NCBI GenBank assembly: GCA_029247585.1
Contig: JAQWKY010000044.1
Location: forward strand, 5,010-69,009
DNA from: Flavobacteriales bacterium
GTDB lineage: Bacteria; Bacteroidota; Bacteroidia; Flavobacteriales; UBA7430
Reading direction: 5' to 3'
Length of the DNA stretch: 64,000 nt
In this document: one piece after another, positions 1-64,000 of the stretch
Numbering within the stretch: the first letter of the stretch is position 1
How the letters are laid out: each line of letters opens with the position of its first letter
Program-made: the position numbers and the translations under genes
The notes under the pieces: model-generated
What the model was told of the DNA's origin: nothing
The model's input: only the letters and a program-made list of their open reading frames with translations
Databases searched by the model: none

Positions 1-171
1 ATTGGATCACTTTGACAAATAAGTTCACCATATAGTACTTTGACGTAAAGTCAAGTCGATTGCAACAGGAAATACGCTAAAAAATGTTATATTTATTTGG
101 TACTTACATAAGTATGATTTTTTTTCTTTAAATTCGTGTAAAATAAAACTCTAACACAAGCCTATATTACT

Positions 172-900
172 ATGAAAAAATTAAATAACTTGAAGGGACT
201 AAGCCTTGCTATTGCATTGGGCTTGTTTTCCACAAGTGCAATGGCACAAGACTTTCGCAAAGCGTTAGACACGAAAAGATTTGCACAAGCCGTAAATACA
301 GGTGAGAATCACACCTTGCTTATATTGGATTCATCATGGGGTGATACCAAGCCCGAAATTGGCGATGAAATTGCAGCTTATGACTCTCAAGGAAATATGG
401 TGTCAAGCGTAGTTTACGTTGGCGAGCACACAGGTTTAGCTCTTTGGGGTGATGACGAGTATACACAAGAAAAGGAGGGCCTTGCCAAAGCTGAGAAATT
501 TCATTTAAAATGGTGGAAAAAAGCCAAAAATGAATTGGTTTCTCTCGAAGTTGCTGATTTTGAAAGAGGAGATGACACGTACAACAAAGACAAGATTTCG
601 GTCATTTCAGACATCAAGTCAAAGGAGGTCTTAACGCAAGATTTAGAACTTTTCCAAAACGTACCTAACCCCGTTGCAGACCATACTGAGATAAATTTCT
701 ACCTACCGCAAAAAAAAGACGTCTACCTAGGAGTCTTTAATAGTCTTGGACAAGAAGTAATGGTCCTCGCTAACGAAACTTTCGAAGCCGGTTCCCACAA
801 GGTTGAGATGATTGCTCCGAACTTAGAAGCTGGTATTTACTTTTACAACCTAGTTTCTGGTGAAGAAAAACTAACCAAACAAATGACTGTTGTCAAGTAA
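172..900 (+). CDS. Secreted protein of unknown function with T9SS C-terminal sorting domain
   Basis: 242-aa ORF. Signal peptide (..LFSTSAMAQ). The last ~80 aa follow the Por_Secre_tail pattern (VPNPV..INFYL..GIYFYNLV..). Confidence 0.7.
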   Translation: MKKLNNLKGLSLAIALGLFSTSAMAQDFRKALDTKRFAQAVNTGENHTLLILDSSWGDTKPEIGDEIAAYDSQGNMVSSVVYVGEHTGLALWGDDEYTQEKEGLAKAEKFHLKWWKKAKNELVSLEVADFERGDDTYNKDKISVISDIKSKEVLTQDLELFQNVPNPVADHTEINFYLPQKKDVYLGVFNSLGQEVMVLANETFEAGSHKVEMIAPNLEAGIYFYNLVSGEEKLTKQMTVVK

Positions 901-925
901 AAAAACACATTCAATTTATTACAAA

Positions 926-954
926 AAAGCCGTCCTTGAGTGACGGTTTTTTTT
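926..954 (+). terminator. Rho-independent terminator after the 172-900 gene
   Basis: Hairpin CCGTC/GACGG (930-946) followed by a T8 run. Confidence 0.6.
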
Positions 955-1028
955 GTGTATCAAAAAGATAGAATACTCTTTTAGGGTTCTTTTTCTGATG
1001 ATTATTTTCCTATTTTTGTCCGTATATT

Positions 1029-2603
1029 TTGATGTGTATGCCTAAATTGAAACTCGTTTTTCTTACCCTTACAATTTGTCTGAGCAGTTATTCTGTTGCC
1101 CAAGACTTGCATGATGTCAAGATTGGAGAAACTCTATACAGTATTTCTAAGAAATACAATGTTAGCATTCAGGATCTTGTTAAAGCAAATCCCGAAGCTA
1201 AAAGAGGTTTGCACCAAGGAATGAACATTTTAATACCCACTTTCCATAAAGATACGGACACGATTGCCTACAAACTTCACAAGGTAAGACCGCTGGAATC
1301 TTTTTACTCCATAAAATCAAAGTATGGGGTAGGACAAAGGGAATTACTAGAACTAAACCCCTCTTTATCGGACGGTTTTAGATCGGGAAGGGAAATTAAA
1401 ATCCCTATAGAAGAAAAAGAAAATACATTAGAAATATTACAATTCATCACCAATGAAAATGAATCCGACTTTATCGATAAATTAAAAAATCGAAAATCGA
1501 AATTCAAAAAAAAGGATCAATACAACATTGCCTTTTTACTCCCCTTATATCTTGATAAAAACGACACCATAGAAGCCTACCAAAACTTGGAGGAAGAAAC
1601 TGAAATTTATAAAAAAACACATTATGCCCTTGACTTTTATTCAGGAGCCAAAATTGCTCTGGACACACTAAATAAGGCGGGCATGAGCTTAAACATTCAT
1701 GTATTTGACACCAAAAACGACCCTCATGAGACCTTTGATTTAGTCACTAAAAGCACATTTAATAACATGGATCTCGTCATTGGTCCATTCTATTCAAACA
1801 ATTTTAAAATTGCTGCTGAAATACTGAGCCGAAGAAAAATTCCTATTGTAGCCCCTTTGTCTACAAAAAGTAATCTTTTGGAAAATGCACCCCATACTTT
1901 TCAAGTCATTCCTACTCCAAAACGACAGGTTACCTATCTTTCGGAATATATTACTGAATTGTATGCACATGAATGCATCACGCTTGTACGAAGAAACAGT
2001 GAAGAGGATGAAAACAATGCGAAATGGATGCTTTCTTCTTTAAACCTAGATTCCGTATCAAATTACAAAGAAGTGCTCGTAGAAGGGCCTGTAATCGACT
2101 CCATACACCATGAAATAGACTCGATGGCAGTGAAAAATGTTTTTTTGATCCCCTCAACTGAAAAAGCCTTTGTTACAGATGTACTGACCAAGCTCAATGC
2201 AACAAGAGACAGCTCTCTTATAGTATTCGGGATGCCCGACTGGTATAAGTTTAAAGAATTGGACTATAATTATCTAATGAATTTAGATGTACACATTCCC
2301 AACAGTGGATTTCTGTCCTATCAAGATTCTTTAACTCAGTACTTTGTAAAAAACTACCAAGGATCAACTCGAAATGCTCCCAACGAAAGATTTGCATTTG
2401 CAGGCTTTGACATTACCTATTACTTTTTATCAATTTTAAAAGAAAATGGAGGCATTTCGTCGAGTATGTATCTTGAACCAAAAAATCTTCTAAACATGAA
2501 TTTCGACTACAATTACATTCGAAATCGAAGAGATGGTTCACGAAACCAATCGGTACAAATCATCAAATACGATGATTTTAAAATTGTACCCATAAACGAA
2601 TAA
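1029..2603 (+). CDS. LysM-domain protein fused to a periplasmic-binding-protein-like (type I PBP) domain
   Basis: 524 aa. Two LysM repeats (HDVKIGETLYSISKKYNVSIQDLVKANP.. and HKVRPLESFYSIKSKYGVGQRELLELNP..). The ORF-track start is TTG; ATG at 1032 or 1038 (MPKLKLVFL.. signal peptide) is more likely. Confidence 0.7.
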   Translation: MMCMPKLKLVFLTLTICLSSYSVAQDLHDVKIGETLYSISKKYNVSIQDLVKANPEAKRGLHQGMNILIPTFHKDTDTIAYKLHKVRPLESFYSIKSKYGVGQRELLELNPSLSDGFRSGREIKIPIEEKENTLEILQFITNENESDFIDKLKNRKSKFKKKDQYNIAFLLPLYLDKNDTIEAYQNLEEETEIYKKTHYALDFYSGAKIALDTLNKAGMSLNIHVFDTKNDPHETFDLVTKSTFNNMDLVIGPFYSNNFKIAAEILSRRKIPIVAPLSTKSNLLENAPHTFQVIPTPKRQVTYLSEYITELYAHECITLVRRNSEEDENNAKWMLSSLNLDSVSNYKEVLVEGPVIDSIHHEIDSMAVKNVFLIPSTEKAFVTDVLTKLNATRDSSLIVFGMPDWYKFKELDYNYLMNLDVHIPNSGFLSYQDSLTQYFVKNYQGSTRNAPNERFAFAGFDITYYFLSILKENGGISSSMYLEPKNLLNMNFDYNYIRNRRDGSRNQSVQIIKYDDFKIVPINE

Positions 2604-2605
2604 GC

Positions 2606-3385
2606 CTAGCGGATATTTTTAATAAAGTTTAAAACCTGGGTGTTAAAAATTATAGGTTGCTCGACATTTACCACGTGCCCACAGTTAGGAATGACATAAA
2701 GTGCAGAGGAAGAATGATTTTTGACCAACTTGGTAATAGAAGGTAGAAACATATGGTCCTCTTCCCCCATTACGTAAAGCGTAGGAATGCCAGAATCTTT
2801 GATTCGAAATAAGGCCAATAAAGGATTCACTTCCGAAACAAGCGTAAACCAGCGCTTAAACTCTTTCTGATAGAGCTTTTTAGCTTCATTAATGAACAAA
2901 TTTCGAGATGCTCTGTGCTTTTTTCTAGGCATTATGATAACAGCAAAAAACTTATACAGCAATAAGTACGGGATAACGGACTTCAAAAGAACGCCCAATC
3001 GCATTAGAATTTGACCTCTAAAATTCAACTTCATAACTGCCCCTGCCATAATCATACTATTACTCCTCTCAGGATAACGTTCTGCAATTTCTCTGATGAT
3101 TATTGTTCCAAGTGAAATTCCGATAAAATGACTTTTTTGAATTTTCAAATGATCCAAAACCTCAATAACCTCATCACTTATCACATCAAAAGTATAGGAT
3201 TTCAGCTTCTCATAGATAGGGCTTTTAGACTTTCCGTGCCCTCTCAGATCTATAAGAAGTACATTGTAATGCTTTTTGAAATCTCTGAGCTGTTTATACC
3301 ATATAGAGCTGCTTCCACCAGCACCATGGATAAAAGTTACCCAATCAAGTTTATCATCAAGTATATGTGTACTGAAATGAAGCAT
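2606..3385 (-). CDS. Alpha/beta-fold hydrolase
   Basis: 259 aa. HGAGGS near the N-terminus, nucleophile elbow GISLG, late NCGH. Confidence 0.7.
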   Translation of the reverse strand: MLHFSTHILDDKLDWVTFIHGAGGSSSIWYKQLRDFKKHYNVLLIDLRGHGKSKSPIYEKLKSYTFDVISDEVIEVLDHLKIQKSHFIGISLGTIIIREIAERYPERSNSMIMAGAVMKLNFRGQILMRLGVLLKSVIPYLLLYKFFAVIIMPRKKHRASRNLFINEAKKLYQKEFKRWFTLVSEVNPLLALFRIKDSGIPTLYVMGEEDHMFLPSITKLVKNHSSSALYVIPNCGHVVNVEQPIIFNTQVLNFIKNIR

Positions 3386-3388
3386 TAA

Positions 3389-3448
3389 TTTGTCTTATTA
3401 CTTTTTTGTTACGGCACAGAAACGAGCGCGGAACAATAATAAGACAAA
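3389..3448 (-). promoter_or_regulatory. 12-bp perfect stem-loop abutting the start codon of the hydrolase gene
   Basis: TTTGTCTTATTA (3389-3400) pairs with TAATAAGACAAA (3437-3448) across a 36-nt loop. In the mRNA the 3' arm ends 3 nt before the ATG (3385). Confidence 0.4.
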
Positions 3449-3577
3449 AATAACTTTTATTCAAAACAAATTTAGAGGACTTCGAACGACCAAATTATGA
3501 AAGAGCTATTTATTCAAACTTTGCCATGACTAGCCTCTTTAAAACATTAAATTAGAAGTTAGAAATATCGTTTACAA

Positions 3578-4537
3578 TTAATGTTTTATCCAAGGTAAGT
3601 TGACGGTTTTTTTGTCAGAAAACACCTTCAACATATAAATCCCAGGCGACAAATTCTCTAGCCCCAACTCATAAGACTCATTGGCCTGAACCTGAGTGTA
3701 TTTCTGATCAAAAACCATCTTACCGGCAACATTTACCACCTGAATATGCAGTTGCTCTACAAATTGATTTGAACGCATGTAAAGTTGATGCTTTGAAGGA
3801 TTCGGATACAAGTCGAGCTCAAAAACTTCTAACTCATCTGCACCCAATTCATCTGCATCACAAATGCCGTCATCATCAGCGTCGTTGTCAACAATCTTAC
3901 CCGTACCATCTGTTTCTGGAGAACAAGAAGCGCAAGCATCTAGATCCGTTGGATAAATGCAATAACTCTTATCATCAAAAGTGGGAATAGAAGCTATATA
4001 ATTGCATGCCGTGGGATCTGTGCAAGCAGTCACTTTTAAACGAATTTGAGGCAGAAGAGAATCCGGGAAATGCACATAAATCGATGGGCTTGAGCTCACA
4101 ACACCATTGCTTACAACATTAAAATAGGTTCTGAGTTTAAATTTATATTTTAAGTCATGAATCCCCGCTTGGGTCGGAGTGCCCGATAAAATAATTTCCG
4201 CCCAATCTTGGGCATTAAACATGGTTGAATCACCTATACTGGTCTGAATTCCCGGAGGCAATGCTAAAGAATGTATTTCCAATGAATCGTTGTAAATTCT
4301 GACCGGACCCTGTTCCATAACAATATCCTGGTAAGGGGTTAAAACTTTTATCTTTATCTCTTCACGAAATAATTGATTGATAGGTGCTTCTAAAAATATT
4401 AGGGAAGTATCTCCATTAAGCGTATAACCGTTAGGAGGTGAAATTTCAAATTTTATTTTACTGGACGTAAATTCAAAGGATTGAGCATAAGAAATAGAAA
4501 CAATCAAAAGACTGAAAAATGTAAGTAATTTTCTCAT
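3578..4537 (-). CDS. T9SS-sorted secreted protein with a Cys-rich ACNY / DNDADDDG-C cassette
   Basis: 319 aa. Signal peptide. CTDPTACNY..C.YP..DNDADDDGICDADE cassette. C-terminal LYPNPS..GIYMLKV sorting domain. Confidence 0.7.
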   Translation of the reverse strand: MRKLLTFFSLLIVSISYAQSFEFTSSKIKFEISPPNGYTLNGDTSLIFLEAPINQLFREEIKIKVLTPYQDIVMEQGPVRIYNDSLEIHSLALPPGIQTSIGDSTMFNAQDWAEIILSGTPTQAGIHDLKYKFKLRTYFNVVSNGVVSSSPSIYVHFPDSLLPQIRLKVTACTDPTACNYIASIPTFDDKSYCIYPTDLDACASCSPETDGTGKIVDNDADDDGICDADELGADELEVFELDLYPNPSKHQLYMRSNQFVEQLHIQVVNVAGKMVFDQKYTQVQANESYELGLENLSPGIYMLKVFSDKKTVNLPWIKH

Positions 4538-4745
4538 AATTAATTGATTTAATTTATATTAAAACGCATCCAAAGGGGACACAAACAAGTGTTAATTCAA
4601 ATATTAAGAGGGGCGGGTATTAATTTAGAAAGTCTTACAAAAACGAACAATTGTCGGTTCGATTCGTACAATTTACAAAAATATACTATCAACCACAATT
4701 CCTTTTTGAAGCGCAACGCTTCAAGAATTATTATCGGTAATTAAA

Positions 4746-7271
4746 TTATTGTTTCATCCAAGGGACAACAACCAATTGCTTATCGTTAGATACTTTCATT
4801 AGATACAATCCATCAGATAAATGACTTACATCCAACTCAATAAGCTCATCTGAATGCACATTTCTCACCTCTAACTCGAACAGCAAAGCCCCCATAACAT
4901 TCATCACCTCAAGCAGTAAACGTCCTTGGGAATGATCTGTATCTACATAAACTTTTTCCGATGCGGGGTTAGGATGTATGTGAAGACCAAGGTCATCAAA
5001 TTCATGAATACCAAGTTGCTCATCACAAACGCCATCAGCATCAGCATCATTGAGACATGCTCCAGAACAATCTAAATAGACTTCTGTGGGATAGGTACAA
5101 AGACTATCGTCTCTGTCTGTAGTTGATCTAACATCATAATTACAAGCTTTAGCATCTTTACAAGCCTCAATTTCATCTGCATTGCACACACCGTCATCGT
5201 CAGCATCATTATCTACGATCGTTCCATCTACGCAGGTCTGACAAACCCCATCTAAAGAAGCCTCTTTTTGGATTTGACCAGCATCACACAAATCGCAGGA
5301 TGTAGGCACAACACAAGAACCATCATCCTCAATAGCCTCTTCGTTGTAATTACATGCAATCTTATCCATGCATCCTTTTATAATTTCTCTTACGAAAACA
5401 CCATAATCATCGGCTCTTTGTGCTACTGCTGCTCCACAAACTTCTGGCTCATCAGTTGAATTTGAAATCACCCTCATTCGCAATAGACGATTGACAACAG
5501 ATTCATCAGGAACGGTGAAATCTACTTCAACTGACCCTTCTTCATTTTTAGAGATCTCATCACTTAGGATGAGTTCATTAATTTCTTTGTTATTTGTAAG
5601 ATCAAATGTGCCGCTATTGTCCCAATCAATCCAAATTTCTAAAAACTGTTTATCATCTTCATCAGCCACATAAGTCGCACTAAGAGTGTAATCCGCTCCA
5701 TTAGTTAAAATTGTGTTTTGAGAACAGGTAAAGTCCTGCATTGAACTTTTCGGTATAAACGTACTTGTGGCATGGTCTAGTGTATTTAAAGTTACATGGG
5801 TTACACCAAGATCGTAATCTCCACTATGATTTAAACTCGATGAGCTACAAGTACTTACCAGTCCTTCTGACACGGTTATGAAATTTGATTTGGTAAGGCT
5901 GCTTGTTCCGTGTGAATTTGTAATTTCTAAGCTTACATCATAAGTTCCCGTATCATCAAAAATAATGTTAGGATTCTGATCCGTTGAATGGTAAGGTGTA
6001 TTTACACCATTGTCAAAAGTCCAATGGAATGTAATACTATCCAAGGGATCATTGGTGTACGCATTGGGAGTACAAGTTGACTCATTGGTAAAGGTCAATG
6101 AACTACCAAGACAAATTAAAAGTGCAGCAGCAGAAAAATCAACGGATGCCATCGCTGGAGGAGTCAGAGCTGTATTTCCGTTTTCGGCAAGAAAAGAGGC
6201 TCTTTCGTTCATCAAGGCAGACTTTGCTACTACTCTTTGTCCATAGGTGAATTCGCTGGCACAGTCCGAATAATCCATGTAATTAAGCACATGGTCTTGA
6301 TGTGTTCCGTTCCCTTTATGCGTTGGCGACATTTGAATGTTAAAGTTTGGATCACAAGAATTCTCATCCGTATTATCACAATCCTTATACAAGCCATCTA
6401 TAAACGCGGTTCTTATGTGTTTTGGAGTATCATCGATTCCATCATCGCCACATTGGTAGGTTCCATCATTCGCAGCGTCATCACCATCAAAGGTATGTGG
6501 TAAACTAAATGCATGCCCTATTTCATGAGCCAAGGTAACATCAGATTCGTTAGTAAAAGAACAGAACAAAACAACAGAACCATCCGAATCTTTTCCGTGT
6601 TCAGAAGCATAATAAGCATACCCTGCCGTAAAATTATCACTGACGCAGTTACTGTTGTCAATTTCATCAACCAACCAAATGTTGTAGTATTTTGTGGGAT
6701 CCCAATGACTGTATTCTTTGAGTGAATTTATCTCTAAATCATCATCATGGTCTGGTATTCCGTCAGATTCATCTGCATTAACCCCAAAGTTAACATAGGG
6801 CATGACAGCACTCATATCTTTGCGAACAATACCGTTGGTACAATTTCCATTTTCATCCTGAACCGCCAGAACAAATTCAATTTCCATATCCACGCCATTG
6901 CCATCGCCCATAGAGCCAGATACTTTTCTCCAAAAATTATTTAAATAACGTATCCCATCCTTTACCTCTTCATCGGAAATATTCGTCCCCATACCCAAAG
7001 ACTCACCCTTATGCATAATATGAACTACAACAGGAACTTGATAAACACCGGAAGCTAACCGATAGGATGCTTTTTTAGCATTTTCTCTGTTTTTCCGACT
7101 CTTTTGATAACGCAATTTGTAGCTTTTATCATTCTCCATCATTTTATCATGAAAAAAATCTGCACCACAAAACCTATCGTTTAAAGGCTTTGTATCTACC
7201 CTATGCTTCTGTGCAATTGTAGAAAAGCTCTGAAAGAAAAAAAATGTCAAAAGGAAAAGTGAATATCTCAT
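4746..7271 (-). CDS. Secreted metzincin-like zinc metalloprotease (M43/pappalysin-like) with PKD-like, GEVED-like and Cys-rich modules and a T9SS CTD
   Basis: 841 aa. Signal peptide. Zinc site LAHEIGHAFSLPHTF. PKD-like segment (FHWTFDNG..GTYDVSLEITN). WIDWDNSGTFD segment. Three ACNY/DNDADDDGVC cassettes. C-terminal HPNPAS..GLYLMKV. Confidence 0.75.
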   Translation of the reverse strand: MRYSLFLLTFFFFQSFSTIAQKHRVDTKPLNDRFCGADFFHDKMMENDKSYKLRYQKSRKNRENAKKASYRLASGVYQVPVVVHIMHKGESLGMGTNISDEEVKDGIRYLNNFWRKVSGSMGDGNGVDMEIEFVLAVQDENGNCTNGIVRKDMSAVMPYVNFGVNADESDGIPDHDDDLEINSLKEYSHWDPTKYYNIWLVDEIDNSNCVSDNFTAGYAYYASEHGKDSDGSVVLFCSFTNESDVTLAHEIGHAFSLPHTFDGDDAANDGTYQCGDDGIDDTPKHIRTAFIDGLYKDCDNTDENSCDPNFNIQMSPTHKGNGTHQDHVLNYMDYSDCASEFTYGQRVVAKSALMNERASFLAENGNTALTPPAMASVDFSAAALLICLGSSLTFTNESTCTPNAYTNDPLDSITFHWTFDNGVNTPYHSTDQNPNIIFDDTGTYDVSLEITNSHGTSSLTKSNFITVSEGLVSTCSSSSLNHSGDYDLGVTHVTLNTLDHATSTFIPKSSMQDFTCSQNTILTNGADYTLSATYVADEDDKQFLEIWIDWDNSGTFDLTNNKEINELILSDEISKNEEGSVEVDFTVPDESVVNRLLRMRVISNSTDEPEVCGAAVAQRADDYGVFVREIIKGCMDKIACNYNEEAIEDDGSCVVPTSCDLCDAGQIQKEASLDGVCQTCVDGTIVDNDADDDGVCNADEIEACKDAKACNYDVRSTTDRDDSLCTYPTEVYLDCSGACLNDADADGVCDEQLGIHEFDDLGLHIHPNPASEKVYVDTDHSQGRLLLEVMNVMGALLFELEVRNVHSDELIELDVSHLSDGLYLMKVSNDKQLVVVPWMKQ

Positions 7272-7425
7272 ATCTTAAACTTAAACATTATTGGACAAAT
7301 CATTTTATCTACTATGTTGAAACAAAAATGATACCAAACTAAATAGCAGAGAATCCCCCCTGATCTAAAGGAGTTAAGAAGATAAACTAGAGTAAGGGAA
7401 TAAGAATTAAGAAAGGGTAATCTTA

Positions 7426-8706
7426 TTAAAAATTGGCTTCAAATTTATTTTGAATTTCCTTCAAACAAAGATTGCCTATACTACCTTCATGAGAATGAAT
7501 TACTTTTTTATCTGGATTAAAATCACCCGCAAAAATTTCAGTCCCCAATTTCTTATAAGCATCTCGGAAAGTCATACCACTCATAACGAGCTTGTTAACC
7601 TCCTCAACACTATACATGTAGTCATAAATGGCGTCGTCAACAGCGTCTTGATTTACGATAACGTGCTGCAACATAAAGCTTGTGACCTCCAAATTGTCCT
7701 TTAAGATATCTATAGCTTCCATGTAGTTTTCTTTCAGCAATTGAAAATCTCTGTGGTATCCGCTGGTCAGATTATTGGTAATCATAATCATCTCTGTGGG
7801 TAAGTTTTGAACCTTATTACTCTTCGCTCGTAACAGTTCAAACACATCCGGATTTTGCTTGTGAGGCATGATGCTTGAACCTGTGGTAAGTTCTTTAGGG
7901 AAACCTAAAAAATTAAAGTTCTGACTCATGTACAAGCAAACGTCTGATGCTAACTTGGATAAAGTACTGGATACAGATGCCATGGCAAAAGCAGTTGTTT
8001 TCTCCAAGCGACCTCTACTCATCTGTGCAGCAACAACATTGTACTTTAGCGTTTCAAACCCCATAAGCTCAGTGGTCATCGTTCTGTTAATCGGAAAAGA
8101 AGAACCGTATCCTGCGGCAGAGCCTAGAGGGTTTTGATTACTGATTTTATAGGCTGCGTTTAACAGAATGAGATCGTCGATTAAACATTCTGCATAAGAT
8201 GCGAACCAAAGCCCAAAAGAAGAAGGCATCGCTACCTGAAGGTGAGTGTACCCTGGGATTAATACATCTTTGTATGTATCACTTAGTTCCATCAATGTAT
8301 CAAAGAGTTTTTTGACACCTTCTTTCATTTCAAGGATTTCTGCTTTCGTATACAAATGCAGATCCACCAAGACTTGATCATTTCGTGATCTTGCCGTGTG
8401 AATTTTTTTACCCGCATCTCCTATTTTCTGAACCAGTTCGAACTCAATTTTACTGTGGACATCCTCAAAAGAATCCTCGATAATAAAGGTTCCATCGTCA
8501 ATGGTCTTCTGAATTTCTGACAAACCTTTTAAAACAGCGTCCAACTCATCTTTTGAGAGAATATTGATACTATGAAGCATTTTGGCATGAGCCACACTAC
8601 CGGTAACATCGTGTTTGGCTAATTTTAAATCCAGTATGCGATCTTTACCAGTCGTATACTTGTCAACGATATTATTTGTAGTGTATCCTTTGTCCCAAAG
8701 TTTCAT
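7426..8706 (-). CDS. argH: Argininosuccinate lyase
   Basis: 426 aa. Fumarate-lyase signature GSSIMPHKQNP. Last gene of the arg operon. Confidence 0.9.
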   Translation of the reverse strand: MKLWDKGYTTNNIVDKYTTGKDRILDLKLAKHDVTGSVAHAKMLHSINILSKDELDAVLKGLSEIQKTIDDGTFIIEDSFEDVHSKIEFELVQKIGDAGKKIHTARSRNDQVLVDLHLYTKAEILEMKEGVKKLFDTLMELSDTYKDVLIPGYTHLQVAMPSSFGLWFASYAECLIDDLILLNAAYKISNQNPLGSAAGYGSSFPINRTMTTELMGFETLKYNVVAAQMSRGRLEKTTAFAMASVSSTLSKLASDVCLYMSQNFNFLGFPKELTTGSSIMPHKQNPDVFELLRAKSNKVQNLPTEMIMITNNLTSGYHRDFQLLKENYMEAIDILKDNLEVTSFMLQHVIVNQDAVDDAIYDYMYSVEEVNKLVMSGMTFRDAYKKLGTEIFAGDFNPDKKVIHSHEGSIGNLCLKEIQNKFEANF

Positions 8707-8717
8707 AGCTGCTGATT

Positions 8718-9774
8718 TTATAAAATTTTACTTAACATCTCTTTATACAGTCGAATGCCTTCTTCGATTTCGCTGACACAAACGTACTCATTAGAACTGT
8801 GTGATCGCAAGGATACACCAGGACCTAATTTTACAGAATTACAGCTTAACACAGACTGGTCCGATAGTGTAGGTGAACCGTAGGTCTTTCTACCCATATC
8901 TATTCCAGCCAGAACAAATGCATGGCCTTTATCTATGGATGAAGAATTCAACTTAAATGATCGAGGCTTCAGTTCACTCTTGGTATTCTCGGAGATGATA
9001 TCAAAAACTTCTCTATTGCTGTAAGCTTCGTTCACTCGAATATCTATCACAAAATGACATTCTGCAGGAACCAAGTTATGCAATTCTCCCGCCTTGATTT
9101 GTGTCACACTCATTTTCACCTTACCGAGTTGATCTGACACCTTAGAAAACTTGTAATTGTTAATCCACTCGATATCTTGAATGGCATTCATAATGGCATT
9201 TTTCTGTGTTTTCATGAGCTGCATGACCAGCAATACCTTTGGCATATGCATCGATGACCAACAATCCTTTTTCAGCGATGGCTAAATGCATTTCTGTAGG
9301 CTCTCCAACAATGGCAAAATCGATTTCTGGAAGTATTCCAAGAATACTATTTAGACCGTTTGGTCCAGAACTTTCTTCTTCTGCCGTAGCGGCAACAGCC
9401 AAATTGTATTTCATATTTTTTTGTTCGTAAAAATGAACAAAGGTCGAAAGTAAGCTTACTAAACATCCTCCAGCATCGTTACTACCCAATCCATACAACT
9501 TGTCACCTTCTATAAAAGCATCATAGGGATCATTGGTGTAGCCCTTATTTGGTCTAACCGTATCGTGATGAGAGTTCAATAAGATAGTTGGCTTATTTTC
9601 ATCAAAGTATTTATTGACAGCCCAAACGTTATTCTGAGTTCTATTGAAGGTAACTCCATGGTCTTTCAACCAGCCCTCAATAATAGCAGCAGTGTTGTGT
9701 TCTTCGCTAGAAAATGATTGTGTTTGAATCAATTTTTGAAGCAATTCAACAGCTATTTGGTATTGTTCTTTCAT
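8718..9774 (-). pseudogene. argE: ArgE/DapE-type M20 deacylase (acetyl/succinyl-ornithine or -citrulline deacylase) split by a 1-nt frameshift
   Basis: The N-terminal 204-aa ORF (9160-9774) and C-terminal 177-aa ORF (8718-9251) overlap and are colinear with one M20 enzyme. The frames join at ..GHAAHENTE|NAIMNAIQDIEW.. if one A is removed from the GAAAAAT run (plus-strand T5, 9199-9203). Confidence 0.75.
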
Positions 9775-9776
9775 AA

Positions 9777-10556
9777 TTAAAGTGTTAAAAGCGTGTGTGC
9801 TTCAGTTCTGTTCTTGATAAAATTGGTATTTCCAATCATTACCTTCGATACGTTATTATTCAAAGCATGGAATGCATTTTCCATTTTAGGAAGCATCCCA
9901 TCGTGTATCACGTTTTGTTCTCGCAAATTTCGATAGCCTTCTGTATTGATGTTTTCAACAACAGAATCTTCATCGTTAACATCCATCAATACACCTTTCT
10001 TATCAAAACAGTAAATCAATTCTGTATCGTATTTAGCACTCATTGCTATGGCAATTTCTGTAGCTATAGTGTCTGCGTTTGTATTCAACAACAGCCCTTT
10101 CCCATCATGACAAATGGCAGAAAAAATAGGTACCATTTGGTTTTCAATAAAGGTATCTATGACTTTAGAATTGATGGATTGAATATCTCCTACAAATCCA
10201 TAATCTGTTGGTTTTAAAGGCCTCTTTGAGGCTAAAATCGTATTGGCATCTGCACCAGACAAACCTATAGCATTGCATTCTCTAGACTGAAGCGAAGCCG
10301 TAATATTCTTATTAATTAGTCCGGCATAAACCATGGTTACAACATCCAAATTCTCTTTGGAGGTAATTCTTCTGCCTTCATGCATACGTGTTTCTATACC
10401 TAGTTTTGCACTCAAAGCAGTGGCTATTTTACCTCCTCCGTGAATTAAAATTTTAGGTTCATCTAAGCGACTAAAATCTGACAGAAATGAATCTAATTTT
10501 TCTGAGTTATTGATGATTTCACCACCTATTTTGATGACGGTTAATTTAGCCTTCAT
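9777..10556 (-). CDS. argB: Acetylglutamate kinase
   Basis: 259 aa. Amino-acid-kinase fold (VIKIGGE.., ILIHGGG). Operon context. Confidence 0.9.
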   Translation of the reverse strand: MKAKLTVIKIGGEIINNSEKLDSFLSDFSRLDEPKILIHGGGKIATALSAKLGIETRMHEGRRITSKENLDVVTMVYAGLINKNITASLQSRECNAIGLSGADANTILASKRPLKPTDYGFVGDIQSINSKVIDTFIENQMVPIFSAICHDGKGLLLNTNADTIATEIAIAMSAKYDTELIYCFDKKGVLMDVNDEDSVVENINTEGYRNLREQNVIHDGMLPKMENAFHALNNNVSKVMIGNTNFIKNRTEAHTLLTL

Positions 10557-11496
10557 TACGTAACATTTTTAATAAAACGGCTTGTGCTGCAAATGTTCGG
10601 TTGTTGGCTTGTTCTAAAATGAGTGAAGAGGAAGCATCCAACACCTGATCTGTCGCAATCACGTTTCGTCTAATTGGCAAACAATGCATAAACTTTGCGT
10701 TGTTGGTTAATTTCATCTTCTGTTCATTAACCACCCAGTGATCTAAGTTCTTAAGAGTCTTTCCGTAATCATGGTAGCAGGACCAATTTTTAGCATAAAT
10801 AAAATCGGCATTTTCAAATGCTTTTTCCTGATCGTAAGAAATTTCAACGCCTTGGGTAAACTCTTCTTTTAGCTCATACCCCTTGGGATGCGTAATGGTC
10901 AAATCCACGTTCGTTTGTTTAACCCACTCAACAAATGAGTTAGAAACTGACTGCGGGAGAGCACGTGGATGTGGAGCCCAAGTCAGCACAACCTTTGGTT
11001 TCTCAATGATTTTATTTTCTGCAATTGTTATCAAGTCGGCAAATGACTGCAAAGGGTGTAGCGTGGCACTTTCCAAAGAAATGACCGGAACTGTGCTGTG
11101 TTTTATAAAGTTTGTGAGTACAGAATCTTGATAATCGTCAACCTTATTGGTTAAGGATGCAAATGTTCGAATTCCAATGATGTCACAATATTGAGAAACT
11201 ACACCTGCAGCCTCTTTAATATGTTCTTGAGTACCCTGATTCATTACTGTGCCGTCTCCAAATTCAATAGACCATCCATCATTATTTAAATTCATAACAA
11301 TGACGTTCATCCCCAAATTCATGGCGGCTTTCTGAGTACTCAAACGAGTTCTTAAACTCGGATTAAAAAACAACAAACCGAGTGTTTTATTTTCACCTAA
11401 CGTTTTGTTTTTAAATGGATTGCCCTTTAATTCTTGAGCAAGATCTAAAAGACTTTTAAGGTCGTTAACATCTGTTATGGAAGTAAACTTTTTCAC
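10546..11496 (-). CDS. argF: N-acyl-ornithine carbamoyltransferase (Bacteroidota ArgF', probably N-succinylornithine-specific)
   Basis: 316 aa. Carbamoyl-phosphate motif SLRTR and the HCLP motif. Acyl specificity is inferred from the Bacteroides precedent only. Confidence 0.75.
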   Translation of the reverse strand: MKKFTSITDVNDLKSLLDLAQELKGNPFKNKTLGENKTLGLLFFNPSLRTRLSTQKAAMNLGMNVIVMNLNNDGWSIEFGDGTVMNQGTQEHIKEAAGVVSQYCDIIGIRTFASLTNKVDDYQDSVLTNFIKHSTVPVISLESATLHPLQSFADLITIAENKIIEKPKVVLTWAPHPRALPQSVSNSFVEWVKQTNVDLTITHPKGYELKEEFTQGVEISYDQEKAFENADFIYAKNWSCYHDYGKTLKNLDHWVVNEQKMKLTNNAKFMHCLPIRRNVIATDQVLDASSSLILEQANNRTFAAQAVLLKMLRNEG

Positions 11497-12656
11497 TTTA
11501 ATACTTTTTTTAAAGCCTGAACAAATGGCGTAATTTCTTCAATGGTAATGTTTAATGGTGGTAATATACGAAGCAAGTTTGGATTTGCTGAGCCTCCGGT
11601 GAAAATTTGAAAATCATATAATAATTTTGATCGTAATTCTTTTACAGGATAATCAAACTCTACACCGAGCATTAAGCCTCTACCTTTAATTTCCTTAATG
11701 CTTGTTATGGTTTTAAGCTCACTGATTAAAAAATCGCTTACATGCGCTACATTTTCAATCAGAGATTCTTTTTTGAGTGTGTCTAAAACAGCAATACCTG
11801 CAGCACAAGCCAAGTGATTACCGCCAAACGTTGTTCCAAGCATACCAGGAGTTGCATTGATGTGTGGAGCAATCAACACCCCTCCAATAGGGAAACCATT
11901 ACCCATTCCTTTTGCCATACATATGATATCTGCGGAAACATTCGCATGCTGATGAGCAAAAAAGCGACCTGTTCGCCCATAACCACTTTGCACTTCGTCT
12001 AGGATAAGTAAAGCTTCATGTTCTTTACAAGCTTGAGATACAAAACTCAAAAAGTCGTCTGAGGGAGCATCAAGCCCACCAACACCTTGAATTCCTTCTA
12101 CAATAACCGCACAAACGTCTTTATTCTTTAAAGCTTCTGCAAGGGCTGCTTCATCGTTTAACTCAAGGAATACTACATCAAAATTATTTTTATTGATGGG
12201 TGCCGAAAGACGAGAGTTATCTGTTACGTTAAGCGCTGCCGCTGTACGTCCATGAAAACTTCCTTTAAAAGCAATTACCTTAGTTTTACCCGTATGAAAA
12301 GAGGCTAATTTTAATCCATTTTCATTCGCTTCAGCCCCACTGTTACAAAAAAACAATTGATGATCTGTATAGCCACTTAACGCAGTAAGTTTTTCAGCAA
12401 ACTCCTCTTGAATAGGCATCATTACAGAGTTGGAGTAAAAACCAATTTGTTTCAATTGATGGCTTATTTGAGCGATGTACTCAGGATGAGAATGTCCAAT
12501 AGATATCACCCCATGTCCGCCATACAAGTCTAAATATTTTTTTTCATTTTGATCAAAAACATAGACACCCTCAGCTCTGGCAGGTGTAACATCAAATCTT
12601 GGATAAACGTCGAACAATCCACTTTCTTGCTTTTTTAGTCCGCTTAATGTTGTCAT
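11493..12656 (-). CDS. argD: Acetyl/succinyl-ornithine aminotransferase (class III PLP)
   Basis: 387 aa. LILDEVQSGYGRTG and the PLP-lysine context ICMAKGMGNG. Confidence 0.9.
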   Translation of the reverse strand: MTTLSGLKKQESGLFDVYPRFDVTPARAEGVYVFDQNEKKYLDLYGGHGVISIGHSHPEYIAQISHQLKQIGFYSNSVMMPIQEEFAEKLTALSGYTDHQLFFCNSGAEANENGLKLASFHTGKTKVIAFKGSFHGRTAAALNVTDNSRLSAPINKNNFDVVFLELNDEAALAEALKNKDVCAVIVEGIQGVGGLDAPSDDFLSFVSQACKEHEALLILDEVQSGYGRTGRFFAHQHANVSADIICMAKGMGNGFPIGGVLIAPHINATPGMLGTTFGGNHLACAAGIAVLDTLKKESLIENVAHVSDFLISELKTITSIKEIKGRGLMLGVEFDYPVKELRSKLLYDFQIFTGGSANPNLLRILPPLNITIEEITPFVQALKKVLK

Positions 12657-12679
12657 CTATGGTAAAAGGTTGGTGTGGT

Positions 12680-13654
12680 TTATAAATAGTTAGCTTTGTA
12701 ATGAATACCGGTACTTTCCTCCAAACCAAACATGAGATTCATGTTTTGTATAGCTTGACCCGCTGCACCTTTCAATAAGTTGTCGATTACCGAAGTAACC
12801 AAAACTTTGTCGTCAATTTTTTCCACCTGAATAAAACAATTGTTGGTGTTTACAACTTGTTTTAGATGAACCGATTTTTCACTGACGAACACAAAAGGGT
12901 TACCCTCGTAAAAACTTTGATACAAATTTATCAATTCCTCTTGAGATAATTCGCTTTGGGTGTAAATACTGGCAAAAATACCACGGGTAAAATTCCCTCT
13001 AATGGGTAAAAAGTTTAGCTCAGATGCATCCGGTTGTAGGCTGTGTAAACTTTCATTGATTTCGTCCAAATGCTGATGTCTAAAAGCTTTGTAAATTGAT
13101 ATATTGTTGTTTCTCCAGCTAAAGTGAGAAGTGTCACTTAAAGACTTTCCTGCACCAGTAGAACCTGTTATGGCATTGATGTGAACGGATTGTTTCAGTT
13201 GACTGTGTTTCGCTAGCGGCAAAAGCCCCAATTGAATGGCCGTTGCAAAACATCCCGGATTGGCTATGTATTTAGCGTTTTTAATCTCATTTTTATTCAA
13301 CTCAACCAAACCATAGGTAAAAGATTTACCTTGAAGATTAGACTTTTCTTTGAGACGGAAATCATTACTAAGGTCAATGACTTTGGTGTTTTCTGAAAAG
13401 GTATGATTTTTCAAAAATTTGGCAGAATTACCATGTCCCAAACATAAAAAGAGAACATCAACATCTGGGTTAACTTGATCACTAAATTTCAAATTAGAGT
13501 GACCCAATAAATCCTGATGCATTTCAGAAACATTCATTCCTGCATTAGAATGACTGTATAAGAAATCGATGCATACATTTGGGTGATGGACAAGACAACG
13601 AATTAATTCTCCTGCAACATAGCCACTACTTCCTACAACTCCTACTTGTATCAT
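12680..13654 (-). CDS. argC: N-acetyl-gamma-glutamyl-phosphate reductase
   Basis: 324 aa. Active-site ANPGCFAT motif. Confidence 0.9.
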   Translation of the reverse strand: MIQVGVVGSSGYVAGELIRCLVHHPNVCIDFLYSHSNAGMNVSEMHQDLLGHSNLKFSDQVNPDVDVLFLCLGHGNSAKFLKNHTFSENTKVIDLSNDFRLKEKSNLQGKSFTYGLVELNKNEIKNAKYIANPGCFATAIQLGLLPLAKHSQLKQSVHINAITGSTGAGKSLSDTSHFSWRNNNISIYKAFRHQHLDEINESLHSLQPDASELNFLPIRGNFTRGIFASIYTQSELSQEELINLYQSFYEGNPFVFVSEKSVHLKQVVNTNNCFIQVEKIDDKVLVTSVIDNLLKGAAGQAIQNMNLMFGLEESTGIHYKANYL

Positions 13655-14844
13655 TGTTTTTTATTTACATGGTTAAAAATCTGCATGGAATTGGCGAGTA
13701 TCTTTGTGAATCCTTTCACATCGTCTCCAGACCAATTTTTATTAATCTCACCGTATTCTCCAAAATCAGATGTCATTAAATCATGAGGAGATTCAATTCC
13801 TTTGATCGTAAAGCGATAAGGGTTTAATTCAATAAATACCTTCCCCGACACATTGACTTGCGTATCCGACAAAAAGGTTTCAATATTTCGCATTACTGGC
13901 TCAAAATATTGTGCTTCATGAATAAACATACCATACCAGTTGGCCAACTGTTCTTTCCAGTGAAGTTGCCACTTGGAAAGTGTATGTTTCTCTAAGGTAT
14001 GATGTGCTTTGATAATGATGCTTGAAGCAGCGGCTTCAAAACCAACTCGCCCTTTTATCCCTATGATGGTATCTCCAACGTGAATATCTCGTCCTATAGC
14101 ATACTTGTTAGCTATATTTTCAATGTATTCTATGGCATCAACAGGTTTCATTTGAGCACCGTTTACGCCTGATATTTCACCTTTAGTAAATTCAATCACC
14201 AATTCCTGAGTCCCTTCAGCTTCGAGCTGACTCGGGTAAGCTGATTCAGGAAGAGCTTGATGCGAAGTTAATGTTTCTACACCTCCAACACTTGTACCCC
14301 ACAGCCCCTTATTTACAGAGTATTGCGCTTTCTTCCAATCCACATCAACACCGTACTTTGCCAAGTATTCAATCTCTGCCTTTCTCGATAATTGCTGATC
14401 TCTGATGGGTGTAATGATGGTAATTTCTGGCGCAATCAGTTGAAAGATTAAGTCAAAACGTATTTGATCATTACCCGCTCCTGTACTTCCGTGTGCAATG
14501 TATTTCGCTCCTATAGATTTAGCATATTTCGCTAAAGAAATCGCTTGATAAATACGCTCTGCACTCACCGACAAAGGGTAAGTGTTGTTTTTAAGGACGT
14601 TTCCGAATATCAAATACTTAATGATGTGATCGTAGTAAGATTGAGTTTCCTCAAGTGTTTCGTGATTAACAACTCCAAGAAATTTTGCTTTTTCTTCAAT
14701 TTCGACCAATTCATCCTTGGTAAAACCACCCGTATTGACAATGGCTGAGTAAACCTCAAATTGCTTTTCGTGCTTGAGGTATTTTACGCAATAAGAAGTG
14801 TCCAAACCACCGCTGAATGCAAGTACTATTTTATTATTTTCCAT
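13651..14844 (-). CDS. argG: Argininosuccinate synthase
   Basis: 397 aa. N-terminal AFSGGLDTS PP-loop. Confidence 0.9.
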   Translation of the reverse strand: MENNKIVLAFSGGLDTSYCVKYLKHEKQFEVYSAIVNTGGFTKDELVEIEEKAKFLGVVNHETLEETQSYYDHIIKYLIFGNVLKNNTYPLSVSAERIYQAISLAKYAKSIGAKYIAHGSTGAGNDQIRFDLIFQLIAPEITIITPIRDQQLSRKAEIEYLAKYGVDVDWKKAQYSVNKGLWGTSVGGVETLTSHQALPESAYPSQLEAEGTQELVIEFTKGEISGVNGAQMKPVDAIEYIENIANKYAIGRDIHVGDTIIGIKGRVGFEAAASSIIIKAHHTLEKHTLSKWQLHWKEQLANWYGMFIHEAQYFEPVMRNIETFLSDTQVNVSGKVFIELNPYRFTIKGIESPHDLMTSDFGEYGEINKNWSGDDVKGFTKILANSMQIFNHVNKKQ

Positions 14845-15496
14845 ATTTGATGCTTTTTAAAAGTTTTGGAAATAATTTTGCTTTTTCCTGAATTCGTTTT
14901 TTTCTGTCTTTCAAAAATTGAATAAATTTATCCCATGACTTTTTATTTTCAGCTGACTGTGTCTTAGTTTCTTTAAAATCACAGACCATTCCGGTACAAA
15001 GACACATGGTTTTGTTCGTTCGTTGTAGAACATCATAGTTGGTACAATTCTGACAGCCTTTCCAAAAATCTTCATCTGTTGTTAATTCTGAAAAAGCAAC
15101 AGGTTTGTATCCTAAATTAGAATTAATTTTCATCACAGCCATACTGGTCGTTATACCAAATAATTTGGCATCAGGGAATTTATTTTTAGAAAGCTCAAAA
15201 ATTTCTTTCTTAATGGCTTTTGCTAAACCTTTTTTTCGGTAATCAGGATGAATAATAAGTCCAGAATTGGAAACATACTTCTTTCCTTCCCAACTTTCTA
15301 TGTAACAAAACCCTACTGCAATGTCTTTATCTAAAGCAATAACGGCACGACCTTGTGACATTTTCTCCTTGATGTATTCAGGTTTTCTTTTAGCAATACC
15401 GGTACCTCTAACTTTAGCCGCTTTTTCCATTAGTTCACAAATGAAATGTGCGTGTTTTTCATGACTTTTATTGGTCACTTGAATGTTAAATTGCAT
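14834..15496 (-). CDS. GNAT acyltransferase heading the arg operon (candidate glutamate N-acyltransferase) with a C-terminal Cys-rich extension
   Basis: 220 aa. GNAT core (..IHPDYRKKGLAKAI..). Six Cys in CQNCTNYDVLQRTNKTMCLCTGMVCDF. Overlaps argG by 11 nt. Confidence 0.65.
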   Translation of the reverse strand: MQFNIQVTNKSHEKHAHFICELMEKAAKVRGTGIAKRKPEYIKEKMSQGRAVIALDKDIAVGFCYIESWEGKKYVSNSGLIIHPDYRKKGLAKAIKKEIFELSKNKFPDAKLFGITTSMAVMKINSNLGYKPVAFSELTTDEDFWKGCQNCTNYDVLQRTNKTMCLCTGMVCDFKETKTQSAENKKSWDKFIQFLKDRKKRIQEKAKLFPKLLKSIKYGK

Positions 15497-15698
15497 AACA
15501 AAAAGATTTAACGTTTGTTAAAAGATGTATTGAATAGAAAGTAGTTGTAAGAGGTGGCATAAGCAGGGATTCCCGCATAAAATTATTGCCTATTGGGCTC
15601 GCTCCTGAATCTGTTTTGAGGAGAGAAAGTTCCAATACCAATGGTAAGAACAGGGCGTTCTGATGGCGTGTATTTATTTACTTGCTTCATTGTACTTG

Positions 15699-15706
15699 CA
15701 AAGATA
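15699..15706 (-). promoter_or_regulatory. Candidate -7 promoter box for the arg operon
   Basis: The minus strand reads TATCTTTG (TAnnTTTG consensus), ~200 nt upstream of the GNAT start. Confidence 0.4.
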
Positions 15707-15770
15707 TGTAAAAACAATGTATTAACTACACCTAATCGCTAATTAAAGCTAATAAAGTGGTCGCAAAACA

Positions 15771-15802
15771 AAAAATGCGCTCCAATATTGGAGCGCATTT
15801 TT
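15771..15802 (-). terminator. Rho-independent terminator after the peroxiredoxin gene
   Basis: ATGCGCTCC-AATATT-GGAGCGCAT hairpin flanked by A5/T5 runs. Confidence 0.75.
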
Positions 15803-15818
15803 AGAACAAATCTTATTT

Positions 15819-16451
15819 TTAGTGGTTTGAAAGGTAATCAGCAGTTCCTTCGTGAGAAGGTTTCATAGCTTCTTTACCTTTAGCCCAGTTGGCAGGACAC
15901 ACCTCACCATTTTCTTCCACGAAAGTGAGCGCATCAACCATACGAATTGCTTCATCAACGTTTCTTCCAAGTGGAAGATTATTTACCACTTGATGTTGAA
16001 CAACACCTTCCTTGTCGATTAAAAACAACCCACGGTATGCTATCAATTCAGCATCTGCTTGTAATTGGTCATCTTCACTGATGAAGTAATCACCCGTTAG
16101 AACATCAAAGTTCTTTGAGATTGTTTTGTTCGTATCAGCAACAAGAGGGTAAGTAATTCCTTTGATACCTCCTTTAGACTTGTCCATTTGCAACCATCCC
16201 CAGTGAGACATTTCAGTATCGGTAGAAACAGCAACAACTTCTGTATTACGATCTTGAAATTCACCCAGTTTCTCTTGAAATGCATGTAACTCTGTCGGAC
16301 AAACAAAAGTAAAATCCTTAGGATAAAAGAATAGGATTACATTTTTTTTGCCCAAATATTGCTCCAAAGAAAAGTCTGCTTCAACAGATGTTCCATTAAC
16401 AACTGCTTTTGCTGAAAATTTCGGGGCTTTTCTGCCTACTAATACTGCCAT
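15819..16451 (-). CDS. Typical 2-Cys peroxiredoxin (AhpC/Prx1 type)
   Basis: 210 aa. Peroxidatic FTFVCPTE and resolving GEVCPANW motifs. Confidence 0.9.
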   Translation of the reverse strand: MAVLVGRKAPKFSAKAVVNGTSVEADFSLEQYLGKKNVILFFYPKDFTFVCPTELHAFQEKLGEFQDRNTEVVAVSTDTEMSHWGWLQMDKSKGGIKGITYPLVADTNKTISKNFDVLTGDYFISEDDQLQADAELIAYRGLFLIDKEGVVQHQVVNNLPLGRNVDEAIRMVDALTFVEENGEVCPANWAKGKEAMKPSHEGTADYLSNH

Positions 16452-16575
16452 TTTTCTTGTTTTAAGTTTCTAAAGTATTTCGTAACACAAAATTACAAAA
16501 CATTCACAAAAACAAAGGCTGTAATTCAAATAGTTTTGATGAAGGTAATCAATCATTAATTGCGAAAATAAATTT

Positions 16576-17742
16576 TCATTTACACTTCGGAAATGTTAAA
16601 ACAAATTGTGTCCAATGTCCATAGTCAGATTGACATGTGACATCTCCACCAAAATCTCTCATCACTCGTTTACAAAAAGCCAAACCCAAACCCGTATTAT
16701 CCATTTCACCTTGGTTCCTAAAACCATCAAAAATACTGCTGAGTCTGTCTTTAGAAATGCCTACCCCATTGTCTTTAAAATACAATGTATTGTGGTCACC
16801 TCCTCGTTCTAATCGTATTTGTATTTTCCCATGAGGTTTGTTAACCAAATAGAACAGTGCATTTTTAAAAAGATTGAACAATACGTAAACAAAGGAGTTC
16901 TCATCTCCCCTAAATTTAAAATCTTGATAAAAATCCAATTCAAACTTATCATTACCATGCTCACTCGAATAAGCAAAATCATCAATGGTTTGAAGAATAA
17001 TACTTGACATCCTTATGCGTCTAAAACTCTTTTTATCAATACGTTCTTTTCTTATATTTCTGAGCATAAGATCTACAATCATATCAGAGCGTTTGCATAT
17101 GTGCATACCCCTACTAATCAAGTCCGCAAAAGCTTCAATATTCTCATTAGGATGCATTTTTTTGAACTGAAACAACTCATTTTTTATTGTAGAAAAATTA
17201 AGACCAAACATGCTTAAAGAGTTTCTTATTTCTAAAGCAACACTACTTGCAAAGCCCTGCAAATAATTATTTATGCTAAGCATTTTACGATAGGTTTGTA
17301 TAGCTCCAATAATTTCAAACTCTAACTTACTGAAGGTGTTTTCCTCCTCAAACAAACAGCCGTCAATGTGGTACATCTTCGTAATTGCTTCCTCAGGGAA
17401 TGAAGTCGGGTATCCTGTTCTCAAAATTACCCTAATATTATCATTCTGCAGCTCTCTTCGAATGTAATGCATCATTTGTAAACCAATGTCATTTCCCTCA
17501 AGATGAACGTCTAGAATAATTAAAGCAATGTCATCATTTTCCCCTAATATTTCTTTTGAATCTGTAAATGAATACGATTCTATTGTCTTAAAATCTCTTC
17601 CAGCATAGGACATCTTACCCAACAACAAACTTGTAGCTTTTTGAACAGAGAGTCTATCATCCACAACCAGTACTTTCCACACTTTATCGTCGATAGTAAC
17701 CTTAGGTTTAATGGTAATCATTTCAGGAACTTGTACCTTCAT
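16576..17742 (-). CDS. Receiver (REC) domain fused to a histidine-kinase-like dimerisation/HATPase_c module with no His at the expected H-box position
   Basis: 388 aa. REC (VVDD.., ILDVHL, ILRTG). H-box-like FASSVALEIRNSLS with Leu170 (TTA, 17233-17235) where His is expected. N box (NLFKNALFY), G1 (DNGVGI) and G2 (GLGLAF) are intact. Confidence 0.7.
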   Translation of the reverse strand: MKVQVPEMITIKPKVTIDDKVWKVLVVDDRLSVQKATSLLLGKMSYAGRDFKTIESYSFTDSKEILGENDDIALIILDVHLEGNDIGLQMMHYIRRELQNDNIRVILRTGYPTSFPEEAITKMYHIDGCLFEEENTFSKLEFEIIGAIQTYRKMLSINNYLQGFASSVALEIRNSLSMFGLNFSTIKNELFQFKKMHPNENIEAFADLISRGMHICKRSDMIVDLMLRNIRKERIDKKSFRRIRMSSIILQTIDDFAYSSEHGNDKFELDFYQDFKFRGDENSFVYVLFNLFKNALFYLVNKPHGKIQIRLERGGDHNTLYFKDNGVGISKDRLSSIFDGFRNQGEMDNTGLGLAFCKRVMRDFGGDVTCQSDYGHWTQFVLTFPKCK

Positions 17743-17754
17743 AGTAATGATATC

Positions 17755-18183
17755 TTAATTAATAGGTGAACTCAATAAACAGGAATCAAGAGCAGACTTG
17801 GATTTTTTAGATAGTATTTTAATCGTTGCAAAATTTTCTGCTTCTTTTAAAATACTTTTAAAAATTAGCTTTTTATCTTTTTCATAATCATTAATTGTCG
17901 TCAGTGATAGTATCAATTTAATATGGCGTATACTTGCCAATATCTTGTAGTCATTATGAGATAGTCTTGTCATTTTTGTGGTGCCTACTTTTAACTGACA
18001 CCTTAAATCCGTCAAAGCATATGAAGCCCATACTTGCTGAGAAAATCGATCAATCGTGTCTACCATTTCAGAAACTCTTTCATATTCCATTGAAGTCTCT
18101 TGATCTTTTAAAATATACACATAGACATCTGCAATCTGATTGAGAATTCTTACATCAGAATGCTCTGTTTGGAATTTATTCAT
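17755..18183 (-). CDS. Hypothetical protein with no signal peptide, apparently co-transcribed upstream of the REC-HATPase gene
   Basis: 142-aa ORF ending 12 nt before the next start. No family recognised. Confidence 0.5.
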   Translation of the reverse strand: MNKFQTEHSDVRILNQIADVYVYILKDQETSMEYERVSEMVDTIDRFSQQVWASYALTDLRCQLKVGTTKMTRLSHNDYKILASIRHIKLILSLTTINDYEKDKKLIFKSILKEAENFATIKILSKKSKSALDSCLLSSPIN

Positions 18184-18345
18184 TCGAAAAATTTATTCTA
18201 ACATTTATTAATATATTCACATATATAGCTTGTTGTAAAGTTATATAAAATGTATGATATAACAAATAAAAAAATACTAAATAATTAAATTATTGAAATA
18301 ATGTGTGATACCATACACTTACACTATTATCAAAGGGATATGAAG

Positions 18346-19173
18346 TTAGAAATCACTCAAAAAACCTACACTGGCATCAATAACTTGAATTAATTCTGAA
18401 GTAAGCTTATTATTTTTATAAGGATGAACCGCACCAAAGGTATGTCCGGCATTTTCTATTTTTACTAGTTTAGAACCATTCACCTGACTTTGAATCTCAT
18501 CAGCCTCACAAAAATCGACTGCTGTGTCTTTTGTACCGTGAATGATCAGTAGGGGGCTGTTAATGCTACTGCAATTTTCAAGAATATCTAACTTATCTAT
18601 ATGCTTCTCAAAATTGTCATAGAATTGATAATACAAGGGCATCATCTGTAGGGTTCTTCCATTGTAAACATATTGAACGCCCGTTTCTTTCCAATCAGTA
18701 AGTTCGGTTGGGAATCGTCTTTTAAAATCACACACCGACGCCCAGGTAATTGCTTTTTTGATTCTGTAATCCTGCGCTGTTCTGAGTAAAGTAATCCCTC
18801 CTCCTCTACTATGACCGATGACTGCTAATCTAGAAAGATCAACATCTAGTTCTGAAGACTCTAGCCAATCGATTACCAAACCCAATTCATTAAGTTCAAT
18901 CTCAAAATTGTTATTCCCGAAAGCTTCCAAATCAACAAAATCGACAGGATTCTCAGTAGTAACACCATTGTGGGAAAAGTTAAACTTTAAATAGAAAAAC
19001 CCATGATTAGCAAATGCATCCGCAACCATATTTGAGGCTCCCCAATCCTTAAACCCCTTATATCCATGAACATAAATAATAGGTGTCATTTTCAGTGAAG
19101 ACTCAGAATATCTGTAATCAATCGATATTTTTCGATTGTTACACCCCTCGATTTCAAAATGTTTCTCAATCAT
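18346..19173 (-). CDS. Alpha/beta hydrolase (dienelactone-hydrolase/BAAT-like)
   Basis: 275 aa. Nucleophile elbow GHSRGG. Late IHGTKD and GH motifs. Confidence 0.7.
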   Translation of the reverse strand: MIEKHFEIEGCNNRKISIDYRYSESSLKMTPIIYVHGYKGFKDWGASNMVADAFANHGFFYLKFNFSHNGVTTENPVDFVDLEAFGNNNFEIELNELGLVIDWLESSELDVDLSRLAVIGHSRGGGITLLRTAQDYRIKKAITWASVCDFKRRFPTELTDWKETGVQYVYNGRTLQMMPLYYQFYDNFEKHIDKLDILENCSSINSPLLIIHGTKDTAVDFCEADEIQSQVNGSKLVKIENAGHTFGAVHPYKNNKLTSELIQVIDASVGFLSDF

Positions 19174-19406
19174 ACAATCTCATCAATTAAACGCGTCAAA
19201 AGAAAGTCTTTATCGGTAATCTTACCTCCCTCATCGTGTGTGCAAAAAGACAAGATCAAGCGATTGTATTCATTGTAAATTTCAGGATGATGATTTTCTC
19301 TTTCGCAAATTTCAGCAATGCAATTAATGAAATCAATGGCTTCTTTAAAGTCTTTAAACTTAAATTCTTTGACTAACTTTCCTTGTTTTTCAACCCACAT
19401 ACACAT
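19170..19406 (-). CDS. 4a-hydroxytetrahydrobiopterin (pterin-4a-carbinolamine) dehydratase
   Basis: 78 aa. ..ERENHHPEI..L.THD.. matches the PCD/DCoH family. Confidence 0.8.
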   Translation of the reverse strand: MCMWVEKQGKLVKEFKFKDFKEAIDFINCIAEICERENHHPEIYNEYNRLILSFCTHDEGGKITDKDFLLTRLIDEIV

Positions 19407-19415
19407 CCATTAGGC

Positions 19416-20564
19416 CTAAACGTTTGATCTTCCTTTATGAAGTTTACCCAAAGCTTCTTGATAGGCCTCTTCATAGAGAGGAAGAACTTTGGGTAAATCG
19501 TATTCTTTAGCTACTTGGTTTGCATTTGACGAAAAACTATGATACAATTCATCGTTACTTAAAAGTGATATTGCATCATTTGCCATTTTTTCTAAATCTC
19601 CTACCGCTGATGTAAAACCTGTTTTGCCGTCAATATTTACACGAGCTAAACCACCAATATTAGTTGATATTACGGGTATTGATGCGGCCATGGCCTCAAG
19701 GGCTACCAAACCAAAACTTTCTTTTTCTGAAGGCAATAAAAACAAATCGGAAATGGCTAATAAACGTGAAACATCTTTTATTTTACCTAAAAATTTAACG
19801 TCATCAGAATAACCCATTTCTCGGCACAAATATTCTGCAACTTCTCTTTGAGGACCATCTCCAACCATCAATAATTTTACGGGTAATTTTGACCTCACCT
19901 TCGCAAAAATTCGAATTACATCAGACACCCTTTTCACGGGTCTAAAATTAGAAATATGTATAATGATTTTCTCCTTACCGGAAGTGAAATGAGCATGTAA
20001 ATCTTTGTCAAAAATAAAATTGTGTAGACTAAAATCAATAAAGTTTGGAATCACCTTAATCTCTTTACGAATAGCGAAAGAAGACAAAGTTTCTTCTTTC
20101 AAACTTTCTGATACAGCAGTAACAACATCGGAATGATTAATTGAAAAAGTTACCGCAGGGGTTATTGATGGGTTCTTGCCAACTAAAGTAATATCTGTTC
20201 CATGAAGGGTTGTTACCACAGGAATCTGTATCCCTTCATCTGCTAGCATCTGCTTGGCTAAATAAGCTACGTAAGCATGAGGAATGGCATAGTGAACATG
20301 AAGTAAATCCAACTTCTCAAATTTGACTACATCCAAAAGTTTACAAGCTAAACTAAGCTCGTAAGGTGGATAATCAAACAAGGGGTAATCTGCAACACGA
20401 ACTTCATGAAAGACAACATTATTAACTTGTTCGTTTAATCGAACAGGCTGCCGGTATGCAATGATATGAACTTCATGTCCTTTATCTGCTAAAGCTTTAC
20501 CTAATTCAGTCGCTACAATTCCGCTTCCGCCAAAAGTAGGATAACACACGATTCCTATTCTCAT
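19416..20564 (-). CDS. bshA: N-acetyl-alpha-D-glucosaminyl L-malate synthase (bacillithiol biosynthesis, GT4)
   Basis: 382 aa. MRIGIVCYPTFGGSGIVATELGKALADKGHEVH.. and TTLHGTDITLVG closely resemble Bacillus BshA. Confidence 0.8.
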   Translation of the reverse strand: MRIGIVCYPTFGGSGIVATELGKALADKGHEVHIIAYRQPVRLNEQVNNVVFHEVRVADYPLFDYPPYELSLACKLLDVVKFEKLDLLHVHYAIPHAYVAYLAKQMLADEGIQIPVVTTLHGTDITLVGKNPSITPAVTFSINHSDVVTAVSESLKEETLSSFAIRKEIKVIPNFIDFSLHNFIFDKDLHAHFTSGKEKIIIHISNFRPVKRVSDVIRIFAKVRSKLPVKLLMVGDGPQREVAEYLCREMGYSDDVKFLGKIKDVSRLLAISDLFLLPSEKESFGLVALEAMAASIPVISTNIGGLARVNIDGKTGFTSAVGDLEKMANDAISLLSNDELYHSFSSNANQVAKEYDLPKVLPLYEEAYQEALGKLHKGRSNV

Positions 20565-20567
20565 AAT

Positions 20568-23510
20568 TTATTCAATTGCCTTGTAGATTACTTCTTGAAT
20601 TCGAGTTCTGAAATTTTCTCTCACAAGGAGAAAGTTTTCAGCGGATGGATGAATTCTATTTGATAAAAATACGTAAATCAAATCATGTTCTGGATCTGCC
20701 CAAACTAGAGTTCCTGTAAAACCAGAATGTCCATAACTCGATGGGGAAGCTTGTTTACAAGTAGGCCCTTCGGAATCATCAATAACAGGTTTATCAAAAC
20801 CAATTCCTCTACGATTGTCTTTACGATAATACTGACAAGAGGTAAACTCATTCAAAGTCTTTTCTTTTATGTACCTCTTACCTCCATAGACTCCCCCATT
20901 CAGATACATCTGCATAAGTTTTGCCATATCGTTTGCATTGGAGAAAAGCCCCGCATGGCCACCAACTCCATCCTGCATCGCAGCACCAGGATCATGCACA
21001 TATCCCTTTAACAATTGATTTCTAAAATAAGTATCATTTTCTGTTGGAACAATCGTTTGTTTGTCAAACTTCTCAAGCGGGTGATAAGTGGTTAAATCGG
21101 CTCCTAAATCTTCATAAATTCGATTTTGAACTAAATCTTTTAGCGAATTCCCTTCTTGCTTCTCAATAACTTCCTTTAAGATATAATAAGCCAAGTCACT
21201 GTATTTATACCCTTTTTCTTCGCGCATTTTAGAATGAATAACCCGATCTGAAATCGTATCTAGATAAGTCTCATTCATGTATATATCTTGGGCTACTTGA
21301 ATCTGAAAACCACCTTCCTTTTTGTTTGAATAAATCTGAGGGTTTAAGGTCCCATTTTCATTTAAGGTTTCTCGATAAAATGGAATCCAAGGCCACAATC
21401 GAGCTTGATGACTGAGCATTTTTCTGGTAGTTAATTTCGCTTTGGAGCAGGTGTCTTCGACACTTAAATATTTAGTAATCCTCTTATCGATATTAAAACT
21501 TCCAGCATCAACCTTTTGCATGACTATGGGCAATGTAGAGGCAATTTTTGTAATGGACGCAATATCATAAACGTCAAATTCGTCAACAGCTTTGAGACTA
21601 TCATACGTATGGTAACCAAAACTTTTGTGATAAATAACTTTTCCTTCTTTGGCAACTAAAACTTGACATCCCGGAGTGGCTTTCATTGTTATGGCCTCTT
21701 TCACCAAAGTATCTATCAAACTAAGGGTATCACTATTCACACCAACTTCCTCAGGTAGCGTATACTTCAGTCGATCTATAGAATTCAACTTTAAACCAAA
21801 ACCAGCCTTGTATTCATCGGTAAGACTTACGGGTAATGCCCCAGTTATAGGAACAGCCCCAAATAAACTTTGCGCAGCAATAGACTGCATTGAAATCGAA
21901 TTTTGATAGGCCATCACTATCGAATTCACACTTGTCAAGTAATCGGCATTAAGTAAACTGTAGGGGTTGGCAAAAACTACCAATGATACTGAAGTCTCAT
22001 CGGAAACAGTTCTAATCATTTCTTTTTCAGCTGCTGAAATTTTGTAAGATTTCCATGGAGAAGTATTGGACCTATGTATGGAAACAATTAGTTGATCAAA
22101 ATCTGAAGCTTCATCTATACTTGTGTCAAAGCTATGAATATTTGCATACCTCTTCAGTTGACGAACAAAGGGTTCAGAACTCGATTCACCCAAAGTCAAT
22201 ACGGCTATTTTTTCATTTTTAAGATCGACAAAAGGTAGCTGAGCATCCCTGTTTTTCAAAAGTGTTAATGCTGATGACTCCATACGTTGTCTTAAAAATT
22301 CAGTTTTGTCATTCTGAGCTCTATTAACAACATTTGAGCTGTCAAGAATAACTGAAGAAGTCAAGCCAAGCCATTCTTTGGCTTTTAAAATCTTATGACA
22401 TGATTCGTTAATCCGACTCACAGTTAATATACTATCCTCAATCGCACGATGAATTGCCTTAAAAGCCGCCGGAACATCCTCAGGAAAAAGAAGCACATCA
22501 TTCCCTGCTTGTAGCGCAGCAACTTCTAAAGATCCGCTTTCATAATAATTACTAACCCCCTTCATGTTTAGGGCATCCGTAAATACAAGACCGCTAAAAT
22601 TAAGCTCTTGTTGCAACAGGGTGTCTACCACATAAGGAGACAATGTACTGGCTCTATTTGAAGTTGAATCAAGAGAAGGAATGTTCAAATGGGCTACCAT
22701 TACCGATGCTACTCCTGCATCAACCAATTTTTTAAAAGGAAATAAATCAACAGAATCAATACGCGATTTAGAATGATTTATAACAGGTAGTGTTTTATGC
22801 GAATCAGAATCCGTATCGCCATGTCCAGGGAAATGTTTTGCACAGGCCAAAACGCCAGAATCTTGCATACCATGCATCAAAGCAAGCGCTTTTTGACTAA
22901 CATTTACAGGATCCTCACCATAAGATCTTGCATTGATGATGGGGTTTAAAGGATTGGAATTCACATCCACAACCGGCGTAAAATTAAAGTGTATTCCCAT
23001 GGTCTTACACTCCTGAGCAATGGCTCCTCCCATTTCGTAAAGTAGGCTGTCATTCTGAACAGCACCCAAGGTCATGTTCCAAGGATAGGGCTTTAGGCTG
23101 TCTATACGCATAGCTAACCCCCACTCACCGTCTATTCCATTCATCAATGGAATCTTTGATTTTGACTGAAATCGATTGACTAAAATATTGTGTTGTTGAG
23201 GTTCTGATTGAAAGTAAATAAGTCCACCCAAGCCGTACTTTTCAATTAAAGTATCTGTTCTTAAATAATCCGTTTCATCAGAATGCTTCCCATTGGCTGC
23301 CACCATAAACAACTGCCCCATCTTTTCATCGAGACTCATAGTGAGAATCAATGAGTCAGCCCAAGGACTCTCAACTCTCATGTAAGGGGGTGCAACTGGA
23401 GGTTCAGGGATCGTGGCTACCCCATCTCCCCAAAAGCCCAAAAGACTGGTAAAAACAATGAATAAGCTAATAAGTCTAATGTACATGGCAATGAATGATG
23501 ATTGGTCCAA
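20568..23510 (-). CDS. Fusion of a GH3 beta-N-acetylhexosaminidase (NagZ-like) and a serine beta-lactamase/PBP-like hydrolase
   Basis: 980 aa. GH3 motif KHFPGHGDTDSDSH in the N-terminal half. S-x-x-K (ASITK) in the C-terminal half. Confidence 0.8.
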   Translation of the reverse strand: MDQSSFIAMYIRLISLFIVFTSLLGFWGDGVATIPEPPVAPPYMRVESPWADSLILTMSLDEKMGQLFMVAANGKHSDETDYLRTDTLIEKYGLGGLIYFQSEPQQHNILVNRFQSKSKIPLMNGIDGEWGLAMRIDSLKPYPWNMTLGAVQNDSLLYEMGGAIAQECKTMGIHFNFTPVVDVNSNPLNPIINARSYGEDPVNVSQKALALMHGMQDSGVLACAKHFPGHGDTDSDSHKTLPVINHSKSRIDSVDLFPFKKLVDAGVASVMVAHLNIPSLDSTSNRASTLSPYVVDTLLQQELNFSGLVFTDALNMKGVSNYYESGSLEVAALQAGNDVLLFPEDVPAAFKAIHRAIEDSILTVSRINESCHKILKAKEWLGLTSSVILDSSNVVNRAQNDKTEFLRQRMESSALTLLKNRDAQLPFVDLKNEKIAVLTLGESSSEPFVRQLKRYANIHSFDTSIDEASDFDQLIVSIHRSNTSPWKSYKISAAEKEMIRTVSDETSVSLVVFANPYSLLNADYLTSVNSIVMAYQNSISMQSIAAQSLFGAVPITGALPVSLTDEYKAGFGLKLNSIDRLKYTLPEEVGVNSDTLSLIDTLVKEAITMKATPGCQVLVAKEGKVIYHKSFGYHTYDSLKAVDEFDVYDIASITKIASTLPIVMQKVDAGSFNIDKRITKYLSVEDTCSKAKLTTRKMLSHQARLWPWIPFYRETLNENGTLNPQIYSNKKEGGFQIQVAQDIYMNETYLDTISDRVIHSKMREEKGYKYSDLAYYILKEVIEKQEGNSLKDLVQNRIYEDLGADLTTYHPLEKFDKQTIVPTENDTYFRNQLLKGYVHDPGAAMQDGVGGHAGLFSNANDMAKLMQMYLNGGVYGGKRYIKEKTLNEFTSCQYYRKDNRRGIGFDKPVIDDSEGPTCKQASPSSYGHSGFTGTLVWADPEHDLIYVFLSNRIHPSAENFLLVRENFRTRIQEVIYKAIE

Positions 23511-23784
23511 TTACGGACTTTTAAACCTTTTTAAAAATACATAGAAATGTTTCAGAAATCGAGCCAAGCAAGTCTTAAATAGGAGAATCTTATCAACAAT
23601 CAAAGAAAAATATGGTTAGTGTTGTGCCCCTTCAACAAGGAACGTAAAATCAAGCATCTATGGCTAAAGAGGAGAATTGCGAGATTGCTATTTTTACAGA
23701 TGCACCAAAATCAAACAACTTATCCACAAGACTGTTATTTGGTCTTAGATTTTTATAATTTTCGAAATTCTTTAAGAACAATTC

Positions 23785-26115
23785 ATGAAGCTTTGTATTG
23801 CGGAAAAGCCCAGTGTGGCAAGAGAAATAGCTCAGGTTATTGGAGCCAATGAAAAAAAGATTGGTTATTATGAGGGCAATGGCTATCAGGTAAGCTGGAC
23901 TTTTGGGCATTTCTGCACACTGAAAGAACCTCATGAATACAATCCTTCTTGGAAGGCTTGGAACCTAAGTTATCTTCCTATCCTTCCACCAGCCTATGAG
24001 ATTAAACTCATCAAAAACAAAGGCGTAAAAGAACAATTCAATGTGATTAAATATCTTGTTGGACAAGCTGACTCCATCATCAACTGCGGTGATGCGGGCC
24101 AAGAAGGTGAACTGATACAACGCTGGGTTTTGGAATATGCTGGAAACACAAAACCTATTGAGCGACTATGGATTTCTTCCCTCACAAATGAAGCTATCAA
24201 GACAGGCTTTGCTAAACTCAGAAAAGGAACTGACTTTGACCGCTTGTACCATGCGGGAAAAGCAAGAGCCATTGGTGATTGGGTCCTAGGGTTTAATGCG
24301 ACTCGCCTTTATACGCTGCGTTATGGGAGCGGTAAACAGGTGTTATCCATTGGAAGAGTACAAACACCTACTTTGGCGATGATTGTTAATCGACAAAAAG
24401 AGATAGAAAACTTTAAACCCAGCCCTTATTGGGTGCTGGAAACAAAATACAAAGAGACTCTTTTTAGTGCTGAATCAGGTAAGTTTCTGAATCAAAAAAA
24501 AGCGGAAGAGCAGTTAACACTCATTAAACAAGCTGAATTTGAAATCATTTCCAACGAAACTAAAGAAGGTAAAGAAAGTCCGCTTCGACTTTTTGACCTT
24601 ACCTCTCTTCAGGTTTCTTGTAACAATCGATTTGCTTTATCAGCAGAAGAGACCCTAAAAACGATACAAAGTCTTTACGAGAAAAAACTCTGCTCCTACC
24701 CTCGTGTAGATACGACCTTTCTCCCAATGGATGTTTATCCGAAAATCGAAGGAATCCTAAAAGGCTTAAAAGTTTATCAAACAATCACTACGCCCTTGTT
24801 AGGAAGGCCCATACGCAAATCAAAAAAAGTATTTAACGACAAGAAAGTCACCGATCATCATGCCATTATTCCTACGGGGCAAAATCCAAATTCAGGCTTA
24901 ACTTACAACGAAAAAAAGGTCTACGACCTGATCACTAAAAGATTTATTGCTGCTTTTTATCCCGACTGTACCATCTCCAACACCACAGTGAAAGGGAAAG
25001 CAAATACCGTTTTGTTCCGAACTAGCGGAAAACAAATTTTGGATTTGGGCTGGCGAGTTGTTTATGGAAAAGATAGCGGTGAAGATTCTAATGACACTAT
25101 TATGCCTGACTTTGTTGTGGGTGAAAAAGGTACACACAAAGCAACTTTGAATGAAAAAAGCACCAAAGCACCTTCTTGGCTTACGGAAGCCTCGCTCCTA
25201 AGAGCTATGGAGACAGCAGGTAAACAAGTTGATGACGAAGAAATGCGTGATCTTATGAAGGAAAATGGCATTGGAAGGCCTTCTACACGCGCAGCAGTCA
25301 TCGAAACACTGTTTCGAAGAAAATACATCGTAAAACAAAAAAAGAAATTAGTTGCAACACCTATGGGAGTTCAGTTGATAGACACCATACAAAACGAACT
25401 CCTTAAATCTCCAAAACTTACGGGGCAGTGGGAAAAAAAGCTAAGAGATATCGAACAAGGCTCCTATGATGCGAAAGTTTTCCTTAAAGAAATGGAAGGA
25501 CTCGTTAGTACTGTGGTTCATGATGTGAAAAATCGCTCAGCTGTAAATCGATTCCGTGAAGCAGATCAAAAATTGCGAAAAAAAATAGAATCTCCCACGT
25601 GCCCAAAATGTAAATCGGGCACCCTACTGAAAGGGAGAAAAGCTTACGGTTGTAGTGAATACAAAAGGGGCTGTGATTTCACCGTTTCTTTTTCTCAGTT
25701 CAACAAGAAACTTACCGAAAAACAACTATTTCAACTTGTAAAATCCGGGAAAACAGGATGGATTAAAGGTTTTGAAAAAGACCAATCAAACGTTGAAGGA
25801 AAACTAAGCCTTACTGAATCGCTCACGGTTGAATTAGAAATAAAAGAAAAAGAGATTTTAAAATGCCCTCGTTGTCAAGAAGGCGAAATTATTTTGGGTC
25901 GAAATGCCTACGGCTGTAATCGATTTAACTCAGGATGTAAAACCACCATTCCTTTTGAAGTTTTTGGCAAAAAGCTCACAAAAACACAAACCATTCAGCT
26001 GATTAAAAAAGGTGAAACTCCAGCAATCAAAGGTTTTATTATAGATGGACTTAATAAATCTGGAAAACTCAAATTCAACGCTGACTTTCAAATTAACTTC
26101 GAAGAACAGAAATAA
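23785..26115 (+). CDS. topB: DNA topoisomerase III with two C-terminal zinc-ribbon repeats
   Basis: 776 aa. Toprim start MKLCIAEKPS. Active-site region SYPRVDTTFLP. Two CP.C..G...G..AYGC modules. Confidence 0.85.
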   Translation: MKLCIAEKPSVAREIAQVIGANEKKIGYYEGNGYQVSWTFGHFCTLKEPHEYNPSWKAWNLSYLPILPPAYEIKLIKNKGVKEQFNVIKYLVGQADSIINCGDAGQEGELIQRWVLEYAGNTKPIERLWISSLTNEAIKTGFAKLRKGTDFDRLYHAGKARAIGDWVLGFNATRLYTLRYGSGKQVLSIGRVQTPTLAMIVNRQKEIENFKPSPYWVLETKYKETLFSAESGKFLNQKKAEEQLTLIKQAEFEIISNETKEGKESPLRLFDLTSLQVSCNNRFALSAEETLKTIQSLYEKKLCSYPRVDTTFLPMDVYPKIEGILKGLKVYQTITTPLLGRPIRKSKKVFNDKKVTDHHAIIPTGQNPNSGLTYNEKKVYDLITKRFIAAFYPDCTISNTTVKGKANTVLFRTSGKQILDLGWRVVYGKDSGEDSNDTIMPDFVVGEKGTHKATLNEKSTKAPSWLTEASLLRAMETAGKQVDDEEMRDLMKENGIGRPSTRAAVIETLFRRKYIVKQKKKLVATPMGVQLIDTIQNELLKSPKLTGQWEKKLRDIEQGSYDAKVFLKEMEGLVSTVVHDVKNRSAVNRFREADQKLRKKIESPTCPKCKSGTLLKGRKAYGCSEYKRGCDFTVSFSQFNKKLTEKQLFQLVKSGKTGWIKGFEKDQSNVEGKLSLTESLTVELEIKEKEILKCPRCQEGEIILGRNAYGCNRFNSGCKTTIPFEVFGKKLTKTQTIQLIKKGETPAIKGFIIDGLNKSGKLKFNADFQINFEEQK

Positions 26116-26142
26116 AAAAGCCTCCTTAATGGGAGGCTTTTT
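26116..26142 (+). terminator. Rho-independent terminator after topB
   Basis: GCCTCC-TTAATG-GGAGGC hairpin followed by T5. Confidence 0.7.
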
Positions 26143-26162
26143 CAATAGTATTAATCAAATTT

Positions 26163-27458
26163 TTAATCATCTCTGCCAAAATGTAATACCAAGCCCATGT
26201 GCATACCAAAGTTTTTAAGATCGAACACCTCAAGAAGCATGTTTTCGAGAATCATATGGAATTGAAAAGGCCCAGGACTCCATACAAATCCACCCCCCAC
26301 ATTACTTATACCACTGAAGTTTTTATAGGAAGTTAATAATTGAAAAGAGTCACCCAATTGCAACTGATACCCTGCCATAAAACTATTCACACTGACATTT
26401 GGATGCTTTTTTGAGTGAAACAAAAAAGAAAAACTATGCCTGTCTGTCAATTTGTATTTTGCACCTACAAATAGATTTGACTTTAACTTGGTCGAGTAAG
26501 ATTCACTGACCTCATTTATTTCCATAGTTGCCGTCAAAGAATCAACAATTTCATCAATTTGATCCTCAAAGTCTAGATCGTCATCAGCACTAGACTGCAC
26601 TATGCCTTTAAATTCATATTCTTTTTCTCCTTCAGTAGTATAGAATTCATTATTTTCTTCGGCCCAGTTGATGCTCCCGATATCGTTTAAGGCAAGGCTT
26701 AACTCAAGATCATCAGTGGCTTGATAAATGGCCCCCAAATCGACAGCGAATCCACTGTTCTTAGTCGGCTTTAAGTTTTCTCCTCCCCCTGAAGTTTTCA
26801 CCATAACGTCTGAATACAAAGTCGTTTGGTAAAAGTCAGGACTTGTCTGGAATGCAACATTAATTTTTTCTGTGTGTAAGTTTGCTAGCCCTGTCAAGAA
26901 CTTAAAACGAACGCCTATGTTTAACTGATCATTGAAGTCAACTGCGGTACCCAAATAAAAACTATTGTATACGGTTGCATCAAAATACTCTTCATTAAAG
27001 CTAATTTTTTGACCTAAAACATGAGCATTCCCACGCGTCAAGTAATCAAATACATCACCCGAAAAATTGACATTAACATCACTCACGAACTCATCTCCAA
27101 AGTACACGAATATGTTCTTGTCGTTTCCTAATTTGAAACCTACATGTAATAAACTGACCCGATTATCAACATAAAAAGCATCCTTACCTCCGAAATTTGA
27201 AATTATAGAAGGGATGTTGATGGCTAAAGAATCGTCCTGTCTCTTGTCAAGGGCCTCACTCAGACTGAAAGGCCACTGTGTATGAGTTGATATATTCGTT
27301 AGGGTCGGAATACCAAAGACAAAATTGGAAGTTGGCATTGTCGCAGCGTTAGTACTCGACTGTAAAATATAAGCTTGTGAATGATAACCTGTATGTATGT
27401 TCTGAGCAACTATACTTGTACAAATAAATGTTGCTAATAGGAATATATACTTCTTCAT
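26163..27458 (-). CDS. Predicted outer-membrane beta-barrel protein, uncharacterised
   Basis: 431 aa. Signal peptide (..TSIVAQ). Repeated amphipathic beta-strand patterns (FYLGTAVDF, IGVRFKFLTG, GFAVDLGAIYQ, LFVGAKYKL, FMAGYQLQL). Start overlaps the upstream gene's stop (ATGA). Confidence 0.55.
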   Translation of the reverse strand: MKKYIFLLATFICTSIVAQNIHTGYHSQAYILQSSTNAATMPTSNFVFGIPTLTNISTHTQWPFSLSEALDKRQDDSLAINIPSIISNFGGKDAFYVDNRVSLLHVGFKLGNDKNIFVYFGDEFVSDVNVNFSGDVFDYLTRGNAHVLGQKISFNEEYFDATVYNSFYLGTAVDFNDQLNIGVRFKFLTGLANLHTEKINVAFQTSPDFYQTTLYSDVMVKTSGGGENLKPTKNSGFAVDLGAIYQATDDLELSLALNDIGSINWAEENNEFYTTEGEKEYEFKGIVQSSADDDLDFEDQIDEIVDSLTATMEINEVSESYSTKLKSNLFVGAKYKLTDRHSFSFLFHSKKHPNVSVNSFMAGYQLQLGDSFQLLTSYKNFSGISNVGGGFVWSPGPFQFHMILENMLLEVFDLKNFGMHMGLVLHFGRDD

Positions 27459-29554
27459 TGCTCTTCTATTTTTGATTTAATCCTAAGTCCTGCTTCAATT
27501 TCAATTGTGTAGTCGGTGTACAATCGCACGGCCTGGTTCTCGAAATTGTAAGAAGCTACCTTCATGTCCAAAAGTATTTGATTGGCATTAAAAAGGGCAT
27601 CTATCTGATCGGAATCCAAATCGACTTCTAGAGAATAAACTTTAGGAGCTACGGTTTTTCCATTTTCATCAACCTCTGCTGCTTGAAGCAAGCCAAACTG
27701 CAAAGTATCTAAGGTAGTTCCACTCAAAGAATCCGAAAATAGAATCATCAAATTTAGATCTAATGGAAATTCATTCTCAACGTTTAGTTTACAAGAAATA
27801 GCCTCGATATCCTCAGAAGTGAAATCGTCTGAATCTGATAGATCAATAGCCATAGTATCCGTTGTTACAGCTTCACTGATTCTTAAATAAAGAGGTAAGT
27901 CCATTTCAAAACCAAAGCTTATACCCGTACCCGGACTGATCGAGTTAGGCCCTGTATTACCATCAGGGTTTGAGGTAACAGAACCGCTGTACGAAATTAT
28001 CTCGGGTGCCAAGGCTATCAATTCAGAAAGGTTATTTGTCTCATTAAAAACAACTCTTGTAGAAACAGCCTCGTCGTAAGCTGAAACAACTTCAAAAAGA
28101 GCATCGGTAATACTTTCACTTTTAGCACCGTTCGTTCCTTTTAAATCTAAATCAATCTCAAACGGAATCCCAACGGTATTGTCTATGGTAAATATCAAGT
28201 TTGGGGTTTCCAATTTAATACCAGATGTAATGTCTTCTAAAAGACTCACATCCACATCCAATTCACCGGGTTCAATGGTTTCGATAATCTGACCAAAATA
28301 GCCCTCTATAAGACTAAATTCTAAATCGACTACTCCAATGCTTAGATTTACGAAATCATTTTCATTAAAGCTTGCATAACCATTTGTTGGGGTGATTTTG
28401 GATGCATAATTAATCTCCAATTGATTTTCTGTATCCTCAAAATTAAATTGATAACCATCTAAATTTATGGATATCGTTTCTTCGTTACCAGAAGTGTTAC
28501 CAATCATCAACACTTCCTTAAAGGAATCCCCATTAGGATCTTTTAATTGAGGAATCTCTAAATCCAATTCCAAAGTTGTATTCACGCTGGACTCGTAACT
28601 ATATTCTAGAGCACCACCGGATAGATTTATAAAATCAATCGATACATCATCATCAAATTCTAAATCAAATGCAAAGGTCTCTGAGGGTCCTGTTTGGTCT
28701 GGAAACTTAACTTGTCCTTGAGTAATGGTTATATTTGATCCACTTATGTTCAGGAGTATATTGTCTGTCTCTTTCAGATCTATATATGTTGAAGGATCTA
28801 GTACATTCGGACCACTACCTGTAATCTCAACGGCTACTACCTCAAAGGAAATGTCTTTGTACATCTGCTTGTTCACCAAAGACAAGGCCTGGGTCTGACT
28901 TGTTCCCTGGGTAATGTTTGAAAATTCAAAAGCACCGATTAAAGATTTGTTGTTTGAGTCGTTATTCTTTAACTGAAGTTCTAAATAATCAATATCTAAT
29001 CCGGTATTGTTTTCTACTTCCAAAGAGAGACTTCCTTCCGACATAGTAACATTTAAAAACTCATCGGAAGAACTTTGATCATAAGACCCTCCCGATTGTC
29101 TAGGAATATCTGGAAAGGGAACTTTACCTTCAGGAGCAGTTTCGGCAAGATTAAATGCATCTTCAATTTGTGTAGAAATAGCGTCATCCTCAAGGTTTTG
29201 ACCTAACTCACTGAGCTTGATTGTTTGTGTTTGAGAAAAATCAGCAAGATTTATGGAGCCAACGGTAAAATTTTCTTGAGTTGGTGCTTGATTTTCAATT
29301 TGCAACAAACTATCACTTTCAACTTTAGCAATGTTTTCACTTTTGAACGATATGCGAATGGAGCTGTCTGACTCAATGTAAATATTTTCATCGTCGGGCA
29401 ACAAATCTCCCAAAGTTGTGGTCGACTGAACTAAAGGAATAGCAATGTCTGGACTTACACTCACCGTACTACTGATCTTGGACAGGTCCTCTTCCATACA
29501 AGACATTAAAGATAGCATGGAGAATAAAAGCACTCCATTTCTAATGTTTAGCAT
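27455..29554 (-). CDS. Large, highly acidic predicted lipoprotein, uncharacterised
   Basis: 699 aa. Signal peptide ending in a lipobox-like LMSC. Very D/E/S/T/N-rich and has few other Cys. No family recognised. Confidence 0.55.
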   Translation of the reverse strand: MLNIRNGVLLFSMLSLMSCMEEDLSKISSTVSVSPDIAIPLVQSTTTLGDLLPDDENIYIESDSSIRISFKSENIAKVESDSLLQIENQAPTQENFTVGSINLADFSQTQTIKLSELGQNLEDDAISTQIEDAFNLAETAPEGKVPFPDIPRQSGGSYDQSSSDEFLNVTMSEGSLSLEVENNTGLDIDYLELQLKNNDSNNKSLIGAFEFSNITQGTSQTQALSLVNKQMYKDISFEVVAVEITGSGPNVLDPSTYIDLKETDNILLNISGSNITITQGQVKFPDQTGPSETFAFDLEFDDDVSIDFINLSGGALEYSYESSVNTTLELDLEIPQLKDPNGDSFKEVLMIGNTSGNEETISINLDGYQFNFEDTENQLEINYASKITPTNGYASFNENDFVNLSIGVVDLEFSLIEGYFGQIIETIEPGELDVDVSLLEDITSGIKLETPNLIFTIDNTVGIPFEIDLDLKGTNGAKSESITDALFEVVSAYDEAVSTRVVFNETNNLSELIALAPEIISYSGSVTSNPDGNTGPNSISPGTGISFGFEMDLPLYLRISEAVTTDTMAIDLSDSDDFTSEDIEAISCKLNVENEFPLDLNLMILFSDSLSGTTLDTLQFGLLQAAEVDENGKTVAPKVYSLEVDLDSDQIDALFNANQILLDMKVASYNFENQAVRLYTDYTIEIEAGLRIKSKIEEQ

Positions 29555-29620
29555 AATTTTTATTTTTTGTAATGATGACTAATATAGTTATTATCAATAT
29601 AATGTACACACTTTAAAGCT

Positions 29621-30337
29621 TTACTTCATCGTTAATCTGGCCAAATAATGAAAATGATCGTCCTCGTAAATCAATTCAACTTGCCAACCGCACGACTTTG
29701 CAACTTTTTCTAAACGTTCAAAATCAACAAACAACCAAGGAAAAAAATCTGCCTTACAATCCTTGTAACTCAGTGAATACTCTAAATTTCCGTAATAATC
29801 GTTATTTAGATTTACCCAAAAGCCTCCTTCATCATCTTCATACATGTATTTTAAATCCGAAGAATCGAGTATAATTTGACCTCCAGTATTGAGGAACTTC
29901 TTGATGTATTGCAAGAAAAAATTTAAGCCCTCTAAGTTTTTCACCAATCCAATCCCATTCATCATGAAGAGTATGGTATTAAATTGTTGAGGATTATAAC
30001 TCCATATATCATTACAAACCACCTTATTTAGACCTCTAGATTTCATCACCTCACAAGAGAGCTCTGATATATCCAATGCGGTTACGTCAAAACCCATGTC
30101 TTGAAGATGCAAACTATGTGAACCAGCTCCGGCCCCAACGTCAAGAACTTTTCCTTGAACGAGTTCTAATGCTTTTTTTTCCAGTAGGGGCATTAGATCA
30201 TGATTCCTGAATAAATAGGAAACTGATAGTTCCTCTCCGGCAGTAATGTTTGTATCTACTTTAACTGAAGTTTCATCTCCGTGATGAAAGTAGTTGTATA
30301 TGGCCTGACCCATCGGATCTTGTTCTCTCTTTATCAT
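29621..30337 (-). CDS. Class I SAM-dependent methyltransferase
   Basis: 238 aa. SAM motif VLDVGAGAGSHS. Confidence 0.7.
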   Translation of the reverse strand: MIKREQDPMGQAIYNYFHHGDETSVKVDTNITAGEELSVSYLFRNHDLMPLLEKKALELVQGKVLDVGAGAGSHSLHLQDMGFDVTALDISELSCEVMKSRGLNKVVCNDIWSYNPQQFNTILFMMNGIGLVKNLEGLNFFLQYIKKFLNTGGQIILDSSDLKYMYEDDEGGFWVNLNNDYYGNLEYSLSYKDCKADFFPWLFVDFERLEKVAKSCGWQVELIYEDDHFHYLARLTMK

Positions 30338-30437
30338 AGTATTGTTTGTAAGCTGTAAAAATAGAAAATGATTGGCATTAAGATTTCATCAATGCAGCTG
30401 AAAGCATTCAAATTCGTATTTTTAGAAAAAATTCCTT

Positions 30438-30923
30438 TTGAAAGAAGAAATAGACAAACTTAAGCTGAAAGCTAGACAGGAGCAAAAAGAGAACAAAAAG
30501 CTTTTTGCTCGACTGAAAAAAATGAAAGGCGCCCCCCTAGACCATAGATTTCATTTACTGCATGAGGAAGTTTTTGAGACGGTTGATTGCTTGGAATGTG
30601 CCAATTGCTGTAAAACAACAAGTCCTATTTTTACCACAAAAGACGTGGATCGCATTGCAAAACATCTGCAAATGAAATCTGCTGCTTTTCAACAAAAGTA
30701 CCTTGTTCGAGATGATGAGTATGATTTAGTACTAAGGGGTAGCCCTTGCGCATTTTTAGCTGAAGACAATACCTGTAAAATTTATGAGGTTCGACCCCGT
30801 GCATGTGCAGAATACCCACATACAAACCGAAAAAAAATGCATCAAATACTGCCGCTCACCCTTAAAAATGTTGAGGTTTGCCCAGCCGTATCAAGGATTG
30901 TAGACAAAATGAAACCAGAGTAA
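30438..30923 (+). CDS. YkgJ-family cysteine-cluster protein (UPF0153)
   Basis: 161 aa. CLECANCCK plus later C..C..C residues. The ORF-track start is TTG. Confidence 0.65.
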   Translation: MKEEIDKLKLKARQEQKENKKLFARLKKMKGAPLDHRFHLLHEEVFETVDCLECANCCKTTSPIFTTKDVDRIAKHLQMKSAAFQQKYLVRDDEYDLVLRGSPCAFLAEDNTCKIYEVRPRACAEYPHTNRKKMHQILPLTLKNVEVCPAVSRIVDKMKPE

Positions 30924-30927
30924 TGTC

Positions 30928-31644
30928 TCATTTAACAGCTCTACTCATTTCTCTTTTACCGGGAGGACCAGGTATACTTTGCAAGTTAAACCCAACAGAC
31001 TTTAGAGCTCTTTTAACCGTTCCCTTAGCACAGTAGGTCACCAATACGCCCCCAGGCTTTAAAGAATTGTACATAGAAGCAAATATTTCTTCTGTCCACA
31101 ACTCAGGCTGAGTTCCTGGTGAAAAAGCATCAAAATAGATTAGATCAAATTCATTTTCAAAACGCACTTCTTGAAGCTTTGCCTCAAACTTCCTCAAGCT
31201 AAAAAATGGACTAATCTCCGTATAAAGCTCCCATGCGCAGGTATGCATTTTTTCAAAAATGCTAGATAAAGACTCCATTTGCATCAAATGATTGTAATTC
31301 AGAAGCCTAACTACCTCCCAATCTAAAGGGTAAGCCTCAAGTGATGTGTATTGAATTTGCTTTTTTTGTGCTGCAGCTTTCTTAAATGTAAGTAAAGCAT
31401 TTAAACCGGTACCAAAACCTACTTCAAGAATAGAAAGTTGACTTAAATCGGATCTGTATTGCAATCCTTCTGAAATAAAAACATGTAAGGATTCTTGTAA
31501 GGCACCATGCGTAGAATGGTAGGTTTCATTCAATTCTGGCACGAAAATAGTACTTGATCCATCTGAAGTCTTTACCGGGTGTTTTTCCAAAACCAATGTG
31601 TATTGTTTTTCACAAATATACCGGCAAAAATTGTATATTGGCAA
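30928..31644 (-). CDS. mnmD: tRNA (mnm5s2U34) methyltransferase, MnmD/MnmC-C-like
   Basis: 238 aa. ..TSDGSSTI..ETYHSTHGALQES.. and DLIYFDAFSPGTQPELWT are typical of the family. The start is non-ATG (TTG) and uncertain. Confidence 0.65.
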   Translation of the reverse strand: MPIYNFCRYICEKQYTLVLEKHPVKTSDGSSTIFVPELNETYHSTHGALQESLHVFISEGLQYRSDLSQLSILEVGFGTGLNALLTFKKAAAQKKQIQYTSLEAYPLDWEVVRLLNYNHLMQMESLSSIFEKMHTCAWELYTEISPFFSLRKFEAKLQEVRFENEFDLIYFDAFSPGTQPELWTEEIFASMYNSLKPGGVLVTYCAKGTVKRALKSVGFNLQSIPGPPGKREMSRAVK

Positions 31645-31673
31645 ACCTTATTTGATTTGATTTAATTCAAGCA

Positions 31674-32759
31674 ATGAAAAAAAACTTTTTCCCTAAGAAA
31701 TCTCTTGATTTCCTTGAGAATTATCTCAACAACCCTTCCCCTACTGGATTTGAAAGTGAAGGGCAAAAACTTTGGTTGAATTACCTCAAGCCCTACATCG
31801 ATGACCATATGGTAGACACCTACGGTACTGTGGTAGGTGTGATTAATCCCAAAGCCAAATACAAAGTGGTTATCGAAGCACATGCCGACGAAATTTCTTG
31901 GTTTGTTCACTACATTACAAATGAAGGCTTTATATACCTTCGCAGAAACGGTGGGTCTGATCATCAAATAGCCCCTTCAAAGCGCGTAAACATTCACACA
32001 GACAAAGGAATCGTTAAGGCTGTATTTGGATGGCCTGCAATTCACACACGCACAGCAAAAGATGAAAAAACGCCTAAACTGGATAATATTTTTTTAGACT
32101 GTGGTGCAAACAACAAAGAAGAAGTTGAAGAAATGGGTATTCATGTAGGGTGCGTGGTTACCTATGAAGATAAATTCATGACACTCAACGATCGATACTT
32201 TGTGGGGAGAGCTTTAGACAATCGAATAGGTGGTTTTGTTATTGCTGAAGTCGCTCGTTTACTACACAAAAACAAAAAGAAGCTCCCTTTCGGATTGTAC
32301 ATCACCAATTCAGTTCAAGAAGAGGTAGGTCTTCACGGGGCAAAAATGATTGTTGAAACCATTCGTCCCGATGTTGCCATTGTTACCGATGTATGTCATG
32401 ATACCAATACACCCATGATTGATAAAATCAAACAAGGTGACTTAAAATGTGGAGATGGACCCGTACTCAGTTACGGACCCGCTGTACAAAACAATCTTTT
32501 AAAACTTATCATTGAAAGTGCCAATAAGAACAAAATTCCGTTCCAAAGATTAGCTGCATCTAGAGCTACAGGTACAGACACAGATGCCTTTGCATTTGCT
32601 ACAGGTGGTGTTGCCTCTGCACTTATCTCGCTTCCATTAAGATATATGCATACAACCGTAGAAACAGCGCATATTGATGATGTTCAAAACGTTATTGAAC
32701 TGATTTACCACAGTGTGTTAAAAATCAAAAACCAACAAGATTTCAGATATATCAAGTAA
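31674..32759 (+). CDS. M42-family metallo-aminopeptidase (FrvX/CelM-like)
   Basis: 361 aa. Overall M42 pattern (..IEAHADEI.., ..GRALDNRIG.., ..QEEVGLHGA..). Confidence 0.75.
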   Translation: MKKNFFPKKSLDFLENYLNNPSPTGFESEGQKLWLNYLKPYIDDHMVDTYGTVVGVINPKAKYKVVIEAHADEISWFVHYITNEGFIYLRRNGGSDHQIAPSKRVNIHTDKGIVKAVFGWPAIHTRTAKDEKTPKLDNIFLDCGANNKEEVEEMGIHVGCVVTYEDKFMTLNDRYFVGRALDNRIGGFVIAEVARLLHKNKKKLPFGLYITNSVQEEVGLHGAKMIVETIRPDVAIVTDVCHDTNTPMIDKIKQGDLKCGDGPVLSYGPAVQNNLLKLIIESANKNKIPFQRLAASRATGTDTDAFAFATGGVASALISLPLRYMHTTVETAHIDDVQNVIELIYHSVLKIKNQQDFRYIK

Positions 32760-32761
32760 TT

Positions 32762-33805
32762 ATGAAAGTTGAAAAAGTAAAACAAAGTAGATGGAATAAA
32801 GACAGTTGGAGAAATACAGAATTTGGATCCGTATTTTCTGACCATATGTTTGTTGTTAAATACAAAGATGGTCAGTGGCAAAAAGGCGAAATAAAACCCT
32901 ACGGAACCATAAACATTCTTCCTTCCCTTCATTCTCTTCACTACGGACAATCCATTTTTGAAGGCATGAAAGCTTATAAGGGACCCAAAGATGAAACCTT
33001 TCTTTTTCGACCTGATCAGAATGCAAAACGATTCAACAAATCAGCGGCCAGAATGTGTATGCCCGAAATTCCTGAAGATTTATTTCTAGAAGGACTTTAT
33101 GAGCTCTTAAAATTGGATGAAAAATGGATTCCAAAAGAAGCATCATCAGCTTTGTACATTCGTCCATTTATGTTCGCATCTTCAAATTTTATTAAAGCGA
33201 ACCCGTCTGACGAGTATACCTTTATCATTATCACCTGTCCAGTACAAGCCTACTACAAAGGTGAGGTACACGTAAAAGTAGAATCTAACTTCACTCGAGC
33301 TGCTGCAGGTGGTACGGGGGCTGCAAAAGCAGCAGGGAATTATGGCGCTTCTTTTTACCCCGCAAAAAAGGCGCAAGAAAATGGCTTCCAACAATTGATT
33401 TGGACAGATGGCAATCACCATCAATTCATCGAAGAATCAGGAACGATGAATATCTTTTTTAGAAGAAAAAACGAATTGGTTACACCACCACTAAGCGACT
33501 CTATTCTCCCAGGTATTACTAGAGACAGCCTTATTAAATTGGCAGAACACCACGGAATACCTTGCGTTCAAGAAAAGATTGGATTAGAGAGCCTCGTTCT
33601 TGCGCACAAATCCGGAAACATTACTGAAGCATTTGGAGCCGGTACAGCCGCTACAGTTGCGAGTATAAACTCTATCACTTACAAAGAAGAAAAACTTTCT
33701 TTTGAGGTAAATGATGATGGATTTGCCAACAAGCTAAAAACCGAATTACAAGACATACAATACGGTCGAACAGAAGACCCTTTTGGATGGCGAATTACTG
33801 TATAA
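32762..33805 (+). CDS. ilvE: Branched-chain amino-acid aminotransferase
   Basis: 347 aa. Class IV aminotransferase with the PLP-lysine context FEGMKAY. Confidence 0.85.
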   Translation: MKVEKVKQSRWNKDSWRNTEFGSVFSDHMFVVKYKDGQWQKGEIKPYGTINILPSLHSLHYGQSIFEGMKAYKGPKDETFLFRPDQNAKRFNKSAARMCMPEIPEDLFLEGLYELLKLDEKWIPKEASSALYIRPFMFASSNFIKANPSDEYTFIIITCPVQAYYKGEVHVKVESNFTRAAAGGTGAAKAAGNYGASFYPAKKAQENGFQQLIWTDGNHHQFIEESGTMNIFFRRKNELVTPPLSDSILPGITRDSLIKLAEHHGIPCVQEKIGLESLVLAHKSGNITEAFGAGTAATVASINSITYKEEKLSFEVNDDGFANKLKTELQDIQYGRTEDPFGWRITV

Positions 33806-33840
33806 AAAAACTCCCTACATGATGTAGGGAGTTTTTTTTT
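33804..33840. terminator. Bidirectional Rho-independent terminator between convergent genes
   Basis: A7-ACTCCCTACAT..ATGTAGGGAGT-T9. Confidence 0.8.
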
Positions 33841-33854
33841 ACAATACGATTATT

Positions 33855-34376
33855 CTACATTCCCGAATGATCTCCCATATGGTCACCCATATTACCATCC
33901 ATGTGATCTCCCATTCCGGAATCTGTTTCGGAATGATTATCATGACCTTCCATGGTACCTTCCATAATATGAACTGATTCTTTTTCTTCTTCAGAATTAC
34001 CTGCAGTATCTTTAGCTTCTACAAGAATGTAATAATTACACATATCCGTTACAGATAAAGCCGTATCAAGATGAGCTACAAAAAAGGTGTCAATCATCAA
34101 GTGGGACTTATGGATGTGACTCCATTCCATTGAAATAACATCGGCATTTTCATCGTTTGTAATTTGAATAGCAACCGATTGCAGCTCTTCATCATCCTCT
34201 ATGTGCAACTTTAAGGGAACCGTATCTGCTATACCATACAAATCCATAGACGGTTCATTGAAGGCTATCTCAGGAGCTTTATCATCTTTAGAACATGATG
34301 AAAATACAAGTAAAATTGAGGCGAAAATTAATGTTGTTTGTTTAATGAAATTCATGGGTATTGTTTTTTTGGGCAT
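33855..34376 (-). CDS. Small lipoprotein with a His/Met/Asp-rich C-terminal tail (putative metal-binding)
   Basis: 173 aa. Lipobox-like FSSC. Tail HIMEGTMEGHDNHSETDSGMGDHMDGNMGDHMGDHSGM. The true start may be the internal MNFIKQ.. (34355). Confidence 0.6.
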   Translation of the reverse strand: MPKKTIPMNFIKQTTLIFASILLVFSSCSKDDKAPEIAFNEPSMDLYGIADTVPLKLHIEDDEELQSVAIQITNDENADVISMEWSHIHKSHLMIDTFFVAHLDTALSVTDMCNYYILVEAKDTAGNSEEEKESVHIMEGTMEGHDNHSETDSGMGDHMDGNMGDHMGDHSGM

Positions 34377-34433
34377 AGAAATGCCACTTTTAAATCCTTT
34401 TTCTAATGTTAAAAATGAGTGAAATCAGAGATT

Positions 34434-34808
34434 TCAGGTGTTTGAAACAAAAGTTGGAGGATGAAAAACATCATGAATCCATTCTGAAACGTACAAATTC
34501 GACAAATTTGAAAATGACTCTGTAGTATGATAAGACTGAGATTTCACACAAAACGAACGTTTATTGAGAAGTTCCGGGAACTTTTCCAACTCAACAGTCA
34601 TCTCGTGATTCTCTTTTTCGGCAGCTTCAGAGAGTTGGTTATTTAAGTAACACATCCCCTGACATTCTTGATTGATAGGAGTGTCATTTTCACAAAGGTT
34701 TTGAGCTATATAATCTTGATTGGCAAAATAATAAACCAATGGAGACAAAGCACTTAAAACAGCGCTTACATACGCAAATAACAAAGCAAAACTTAAAACC
34801 CTTCGCAC
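34434..34808 (-). CDS. Hypothetical protein with one N-terminal TM/signal segment and 4 Cys
   Basis: 124-aa ORF. A TAATTTTG -7-type box lies upstream on the minus strand (34836-34843). Confidence 0.5.
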   Translation of the reverse strand: MRRVLSFALLFAYVSAVLSALSPLVYYFANQDYIAQNLCENDTPINQECQGMCYLNNQLSEAAEKENHEMTVELEKFPELLNKRSFCVKSQSYHTTESFSNLSNLYVSEWIHDVFHPPTFVSNT

Positions 34809-34860
34809 TCTTTATGGCTTTATGATAAAGTTTTGCAAAATTAATCTTTTTAAAACAGAA

Positions 34861-35247
34861 TTACTTGGAAAGAATCGATTTTATATCGGGTTTAAAATAA
34901 TTATCGCCCTTTAAAATCTTACCATCTTCACGAAAAATAGGCTTACCTGCAGCATCAAGTTTAGACATATTGGATCTCTGAATTTCCTCAAAAACTTCTT
35001 CTATCTTGTGCTGGAGACCATGCTTTAAGATGGTACCGCATAAAATGTATAATTGATCTCCAAGTGCATCAGCTATTTCAATCAAATCACCCTCTTTACA
35101 GGCATCCAAATATTCTTCATTTTCCTCATTCATAAGTCGGTAACGAAGATTATAAACATCCTCTCCAACTACTGCCTTTGGTGCTTCTTCATTCCCTATT
35201 TGAAAAAGGTCATGAAACTTGGATACACATTCTATTTGCTTTTTCAT
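34861..35247 (-). CDS. MazG-like nucleotide pyrophosphohydrolase family protein
   Basis: Helical MazG-type pattern (EENEEYLDACKEGDLIEIADALGDQLYILCGT). I trimmed the start to the ATG at 35247 (MKKQIEC..), because the longer ORF would overlap the divergent YceI gene. Confidence 0.6.
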   Translation of the reverse strand: MKKQIECVSKFHDLFQIGNEEAPKAVVGEDVYNLRYRLMNEENEEYLDACKEGDLIEIADALGDQLYILCGTILKHGLQHKIEEVFEEIQRSNMSKLDAAGKPIFREDGKILKGDNYFKPDIKSILSK

Positions 35248-35312
35248 TTGGTGGTATGTTTTTCTAGAATATTTGCTTAATTTACACCCCAAAGAAACAA
35301 AATACCTATTGC

Positions 35313-35894
35313 ATGAAAAAGATGATTTTATCAACAGTTGTTAGCATACTATGTCTTACGAATCTTCAGGCGCAAGAAAAGCACCCCGTATCGATTGAAA
35401 AAAGTAGTGTCGAGTGGATTGGCGAAAAAGTTACAGGAACTCACTCAGGATTTATAAGCTTGAAGAATGCCTACCTTTTGTTTGAAGACAATAAATTAGT
35501 TGGCGGTGAATTCGACATTGATATGAACAGCATCACATGTACTGATATTGAGAATGAAGAATATGCAGCTAAACTAGTGAATCATTTGAAAAATGACGAT
35601 TTCTTTGCCTCGGATAAATACCCAACATCAAATTTCAAAATCACAAAAGTTATCTTTGATGGTACCTCATATATGATTACAGGAGACATAACGATTAGAG
35701 ACATCACTGAAGAAATTACGTTTCCAGCAAGGTTTCACAGCCATGGCAGAATTTTTCATGCCAATGCAAGTTTAATAATAGATCGTACAAAACACGATGT
35801 AAAATACGGTTCTGGCTCATTTTTTGATGACTTAGGAGACAAAATGATATACAATGAATTCACTTTAAAAGTTCAATTGGAATCCTACAAATAA
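35313..35894 (+). CDS. YceI-family periplasmic (polyisoprenoid-binding-like) protein
   Basis: 193 aa. Signal peptide. YceI-like pattern (S.VEW.G.K..G.H.G.., ..L.SDDFF..). Confidence 0.7.
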   Translation: MKKMILSTVVSILCLTNLQAQEKHPVSIEKSSVEWIGEKVTGTHSGFISLKNAYLLFEDNKLVGGEFDIDMNSITCTDIENEEYAAKLVNHLKNDDFFASDKYPTSNFKITKVIFDGTSYMITGDITIRDITEEITFPARFHSHGRIFHANASLIIDRTKHDVKYGSGSFFDDLGDKMIYNEFTLKVQLESYK

Positions 35895-36075
35895 TAAACA
35901 ACTCCTTCCCCTTTTTCGATTCTTGTTATTAGGCCTCAAAAAATGAGACTTAATTATTTTGGTGCTGTATCTGTGGATACTGTACTATTAATGCATACAT
36001 GATTCAATATTTTCAATTAAAAAACTAAAACTACAATTTGAAAGCAGTAATTTCGCAATTTAAAACTAATGTAAT

Positions 36076-37275
36076 ATGTCACACAATCCCGCTGATCGAG
36101 TACAAGATTTACAAAATTTTGGAGAATACGGAGGTGTCAATCCATCCATAGCTGACTCTTCAACCTTTACCTACTTAAAAGCCTCAACCATGCAAGCCGT
36201 ATTTGAGGGAGAACAAGAAGGCTGTCATTTATATTCTCGTCATACAAACCCGAGCACAAATTATTTATGTGAAGCACTTGCGGGAATGGAAAATACCGAA
36301 GCTGCTTATGTTACTGCTTCGGGCATGGGTGCTATTACATCATGTACACTACAAATATGTAAAACTGGTGACGAAATTATCGCTAGTAGAACTATTTATG
36401 GGGGTACTTATGCATTCTTTAAAAACTTTTTACCCAAGCTGGGAATTAAGGTACACTTCATTGACATCAGTAAAACAGAACAAATAAAGGCACTCATCAA
36501 CCAAAACACAAAAATGGTCTATTGCGAGACCATGAGTAACCCTTTATTAGATATTGCAGACTTACCTTCGATTTCAAAAATCACAAAAAAAGCGAACATT
36601 AAGCTTGTTGTTGACAACACCTTTACTCCTATGATTTTCTCTCCTATCGAGTTAGGAGCTGACATCGTACTGCATTCACTCACCAAATTCATCAACGGAG
36701 CCTCAGATGCTGTTGGGGGCGTTGTGTGTGCCGAAGAAGAATTCATAACCGAAATGATGGATGTTAACACTGGCGCAGGCATGTTGTTAGGACCCGTTAT
36801 GGATGCTATTAGGGCAGCTAACATCCTGAAAAATATAAAAACACTTCATATTCGGATGAAACAACACAGCTATAACGCTCAATACATTTCTGAAAAATTT
36901 GAAGATGAAGGGATTAAAGTCTTTTATCCCGGAGTGAAATCACACCCTCACCATCAGTTAATGTCACAAACCTATAATGAAGAATTTGGTTTTGGAGGCA
37001 TGCTTGTATTAGATGTGAAAACAAAAGAAAATGCTTATGCATTTATGGAAGCTATGCAAAATGACAATATTGGGTATTTAGCCGTTAGTCTAGGCTTTTA
37101 CAAAACTTTATTCTCTGCTCCTGGGTCAAGTACATCCTCCGAAATTCCTCCAGAAGAACAAGACCAAATGGGCTTATCTGAAGGTATGGTGCGTATCTCT
37201 ATAGGTCTAGACAACGATATCAAAAGAACTTTTGAAAAAATGAAAAAATGCATGAAGTCCGTGGGCATCATCTAA
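36076..37275 (+). CDS. Cys/Met-metabolism PLP enzyme (methionine gamma-lyase / O-acylhomoserine sulfhydrylase family)
   Basis: 399 aa. PLP-lysine motif HSLTKFINGASD. Exact reaction specificity is not resolvable by eye. Confidence 0.7.
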   Translation: MSHNPADRVQDLQNFGEYGGVNPSIADSSTFTYLKASTMQAVFEGEQEGCHLYSRHTNPSTNYLCEALAGMENTEAAYVTASGMGAITSCTLQICKTGDEIIASRTIYGGTYAFFKNFLPKLGIKVHFIDISKTEQIKALINQNTKMVYCETMSNPLLDIADLPSISKITKKANIKLVVDNTFTPMIFSPIELGADIVLHSLTKFINGASDAVGGVVCAEEEFITEMMDVNTGAGMLLGPVMDAIRAANILKNIKTLHIRMKQHSYNAQYISEKFEDEGIKVFYPGVKSHPHHQLMSQTYNEEFGFGGMLVLDVKTKENAYAFMEAMQNDNIGYLAVSLGFYKTLFSAPGSSTSSEIPPEEQDQMGLSEGMVRISIGLDNDIKRTFEKMKKCMKSVGII

Positions 37276-37283
37276 CTATTTTT

Positions 37284-38150
37284 TCAGACATTATCTCCAT
37301 CGATAGCTCTGCAGTGATATTCCTTTAAATCATGAATAGGAGACTGAACAATTGCAGTCATTGACAAATTGTTCTGTGAGCATAACTCGGCCAATACATC
37401 CTGAAAATAAAATGCTACTGATCCTACAAAAGCAATTGGAAAGTCTTTACACATTGGATGGGAAAGTATGTGCGTATTCAAATAATTCTGAAATTCACAT
37501 TTTACCATTTCAACTATGTAAGGGTGTGATTTATGAGCCACTAAAAAAGGCACATAGGATGCCAAAAATCGGTTCGGATTTTCTTCCTTATAAACCGACT
37601 TTAATGCCAATTCTTTAGATATGGAATGTTTTTTTGAAAATTCAGAATACAAGTCAGGTGGAAAGTTTTTGTATAAGTAGGCTCTCAAGAGTAACTTCCC
37701 TAACGATGCTCCGCTCCCCTCATCTCCAAGAATATAACCCAAAGAGGGGGTAAACTGCTCTAAAACATCACCATCGTAAAAAGCAGTATTGGAACCTGTT
37801 CCTAAAATAGAAACAAAAAGTGGTTGATTATGATAAACAGCCCTAGCAGCAGCAAGCAAATCGCTTTCTACCTCAACAGTACCATTCACAAACACATCCT
37901 CCAATGCGTCCTTTAAAACACCCTTAGATTCTGTATGAGAACATCCAGGAGTGTAGAAATAAACGTAGTCTATAGATTTGAAAAAAACCTTCAAATCGAC
38001 GTATGACTCTAATCGACGAATCATCTCTTCTTCAGCCATGAAGAGCGGGTTCCAACCTTTACTTTGAAAATACAGTTTTGAAACTCCATTTTCTAACAAA
38101 AGCCAATCCGCTTTTGAAGAACCACTCTCAACAATAAGTACCTTACTCAT
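37284..38150 (-). CDS. BadF/BadG/BcrA/BcrD-type ATPase (N-acetylglucosamine-kinase-like)
   Basis: 288 aa. N-terminal LIVESGSSKADW and GTGSN phosphate-binding motifs. Confidence 0.65.
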   Translation of the reverse strand: MSKVLIVESGSSKADWLLLENGVSKLYFQSKGWNPLFMAEEEMIRRLESYVDLKVFFKSIDYVYFYTPGCSHTESKGVLKDALEDVFVNGTVEVESDLLAAARAVYHNQPLFVSILGTGSNTAFYDGDVLEQFTPSLGYILGDEGSGASLGKLLLRAYLYKNFPPDLYSEFSKKHSISKELALKSVYKEENPNRFLASYVPFLVAHKSHPYIVEMVKCEFQNYLNTHILSHPMCKDFPIAFVGSVAFYFQDVLAELCSQNNLSMTAIVQSPIHDLKEYHCRAIDGDNV

Positions 38151-38838
38151 TCAGTAAAAATGATTTTTTGAAATAAAAAGGAAGATAAATAATTAGAGTA
38201 TGCAGTAAGGTTGCCAACTGCAGACCTAGTATATAATAGGGCCAAGGCCCAATTAATAGAGGATTATTAACATTGGGTTTTTCTGCCAAATACATATAGT
38301 TAGCGCCTAAAACGAAATCTAAAACAGCAACGATGAGCACCAAAATTTGAAAATATAAAAACGATTTTATCCAAGAAAATCTTCTGGGACGCATACCTAA
38401 AACCCAAACACAATACAAAGGAATAGCTACCAAACCACCATGAACTAAGAAATAGTCAAACATTAAATACAAACTTTTCCCATGGGTTAACTCAGGGGTA
38501 AGCAAGGAATGAAATCCTCCCACCATTCCAATAAACAATAACATTTCAAACCCAAGTTGATTACGGGTGATGATTACAAAAAGTGCATTGAACCACATTA
38601 ACCGACACAAGTGGAAAGGCAATGCATCTTGTACGGTCCATAAATCGTGATATATGTAATACGATTGAATTCCAATATACTCTAAAACCATGACAACAAT
38701 AAATCCCTTGATCATTTTTTTTTGATTCAAAAGATTTAGTTTCCGTCCAATATAAATGAGCGAAATAATAAAGCATAAAGTCCCTATATTCCACAAAAGC
38801 CATTCTTCAGAAAAAGGAGGAAGAACATAATGATTCAT
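38143..38838 (-). CDS. Polytopic integral membrane protein (possibly TIGR02206/YwaF-like)
   Basis: About 7 hydrophobic segments. The ORF-track start (38907) is TTG only 13 nt from the divergent rhomboid gene, so I prefer the ATG at 38838 (MNHYVLPP..). The family name is tentative. Confidence 0.55.
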   Translation of the reverse strand: MNHYVLPPFSEEWLLWNIGTLCFIISLIYIGRKLNLLNQKKMIKGFIVVMVLEYIGIQSYYIYHDLWTVQDALPFHLCRLMWFNALFVIITRNQLGFEMLLFIGMVGGFHSLLTPELTHGKSLYLMFDYFLVHGGLVAIPLYCVWVLGMRPRRFSWIKSFLYFQILVLIVAVLDFVLGANYMYLAEKPNVNNPLLIGPWPYYILGLQLATLLHTLIIYLPFYFKKSFLLNE

Positions 38839-38920
38839 TTCTGGTTTATTTTGATTTAAATATATAAAATAATCTTTTGTTACATTTGGCTTTAAACAAT
38901 TCGACAATGAAAGTACAAAT

Positions 38921-39622
38921 ATGAAAAACCCGCTTCTAAAAGCCTTGAGGTATCCACTTGTCTTTGTACTTATCCTGTTAGGTATTCATTCATTCGGAGT
39001 CATATACAATATTAGACTAAACCATTTGGGTGTCTACCCGAGAGAGGCAGAAGGTCTATTTGGTATTATTAGTTCTGTTTTTGTGCACGGAAGCTGGGAA
39101 CATCTATTTAACAATTCCATCCCGCTTTTAGTTTTGGGTACAGCACTCTTCTATTTTTATCAAAGCTTAGCACCTAAGATTACATTGTACTCCATATTAT
39201 ACACAGGGATTTTGCTGTGGCTAGGAGGTAGACCTTCTTTCCACATAGGTGCTAGTGGATTGGTATATGCATTGGCTTCTTTTTTATTTTTTAGCGGTTT
39301 TATTCGAAAACATAAAAGCTTAATGGCATTATCTATGTGTGTCGTATTTCTCTACGGAGGGCTGGTTTGGGGAATCTTCCCAAATCAGGAAAGAATCTCT
39401 TGGGAGGGACATTTATTCGGGGCTATTAACGGCTTGTTTTGGGCCATGTTTTACCGAGAGGAAGGCCCACAACGAAAAAAATACTCCTGGGAATTAGAGG
39501 AAGAGCTATTGCAAAGCCTAGAGGGTCTTGAGGTAATTTACGAAGAAATTAATGGAAATGAGCCCGAAGACGAACAGCGAAGCATACGATACGAGTATAA
39601 AAAAAGAAAAGCTCCGTCATAA
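38921..39622 (+). CDS. Rhomboid-family intramembrane serine protease
   Basis: 233 aa. Catalytic GASGLVYAL and the downstream His in a TM helix (EGHLFGAINGL). Confidence 0.8.
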   Translation: MKNPLLKALRYPLVFVLILLGIHSFGVIYNIRLNHLGVYPREAEGLFGIISSVFVHGSWEHLFNNSIPLLVLGTALFYFYQSLAPKITLYSILYTGILLWLGGRPSFHIGASGLVYALASFLFFSGFIRKHKSLMALSMCVVFLYGGLVWGIFPNQERISWEGHLFGAINGLFWAMFYREEGPQRKKYSWELEEELLQSLEGLEVIYEEINGNEPEDEQRSIRYEYKKRKAPS

Positions 39623-39960
39623 GCCGGATTCTGTCATCCTCAAAGAGGACCTCTGTCATTTATCTACGATACTTATCACTAAGTATCTTTAGCAGTCTAC
39701 CCTCCAAGATCAAGCGAGCACTTTTATCCCCGAGAGGAACCCTGGTATACATGACCTTTCACCTCATAAGGTTTACACAGCTACTCTAATCACTTAAAGT
39801 ACTGGTGAGCTCTTACCTCACCTTTTCACCCTTACCCGAAGGCGGTTGTTTTCTGCTGCACTGGCTGTCATCCGAAGACGCCTAGTCGTTAACTAGTATG
39901 ATGCTCTATGGTGTCCGGACTTTCCTCTTCCTAGGAAGCGACAGAGTCGGGAGCTTTTCC
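39606..39960 (-). ncRNA. rnpB: RNase P RNA (bacterial type A)
   Basis: The minus strand reads GGAAAAGCTCCCGAC..GAGGAAAGTCCGGACACCATAGAGC..ACAGAATCCGGCTTATGACGGAGCTTTTC. The universally conserved CR-I and CR-V blocks are present. P1 pairs GAAAAGCUCC with GGAGCUUUUC. Confidence 0.9.
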
Positions 39961-39964
39961 GAAA

Positions 39965-39972
39965 CAAAACTA
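39965..39972 (-). promoter_or_regulatory. -7 promoter box for rnpB
   Basis: The minus strand reads TAGTTTTG (TAnnTTTG), 4 nt upstream of the predicted RNA 5' end. Confidence 0.6.
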
Positions 39973-40134
39973 CAAAGGAAAATCGATAATTTATCACTCT
40001 GATTGAAATTTGAGTCCTCATCTAAGGAAATAAATGAATTTCCAAAGGGATAAGATAGCTAAAATTGAGGGCTAAATTATAGGAAGCCATGCTGCAAACT
40101 TACAATCTGTAAGGTCCTAATTATATATTTCAGA

Positions 40135-40920
40135 TTAAGAAATCCTTATTTCACTGGCTCCCATTCCATAAAGTTTTGGGTCAGCCGGGCTCACTGTAAT
40201 ATTAGGGAATTGCAATAGGTATTTGTCAATCTGCTCCTTCAATGTACCTTTTCCAACTCCATGTATTACCACCAGAAACTCTTCATGATTCTCTAAAGCT
40301 TGGAAAAGGCGTTTTCTAAAACAGGACAATTGCGTGCTTACGATTTCATAATTTGACATCCCCTGCCAAGCGTCAATCAAATTCTCAATATGAAGATCTA
40401 TTTCGTGATGACTGAAAAACTTTTCAGAAGGCTGGTTGGATTTGGACTTTTGCTTTATTTGTTTGTCCACATCTTTCTTTATTTTACTTTTCAAAGCCTT
40501 CTCATCAACTTCAAAATCTTCTACCCATACCTTTTCTATTTCTAGTCGATGAGCAGGAATGCTAAATCCATCATCGATCTCAACTTCATAATTATTAGCA
40601 TCAATAATTGCTACAATATTCCCTCTGGTATTGTCACTCATAAAATTTACCCGATCTCCAACCGACAATTTCGTATAAGCATCTGGATTTTTTTCGAGAT
40701 TTGGCAAATCATCTATTCTACGATCTTCCTTTTTAATAGGAAACTTATGTTTTCCGTCTACTTTGGGGATATAAGAAATACGAATTAATTCTTGAGCCGA
40801 AACATCCATTTCAATCCCATCGCATTCAACCAACACGTGAGAATCATTGATGTAATCAACAACAACCCCTTTTAAAGGTTCGTTTAAAAATGCAATCTGA
40901 TCTCCTTTTTTGAATACCAT
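40135..40920 (-). CDS. Smr (MutS2 C-terminal-like) domain protein
   Basis: 261 aa. C-terminal Smr pattern (EIDLHIENL.. VVIHGVGKGTLKEQI). Confidence 0.7.
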   Translation of the reverse strand: MVFKKGDQIAFLNEPLKGVVVDYINDSHVLVECDGIEMDVSAQELIRISYIPKVDGKHKFPIKKEDRRIDDLPNLEKNPDAYTKLSVGDRVNFMSDNTRGNIVAIIDANNYEVEIDDGFSIPAHRLEIEKVWVEDFEVDEKALKSKIKKDVDKQIKQKSKSNQPSEKFFSHHEIDLHIENLIDAWQGMSNYEIVSTQLSCFRKRLFQALENHEEFLVVIHGVGKGTLKEQIDKYLLQFPNITVSPADPKLYGMGASEIRIS

Positions 40921-41951
40921 CAGCGCATGACTCCTTGAGCGGAAAGTGCATTTTGAAAGCGTTTTGCATTTCTTTTATGCTCTGCCCACGATTTAGTAAA
41001 ATTGTGATATCCAGAAAAGTCAGGTTTGGCACACATGTATATGTAATCATGCGTCTTAGAGTTTAAAACGGATAATAAAGAAGCCATTTCTGGAATACAA
41101 ATAGGGTTTGGCGGCAAGCCTTTATATCGATAGGTATTGTACGGAGAATCAATTTTCAAATCTTTATTAAGAACCCGTTTAACAGAAATCTCAAAGCCAT
41201 CTCTTTCCTTAAGTGCGTATATAACCGTAGGGTCTGACTGAAGTTTCATCCCCTTTCTTAGCCTATTAAGATACAGGCCCGCAACAAGAGGTTGCTCATC
41301 TACTTTAGAAGTTTCTTTTTGAACTATTGAGGCTAGCACAGACACCTCATGGGCGTGTAAGCCTAAACTTTTTGCTTTGTATAATCTTTCATCAGTCCAA
41401 AATCGATTGTACTCCTTTTGCATACGCTCTAAAAACTCTATGGGAGTGATTGTCCAATATACCTCATAGGTATTTGGAATAAAAAGTTTCCTCATTGATG
41501 CCTCATCGAAATCGTAGGTAGAATAGAACAACTCATTCGTAAACGCATTGACTAAGTCTAGTGAATCTGCTTCAATTTGTTTGGATAACTTCCCTGCCAA
41601 ATCCTGAATAGTGGCTGTATTGTTGAAAATGACATTCAGAGGACTTTGAGCACCCAACCTCAATACATTCACCATTGAATTTGCATCCATTTGCTTATCA
41701 ATTAAATAGCGCCCTGGATAAACTGTAGTGTAATTTTTCTTCAGACAAAGCACATCAAATAAGAATTCATTTCTCAGCAATTCATTGGATCTAAGGCTGT
41801 CCTTTAATGCTTTAAAGTTCGACCCTGTCGGCAGGAGCAAAAGTCGATCTGTTGGGGTAAGTGGTGAAAAAAATTGATTCCCTACATAAACAGTTGGTAG
41901 GACTATAAAAAAAGACAAAACAAATATTGTTCTCATCCATGTGTTTTTCAT
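40920..41951 (-). CDS. mltG: Endolytic murein transglycosylase MltG (YceG-like)
   Basis: 343 aa. N-terminal TM segment. YceG pattern (ASIVQKET.., LQSDPTVIY.., YNTY...GLPP.PI..P). Confidence 0.8.
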   Translation of the reverse strand: MKNTWMRTIFVLSFFIVLPTVYVGNQFFSPLTPTDRLLLLPTGSNFKALKDSLRSNELLRNEFLFDVLCLKKNYTTVYPGRYLIDKQMDANSMVNVLRLGAQSPLNVIFNNTATIQDLAGKLSKQIEADSLDLVNAFTNELFYSTYDFDEASMRKLFIPNTYEVYWTITPIEFLERMQKEYNRFWTDERLYKAKSLGLHAHEVSVLASIVQKETSKVDEQPLVAGLYLNRLRKGMKLQSDPTVIYALKERDGFEISVKRVLNKDLKIDSPYNTYRYKGLPPNPICIPEMASLLSVLNSKTHDYIYMCAKPDFSGYHNFTKSWAEHKRNAKRFQNALSAQGVMR

Positions 41952-41972
41952 CTCAATAAATTTAGGATGTAA

Positions 41973-42485
41973 TTAGGAATTAATGCATTGCATCTCGATA
42001 ACATCTGTAAAAGAACCGTTTCTAAAAAACCAATCCTTTCTTATTCCAACTCGTTTAAAGCCGGACTTTTCGAACAATTTTACACTCAAAAGATTATCAA
42101 CCATTATGCTACAATGCAACTGGTGCATTCCTATGTGATTGAAAGCGTAATCTTTCATTAAGGTAATGGCTTCTGTGGCATAGCCCTTGGATCTTGATTC
42201 TTGATCAATAACAATTCCAATTCCAGCTCTTCGTGCTACGGCATCATAATCAAATAGATCAACACAACCTACAACATTATTTTCCTCATCCATCAAAATA
42301 AATCTGAATTGCCCAGCTTCTTGAATATCGAGATGGGCTTGAGAAATATATTGTTCTAAAATATATTTCGACAATGGGACTTTGGATAAGCTTACCCGAT
42401 TCAAGTCTAGGTCATTTTCCCAAAGATAGATTTGTGCTAGATCATCTGGCTCTAAAGCTCTATATTTCAATCTATAATTAGACAT
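41973..42485 (-). CDS. GNAT N-acetyltransferase (RimJ/RimL-like)
   Basis: 170 aa. GNAT core (..RSKGYATEAI..). Confidence 0.7.
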   Translation of the reverse strand: MSNYRLKYRALEPDDLAQIYLWENDLDLNRVSLSKVPLSKYILEQYISQAHLDIQEAGQFRFILMDEENNVVGCVDLFDYDAVARRAGIGIVIDQESRSKGYATEAITLMKDYAFNHIGMHQLHCSIMVDNLLSVKLFEKSGFKRVGIRKDWFFRNGSFTDVIEMQCINS

Positions 42486-43254
42486 CTACTTCACCTCGAA
42501 AAACAAATTCAGCAGGACCTTTAAGATGGATGTCATGGTATGCAGTATTGTTCTTTTTAAACTTCACTTCTAACTGCCCCCCTAAAACGTTAACCTTGAC
42601 GGACTCGGAAGCAATGAGCCCAGCCTCAAATGCTGCAATTGCAGATGCGGTTGCCCCGGTTCCACATGCCAATGTTTCATCTTCAACCCCTCTTTCATAA
42701 GTCCTTAGTGAGAGCTCTTCACTCTGAATAGAAACAAAATTAACATTAATCCCATGCTCTACATAGGCAGGAGAATTTCGGAGCTTAGCCCCCTCTTCTT
42801 TTACATTTATTTCTCGAACCTCTTCTTTAAAGGATACTAAATGAGGAGAACCCGTATCCAAAACCCAAGCATCATTTTCAAACTTTAGCGCATCAACATC
42901 TATCATTTTCAAAGACACCAGGCTGTTTTCCAAACATATTGCCTCGTGCAAGCCATCAAAAGCCATAAAGTTGCAATCGTCTTTGATAATTTCAAGATCC
43001 CTGGCATAAGCTACCACACATCGACCTCCGTTACCACACATACTTCCCACGTGTCCATCAGCATTATGATAAATCATCTCGAAATCGGCACCATTACAAT
43101 TTCCCAACAGAATAAGGCCATCAGCCCCTATCCCAAACCTACGATCACATAATTGCTGAATCTGTGTTTGACTCAAAGGGTATAAACCATGACGGTTATC
43201 AACCATAATGAAATCATTTCCAGTGCCTTGATATTTACTAAATTTTAACTTCAT
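42478..43254 (-). CDS. dapF: Diaminopimelate epimerase
   Basis: 258 aa. Catalytic Cys motifs MCGNGGRC and LACGTGA. Confidence 0.9.
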   Translation of the reverse strand: MKLKFSKYQGTGNDFIMVDNRHGLYPLSQTQIQQLCDRRFGIGADGLILLGNCNGADFEMIYHNADGHVGSMCGNGGRCVVAYARDLEIIKDDCNFMAFDGLHEAICLENSLVSLKMIDVDALKFENDAWVLDTGSPHLVSFKEEVREINVKEEGAKLRNSPAYVEHGINVNFVSIQSEELSLRTYERGVEDETLACGTGATASAIAAFEAGLIASESVKVNVLGGQLEVKFKKNNTAYHDIHLKGPAEFVFRGEVDV

Positions 43255-43421
43255 GAGAATACTACTAAACGAACGAAAATAGGATTAATTGAGCAAATTT
43301 CAATAATTAATCTTTAGGAAAACCCAATAAGAGGTAAAACATGTTTGTTTATCTTTTTATAATACTCTAATTTTGATATTATATATGATATAAAATTTAT
43401 TTAAATGTAATTATAAAAGGT

Positions 43422-44861
43422 ATGAAAGACTATCAAGAAGTATTGAATGCTCGAATTTCTGAAGAAAGAGCTGCCATTGAACTCATTAAAATCACCAGTG
43501 ACTTATCTTACGAAAAATCAATCGAACTGATTATTTTCCGTAACCGTCTGATTGACAAAAGCTCAAGTGAAGTATTAAACCTTCACGATTATGCGAAGAA
43601 ATTTGTTGAAAAGCCCATTGATATCATTGAAACACTAGCTATTGCCAAAACAATTTCTGAATCAAGTTTACCCCCTTCAAAAATTGATATTGGAAAATTG
43701 ACTCACGAATGGATTAAGGAGAAAAACACACATACAAACATTAAAAGTTTCATAAGTTCAAAACTGAACTTTCTAAATAAACAAAGTAATAATATAACTC
43801 CAAAAGATGTTATTCTATATGGATTTGGTAGGATTGGTAGATTGGTTGCTCGCGAGTTGATAGCACAAGAAGGACGAGGTGATCAATTAAGGCTAAGGGC
43901 TATTGTTTTACGTAATAACGACAACCTGAATATGATGAAACGCGCCTCTCTCTTGAGAACAGACTCTGTTCATGGGAAGTTCAGAGGAACTGTAATCGCC
44001 GATACTGAAAACAAATTACTAATCATCAACGGACAAGCTATAAAAGTTATTGAAGCCTCTAAGCCCGAAGACATAGACTACAATTCCTTTGGGGTTGATA
44101 ATGCCTTATTGATAGACAATACGGGTGTATATAGAGATAATGCTTCCCTCAGTAGACATCTTCAAGCTAAAGGAGTGGAAAAGGTGCTCTTAACAGCACC
44201 AGGAAATGAAATGCCTAACGTTGTCTTCGGAGCCAATCACCTAGATTTCAATCTAGATTCTCACTTTATATTTTCGGCAGCTTCATGTACAACAAATGCA
44301 ATTACACCTGTGCTGCAAGTTGTGAACAATAAATTTGGCATTCTAAATGGTCATATTGAAACCATTCATGCGTACACCAACGACCAAAATTTAGTCGACA
44401 ATATGCATAAAAAAGAGCGGAGAGGTCGTGCAGCTGCTTTAAATATGGTCATCACAAATACAGGGGCTGGAAAAGCTGTAGTAAAGGTAATTCCGGATTT
44501 ACAAGACAAGCTTACAGCAAACGCTGTTCGGGTACCTACACCTAATGGATCATTAGCTATACTGAATTTATCACTTAAAGAGCGAACTTCTATTAATGAA
44601 CTCAATAATACAATTAAAAATGCTGCCCTAGAAGGCCCATTGGTGGAGCAAATTAATTACTCCCTTTCCAATGAATTGGTATCAACTGATATTGTTGGAA
44701 ATAGTTCGCCAGCAGTATTTGATAGTCCAGCTACGATTGTTTCGAAAGATGGTAAAAACATAATTCTTTACGTTTGGTACGACAATGAATTTGGCTACTC
44801 TTGTCAAGTCATGCGTATGGCAAAATACATGTCTAAAGTTCGTCGTCCTATGAATTACTAG
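43422..44861 (+). CDS. gap: Glyceraldehyde-3-phosphate dehydrogenase, long form with a ~130-aa N-terminal extension
   Basis: 479 aa. GFGRIGR NAD motif and active-site ASCTTNA. Confidence 0.85.
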   Translation: MKDYQEVLNARISEERAAIELIKITSDLSYEKSIELIIFRNRLIDKSSSEVLNLHDYAKKFVEKPIDIIETLAIAKTISESSLPPSKIDIGKLTHEWIKEKNTHTNIKSFISSKLNFLNKQSNNITPKDVILYGFGRIGRLVARELIAQEGRGDQLRLRAIVLRNNDNLNMMKRASLLRTDSVHGKFRGTVIADTENKLLIINGQAIKVIEASKPEDIDYNSFGVDNALLIDNTGVYRDNASLSRHLQAKGVEKVLLTAPGNEMPNVVFGANHLDFNLDSHFIFSAASCTTNAITPVLQVVNNKFGILNGHIETIHAYTNDQNLVDNMHKKERRGRAAALNMVITNTGAGKAVVKVIPDLQDKLTANAVRVPTPNGSLAILNLSLKERTSINELNNTIKNAALEGPLVEQINYSLSNELVSTDIVGNSSPAVFDSPATIVSKDGKNIILYVWYDNEFGYSCQVMRMAKYMSKVRRPMNY

Positions 44862-44941
44862 TTTCTAAGATTTCGAATTAACAAAAAAAGCCTTTGAAAT
44901 AAATTCGCTATATTAGGTTGAATAACCCTTAATAGTAATTT

Positions 44942-45643
44942 ATGAACAAAGAAAGATTAGACCGCGTATTCAAACAAAAGACATGGAATGAAATAAAAAC
45001 TAAAGATTCTTGGCAGCTTTTTAAAATCATGTCAGAATTTGTTAATGGATTTGAAAAAATGTCTCGAATCGGACCCTGTGTAACCATTTTTGGTTCCGCA
45101 AGGACATCACCAGAAAATAGTTACTACCAACTTGCCACCGAAATAGGAAAACAGCTTTCTGAAAATGGATACGGAGTAATTACAGGTGGTGGTCCTGGAA
45201 TTATGGAAGCAGGGAATAAAGGTGCTAAGATGGGGGGTGCCCCATCCGTAGGACTAGTTATTGATTTGCCGTTTGAAGCAACATCTAACAACTTTATAGA
45301 TGATGATAAGAATATTAGCTTTGACTACTTTTTTGTTCGAAAAGTAATGTTTCTAAAATATGCTCAAGCCTTTGTTGTTATGCCGGGAGGAATGGGTACT
45401 CTTGATGAATTGTTTGAAGCCCTCACTCTTATACAAACAAAAAAAATGGATACATTCCCAATCATACTTGTCGGGGGGCATTTTTGGAAAGGCATCATGA
45501 GTTGGATGAAAGATACATTGGTTAAAGAAGGAATGATAAGTGAAAAAGATCTGCACTTAATTTCAATAGTAGATGAACCTCAAGAAGTTTTAAAAATAAT
45601 TGACAATTTCTATGACAATTTTATGTTAAAGCCGAACTTCTAA
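44942..45643 (+). CDS. LOG/TIGR00730-family protein (nucleotide 5'-monophosphate nucleosidase-like)
   Basis: 233 aa. GGGPGIMEA and PGGMGTLDE motifs. Confidence 0.8.
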   Translation: MNKERLDRVFKQKTWNEIKTKDSWQLFKIMSEFVNGFEKMSRIGPCVTIFGSARTSPENSYYQLATEIGKQLSENGYGVITGGGPGIMEAGNKGAKMGGAPSVGLVIDLPFEATSNNFIDDDKNISFDYFFVRKVMFLKYAQAFVVMPGGMGTLDELFEALTLIQTKKMDTFPIILVGGHFWKGIMSWMKDTLVKEGMISEKDLHLISIVDEPQEVLKIIDNFYDNFMLKPNF

Positions 45644-45707
45644 GAACCGTTAAACTTGAGGGAAATATTGAATTTACACACTAATACCAAGAAAATCAAG
45701 GAGCAAT

Positions 45708-45773
45708 AAAAAAAGGTCTGCACTCGCGTACAGACCTTTCAAAATAAACTCTAACCCCCCCCAGGATTAAAAT
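45708..45773 (-). ncRNA. Candidate small RNA, copy A (G8 core + terminator)
   Basis: Minus strand: TATATTTG box (45780-45787), then ..CATTTTAATCCTGGGGGGGGTTAGAGTTTATTTTGAAA, hairpin GGTCTGTAC-GCGA-GTGCAGACC, T7. No ORF. Ends are predicted, not measured. Confidence 0.4.
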
Positions 45774-45940
45774 GAGTTACAAATATATATAATGGAACTA
45801 ATTCATGAAATAGGTGAAATCACTCATTTTTTAGGTAATGTAAGGGAGTTGAGGTAAATCACACCCTTTAAGAACTCAATAACAGGTGATTATAAGAATA
45901 TGGATTCTAAGTGATTTTGATGAAAATGTTCTAAAACGAC

Positions 45941-46022
45941 AAAAGACCAGTATAATTATACCGGTCTTTTGATTATAAATCTCCCCCCACAGGATAAACT
46001 TACATTTTGTACTTGTTTAAAT
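45941..46022 (-). ncRNA. Candidate small RNA, diverged copy B (G6 core + terminator)
   Basis: Minus strand: TATATTTG box (46029-46036), core ..TTTATCCTGTGGGGGGAGATTTATAAT.., hairpin GACCGGTATA-ATT-ATACTGGTC, T4. Confidence 0.3.
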
Positions 46023-46265
46023 ACGCTGCAAATATAAGAATCTTTTCACCATACAGTATTTTAGTAAAAGGATTTATTTACAATGAAAGTTTATTTATAC
46101 GAAACTCACAACTAAAATACGTTTTTTAGAATAAATCCACAAATTCGAGTGTTAAAACAAATTCTCATCCAATTTATTGGCTTAAGACAGAATATTAAGC
46201 AAGCATTATTGTTAATAATATAGAGAATTCAGAAACAAAAAACAAATAAAAAGACCCATACAAAG

Positions 46266-46332
46266 AAAAAAGACCCATACATGTTTGTATGGGTCTTCCA
46301 AAATAAACTCTAACCCCCCCCAGGATTAAAAT
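46266..46332 (-). ncRNA. Candidate small RNA, copy C (G8 core + terminator)
   Basis: Minus strand: TATGTTTG box (46339-46346), a core identical to copy A, hairpin AGACCCATAC-AAACAT-GTATGGGTCT, T6. Confidence 0.4.
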
Positions 46333-46415
46333 GTATTACAAACATATGTAATGTTACCTCAGCATCATATAGGTGATGTCACTCATTTTTTAGGTAAGCG
46401 TGTGTAACTGATGGT

Positions 46416-47618
46416 TTATCGACCGTTTACAAATTTCTGAAGATATTTGTAAGGCTTAGATAACATTCCGCATTCAGAGATTGTAGCTCTATCTAATACC
46501 CCCTCTTTATCTTCCTTCAAAAGATGAGGGAATACATTGTCTATTAATTCTTTCCCAAAACCCTCAGAAGCCTCCTTTGGCAATTCACAGGGAAGGTTAT
46601 CGACAGCTACAACACTAATTGCCGACTCCTTATCAAAGTCATCCTCAGACTCTAATTGAGGATTGTAACCATAAATCGGATCAGCTATATTCGAAGACCT
46701 AATGGTACTCGCAATAGGGCCATTAATATCACATGATATATCTGAAACAATTCTAATAGTAAAGTTAGGTGATTTTGCTTCTTCACGAGTAAACAAAGAT
46801 GGAGCTTCGGGTGCGTGAAAATGTCCCGCAATAAAAAGATCAGAGACCTCAGCAAATTTCAAAAAACCGGATTCGTAATGACAAGGGTTGGCGTAAAAAT
46901 CTGATTTACGGGCTGGATTTCCATCAATCCGATTGTAATAATCCATCGTTTCTAACTGAACATAAACTGCCTCATTGAAATTTTCATTTAAAAACTCATT
47001 TATTGAAACTTGCTTAACTCCAACAATATCCAAAAGTTCTTTAACGCCCTGACCTACTCGTCCGGTTCCTGTCGTAACAATTTTAATGCTTGACAATTGA
47101 ATCTTTTTCAACTCTAGCTCCATTTCAGTACGATCATCACACAAATAAGCTCTTTTTAAATCAAACAACCCAGTACGTCTTCCGTAAGTTAAAAAAGCAT
47201 TGTAACAACCGACGATACCCGCATATCTTCCAAAACCTACAAGCCTCTTACCATTCACGTCTGTCAAAACTTCATAATCGATAAGCGTTATATTTAAATC
47301 CAATATTCGACGGAGTAAACTCCTGTTATGATCTTGCTTTTTTATGGTATGTGAAAAAAAGAAATACTTCTTCCCTTCAATCAAAGAGTCTTCGAGTACT
47401 TCTTTTACGCCAAACAAGACATCACAATCTGACAAATCTTCTTGAATGGAAATCCCCAGTGAAGCATATTCTTCATCCGAAAACTTACGCATTCGACTTG
47501 GTTGAACGACCAATTCTGTATTGGAGTAACTTTGTAGTAATTCTATGCACTGATGTGGAGTCAAAACCACGCGTTTATCAGGCGGAGTTTTACTTTCTCT
47601 GAGTATTCCTATTTTCAT
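46416..47618 (-). CDS. AlaDH/PNT-family enzyme resembling lysine-2-oxoglutarate reductase (saccharopine dehydrogenase, lysine-forming)
   Basis: 400 aa. MKIGILRE...E.RV.LTP and KKYFFFSHTIKKQ..N..LL resemble the LKR domain of eukaryotic AASS. Confidence 0.6.
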   Translation of the reverse strand: MKIGILRESKTPPDKRVVLTPHQCIELLQSYSNTELVVQPSRMRKFSDEEYASLGISIQEDLSDCDVLFGVKEVLEDSLIEGKKYFFFSHTIKKQDHNRSLLRRILDLNITLIDYEVLTDVNGKRLVGFGRYAGIVGCYNAFLTYGRRTGLFDLKRAYLCDDRTEMELELKKIQLSSIKIVTTGTGRVGQGVKELLDIVGVKQVSINEFLNENFNEAVYVQLETMDYYNRIDGNPARKSDFYANPCHYESGFLKFAEVSDLFIAGHFHAPEAPSLFTREEAKSPNFTIRIVSDISCDINGPIASTIRSSNIADPIYGYNPQLESEDDFDKESAISVVAVDNLPCELPKEASEGFGKELIDNVFPHLLKEDKEGVLDRATISECGMLSKPYKYLQKFVNGR

Positions 47619-47759
47619 TATTTAATTATTTGTTTTGTTTCTAATATTCGTCAAACTTACAAAATGAAAAAACAATTAGTATTCTCCCCGAAAAGAAATA
47701 CCTTTTATAAATACTAACGACATTAAAGCTCTAAAAATTGTGTACTGAAAACTTAGCCT

Positions 47760-47767
47760 TATCTTTG
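47760..47767 (+). promoter_or_regulatory. -7 promoter box upstream of ssrA
   Basis: TATCTTTG (TAnnTTTG), 21 nt before the mature tmRNA 5' GGGG. Confidence 0.5.
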
Positions 47768-47788
47768 TTAAAAGTTCATTGACGTAAT

Positions 47789-48160
47789 GGGGATGACTGG
47801 CTTTGACAGCGAGATGAATAGGTTTGTAAGCATGCCGAGCATGGTGAGACGGCTCGTAAATATCCAATTCACATTTTTTTAAACGGCGAGTCTAACTACG
47901 CTTTAGCTGCCTAATCTAGGATTAGAACAGCTTTTGCTCTGAGGATAGAAGAAGGTTTATCGCTTCAATCCCACCGAGCATCAAAAAAAGGATGAACTAG
48001 CGAATAAGGATGCCTTGACTTAAACGCGAAATCAAAAGGATAAGGTTTGGTTTTGGGAATGTATTCTTCCCGGCTTTACTCGAAAAGTAATTGACTACTA
48101 AGCATGTAGAAAGCTCTCAGATTCCTTGTTTGGACCAGGGTTCGATTCCCTGCATCTCCA
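47789..48160 (+). ncRNA. ssrA: tmRNA (transfer-messenger RNA)
   Basis: 5' GGGGATGACTGGCTTTGACAGCGAG. Tag ORF GGCGAGTCTAACTACGCTTTAGCTGCCTAA encodes GESNYALAA* (47885-47914). 3' T-arm GGTTCGATTCCCTG. The acceptor stem has the G3:U pair. CCA is not encoded. Confidence 0.92.
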
Positions 48161-48167
48161 CAAATCA

Positions 48168-48198
48168 CTCCACACTTTAAAACAAGTGTGGAGTTTTT
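48168..48198 (+). terminator. Rho-independent terminator after ssrA
   Basis: CTCCACACTT-TAAAAC-AAGTGTGGAG followed by T5. Confidence 0.8.
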
Positions 48199-48297
48199 AT
48201 TTTTCAATCGTATAATCCATTTCTTTTTATTCTTATAACTTTATGGTAAATTACTGATTCTATTTGTTTGTAGAAACAAAGACTTAATCCATTTTTT

Positions 48298-51111
48298 ATG
48301 AAAATAAATACCCCCATATTCGTTTTCACCTTATGGTTTCATTTGACAGTTTTTAGCCAAACTGACCCGATAATTGATACTTTGTTCATGAATTCTTTCG
48401 AAGTATTCAATCAACAAAGACTTTCAAACGGGATGTATAGAGATGCTAAACTCTTTTCAGGCGCAGACTATCATCCCATATCTATCTCCAACACTGGTAT
48501 GGGATTAATTAGTTTATGTATTGCTGATTCTATGGGGTGGATTGATAATGCACCCGAATTAGTAATTAACACCCTTGAAACAGTAAATGGGCATACCACA
48601 GGGTTTACTCCTGACAGGACTTCAAATGGTTTTTTTAGACATTTTCTAAATACCAGTTCGGGGTTGCAAGAATGGAATTCCGAATACAGTACTATTGATA
48701 CGGGCATTTTAATAGCTGGTGCCTTATTCTGTAAAAATTATTTCCAAAACGATGCTATTTCTAATTTAGTCAATGAATTGTGGAATTCTATTGATTTTCA
48801 GGCTGCAATTGCAAATTCATCAACAGGCAAAATTTATCTGAGTATGAATTCGAATGGCACCGGCATAAGCAACTCCATAACCTCTCCCTATAGTGAATAT
48901 ATGATTGTTGCCTGGTTGGCAAAAAACTCATCTAATGATTCAAATAGTCCTGGAAACCTTCTTTGGAAGAACTACTATAAATCTACTTCAACATTACCTA
49001 TCAAAACCTATAAAAATCATTCATTATTATCAGATAGTTATTCATCATATTTACCCTCATTTACACATCAGTTTAATTACTACCTATGTCATTACTTTTC
49101 AACAAACACTGAGTACAAGAATTACTTTAAGAATGCTCAACTTGCTGATAAAGCATGGTGGTCTGATGTCACCGAAAACTCCTACGAATGGGGCCTTGGC
49201 GCAGGAAACTCAGTTACAGCAACATACAACTATCATGCAGATGCCATAAACAACAACCCCGACACCATCGTATCTCCTCACATTATCGCAGGATATATCC
49301 CAATCAATCCAGAAAGCAAAAATGACCTGATAAATATTTGGAATAATAATAAGGGGAAATACGTTCTTCCAACCAACCCACAAAAATCTATTTTGTGGAG
49401 GTACAGTAAGTCTTATGAGAATTGGAAACCCAATGGCGTTATTGGTATCGATTACTCTTCAATGCTTTTTGGCATAGCTTCGTTAGATGAATACTTAGGA
49501 AAAGATTTTTTCTCTGACAATAACAATTTTTTTTCAAGTGAGAACCCCAACACAAGTGACAACCCTGGTTCATTAGACGAACCCTGTCAGCAAATCCATT
49601 TACCCGGCGGTTGGTTTACGTACTCTTCTTACGTTCAAGCTGAGAACAGGGATGCTGAAATTGTGATGAATTCCATCGATGATCAGTTACTTATCCTAAA
49701 AGACAATATGGGTAATGCGTACTTAACAGAATGGGGGTTTAATGGTATCGGTGAACTTGATTTCCGACAGGGGTATCAAATTAAAACCAACGCACCGGAT
49801 ATCCTTGAAATATGTGGCTTACAAATGCATCCCGAAGAACATGAGATTCTCATTGAGGCGGGATGGAATTCTATTTCTTACCTAAAAGATGTACCCACTT
49901 CGGTCGAAGAAGTAATGCAGGACTTAACGGACAATGAAAATTTAATTATTCTTAAAGATTACGAAGGAATGGCCTATTTCCCCGACCTAAATTTTAACGG
50001 TATTGGCAATATGCAACCGGGACAAGGATACAAACTAAAAAGCAATACAACCGGCACAATAAATTACCCTGCAGATGATCAAGCAAACAGACCTCTAACC
50101 TACGAGCCTGTGATCGCATTAAAAGACATGGCGCCTTTTCCAATTGGAATGTCTGTTCAAGCCAAAAATATCATCACAAAAAACAAATACAGCAGAGCCT
50201 TAACAAAGGATTTCAATAGCTTAAGCGCAGAATACGAAATGAAAATGGACCCCATTTACAAGGGGCCTAATCAATATGATTTTAGTGGTGGAGATGCGAT
50301 TGTAAGCTTTGCCAAAGAAAATGGTTTTCGCGTTTTTGGTCACGCATTAGTCTGGCATGCAGCAATTCCGAATTGGTTAAACAATTTTGATGGTACCGAC
50401 CAGGAATTTGAAAATTTAATTGAGACATACATTAAAGCAACCGTTACTCATTTCGCTCAGGAAAAAACCATCATTAATGGCGAGGAAGTTTCTGTCGTAG
50501 CAGGTTGGGATGTTGTTAATGAAGCTTTCACAAATCAAGCAGAAAATGCCGTTTTCAGACAACGAATGGGTGAAGATTATGTCGCTAAATGTTTCACATG
50601 GGCACGTGAAGCAGACCCAAATGTTAAATTGTTTTACAACGATTACAACCTCGAATTTGACTTCAACAAAGTCAATCAGGTAACCAACATGATCGATGAC
50701 TTTAGAGCTAATGGGATTCCCATTGATGGCGTCGGACTTCAAACTCACATTAATATCTCATATCCTCCAATAGCCACCTTCCAAAATTGTTTGGACTTAC
50801 TATTGGAAAAAGATGTTTTGATCCATTTTTCCGAAATCGATATGACGGTAAACCGTGGAGAAGACATCACAGAATTGACTTACGAAAGAGCACTGGAACA
50901 AGAGAAAAGATACAAAGAAATCGTCGACCTTTACTTTTCAGTACCGGCAGATAAGCGCTTTGGGATAACTGTATGGGGATTACGAGATACGGAAAGTTGG
51001 CTTCTTGACTTTTATAACAATCCTAATGAATACCCTCTCCTCTTTGACGAGAACTTCAATCACAAAATTGCCCACAGAGGTTTTATTGAAGGCCTACATC
51101 AGGAGGACTAG
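48298..51111 (+). CDS. Multidomain secreted glycoside hydrolase: unassigned N-terminal domain, two tandem ~85-aa repeats and a C-terminal GH10 xylanase domain
   Basis: 937 aa. Signal peptide. The GH10 catalytic pair sits in WDVVNEAF (acid/base) and HFSEIDM (nucleophile), with GHALVWH and NDYN. The N-terminal ~400 aa may be glucoamylase/alpha-toroid-like (tentative). Confidence 0.75.
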   Translation: MKINTPIFVFTLWFHLTVFSQTDPIIDTLFMNSFEVFNQQRLSNGMYRDAKLFSGADYHPISISNTGMGLISLCIADSMGWIDNAPELVINTLETVNGHTTGFTPDRTSNGFFRHFLNTSSGLQEWNSEYSTIDTGILIAGALFCKNYFQNDAISNLVNELWNSIDFQAAIANSSTGKIYLSMNSNGTGISNSITSPYSEYMIVAWLAKNSSNDSNSPGNLLWKNYYKSTSTLPIKTYKNHSLLSDSYSSYLPSFTHQFNYYLCHYFSTNTEYKNYFKNAQLADKAWWSDVTENSYEWGLGAGNSVTATYNYHADAINNNPDTIVSPHIIAGYIPINPESKNDLINIWNNNKGKYVLPTNPQKSILWRYSKSYENWKPNGVIGIDYSSMLFGIASLDEYLGKDFFSDNNNFFSSENPNTSDNPGSLDEPCQQIHLPGGWFTYSSYVQAENRDAEIVMNSIDDQLLILKDNMGNAYLTEWGFNGIGELDFRQGYQIKTNAPDILEICGLQMHPEEHEILIEAGWNSISYLKDVPTSVEEVMQDLTDNENLIILKDYEGMAYFPDLNFNGIGNMQPGQGYKLKSNTTGTINYPADDQANRPLTYEPVIALKDMAPFPIGMSVQAKNIITKNKYSRALTKDFNSLSAEYEMKMDPIYKGPNQYDFSGGDAIVSFAKENGFRVFGHALVWHAAIPNWLNNFDGTDQEFENLIETYIKATVTHFAQEKTIINGEEVSVVAGWDVVNEAFTNQAENAVFRQRMGEDYVAKCFTWAREADPNVKLFYNDYNLEFDFNKVNQVTNMIDDFRANGIPIDGVGLQTHINISYPPIATFQNCLDLLLEKDVLIHFSEIDMTVNRGEDITELTYERALEQEKRYKEIVDLYFSVPADKRFGITVWGLRDTESWLLDFYNNPNEYPLLFDENFNHKIAHRGFIEGLHQED

Positions 51112-51113
51112 TT

Positions 51114-52178
51114 TTACTCTCCCTCTTTCTGCAAACGTTGCTCGGTGTAATTTCTCCAACGATCTAATACATCCGAAAAATCCTTCGGTAATTCCGAATC
51201 AAACTGCACCCATTGTTCATCTTTTGGATGGTGAAAGCCTAATGATTTGGCATGTAAGGCATGACGTGGCATCACCTTAAAACAATTCTGAACAAACTGC
51301 TTGTATTTTGAGAAGGTAGTCCCTCTCAGAACGCGATCGCCCCCATACACCTCATCATTGAATAAGGGATGACCAATGTGTTTAAAATGGGCTCTAATTT
51401 GGTGTGTACGGCCTGTTTCCAGCCTGCATTCAACCAAAGTAACATAACCAAAACGCTCTAAAACCGTGTAATGCGTAACGGCATGACGACCGTACTCTTC
51501 CCCTTCAGGAAAAACGTCCATGACCTTTCTATTTCTTAAGCTTCTACCAATATTCCCTGTAATGGTACCTTCATCTTCTTCGAAATCACCCCAAACCAAA
51601 GCCCGGTAACGTCGAGAAGTAATGCGATCAAAAAATTGCTTTTGTATATAAACCAAAGCAGGTTCGGTTTTTGCAACGACCAAGATACCTGATGTGTTTT
51701 TATCAATACGATGAACTAGACCTGGGCGCGTATCATCATCACTCTGGGCTAACTTGTCAATATGAAATTTTAAAGCATTTAAAAGTGTTCCCGTGTAATG
51801 ACCATAACTGGGATGAACCACCATACCGGGCTCCTTATTTACGATAACTAAATCATCGTCTTCATGAACAATGGTTACGGGAATATCTTGTGGCACTAAT
51901 GTCTTATCGCGCTTCGGGAAATCCTGAGTGACAAGAACAACATCCTTAGGCTTAATTTTATAACTGGACTTCACAGCCACATCATTAACAAGTATAAAAT
52001 TCTGTTCAGCCAATTTCTGAACTTTATTACGGGTCATATTAGCGATTTGATTTGCCAAAAACTTATCAATTCGCATCATAACCTGATTGTCATCAACAAT
52101 GAGCTTATGGTGCTCATAAGTTGTTTCTCCATCCATCTCAACTGGCGTATTTAATTCCTCTTCTTCCACTTCCTTCAT
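51114..52178 (-). CDS. rluD: 23S rRNA pseudouridine synthase, RluD type
   Basis: 354 aa. S4-like N-terminus and the RluA-family HRIDKNTSG motif. Confidence 0.85.
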   Translation of the reverse strand: MKEVEEEELNTPVEMDGETTYEHHKLIVDDNQVMMRIDKFLANQIANMTRNKVQKLAEQNFILVNDVAVKSSYKIKPKDVVLVTQDFPKRDKTLVPQDIPVTIVHEDDDLVIVNKEPGMVVHPSYGHYTGTLLNALKFHIDKLAQSDDDTRPGLVHRIDKNTSGILVVAKTEPALVYIQKQFFDRITSRRYRALVWGDFEEDEGTITGNIGRSLRNRKVMDVFPEGEEYGRHAVTHYTVLERFGYVTLVECRLETGRTHQIRAHFKHIGHPLFNDEVYGGDRVLRGTTFSKYKQFVQNCFKVMPRHALHAKSLGFHHPKDEQWVQFDSELPKDFSDVLDRWRNYTEQRLQKEGE

Positions 52179-52179
52179 C

Positions 52180-52995
52180 TTAATCGTTTAAAATACTATC
52201 CAATCTCGCTTTTAAACTATCTTGTCTCATCAACTCTAATGTATCTATAATTAAATGAGAACTATCTTCTGTAAACCATAAATTTACGAATGCACCTAAA
52301 TCTAATCCTCTCGTTTCCGGTTCGGGCTCTTGTTTAAACACAAATGCATTAGGGGTATCTACAACAGAAATGTCGTAGTAAAACTCACCTTTATTCAGAG
52401 ATAAATTCTGCAACCTCACATTCATATTTTTTTTCAAATCACCAATGAAATTTGGCATTTCTATTTGTCTACCCTGACCGTTTCCAAGAACCAAATCAAG
52501 CTTTGTTGACTTCTCTAATTTCTGATCAATTTCGACAATTGAATCTTGATAAAGAACACCTAAAACAACGTTCGCATGTTCATCATCCTCGTAAACAAAG
52601 GTCCCTATTCGGAATCCTTTGGCTTTCAAAACAGACATGTACTGACGTAGGGAACGATCTGTGTAATCAGGCAAAGCAATCAAACTGACGTTTTTGGGAT
52701 TTACCGTTAAATACAATTCTCTGTCTTGTTTCACTCTAGATCCAGCTTTTGGTAATTGATCAATTACAGAACCTCTAGGATAATCAGCATTATAAGCCCC
52801 TGAATCTACGACTGAGAAACGCAGTTGAAGGCTTGAAAGTGTATCTTCAACTTCATAAATGGAAAAACTTCGAATATCAGGAACAAGAATAGACTCGCCA
52901 TGCATCGTCATTTTCTCTAAAGCACGGAGGGATCCATACACTAGTGCCATCATAACAAAAACACCTAAACACAGGTGGACGATAATTCGTTTCAT
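52180..52995 (-). CDS. PASTA-domain protein with an N-terminal membrane anchor
   Basis: 271 aa. One TM segment followed by repeated ~65-aa PASTA-like units. Confidence 0.65.
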   Translation of the reverse strand: MKRIIVHLCLGVFVMMALVYGSLRALEKMTMHGESILVPDIRSFSIYEVEDTLSSLQLRFSVVDSGAYNADYPRGSVIDQLPKAGSRVKQDRELYLTVNPKNVSLIALPDYTDRSLRQYMSVLKAKGFRIGTFVYEDDEHANVVLGVLYQDSIVEIDQKLEKSTKLDLVLGNGQGRQIEMPNFIGDLKKNMNVRLQNLSLNKGEFYYDISVVDTPNAFVFKQEPEPETRGLDLGAFVNLWFTEDSSHLIIDTLELMRQDSLKARLDSILND

Positions 52996-53016
52996 AATAT
53001 GATTTTATATCGGTAA

Positions 53017-53072
53017 AGATAGGAAACAGTTGGCAGTTGGCAGTTGACAGTTGGTAATTTTCAATTGACAGT
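53017..53072. repeat. Heptanucleotide tandem array, 8 units, consensus [AGT]CA[GA]TTG
   Basis: ACAGTTG GCAGTTG GCAGTTG ACAGTTG GTAATTT TCAATTG ACAGTTA TCAATTG, in strict 7-nt phase, within the divergent PASTA/ridA spacer. Confidence 0.85.
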
Positions 53073-53140
53073 TATCAATTGTCGGTAAGACGGACTTTCA
53101 TATCTTCGCAATTCAATAAAAACAAATCTAAACAATAAAT

Positions 53141-53518
53141 ATGAAGACTATTGTAGAAACTTCTCAGGCTCCTGCACCCATAGGACCGTATTCTCAAGCT
53201 GTACTTTCAGGAAATACATTGTACACCTCAGGTCAAATTGCTATTAACCCGGAAACCGGGGACTTAGTAATGAGTTCCATAGAAGAAGAAACCCATCAGG
53301 TGATGAATAATGTAAAGGCTGTATTAGCTGAGGCAGGAATGACCTTCGACCACGTAATTAAATCGTCCATTTTCATTTCTGATATGGATAATTTTGGTCG
53401 AATCAATGAAGTCTATGGTCAATATTTTACGGCTGATTTTCCTGCCAGAGAAACCGTTGAAGTAGCTCGATTACCAAAAGATGTAAATGTGGAAATTTCA
53501 ATGATCGCAGTGAAGTAG
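53141..53518 (+). CDS. ridA: RidA (YjgF/TdcF) family reactive-intermediate deaminase
   Basis: 125 aa. ..APIGPYSQAV..GNTLYTSGQI.. and ..PARETVEVARLPKDV.VEI. Confidence 0.85.
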   Translation: MKTIVETSQAPAPIGPYSQAVLSGNTLYTSGQIAINPETGDLVMSSIEEETHQVMNNVKAVLAEAGMTFDHVIKSSIFISDMDNFGRINEVYGQYFTADFPARETVEVARLPKDVNVEISMIAVK

Positions 53519-53552
53519 TTAAAAATTAAAGACTGAAAGTTAAAGATTAAAA
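53518..53552. repeat. Heptanucleotide tandem array, 5 units (GTTAAAA/ATTAAAG family)
   Basis: GTTAAAA ATTAAAG ACTGAAA GTTAAAG ATTAAAA, starting at the last base of the ridA stop codon. Confidence 0.75.
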
Positions 53553-53605
53553 TTTCTCTTGATCTTCCGTACCAAAAAGCTTTCAACTCTCAGATTAAAC
53601 GAAGA

Positions 53606-53632
53606 TAAAAAGCGCTCCCTCCGGGAGCGTTT
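53606..53632 (-). terminator. Rho-independent terminator downstream of the M61 peptidase gene
   Basis: Minus strand: ACGCTCCC-GGA-GGGAGCGC followed by T5. A second perfect 10-bp inverted repeat (CCTTCCTAAA..TTTAGGAAGG, 53635-53669) lies next to it. Confidence 0.6.
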
Positions 53633-53711
53633 CCCCTTCCTAAAGGTTTTAACCCAAGGTTTAGGAAGGTGTTCGTTGGAGTAAAACCCGAGGTTAAGAA
53701 AGGGTTTATGA

Positions 53712-55421
53712 TCAACCCAACCATTTCTCAAACAACACTTTCTGCCGATCGGATGTTTTTTTCATAGGTACAACCTTGTATTTTGGATAATACCTTATTG
53801 CACTTAAGGGCACTTCAACATCAATCGTTTCAAAACGTCTTTTCAATTTTAACTTTACACGATCTTTTGTCATGAAAGACTCTAAAAGTTCTTTCGTTAT
53901 TTGCTGTTCATCTATCGCAATAATAACATCGCCCTCGGCAATTTTAACCTTGTCAGCAACAGCATCTGACCGCACTTGTTTTACATGGAATTCACTCTGC
54001 TGACGCAGTGCCTTTAAGCCCAGTCGCGAAGCAAAAAAGTCTCTATTTTCCTGTTCTTCGATCTGTAAACCAACAATGGATAAAACTACGTCCAAAGAAG
54101 CCCGGAAATCTTTTGTTCCGTAAATATGATCCTCTACTACATGGAGAGCCTTGACCCCTCCATAGGCCATAAGCTCATGGATGTAATCTTCTTCTGTTAA
54201 GCCTTTTCCTTTGCAGGCGTATTCTTTGTAAAGACGGGTCATCACATCTCGAAGTGAATATTGACCGGTACTTTTATTAAGTATGCAAATATCGAGCATC
54301 AGCGCACACAAAGCGCCCTCGGTGTAAATGGAAACTTTACGATTCGGAATTCCCATCTCATAACCATCCAACCAGGTATCAAATCCGGAATCGGCAACAG
54401 ACATGTTGTGACGTCCTCCATTGTGGAAATGTTTTAAAAGATTTTCTTCCTGCGTGCTAAAAAACGCCTCATTAGAAAAAACATTCGAGCGTTTCAAATA
54501 CAGATCACCCATGTATGTCGTAACACCCTCATACAAATAACCCATACGCGAATAATTCTCTTTGGAATAATCGTAAGGCAAAAGGGTTTTCGGACGAATT
54601 TGTTTTACATTCCACGTATGATACAGTTCATGTGAAGAAACTCCTAACAGAGATCTGTAAAGTTTCTCTCCCATCAATTCTTCTCCAGGTCCCAAAGAAA
54701 TAACCGTACTTGCCGTATGCTCCACTCCGTGATAGGTTTTGTAAGGCAAGATCTGATTGATAAAATGATATTCCGAAACCGGAAAAGCTGTAAAGTCTTT
54801 GATCTGCTCGATTGTAAATGCCTTGAAATCTTTTAAGATCCGATCCCAATCGGGTTGACATTCTCCTTGAAACCATACGTGAAATTCTATGCCTTCAACT
54901 TCGTAGCTTTTATGTTGAAGTGAATTGGAAGCGATCCAGGGACTTTCGGCAAGCTCATCAAAATTATTAGCTTTTAGCTGATGTCCGTTTTGCTCCAGTG
55001 AACAGGCAATTTTGTAATTGCCCGGAATATCCAGATCAACCACACAAGACTCTTCCATTCGGTTTGGAACATACAAACAACAATTCACCGGATTTACATA
55101 CAACTGACACTCATCCAAATAAGTAGACCCTGCATTAAGTTCATTCGCATAATAGTTGTACGCAATAATGATCTCTGAAATGTTTGGTGTTGAAACCTTC
55201 CAGGTATCTTTGGTGATTTTCTCAAACTTCAATGGATTCCCGTCAGCATCAGAAACTTTGAAATATTGAATGTTCTTGGCAAAGTTTTCAAGCTCATATC
55301 TCCCGGGTCTCCAGGCTGGTAATTGTAAGATAAGTTCAGCTGAATCATGCTCACATATTCGCATTTCTAGGTCAATAAAATGACGATGCGGATGGGTGTA
55401 TGAGAATTTGTATTGGAACAT
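53712..55421 (-). CDS. M61-family (glycyl aminopeptidase-like) metallopeptidase with a C-terminal PDZ domain
   Basis: 569 aa. HELYHTWN zinc motif. PDZ-like ..IAEGDVIIAIDEQ.. near the C-terminus. Confidence 0.8.
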   Translation of the reverse strand: MFQYKFSYTHPHRHFIDLEMRICEHDSAELILQLPAWRPGRYELENFAKNIQYFKVSDADGNPLKFEKITKDTWKVSTPNISEIIIAYNYYANELNAGSTYLDECQLYVNPVNCCLYVPNRMEESCVVDLDIPGNYKIACSLEQNGHQLKANNFDELAESPWIASNSLQHKSYEVEGIEFHVWFQGECQPDWDRILKDFKAFTIEQIKDFTAFPVSEYHFINQILPYKTYHGVEHTASTVISLGPGEELMGEKLYRSLLGVSSHELYHTWNVKQIRPKTLLPYDYSKENYSRMGYLYEGVTTYMGDLYLKRSNVFSNEAFFSTQEENLLKHFHNGGRHNMSVADSGFDTWLDGYEMGIPNRKVSIYTEGALCALMLDICILNKSTGQYSLRDVMTRLYKEYACKGKGLTEEDYIHELMAYGGVKALHVVEDHIYGTKDFRASLDVVLSIVGLQIEEQENRDFFASRLGLKALRQQSEFHVKQVRSDAVADKVKIAEGDVIIAIDEQQITKELLESFMTKDRVKLKLKRRFETIDVEVPLSAIRYYPKYKVVPMKKTSDRQKVLFEKWLG

Positions 55422-55423
55422 TA

Positions 55424-55451
55424 ATTAAAAGTTGAAAGTTAAAAATTAAAA
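55424..55451. repeat. Heptanucleotide tandem array, 4 units (ATTAAAA/GTTGAAA family)
   Basis: ATTAAAA GTTGAAA GTTAAAA ATTAAAA, 2 nt upstream of the M61 start codon. Confidence 0.75.
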
Positions 55452-55460
55452 GTTTGGTTT

Positions 55461-55525
55461 TCAGCAATCAGCTCTCAGCTCTCAGAAAAAAACTGAGAAC
55501 TGCAAACTGAGAACTGCAAACTGTT
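55461..55525. repeat. Two adjacent heptamer arrays: TCAGCTC-type x4 and AACTG[AC][GA] x5
   Basis: TCAGCAA TCAGCTC TCAGCTC TCAGAAA, then AACTGAG AACTGCA AACTGAG AACTGCA AACTGTT. TCTCAG-A7-CTGAGA at the junction can pair. The array ends inside the MBL gene's stop codon. Confidence 0.8.
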
Positions 55526-56366
55526 AAACGAATCTTTCCTCAAACTGAAAAGTTTCATCCAAACGAACTCCTTTTTCAGTGTGCTTTACGGTACAACAGG
55601 ATTGATAATAATCATGTTCTAAAAACAAGGTGTGTCCTTTTTCCGCAGCCGTTTCAAGGAATATCTTTTTCTCTTGTAAGGTCACAAGCGGACGGGTATC
55701 ATAGCCCATCACATAAGGCAAAGGAATATGTCCTGCCGATGGCAACAAATCGGCTGCAAAAACAACCGTTTTCCCCTGATATTCAATATGAGGGATCATT
55801 TGAGACTCCGTATGTCCATCGGCAAAAAGCACATCAAATCCCGGCAAGAATATTCCGTCCGTTTTAATAAAATCCAATTGACCACATGCTTTCATAGGCT
55901 CTAAATTCTCTTTTAAAAACGATGCCTTTTCTCTGTCATTAGGATTCATCGCAGCGTTCCAATGTGCCTCATTAGACCAATAGGTCGCATTTTTAAAGAC
56001 AGGAACAAGATCCCCTTTTTCATCATATTTAACACCTCCACCACAGTGGTCGAAATGTAAATGCGTTAAAAAAACATCCGTAATATCATCCGGATGATAA
56101 CCATTTTTGGCTAAAGATGTGATAAGTGTATCGTCTCCATGCAAGTAATAATGACTAAAAAACTTTTCGCTTTGTTTATCTCCCAAGCCATTATCGATTA
56201 AGACTTTTCTGTCACCATAATCGACCAACATACTTAGCATAGCCCACGGACAAAGATTGTTCTCATCTGCTGGATTCGTTCTTTGCCATAAACTTTTAGG
56301 TACTACGCCAAACATAGCTCCCCCATCCAATTTAAAATTCCCCGTTTCTATGGATATTATTTTCAT
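55524..56366 (-). CDS. MBL-fold metallo-hydrolase
   Basis: 280 aa. THLHFDHCGG motif. Confidence 0.8.
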   Translation of the reverse strand: MKIISIETGNFKLDGGAMFGVVPKSLWQRTNPADENNLCPWAMLSMLVDYGDRKVLIDNGLGDKQSEKFFSHYYLHGDDTLITSLAKNGYHPDDITDVFLTHLHFDHCGGGVKYDEKGDLVPVFKNATYWSNEAHWNAAMNPNDREKASFLKENLEPMKACGQLDFIKTDGIFLPGFDVLFADGHTESQMIPHIEYQGKTVVFAADLLPSAGHIPLPYVMGYDTRPLVTLQEKKIFLETAAEKGHTLFLEHDYYQSCCTVKHTEKGVRLDETFQFEERFV

Positions 56367-56390
56367 GATTGTCTTATTTGTCTTGAAAAA

Positions 56391-56432
56391 ATTGAAAGTT
56401 CAAGATTGAAAGTTAAAGATTAAAAGTTAGAA
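56391..56432. repeat. Heptanucleotide tandem array, 6 units (ATTGAAA/GTTAAAG family)
   Basis: ATTGAAA GTTCAAG ATTGAAA GTTAAAG ATTAAAA GTTAGAA. Confidence 0.75.
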
Positions 56433-56442
56433 TACATACGAA

Positions 56443-56512
56443 TGGATAATGGATAATGGACAATGGATAATGGATAATGGACAATGGATAATGGACAATG
56501 GATAATGGACAA
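56443..56512. repeat. Heptanucleotide tandem array, 10 units of TGGA[TC]AA
   Basis: Ten perfect-phase units alternating TGGATAA and TGGACAA. They translate as the artefactual PLSIVHY repeat of ORF 56420-56800. Confidence 0.9.
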
Positions 56513-56573
56513 TTGATGCTTGTCGAAGCATGTCACTCTGAGCCTACCCCCAAAAACACTCTTACAAACAATA

Positions 56574-56608
56574 CCTTGCACCTTGTACTTTGTACTTTGT
56601 ACTTCATA
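56574..56608. repeat. Heptanucleotide tandem array, 5 units of C[CT]TTGTA
   Basis: CCTTGCA CCTTGTA CTTTGTA CTTTGTA CTTCATA, ~40 nt upstream of the transporter start. Confidence 0.75.
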
Positions 56609-56648
56609 CGAATTCACTATCTTCGAACTTTTGCAATAATTTAGATTT

Positions 56649-58898
56649 ATGTCTGATACGCTTTTAAAACAAAAGGCCAATTTTGGTACAGCACCGGTAT
56701 TTATGACGGCAATCTCCACGATTTTGGGGGCCATCTTGTACTTACGTTTTGGATATGCTGTAGCCCATACAGGATTTATGGGTGCTATCGCCATCATCAT
56801 TATTGGTCATTTAGTGACAATTCCTACAGCTATGGCGGTTGCAGAGATTGCAACGAACCGAAAGGTGCAGGGTGGTGGTGCTTACTACATCATTTCGAGG
56901 TCTTTTGGGTTGAATATTGGAGCAGCCATTGGCATCGCTCTTTTTCTTTCTCAAGCCATTTCTGTGGCCTTTTATGTAATTGCCTTTGCCGAGGCTTTTA
57001 TGCCTTTTTCAGAATTTCTCGTTGATTCTTATCCATTTTTGGTAGACTACAGTGCTTATTTATTAGACAAAAAACTCATCGGAATTATCATGATGATATT
57101 CCTGAGTATTCTGATGCTTACCAAAGGTGCTAATATTGGAATGAACCTACTCTACTATGTGGTAGCCATTCTTTTTGCATCGCTGATCATGTTCTTTATG
57201 GGGAAACCTATTGAAGGCCACGATTTGACAAATGTAGATCTGATCTCTTCCATCTCAAATCCGGACTCATTCTTTTATGTCTTCACCATTATCTTCCCCG
57301 CTTTTACCGGTATTGCAGCGGGATTGGGTTTATCCGGTGACTTAAAAGACCCTAAAAGATCGATTCCTAAAGGAACACTGTTGGCAACAGCAGTAGGAAT
57401 TGTCGTGTACGTAGCCGTTGCATTAAAACTGGTACTATCAGCTTCTTTAGACGATCTGGCAGCAGACCAGCTTATTATGAGTCGTATTGCCATCTGGGGG
57501 CCTATTATCCCTATTGGTTTGGCTTGTGCTGCAATTTCTTCTGCTTTAGGATCTGTAATGGTAGCACCACGTACACTGCAAGCTTTAGGGGTAGATAAAA
57601 TATTCCCTACACTAACCCTAAACAACTGGCTGTCAAAAAATAAAAAAAACACCATTGAACCAATAAATGCCTCATTAATCTCTTGCATCATCGCCTTTTT
57701 CTTTGTGGTTATCGGAGACATAAATTTGGTAGCTGAAGTGATCGCCATGTTCTTTATGGTGACTTATGGAGCCATTTGTTCCATCTCTCTTTTAGAGCAT
57801 TTCTCCGCCGATCCTTCTTACAGGCCTACATTTCGATCGCGTTGGTACATTTCGCTACTCGGAGCCGTACTTTCATTTTGGTTAATGTTCAAAATGAATA
57901 CCACTTACGCTTTGGCTTCCTTGATCTTTATGGCTATCATTTACATTTACATCAGTAAATACAACACTTCCAGCGGAGGGATCATCAAATTATTTAAAGG
58001 CGTTCTGTTCCAACTAAGCAGACAACTTCAAATCTTTGTACGTAAAAAAGAATACAACAGTGCCGATGACCATTGGCGTCCTTTTGCCATTTGTGTTTCT
58101 GATGTAACCCTCCAGAAAAGAGATGCCTTCGACTTTATGCGTTGGATCTCCCACAAATACGGATTCGGCACACACATGCACTTTATTGAGGGTTACCTGA
58201 ATAAAGAATCTCATCTTAAATCTCAAAAAACCCTATCTAAACTACACAGTCTTGCCGAAGGTTCCAAGTCAAAAGTTTATCTCGACACGATAATTAGCCC
58301 TTCATACACATCGGCCATCGCACAAGTCATTCAACTTGCCAGTATTTCCGGAAAGGGACACAACCTTATCGTTTTAGAATTTGAGAGAGGAAACAAAGAA
58401 AAGTTAGAGCAGATCATCAAAAATCATCACCTGTTAACGGCTACAGACCTCGATGTTTGTATTCTTAGCAGTACTTACAGATCCTTTGGTTACAACAAAG
58501 ACATTCATATTTGGATCTCTACTGATGATTATCAGGATTCCAATCTGGAAATTCTTTTAGGTTACATCTTACTCGGACATAAAAACTGGAAAGATGCCAG
58601 CATAAAAATATTCTCAATTTACGCAGAAGGTACTATCGAAAAGGAAAAAGAACGCCTGTTAAACCTCATACAAGAAGGTCAGTTACCTATCTCTCCTTCC
58701 AACATAAATCTCATTGAAAAAAACAAAGCTCACGAGATCAAATCTATCATTAACGAGCAATCGGCAACAGCTGATTTCACTTTGATAGGTTTCGATGAGA
58801 AGATTTTAGAAAGGGATGGAACAGCGTATTTTGAAGGGTACGACAAACTCGGAAATATTCTTTTTGTGAACTCTATGAACAAAAAAGAAATTAATTAA
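56649..58898 (+). CDS. APC-superfamily transporter of the cation-chloride-cotransporter (SLC12)-like type with a large cytoplasmic C-terminal domain
   Basis: 749 aa. About 12 TM segments in the first ~480 aa, then a ~270-aa soluble domain. Confidence 0.65.
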
Positions 58899-58921
58899 GT
58901 ACTTTTGCTCAAAATATTGCT

Positions 58922-59650
58922 TTGAAACAGACCGTTAAGCCCTACAAAAATTCGTCCTTATCCAAGAAGGAACAAGTTGCCGAAATGTTTGACAACATTG
59001 CCGGAAACTACGACTTCCTGAATCATTTCCTTTCCATGGGAATTGATATCTATTGGCGTAAACGATTGGTAAAACGCTTAATAAAACAAGCTCCTAAGCA
59101 AATTTTAGATGTGGCTACAGGAACGGGAGATCTTGCCATTGCCATGTTAAAAGCAAATCCGGATAAAATTGTCGGTATTGATATTTCGAACGGAATGCTT
59201 GAAGTAGGACGTAAGAAAATGAAGGAAAAAGGACTGGAAGACAAAATTACACTTCAACAAGCCGATTCTGAAAATTTACCTTTCGAAGACAATAGTTTTG
59301 ATGCAGTGAGTGTAAGTTTTGGAGCTCGTAACTTCGAAAACCTCGAAAAAGGACTATCGGAAATGTGTAGAGTATTGCGCCCGGGAGGAAAATTGTACAT
59401 CCTGGAATTTTCACAGCCCACTGTATTTCCTTTTAAACAACTTTACCAGTTCTACTTTAGATACATTTTACCTTTGGTAGGGAAAATCGTTTCTAAGGAC
59501 AATGCCGCTTACACCTATCTTCCCGAATCTGTTGGTGCTTTTCCTTACGGAAAAAAATTAAACAAGATCATAGAGAACTGTGGGTACAATAAGGCCAAAG
59601 ATCACTCGTTAACAATGGGTATTGCTTCCATTTACATCGCTGAAAAATGA
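58922..59650 (+). CDS. ubiE: Demethylmenaquinone methyltransferase (UbiE/MenG)
   Basis: 242 aa. ..[21 protein letters not shown].. and SAM motif [14 protein letters not shown] start. Confidence 0.85.
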
Positions 59651-60345
59651 AAAAACTAGGGCTACTATCCTTATTGGTCATCTTTAGCTTGTCTGCTTTT
59701 GCTCAAAAGCAAAAGATTATTGCTTTAAGCAACTATGATTATAAAAAGATCCATTTTGGAATGGCTTTAGATTTTGGTCAATACAATCTGATCAATGATT
59801 TTAACGATAGTTTCTATCAGAACAATGACATTCTAAGTATTGAAACGGATAGTGACGTTGGAATAGGCGTTTCTTTCATCTTACCAGACCTCAGAATAAA
59901 CGATCGATTGAACCTTAGACATGTTCTTACGGTAAAAACCATACAACGAAAAATTAACTATCGTTTTAGCCCTGACTTTGATGGTCCATTAAATGAAACG
60001 AAAAGTGTTGAATCTTGGTTTGTAGAATCTGGATTTCACCTTAAATACAGAGCTGATCGAATTAACAACTACAGAGCTTTTCTATTTTTTGGTCCGAATA
60101 TTGGAATTGATATGGCCTCTGAAAAAGACGTAAAAGACGAAGAAATATTTAAACTTAACCGAAACAATATTGCTCTAGAAATCGGTGCCGGTTGTGATTT
60201 CTATTTTGAATATTTCAAATTCGCTCCTCAAATAAAATACTCTCATGGATTGACAAACCTCATTGTAGATGACGGCACTATTTTCACAAGTCCTCTAGAT
60301 GGTTTCTATTCCAGAGGTTTTCAGATATCCTTTACATTTGAATAA
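59647..60345 (+). CDS. PorT/SprT-like outer-membrane beta-barrel protein (T9SS-associated family, tentative)
   Basis: 232 aa. Signal peptide, beta-strand periodicity, terminal ..ISFTFE. My recollection of ubiE-porT synteny in Flavobacteriia supports the name, but it is unverified here. Confidence 0.55.
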
Positions 60346-61896
<1,551 letters not shown>

Positions 61897-62378
61897 TTGA
61901 TAATTATCAATTGTCAATTAATAGTTCAAACCTTCCCTTATCAGAACGCTGCGCTGAAGCAATCAAGAATAATTATTAATTGACGATTGTCATCCTGATA
62001 AATTGATAATTAAATCGGATTTAATTACGAATTTTCATTACACCACATTTTACAAACCTAAAAGAAAATCAATGGGAATAATCCCATCTAGGGGTCAATT
62101 CATTTTTAAATTCAATTGTCCATTATCAATTGTCCATTATCAATTGTCAATTAATAGTTCAAACCTTCCCTTATCAGAACGCTGCGCCGAAGCAATCAAG
62201 AATAATTATTAATTGATAATTGACGATTGTCATCCTGATAAATTCATAATTAAATCCGATTTAATTACGAATTTTCATTACACCACTTTTACAGACCTAA
62301 AAGAAAATCAATGGGAATAATCCCATCTAGGGGTCAATTCATTTTTAAATTCAATTGTCCATTATCAATTATCAATTA

Positions 62379-63161
62379 TCAATTGTCAATTAATAGTTCA
62401 AACCTTCCCTTATCGGAGTTCCATTTTCCAAAAGGAGAGTTGAGCATTTCATTCATTTTTCCACCCTTTTTAAGGGCTTCTGTTTCCAAAATATGAAATT
62501 GAGAGCTTTTATCGATCCAAAAAACACGATCAGCTATTTGGAGTGCGGTTGCCCAATCGTGGGTACTCATAATAATAGATTTACCCTCTTCCCTGCTGAA
62601 TTTCTTCAAGAGAACAGACAACTCCATCGTGTGAGCCAGGTCCAAAAAAGCGGTAGGTTCATCCAACAATAAAACATCTGTTTGCTGAGCCAAAGCTCTC
62701 GCTAAGATGACTCGTTGTCGCTCACCATCACTTAGATCAGACATCCAACGATCAGCATACTCCAAAGCACCAACTTTAGATAGACTCGTTTCAATAATGG
62801 CCTCGTCTTCCTGCTTCAATTTTCCTTTCCACGATAAATACGGATAACGACCTGTTGCTACTACATCTTTCGCTTTCATAGCTACATCGCGAAGCGAATC
62901 AGTTAGAACCACCGCCATTTCTTTTGCTTTTTCTTCTGCCGAAAAATTTGCTAAAGCTTTCCCTTTCAATAGGATCTCACCTGAAAGATCAGGCAATATT
63001 CCCATCAGGGTTTTCAATAAAGTCGATTTCCCCTTCCCATTGGCTCCGAGCAAACAAATGAGTTCTCCGGAATACAACTCAAAGGAAATATCTTTCAGTA
63101 CCGACTGACCGTCATAACCTACGGAAACCTCTTTTAGTGTTATGTACTTCTCCTTACCCAA
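62379..63161 (-). CDS. ABC transporter ATP-binding protein (FecE/BtuD/HmuV-type iron-chelate or cobalamin importer)
   Basis: 260 aa. Walker A GANGKGKST, signature LSDGERQR, Walker B LLLDEPT. The last 11 codons and the stop are encoded by the tandem repeat. Confidence 0.85.
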   Translation of the reverse strand: MGKEKYITLKEVSVGYDGQSVLKDISFELYSGELICLLGANGKGKSTLLKTLMGILPDLSGEILLKGKALANFSAEEKAKEMAVVLTDSLRDVAMKAKDVVATGRYPYLSWKGKLKQEDEAIIETSLSKVGALEYADRWMSDLSDGERQRVILARALAQQTDVLLLDEPTAFLDLAHTMELSVLLKKFSREEGKSIIMSTHDWATALQIADRVFWIDKSSQFHILETEALKKGGKMNEMLNSPFGKWNSDKGRFELLIDN

Positions 63162-64000
63162 GACGGTTCTTTTTTAGCAAATAATAAATGACGAATGGAG
63201 CCCCAAAGAGCGAGGTAATACTGTTAATGGGCAAGACCATATCAAACCCCGGTGCCTGAGCGATCATATCGCAAAGCAAAGCAATACACGCCCCTGTAAG
63301 TGCCACCAAAGGAATGGTAATTTTGTGATCGGATTCTTCCACCCACAAACGCACCAAATGCGGAACGGCCATCCCCAAAAAGGCAATTGGACCACAATAG
63401 GCCGTAACCCATGCCACCAATATCCCTACCAGATACAATAACTGTCTGCGAATGGATTTTATGGAAACCCCTAAACTCTGTGCGTAAGACGCTCCGAGCA
63501 ATAAACTGTTTAAGGCTTTAGAACGCGAGTAGGCAAAGACCAATCCCAAAACTAAAACCGGAAGCATCATTTGCAGGTCTGTCCATTGTGTTTTAGCAAA
63601 AGAACCCAATCCCCAAAGCACAAAACTTTGAATTTCTTCAGATTTCGAAAAATATTGGAGAACACCCACCAAAGCTCCCGTAAGATAAGAGATCATCAGA
63701 CCTAAGATCAGTAAGCTTACCGAAGATCGGAAGCGTTTGGAAGCCCAGATCATGCTAATGAGCACGAACAAAGAACCGATACAGGCAGCAAGCGGCACAG
63801 AGAACAAGAATGTTCCTGAAAAGAGCAAAAGCAATAAAGCAACGCCTAAACTCGCCCCGGAACTGATCCCCAACACATAAGGTCCTGCCAGTGGATTTCG
63901 GAAAAAACTTTGCATCAGCAAACCGGAAACCGCCAAAGCCGAACCGGCAAAACAAGCCGTTAAAGCTTTGGGCAAACGATATTCAAAAATAATCGCCTCA
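63154..64000 (-). CDS. FecCD/BtuC-family ABC permease, 5'-truncated by the window edge
   Basis: The reading frame stays open to position 64000 (..EAIIFEYRLPKALTA..). Typical ..RNPLAGPYVLGISSGASLG.. motif. Overlaps the ATPase gene by 8 nt. Confidence 0.85.
   Translation of the reverse strand, partial: EAIIFEYRLPKALTACFAGSALAVSGLLMQSFFRNPLAGPYVLGISSGASLGVALLLLLFSGTFLFSVPLAACIGSLFVLISMIWASKRFRSSVSLLILGLMISYLTGALVGVLQYFSKSEEIQSFVLWGLGSFAKTQWTDLQMMLPVLVLGLVFAYSRSKALNSLLLGASYAQSLGVSIKSIRRQLLYLVGILVAWVTAYCGPIAFLGMAVPHLVRLWVEESDHKITIPLVALTGACIALLCDMIAQAPGFDMVLPINSITSLFGAPFVIYYLLKKNRLG

Follow-up and report, generated by a model that had tools for sequence, protein, structure and literature searches.

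Head-to-tail heptanucleotide repeats with strain-variable copy number in intergenic spacers of an uncultured marine Flavobacteriales bacterium

Several intergenic spacers at one end of a 64-kb stretch of DNA from an uncultured marine Flavobacteriales bacterium (the window) appear to be built from short words repeated every 7 nt, which raises the question of what these tracts are, how they arose and whether they act on the genes around them. We find that the tracts are genuine, with 7-base words repeated head to tail in numbers that vary between strains, and that this kind of repeat is already known in bacteria, though little studied. Judging from allele comparisons, slippage during DNA copying is their most likely origin, and a role in phase variation is weakly supported.

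Period-7 arrays at one end of the window

The window was searched with Tandem Repeats Finder (TRF) and our own lag-match scans, using Markov-2 simulations as the null. Both methods bear out the heptanucleotide arrays that a first-pass annotation had reported in the spacers from 53.0 kb on, and 7 and 14 are the sole tandem periodicities present. At a strict threshold, 4 arrays of period 7 and 5 to 6 of period 14 were obtained, compared to an expectation of approximately 0.03 per period, and all other periods from 3 to 15 gave zero arrays in the 64 kb. At a looser threshold, there were 8 arrays for each of the two periods versus approximately 0.7 expected. All strong arrays, and 15 of the 16 detected at the looser threshold, lie to the right of 52.9 kb. 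There, arrays occur in all 5 spacers of at least 60 nt, whereas none of the 23 such spacers further left has one (Fisher p = 1e-5), so that the proposed regional clustering is real within the window. The arrays and associated features are as follows (strand is given where one applies):

53026–53081: array A, 8 units (ACAGTTG GCAGTTG GCAGTTG ACAGTTG GTAATTT TCAATTG ACAGTTA TCAATTG), in the divergent PASTA/RidA spacer; TRF rows 53027–53054 and 53026–53081
53518–53552: array B, 5 degenerate units (GTTAAAA ATTAAAG ACTGAAA GTTAAAG ATTAAAA), from a unit-by-unit read-out
53613–53629, minus strand: G+C-rich terminator hairpin, CGCTCCCGGAGGGAGCG followed by a T run, serving M61; from the spacer fold
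55425–55454: array C, approximately 4.3 units of TTAAAAG/TTGAAAG type; TRF row 55425–55454
55450–55522, minus strand: D/E hairpin between MBL and M61, from the RNA fold of that strand
55461–55485: array D, approximately 3.6 units (TCAGCAA TCAGCTC TCAGCTC TCAG); TRF row 55468–55485
55491–55525: array E, 5 units (AACTGAG AACTGCA AACTGAG AACTGCA AACTGTT), overlapping the MBL stop codon (minus strand); TRF rows 55490–55523
56388–56429: array F, 6 units (AAAATTG AAAGTTC AAGATTG AAAGTTA AAGATTA AAAGTTA); TRF row 56387–56429
56443–56519: array G, 10 TGGAYAA units (56443–56512; Y is T T C T T C T C T C) and a degenerate eleventh, TTGATGC; TRF score 119
56570–56604: array H, 5 units of CYTTGYA type; TRF row 56572–56604
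61889–62414: 239-bp tandem repeat, 2.2 copies, filling the convergent FAD/ABC spacer; TRF
61889–61923: array I, inside the 239-bp repeat
62112–62153: array J, inside the 239-bp repeat
62351–62392: array K, inside the 239-bp repeat, providing the last codons of the ABC ATPase

Every TRF period-7 row between 53 and 56.6 kb has 0% indels, showing that the register is strict inside each array. The earlier claim of a strict 7-nt register holds to that extent; a common register across arrays of different words is not definable, and a stretch of 4 kb holds at least six unrelated words. The coordinates and unit counts given previously are mostly correct, except that the start of array A at 53017 was approximately 9 nt early and the TCAGCTC array (D) has approximately 3.6 units, not 4. 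The pattern [AGT]CA[GA]TTG fits 6 of the 8 units of array A.

As had been noticed, arrays lie at or near start and stop codons: B on the RidA stop, C 3 nt from the M61 start codon (minus strand) and E on the MBL stop. The first base of array B is the third base of the RidA stop codon, so that the array lies within the RidA 3′ UTR, upstream of the terminator hairpin at 53613–53629, which is one of the non-array portions of this 193-nt convergent spacer. Both divergent spacers, PASTA/RidA and MBL/permease, match their earlier description. In the latter, array F is 22 to 63 nt upstream of the MBL start codon and array H 45 to 79 nt upstream of the permease start codon. Array G, the purest and most polymorphic of the arrays, occupies the middle.

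Most arrays fold more weakly than shuffled controls. In the sense transcript of the M61/MBL spacer, the mutually complementary arrays D and E surround a U7 loop and are followed by a U-rich tract. The minus-strand fold has an energy of −34.5 kcal/mol (z = −5.1, with 0 of 200 shuffles as good), and the antisense strand of the region has z = −2.7. The predicted hairpin looks like a putative terminator or attenuator.

Allele series among strains and related species

All allele evidence comes from between-sample comparison of short-read assemblies, the comparison set being independent conspecific metagenome contigs (97% to 99.9% identity). Copy number does differ among these strains, as the first-pass annotation had anticipated, in array G and in length alleles of the M61/MBL and FAD/ABC spacers. 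Array G has 9 units in one contig (L088), 10 in the window and three others (L001, L084 and L085), at least 16.5 in L002, where the contig ends inside the array and cuts the allele off, and 18 in L226. The window array matches the final 10 of the 18 units in L226, so that one 56-nt event separates the two, and the T/C pattern of the units points to block duplications of 14 and 21 nt. These alleles show that arrays lengthen and shorten by entire 7-nt units, singly or 2, 3 or 8 at a time. Variability tracks purity: among 7 sequences, the pure array G shows 4 alleles, whereas a single length was seen for each degenerate array (B, F and H) across 6 to 13 sequences (B in 12 of 12 conspecific contigs covering its site, H in 6 conspecific sequences). 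On this comparison, the longer and purer an array, the more it varies between strains.

Other observations fit slippage less well. The length of array F is equal in L226 and the sister species (L003), with substitutions only, and the array is absent from L228; an exact length in two species could reflect constraint, which counts against the arrays being mere products of slippage. The PASTA/RidA spacer is 129 nt in L083 and L226, a diverged, shorter allele, versus 145 or 146 nt, a difference that is not a multiple of 7. The M61/MBL spacer is either 28 or 102 nt, and no intermediates were seen among the conspecific contigs, suggesting that the 102-nt allele may have come in by recombination. Array C and the D/E hairpin are restricted to the 102-nt allele. 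The complementarity of D and E on the sense strand uses G-U pairs, and selection on RNA structure would give the same pattern.

The FAD/ABC spacer forms a series of 152 nt (L232), 250 nt (L226) and 482 nt (window), with 1, 1.2 or 2.2 copies of the 239-bp unit; in L228 the two genes overlap, leaving zero spacer. The repeat includes second copies of the 3′ end of each gene, and arrays I, J and K share the words TCAATTG/TCCATTA/TCAATTA. The simplest allele is a unit of approximately 180 nt with TTAA on each side and inverted arms of 27 to 29 nt made of heptamer words (L232). Between the arms is a 131-nt non-repeat core, which slippage alone cannot create. In addition, the MBL gene, which has array spacers on both sides, is 91% to 97% identical between conspecific contigs, versus 98% to 99.6% for its flanks. 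The suggestion that arrays coincide with recombination and duplication junctions is thus borne out by the copies of the 239-bp unit and by the MBL mosaic, and the arrays, in this comparison, delimit larger duplications and recombination mosaics. A 19-mer, TGAAAGTTAAAGATTAAAA, is common to arrays B, F and C (identical at 53534 and 56407, one mismatch at 55433; 0 expected by chance), showing that pieces of array have also spread by copying from one spacer to another nearby.

In the sister species L003 (M61 protein 88% identical), the same spacers contain proto-arrays of 2 to 4 units; array A has approximately 3 units there and array B is mostly missing. Two more distant relatives, L228 and L231 (75% to 86% nucleotide identity), have no arrays in 21 kb each, and their orthologous spacers measure 20 nt (the site of array B), 27 nt and 156 nt, plus one gene overlap, versus 193, 102, 282 and 482 nt in the window. 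No period-7 excess was found in 1.3 Mb of other Flavobacteriales loci. Four consecutive TGGAYAA units occur in at least 120 metagenome contigs, which hold 107 separate period-7 arrays, 46 of period 14 and at most 25 of any other period; near-identical proteins place some of their hosts in Cytophagales, Saprospiraceae and Bacteroidaceae. A separate set of arrays, made of other words, is present in a distant Bacteroidia MAG (L044).

Heptamer repeats described in other bacteria

The likeness to the cyanobacterial STRR (short tandemly repeated repetitive) or LSSR heptanucleotide repeats that the first-pass annotation had pointed out is sound. STRR sequences, first described in Calothrix PCC 7601 and also present in Nostoc and Anabaena, are likewise 7-nt head-to-tail arrays, mostly intergenic, with several words per genome and strain-variable lengths. 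Unlike those, the present arrays are A+T-rich and belong to a non-photosynthetic host, and their words (CAGTTGG, AAAGTTR, TGGAYAA, CYTTGYA and others) are not the STRR words CCCCAGT, TTGGTCA and CAACAGT. The accompanying statement that no equivalent is described in Bacteroidota is wrong, since intergenic heptamer direct repeats of the TAACTGA system have been reported in Beggiatoaceae, Cyanobacteria and five Bacteroidetes (MacGregor 2015, PMC4679880). Those repeats also often adjoin start codons, and a role in gene rearrangement has been suggested for them (PMC4679880). In Gramella forsetii and Aequorivita sublithincola, spacers contain several different heptamer repeats that are missing in close relatives; as here, the relatives' spacers are shorter and repeat-free, and contigs of relatives end inside repeats (PMC4679880). 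In contrast to that system, TAACTGA itself is not arrayed in the window, where only words one base off occur, and there is no rule of forward orientation or of location just upstream of starts.

More broadly, long simple sequence repeats (SSRs) of prokaryotes have units of 5 to 11 nt, with heptanucleotides the commonest (Mrazek 2007, as cited in PMC4679880 and PMC4692102). The arrays resemble these, and the GGGAATC/GGGGAYT repeats of Xanthomonas and Nostoc (Rehm 2015, PMC4692102), in that period 7 alone is over-represented, they are intergenic, length and sequence vary between close relatives, and inverted arrangements able to form stem-loops occur occasionally; polymerase slippage has been proposed as the origin there too. 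The Rehm repeats are G-rich and G-quadruplex-capable, whereas those of the window are A+T-rich and mostly fold worse than shuffled sequence. The model for the earlier idea that copy number tunes expression is Haemophilus influenzae hmw1A/hmw2A (PMC8262952, PMC12721329), where a 7-nt unit upstream of the genes varies in number between strains. In that case a single word lies in an adhesin 5′ region, and experiments have demonstrated graded expression and in-host selection; the window instead has many words beside genes of housekeeping type.

Origin of the arrays and alternative explanations

We think that the arrays are probably lineage-specific, STRR-like heptanucleotide simple repeats that gain and lose length through slippage or unequal exchange and amount to filler that is mostly tolerated. 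That they are an artefact of assembly or sequencing is a negligible prospect: short-read contigs often break inside arrays, so that some lengths may be wrong, but the arrays are base-for-base identical in independent ENA, JGI, NCBI and Logan assemblies from several projects, and interspersed T and C units make the tracts uniquely assemblable.

It is unlikely that these are contingency loci, in which unit-number changes are selected since they retune flanking promoters or 5′ UTRs. The polymorphism among near-identical strains would suit such loci, as would the presence of arrays in both divergent spacers and immediately before the M61 and MBL start codons, the strong hairpin arising between co-oriented genes in the 102-nt allele, and the precedents of hmw1A/hmw2A (PMC8262952, PMC12721329) and of heptamer repeats that affect recF and recO in Nostoc (10.1101/2022.06.06.494920). 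However, the neighbours (RidA, an M61 peptidase, an MBL-fold hydrolase and an amino-acid permease) are housekeeping types rather than typical surface or restriction-modification genes, and related species manage without arrays. The arrays near start codons (F and H) or on the RidA stop (B) are invariant. Variable array G, between F and H, is separated from the MBL start by 77 nt and from the permease start by 136 nt, a position that probably puts it upstream of the core promoters of both genes. For the flanking genes, an exact match to the Bacteroidota −7 motif (TAnnTTTG) was found neither within the arrays nor adjoining them, and TGGAYAA arrays in 80 other contigs have no strand preference relative to neighbouring genes. 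That last observation, the unconstrained unit number, the variety of words and the end of conservation at the sister species also make it very unlikely that the arrays are multivalent sites for a DNA- or RNA-binding protein, comparable to the post-transcriptional regulator idea for TAACTGA repeats. Words one base off TAACTGA do occur (AAACTGA in array E; ATAACTG and CCAACTG on the reverse strand of array A), arrays adjoin start codons, TGGAYAA recurs in distant Bacteroidota, and its reverse complement TTATCCA matches the first 7 bases of the DnaA-box consensus; yet there is no GC-skew switch suggestive of a replication origin and no Rfam match.

Arrival by insertion and local copying, as ends or remnants of mobile or REP/MITE-like elements, rather than growth in place, seems quite unlikely. 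The 19-mer common to three spacers and the gain of non-repeat DNA (the 131-nt core and hairpins) would agree with it, as would the approximately 180-nt FAD/ABC unit with its inverted arms and TTAA borders, whose left arm the 3′ flank of array G resembles as read from sequence, and TGGAYAA tracts in several Bacteroidota orders, at times as inverted pairs. But the 131-nt core has no second copy in the window or any fetched locus, array G has no surrounding inverted repeats, no sequence is common to the flanks of TGGAYAA tracts from other contigs, and the 9-nt direct repeat flanking the G–H block is not significant because 19% of shuffles yield one. Growth in place is supported by the proto-arrays of the sister species at the same positions and by the short, array-free spacers of L228 and L231.

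As slippage-prone simple repeats, the arrays would belong to the prokaryotic long SSR class and have arisen recently between the genes of a single uncultured marine Flavobacteriales species and of its sister species. Their engine would be slipped-strand mispairing at replication together with unequal or ectopic recombination; it has been suggested that the 7-nt step corresponds to the length of DNA that the polymerase holds (Mrazek 2007, as cited in PMC4679880 and PMC4692102), and the same behaviour is described in other lineages (PMC4679880, PMC4692102). Filler may be tolerated in A+T-rich, structure-free spacers of a phylum without Shine-Dalgarno sites, so that most arrays would be near-neutral. 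Effects on expression, via an altered distance between divergent genes or a new intercistronic hairpin between co-oriented ones, would then be by-products and not the reason for the arrays, with recombination junctions and assembly breaks as further side effects. To what is known of such repeats, these data add a strain-level allele series and copying between spacers, both of which go beyond MacGregor 2015.

Heptanucleotide arrays in the spacers right of 52.9 kb

Tandem Repeats Finder (TRF), run on the whole window, returned the period-7/14 arrays listed below, all with 0% indels and with contiguous units that have no spacers between copies.

Period-7/14 arrays listed by TRF
53026-53081, array
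55425-55454, array
55468-55485, array
55489-55523, array
56387-56429, array
56441-56517, array of 11 copies, score 119
56572-56604, array
61885-61920, array
62112-62153, array
62351-62392, array

According to lag-match scans, the window has no tandem periods other than 7 and 14. Under a strict threshold, for which Markov-2 simulations give an expectation of approximately 0.03 arrays per period, there are 4 arrays at period 7, 5 to 6 at period 14, and none at any other period from 3 to 15. A looser threshold yields 8 arrays each at periods 7 and 14 versus approximately 0.7 expected; of the 16, 15 are located right of 52.9 kb. The first-pass annotation had described the arrays as regional and, within the window, they are: among spacers of at least 60 nt, arrays are present in all 5 located right of 52.9 kb, compared to none of the 23 on the left (Fisher p = 1e-5), showing that the clustering is real. 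A read-out of the units confirmed the annotated words and unit counts, except that the first array begins at 53026 and not at 53017, and that TCAGCTC has approximately 3.6 units instead of 4. The same read-out agrees with the reported proximity to start and stop codons, given that the RidA stop codon is touched, the M61 start codon is 3 nt away and the MBL stop codon is overlapped. All arrays are intergenic and none lies inside a reading frame; only their edges reach a stop codon. The heptanucleotide arrays first noted in these spacers are real and were well described, and an artefact can for practical purposes be discounted.

The genes of the region, as assigned via Pfam, are the following.

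Genes flanking the arrays
52180-52995, minus strand, PASTA-domain protein
53141-53518, plus strand, RidA
53712-55421, minus strand, M61 peptidase
55524-56366, minus strand, MBL-fold hydrolase
56649-58898, plus strand, amino-acid permease
58922-61896, plus strand, UbiE methyltransferase, outer-membrane beta-barrel protein and FAD-dependent protein
62379-63161, minus strand, ABC ATPase

We refer to the arrays as A (PASTA/RidA spacer), B (3' side of RidA), C, D and E (M61/MBL), F, G and H (MBL/permease, with G being the TGGAYAA tract), and I, J and K, which lie inside a 239-bp tandem repeat in the convergent FAD/ABC spacer. Array K provides the final 4 codons of the ABC ATPase. The window has a G+C content of 37% and shows no switch in GC skew, which rules out an origin or terminus at the array region. 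A permissive Rfam search of 52.8-64 kb gave nothing above threshold and only a sub-threshold CRISPR-DR match inside the M61 gene; CRISPR is ruled out since the array units are contiguous, without a repeat-spacer layout. Outside array A, in the PASTA/RidA spacer, the window lacks one A at 53009/53010 (TTTTAT-ATCGG) that is present in nine conspecific contigs.

Length alleles, relatives and local copying

Contigs of the same species were found via exact-protein look-ups with MBL, RidA, M61 and PASTA, plus a FecCD relative; no match was obtained for the permease, for the FAD protein or for the ABC ATPase with either of two start choices. These metagenome contigs are independent and 97-99.9% identical to the window. 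The copy-number polymorphism for which a check had been proposed is present, most clearly in array G.

Alleles of array G
10 units: window and three contigs
9 units: L088
at least 16.5 units: L002, in which the contig end falls inside the array
18 units: L226, a 66.5-kb contig covering the whole region

In T/C unit notation, array G of L226 reads t'CTCTCTC-TTCTTCTCTC. The window array equals exactly its last ten units, and a single 56-nt event separates the two. The M61/MBL spacer has two alleles, one of 102 nt that contains arrays C, D and E and one of 28 nt (TTGGTTG TTAGTTG GTGGTTG ...), and in L083 and L226 the PASTA/RidA array is present as a diverged shorter allele. Arrays B, F and H, which are degenerate, each have one length across all contigs covering them. 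Among same-species contigs, variability is therefore greatest in the purest array while degenerate arrays are stable, as predicted by slippage.

The convergent FAD/ABC spacer is hypervariable, with 152 nt in L232 (3771-3922), 250 nt in L226 (887-1136) and 482 nt in the window (61889-62414), corresponding to 1, 1.2 and 2.2 copies of the 239-bp unit and a terminal array of 4 to 6 units. In this unit the 3' ends of both convergent genes are duplicated (the last approximately 40 nt of the FAD gene and approximately 27 nt of the ABC gene in the larger alleles), and the copies are delimited by arrays. The simplest allele is an approximately 180-nt unit at 3751-3932 of L232 (window approximately 62205-62400), which is MITE-like: its inverted arms of heptamer words (27-29 nt, 79-81% complementary) enclose a 17-nt hairpin at the centre, and TTAA is found at each side. 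A mobile origin of this unit is possible on these features; no second copy of the 131-nt core of the 239-bp unit was found in the window or the fetched loci. In L084, which ends 12 nt short of the 239-bp repeat, the gene for the FAD-dependent protein (8171-9703; window 60346-61877) is called as two ORFs, one of 275 aa and a cut one of 208 aa, reflecting either a frameshift or an assembly error, plus an assembly break at the repeat.

M61 protein matches in species-representative genomes come exclusively from uncultured marine Flavobacteriales, with labels including Cryomorphaceae and Salibacteraceae. The closest (L003, a sister species) is only 88% identical, so the window's own species is absent from the representatives. 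L003 has short versions of the arrays in the same spacers, including CAGTTGG x3, AGTTGAA AGTTCAA 3' of the RidA stop codon, and a 28-nt M61/MBL spacer with three NNNGTTG units; its array F is full length, and the contig stops exactly at the expected start of array G. Two further related species, represented by L228/L229 (approximately 78-86% nucleotide identity to the window) and L230/L231 (approximately 75-80%), keep the gene order, have short spacers and contain no period-7 arrays in 21 kb each.

Spacer lengths in the window and in L228
M61/RidA: window 193 nt, L228 20 nt
MBL/M61: window 102 nt, L228 27 nt
permease/MBL: window 282 nt, L228 156 nt
FAD/ABC: window 482 nt, L228 genes overlap (11755-11771)

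The comparison of orthologous spacers called for in the first-pass annotation hence separates species with and without arrays, and shows the arrays of the window to be young and grown in place. L230 and L231 (14746-14972) are also without the amino-acid permease gene (window 56649-58898), the MBL gene following directly after UbiE. In 1.3 Mb of M61-centred loci from other Flavobacteriales there is no period-7 excess. The exception among the M61-centred loci is L044, a distant Bacteroidia MAG of 42% G+C, which between 9669 and 18735 has at least 8 arrays of 7, 14 or 21 nt in neighbouring spacers around its M61 gene. Its words (GTAATAG, TCATTCA, AAGTAAT x10, TTACCTG and others) are unrelated to those of the window, and start and stop codons are abutted there too.

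Several arrays share sequence. The 19-mer TGAAAGTTAAAGATTAAAA occurs identically and on the same strand at 53534-53552 (array B) and 56407-56425 (array F), and with one mismatch at 55433-55451 (array C), again on the same strand, with a chance expectation of 0. B, C and F, 1.0-2.9 kb apart, are therefore copies of one another, and local copying of this kind between spacers would account for the clustering in one region. Arrays J and K match the end of array G (TAATGGACAATTGA) in reverse complement. Compared to the window, the MBL gene is 95.7% identical in L226, 97% in L088/L089 and 91% in L086, with flanks at 98-99.6%; the break in identity falls exactly at the M61/MBL spacer, and array spacers bound both sides of the gene. 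Judging from this identity profile, the MBL gene (55524-56366) is a recombination mosaic. A 9-nt direct repeat, CATACGAAT, at 56435-56443 and 56605-56613 brackets the G-H block in the manner of a target-site duplication; it is not significant as such, since some 9-nt direct repeat occurs in 19% of shuffled spacers. Inverted repeats around array G were not found. The convergent RidA/M61 spacer (53553-53711) contains a G+C-rich terminator hairpin and an imperfect palindrome (CCTTCCTAAA...TTTAGGAAGG). The corresponding spacer of L003 has a perfect 40-nt palindrome (2680-2730), and no dispersed family of the motif was found in the window.

Transcript structure, promoters and TGGAYAA tracts elsewhere

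Arrays B, C, F, G and H have practically no self-structure and fold worse than shuffled controls, which would suit A+T-rich leaders in a phylum without Shine-Dalgarno sites (PMC3155529). Arrays D and E are mutually complementary and are predicted to form a hairpin in the sense transcript between MBL and M61 (-34.5 kcal/mol, z = -5.1), with a U-rich tract after it; the antisense strand folds more weakly. As this hairpin is confined to the 102-nt allele, strains may differ in how tightly MBL and M61 are coupled. Array I also has a predicted A+T hairpin (z = -5.5).

No exact match to the Bacteroidota -7 motif TAnnTTTG precedes RidA, M61, MBL or the permease. A single copy lies 135 nt upstream of PASTA and would place array A in the PASTA leader. 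A sigma-70 promoter scan gave matches inside arrays, but this model is not applicable to Bacteroidota. Array G is located between F and H, at a distance of 77 nt from the start of MBL and 136 nt from that of the permease, so that changes in its length probably alter the distance between the two divergent promoters, not the spacing within either.

Metagenome contigs scanned for the exact pattern TGGAYAA x4 gave at least 120 stretches (L095-L214; 746 kb, G+C 32-64%). The matches listed hold 107 separate arrays at period 7 and 46 at period 14 versus at most 25 at any other period, and separate period-7 arrays are present in 54 of the 120 loci. A Pfam census was uninformative about the taxonomy of the array-bearing contigs; cluster names and a Shine-Dalgarno census were more useful. 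Proteins on four contigs among the matches listed fall into 90%-identity clusters named Leadbetterella (Cytophagales), Saprospiraceae, Bacteroidaceae (SusC) and, once, Peptococcaceae; the contigs listed span at least 3 further Bacteroidota orders. Contigs among the matches listed are poor in Shine-Dalgarno motifs and Flavobacteriales-like in this respect (0.24-0.32 versus 0.59 in E. coli and 0.22 in Flavobacteriales). Across 80 metagenome loci, the tracts show no strand or position bias relative to neighbouring genes, and no common flank was found among the matches listed. The 29 "coding" cases are probably spurious ORFs that arise from the lack of stop codons on the array's reverse strand. 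Inverted TTRTCCA tracts follow some TGGAYAA tracts (L099, L103, L107 and L137), and an 18-unit tract in L102 adjoins a GTCATTCTGAGCGAAGCGAAGAATC motif. Several of these contigs start or end within the tract, as do L002, L003 and L084 in the window region. The arrays therefore break short-read assemblies, and metagenome-assembled genomes will consequently under-report arrays and fragment there.

Interpretation and significance

The consensus words of cyanobacterial STRRs are CCCCAGT, TTGGTCA and CAACAGT; the window arrays have other words and a Flavobacteriales host, and thus differ from STRRs in the strict sense. They match the broader class of heptanucleotide long SSR/STRR-like repeats in their head-to-tail 7-nt units, with at least 3 copies and no spacers, their mainly intergenic position and their length differences between strains. 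Loci of that class are many and dispersed over the genome; the part covered here is the 64-kb window with overlapping same-species contigs, and within the window the arrays are clustered. As cited in PMC4679880 and PMC4692102, Mrazek 2007 found heptanucleotides to be the commonest long simple repeats in prokaryotes and suggested that 7 nt matches the length of DNA that the polymerase holds. Rehm 2015 (PMC4692102) noted that there was no detailed literature on heptameric repeats at that time, and that they vary in length and sequence between close Xanthomonas relatives. Intergenic TAACTGA repeats occur in Beggiatoaceae, Cyanobacteria and five Bacteroidetes (MacGregor 2015, PMC4679880). This word is not arrayed in the window, although array E contains its relatives AAACTGA and GAACTGC and the reverse strand of array A has a single ATAACTG; moreover, TAACTGA repeats stand in forward orientation a few nt upstream of a start codon, while the window arrays lie upstream, downstream and between divergent genes. 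Precedents for a function exist in the 7-bp repeats of H. influenzae hmw1A (PMC8262952, PMC12721329) and in the Nostoc heptamer repeats that lie upstream of recF and recO (10.1101/2022.06.06.494920). Our literature search on TGGAYAA tracts found nothing relevant. Compared to the searchable literature, the strain-level allele series, the evidence of array copying between neighbouring spacers and the finding of the same word, TGGAYAA, in several orders of Bacteroidota all appear to be new.

We consider the arrays to be, with reasonable probability, lineage-specific STRR-like heptanucleotide simple repeats, which would expand and contract in place, be copied locally into neighbouring spacers and persist mostly as tolerated filler with incidental structural or regulatory side effects. 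Selection as contingency loci seems unlikely, given that the flanking genes (PASTA, RidA, M61, MBL-fold, permease, FAD protein and ABC ATPase by Pfam) are not of the surface, host-interaction or restriction-modification types, and no link to such genes was found. An origin as remnants of small mobile elements is rather improbable: the inverted arms at the FAD/ABC core resemble those of MITE/REP-like elements, but the core has no second copy in the window or the fetched loci, array G is without inverted repeats and the direct repeat around the G-H block is not significant. That the arrays serve as arrays of binding sites is highly doubtful.

A bolder reading, to which we give little weight, is that heptamer arrays are a patchy, phylum-wide feature of Bacteroidota with partly shared words, such as TGGAYAA in Flavobacteriales, Cytophagales, Saprospiraceae and Bacteroidaceae, and that they spread between neighbouring spacers and are kept as tunable spacers or as hairpin-building modules, i.e., attenuators, terminators or recombination boundaries. 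If this is true, free-living environmental bacteria would in effect possess a contingency system, one that has mostly escaped notice since the arrays interrupt short-read assemblies.

The locus offers a natural experiment on the commonest long simple repeats of bacteria, whose origin and any role are almost uncharted. A species and its sister have the arrays, close relatives have the same genes without them, and strains that are 97-99.9% identical differ in whole units, in a 74-nt block giving rise to a predicted hairpin between two genes and in the copies of a 239-bp unit. It thereby becomes possible to ask what changed in the lineage, e.g., in replication or repair genes, whether unit number affects expression in a phylum without Shine-Dalgarno sites, and whether the arrays promote recombination.
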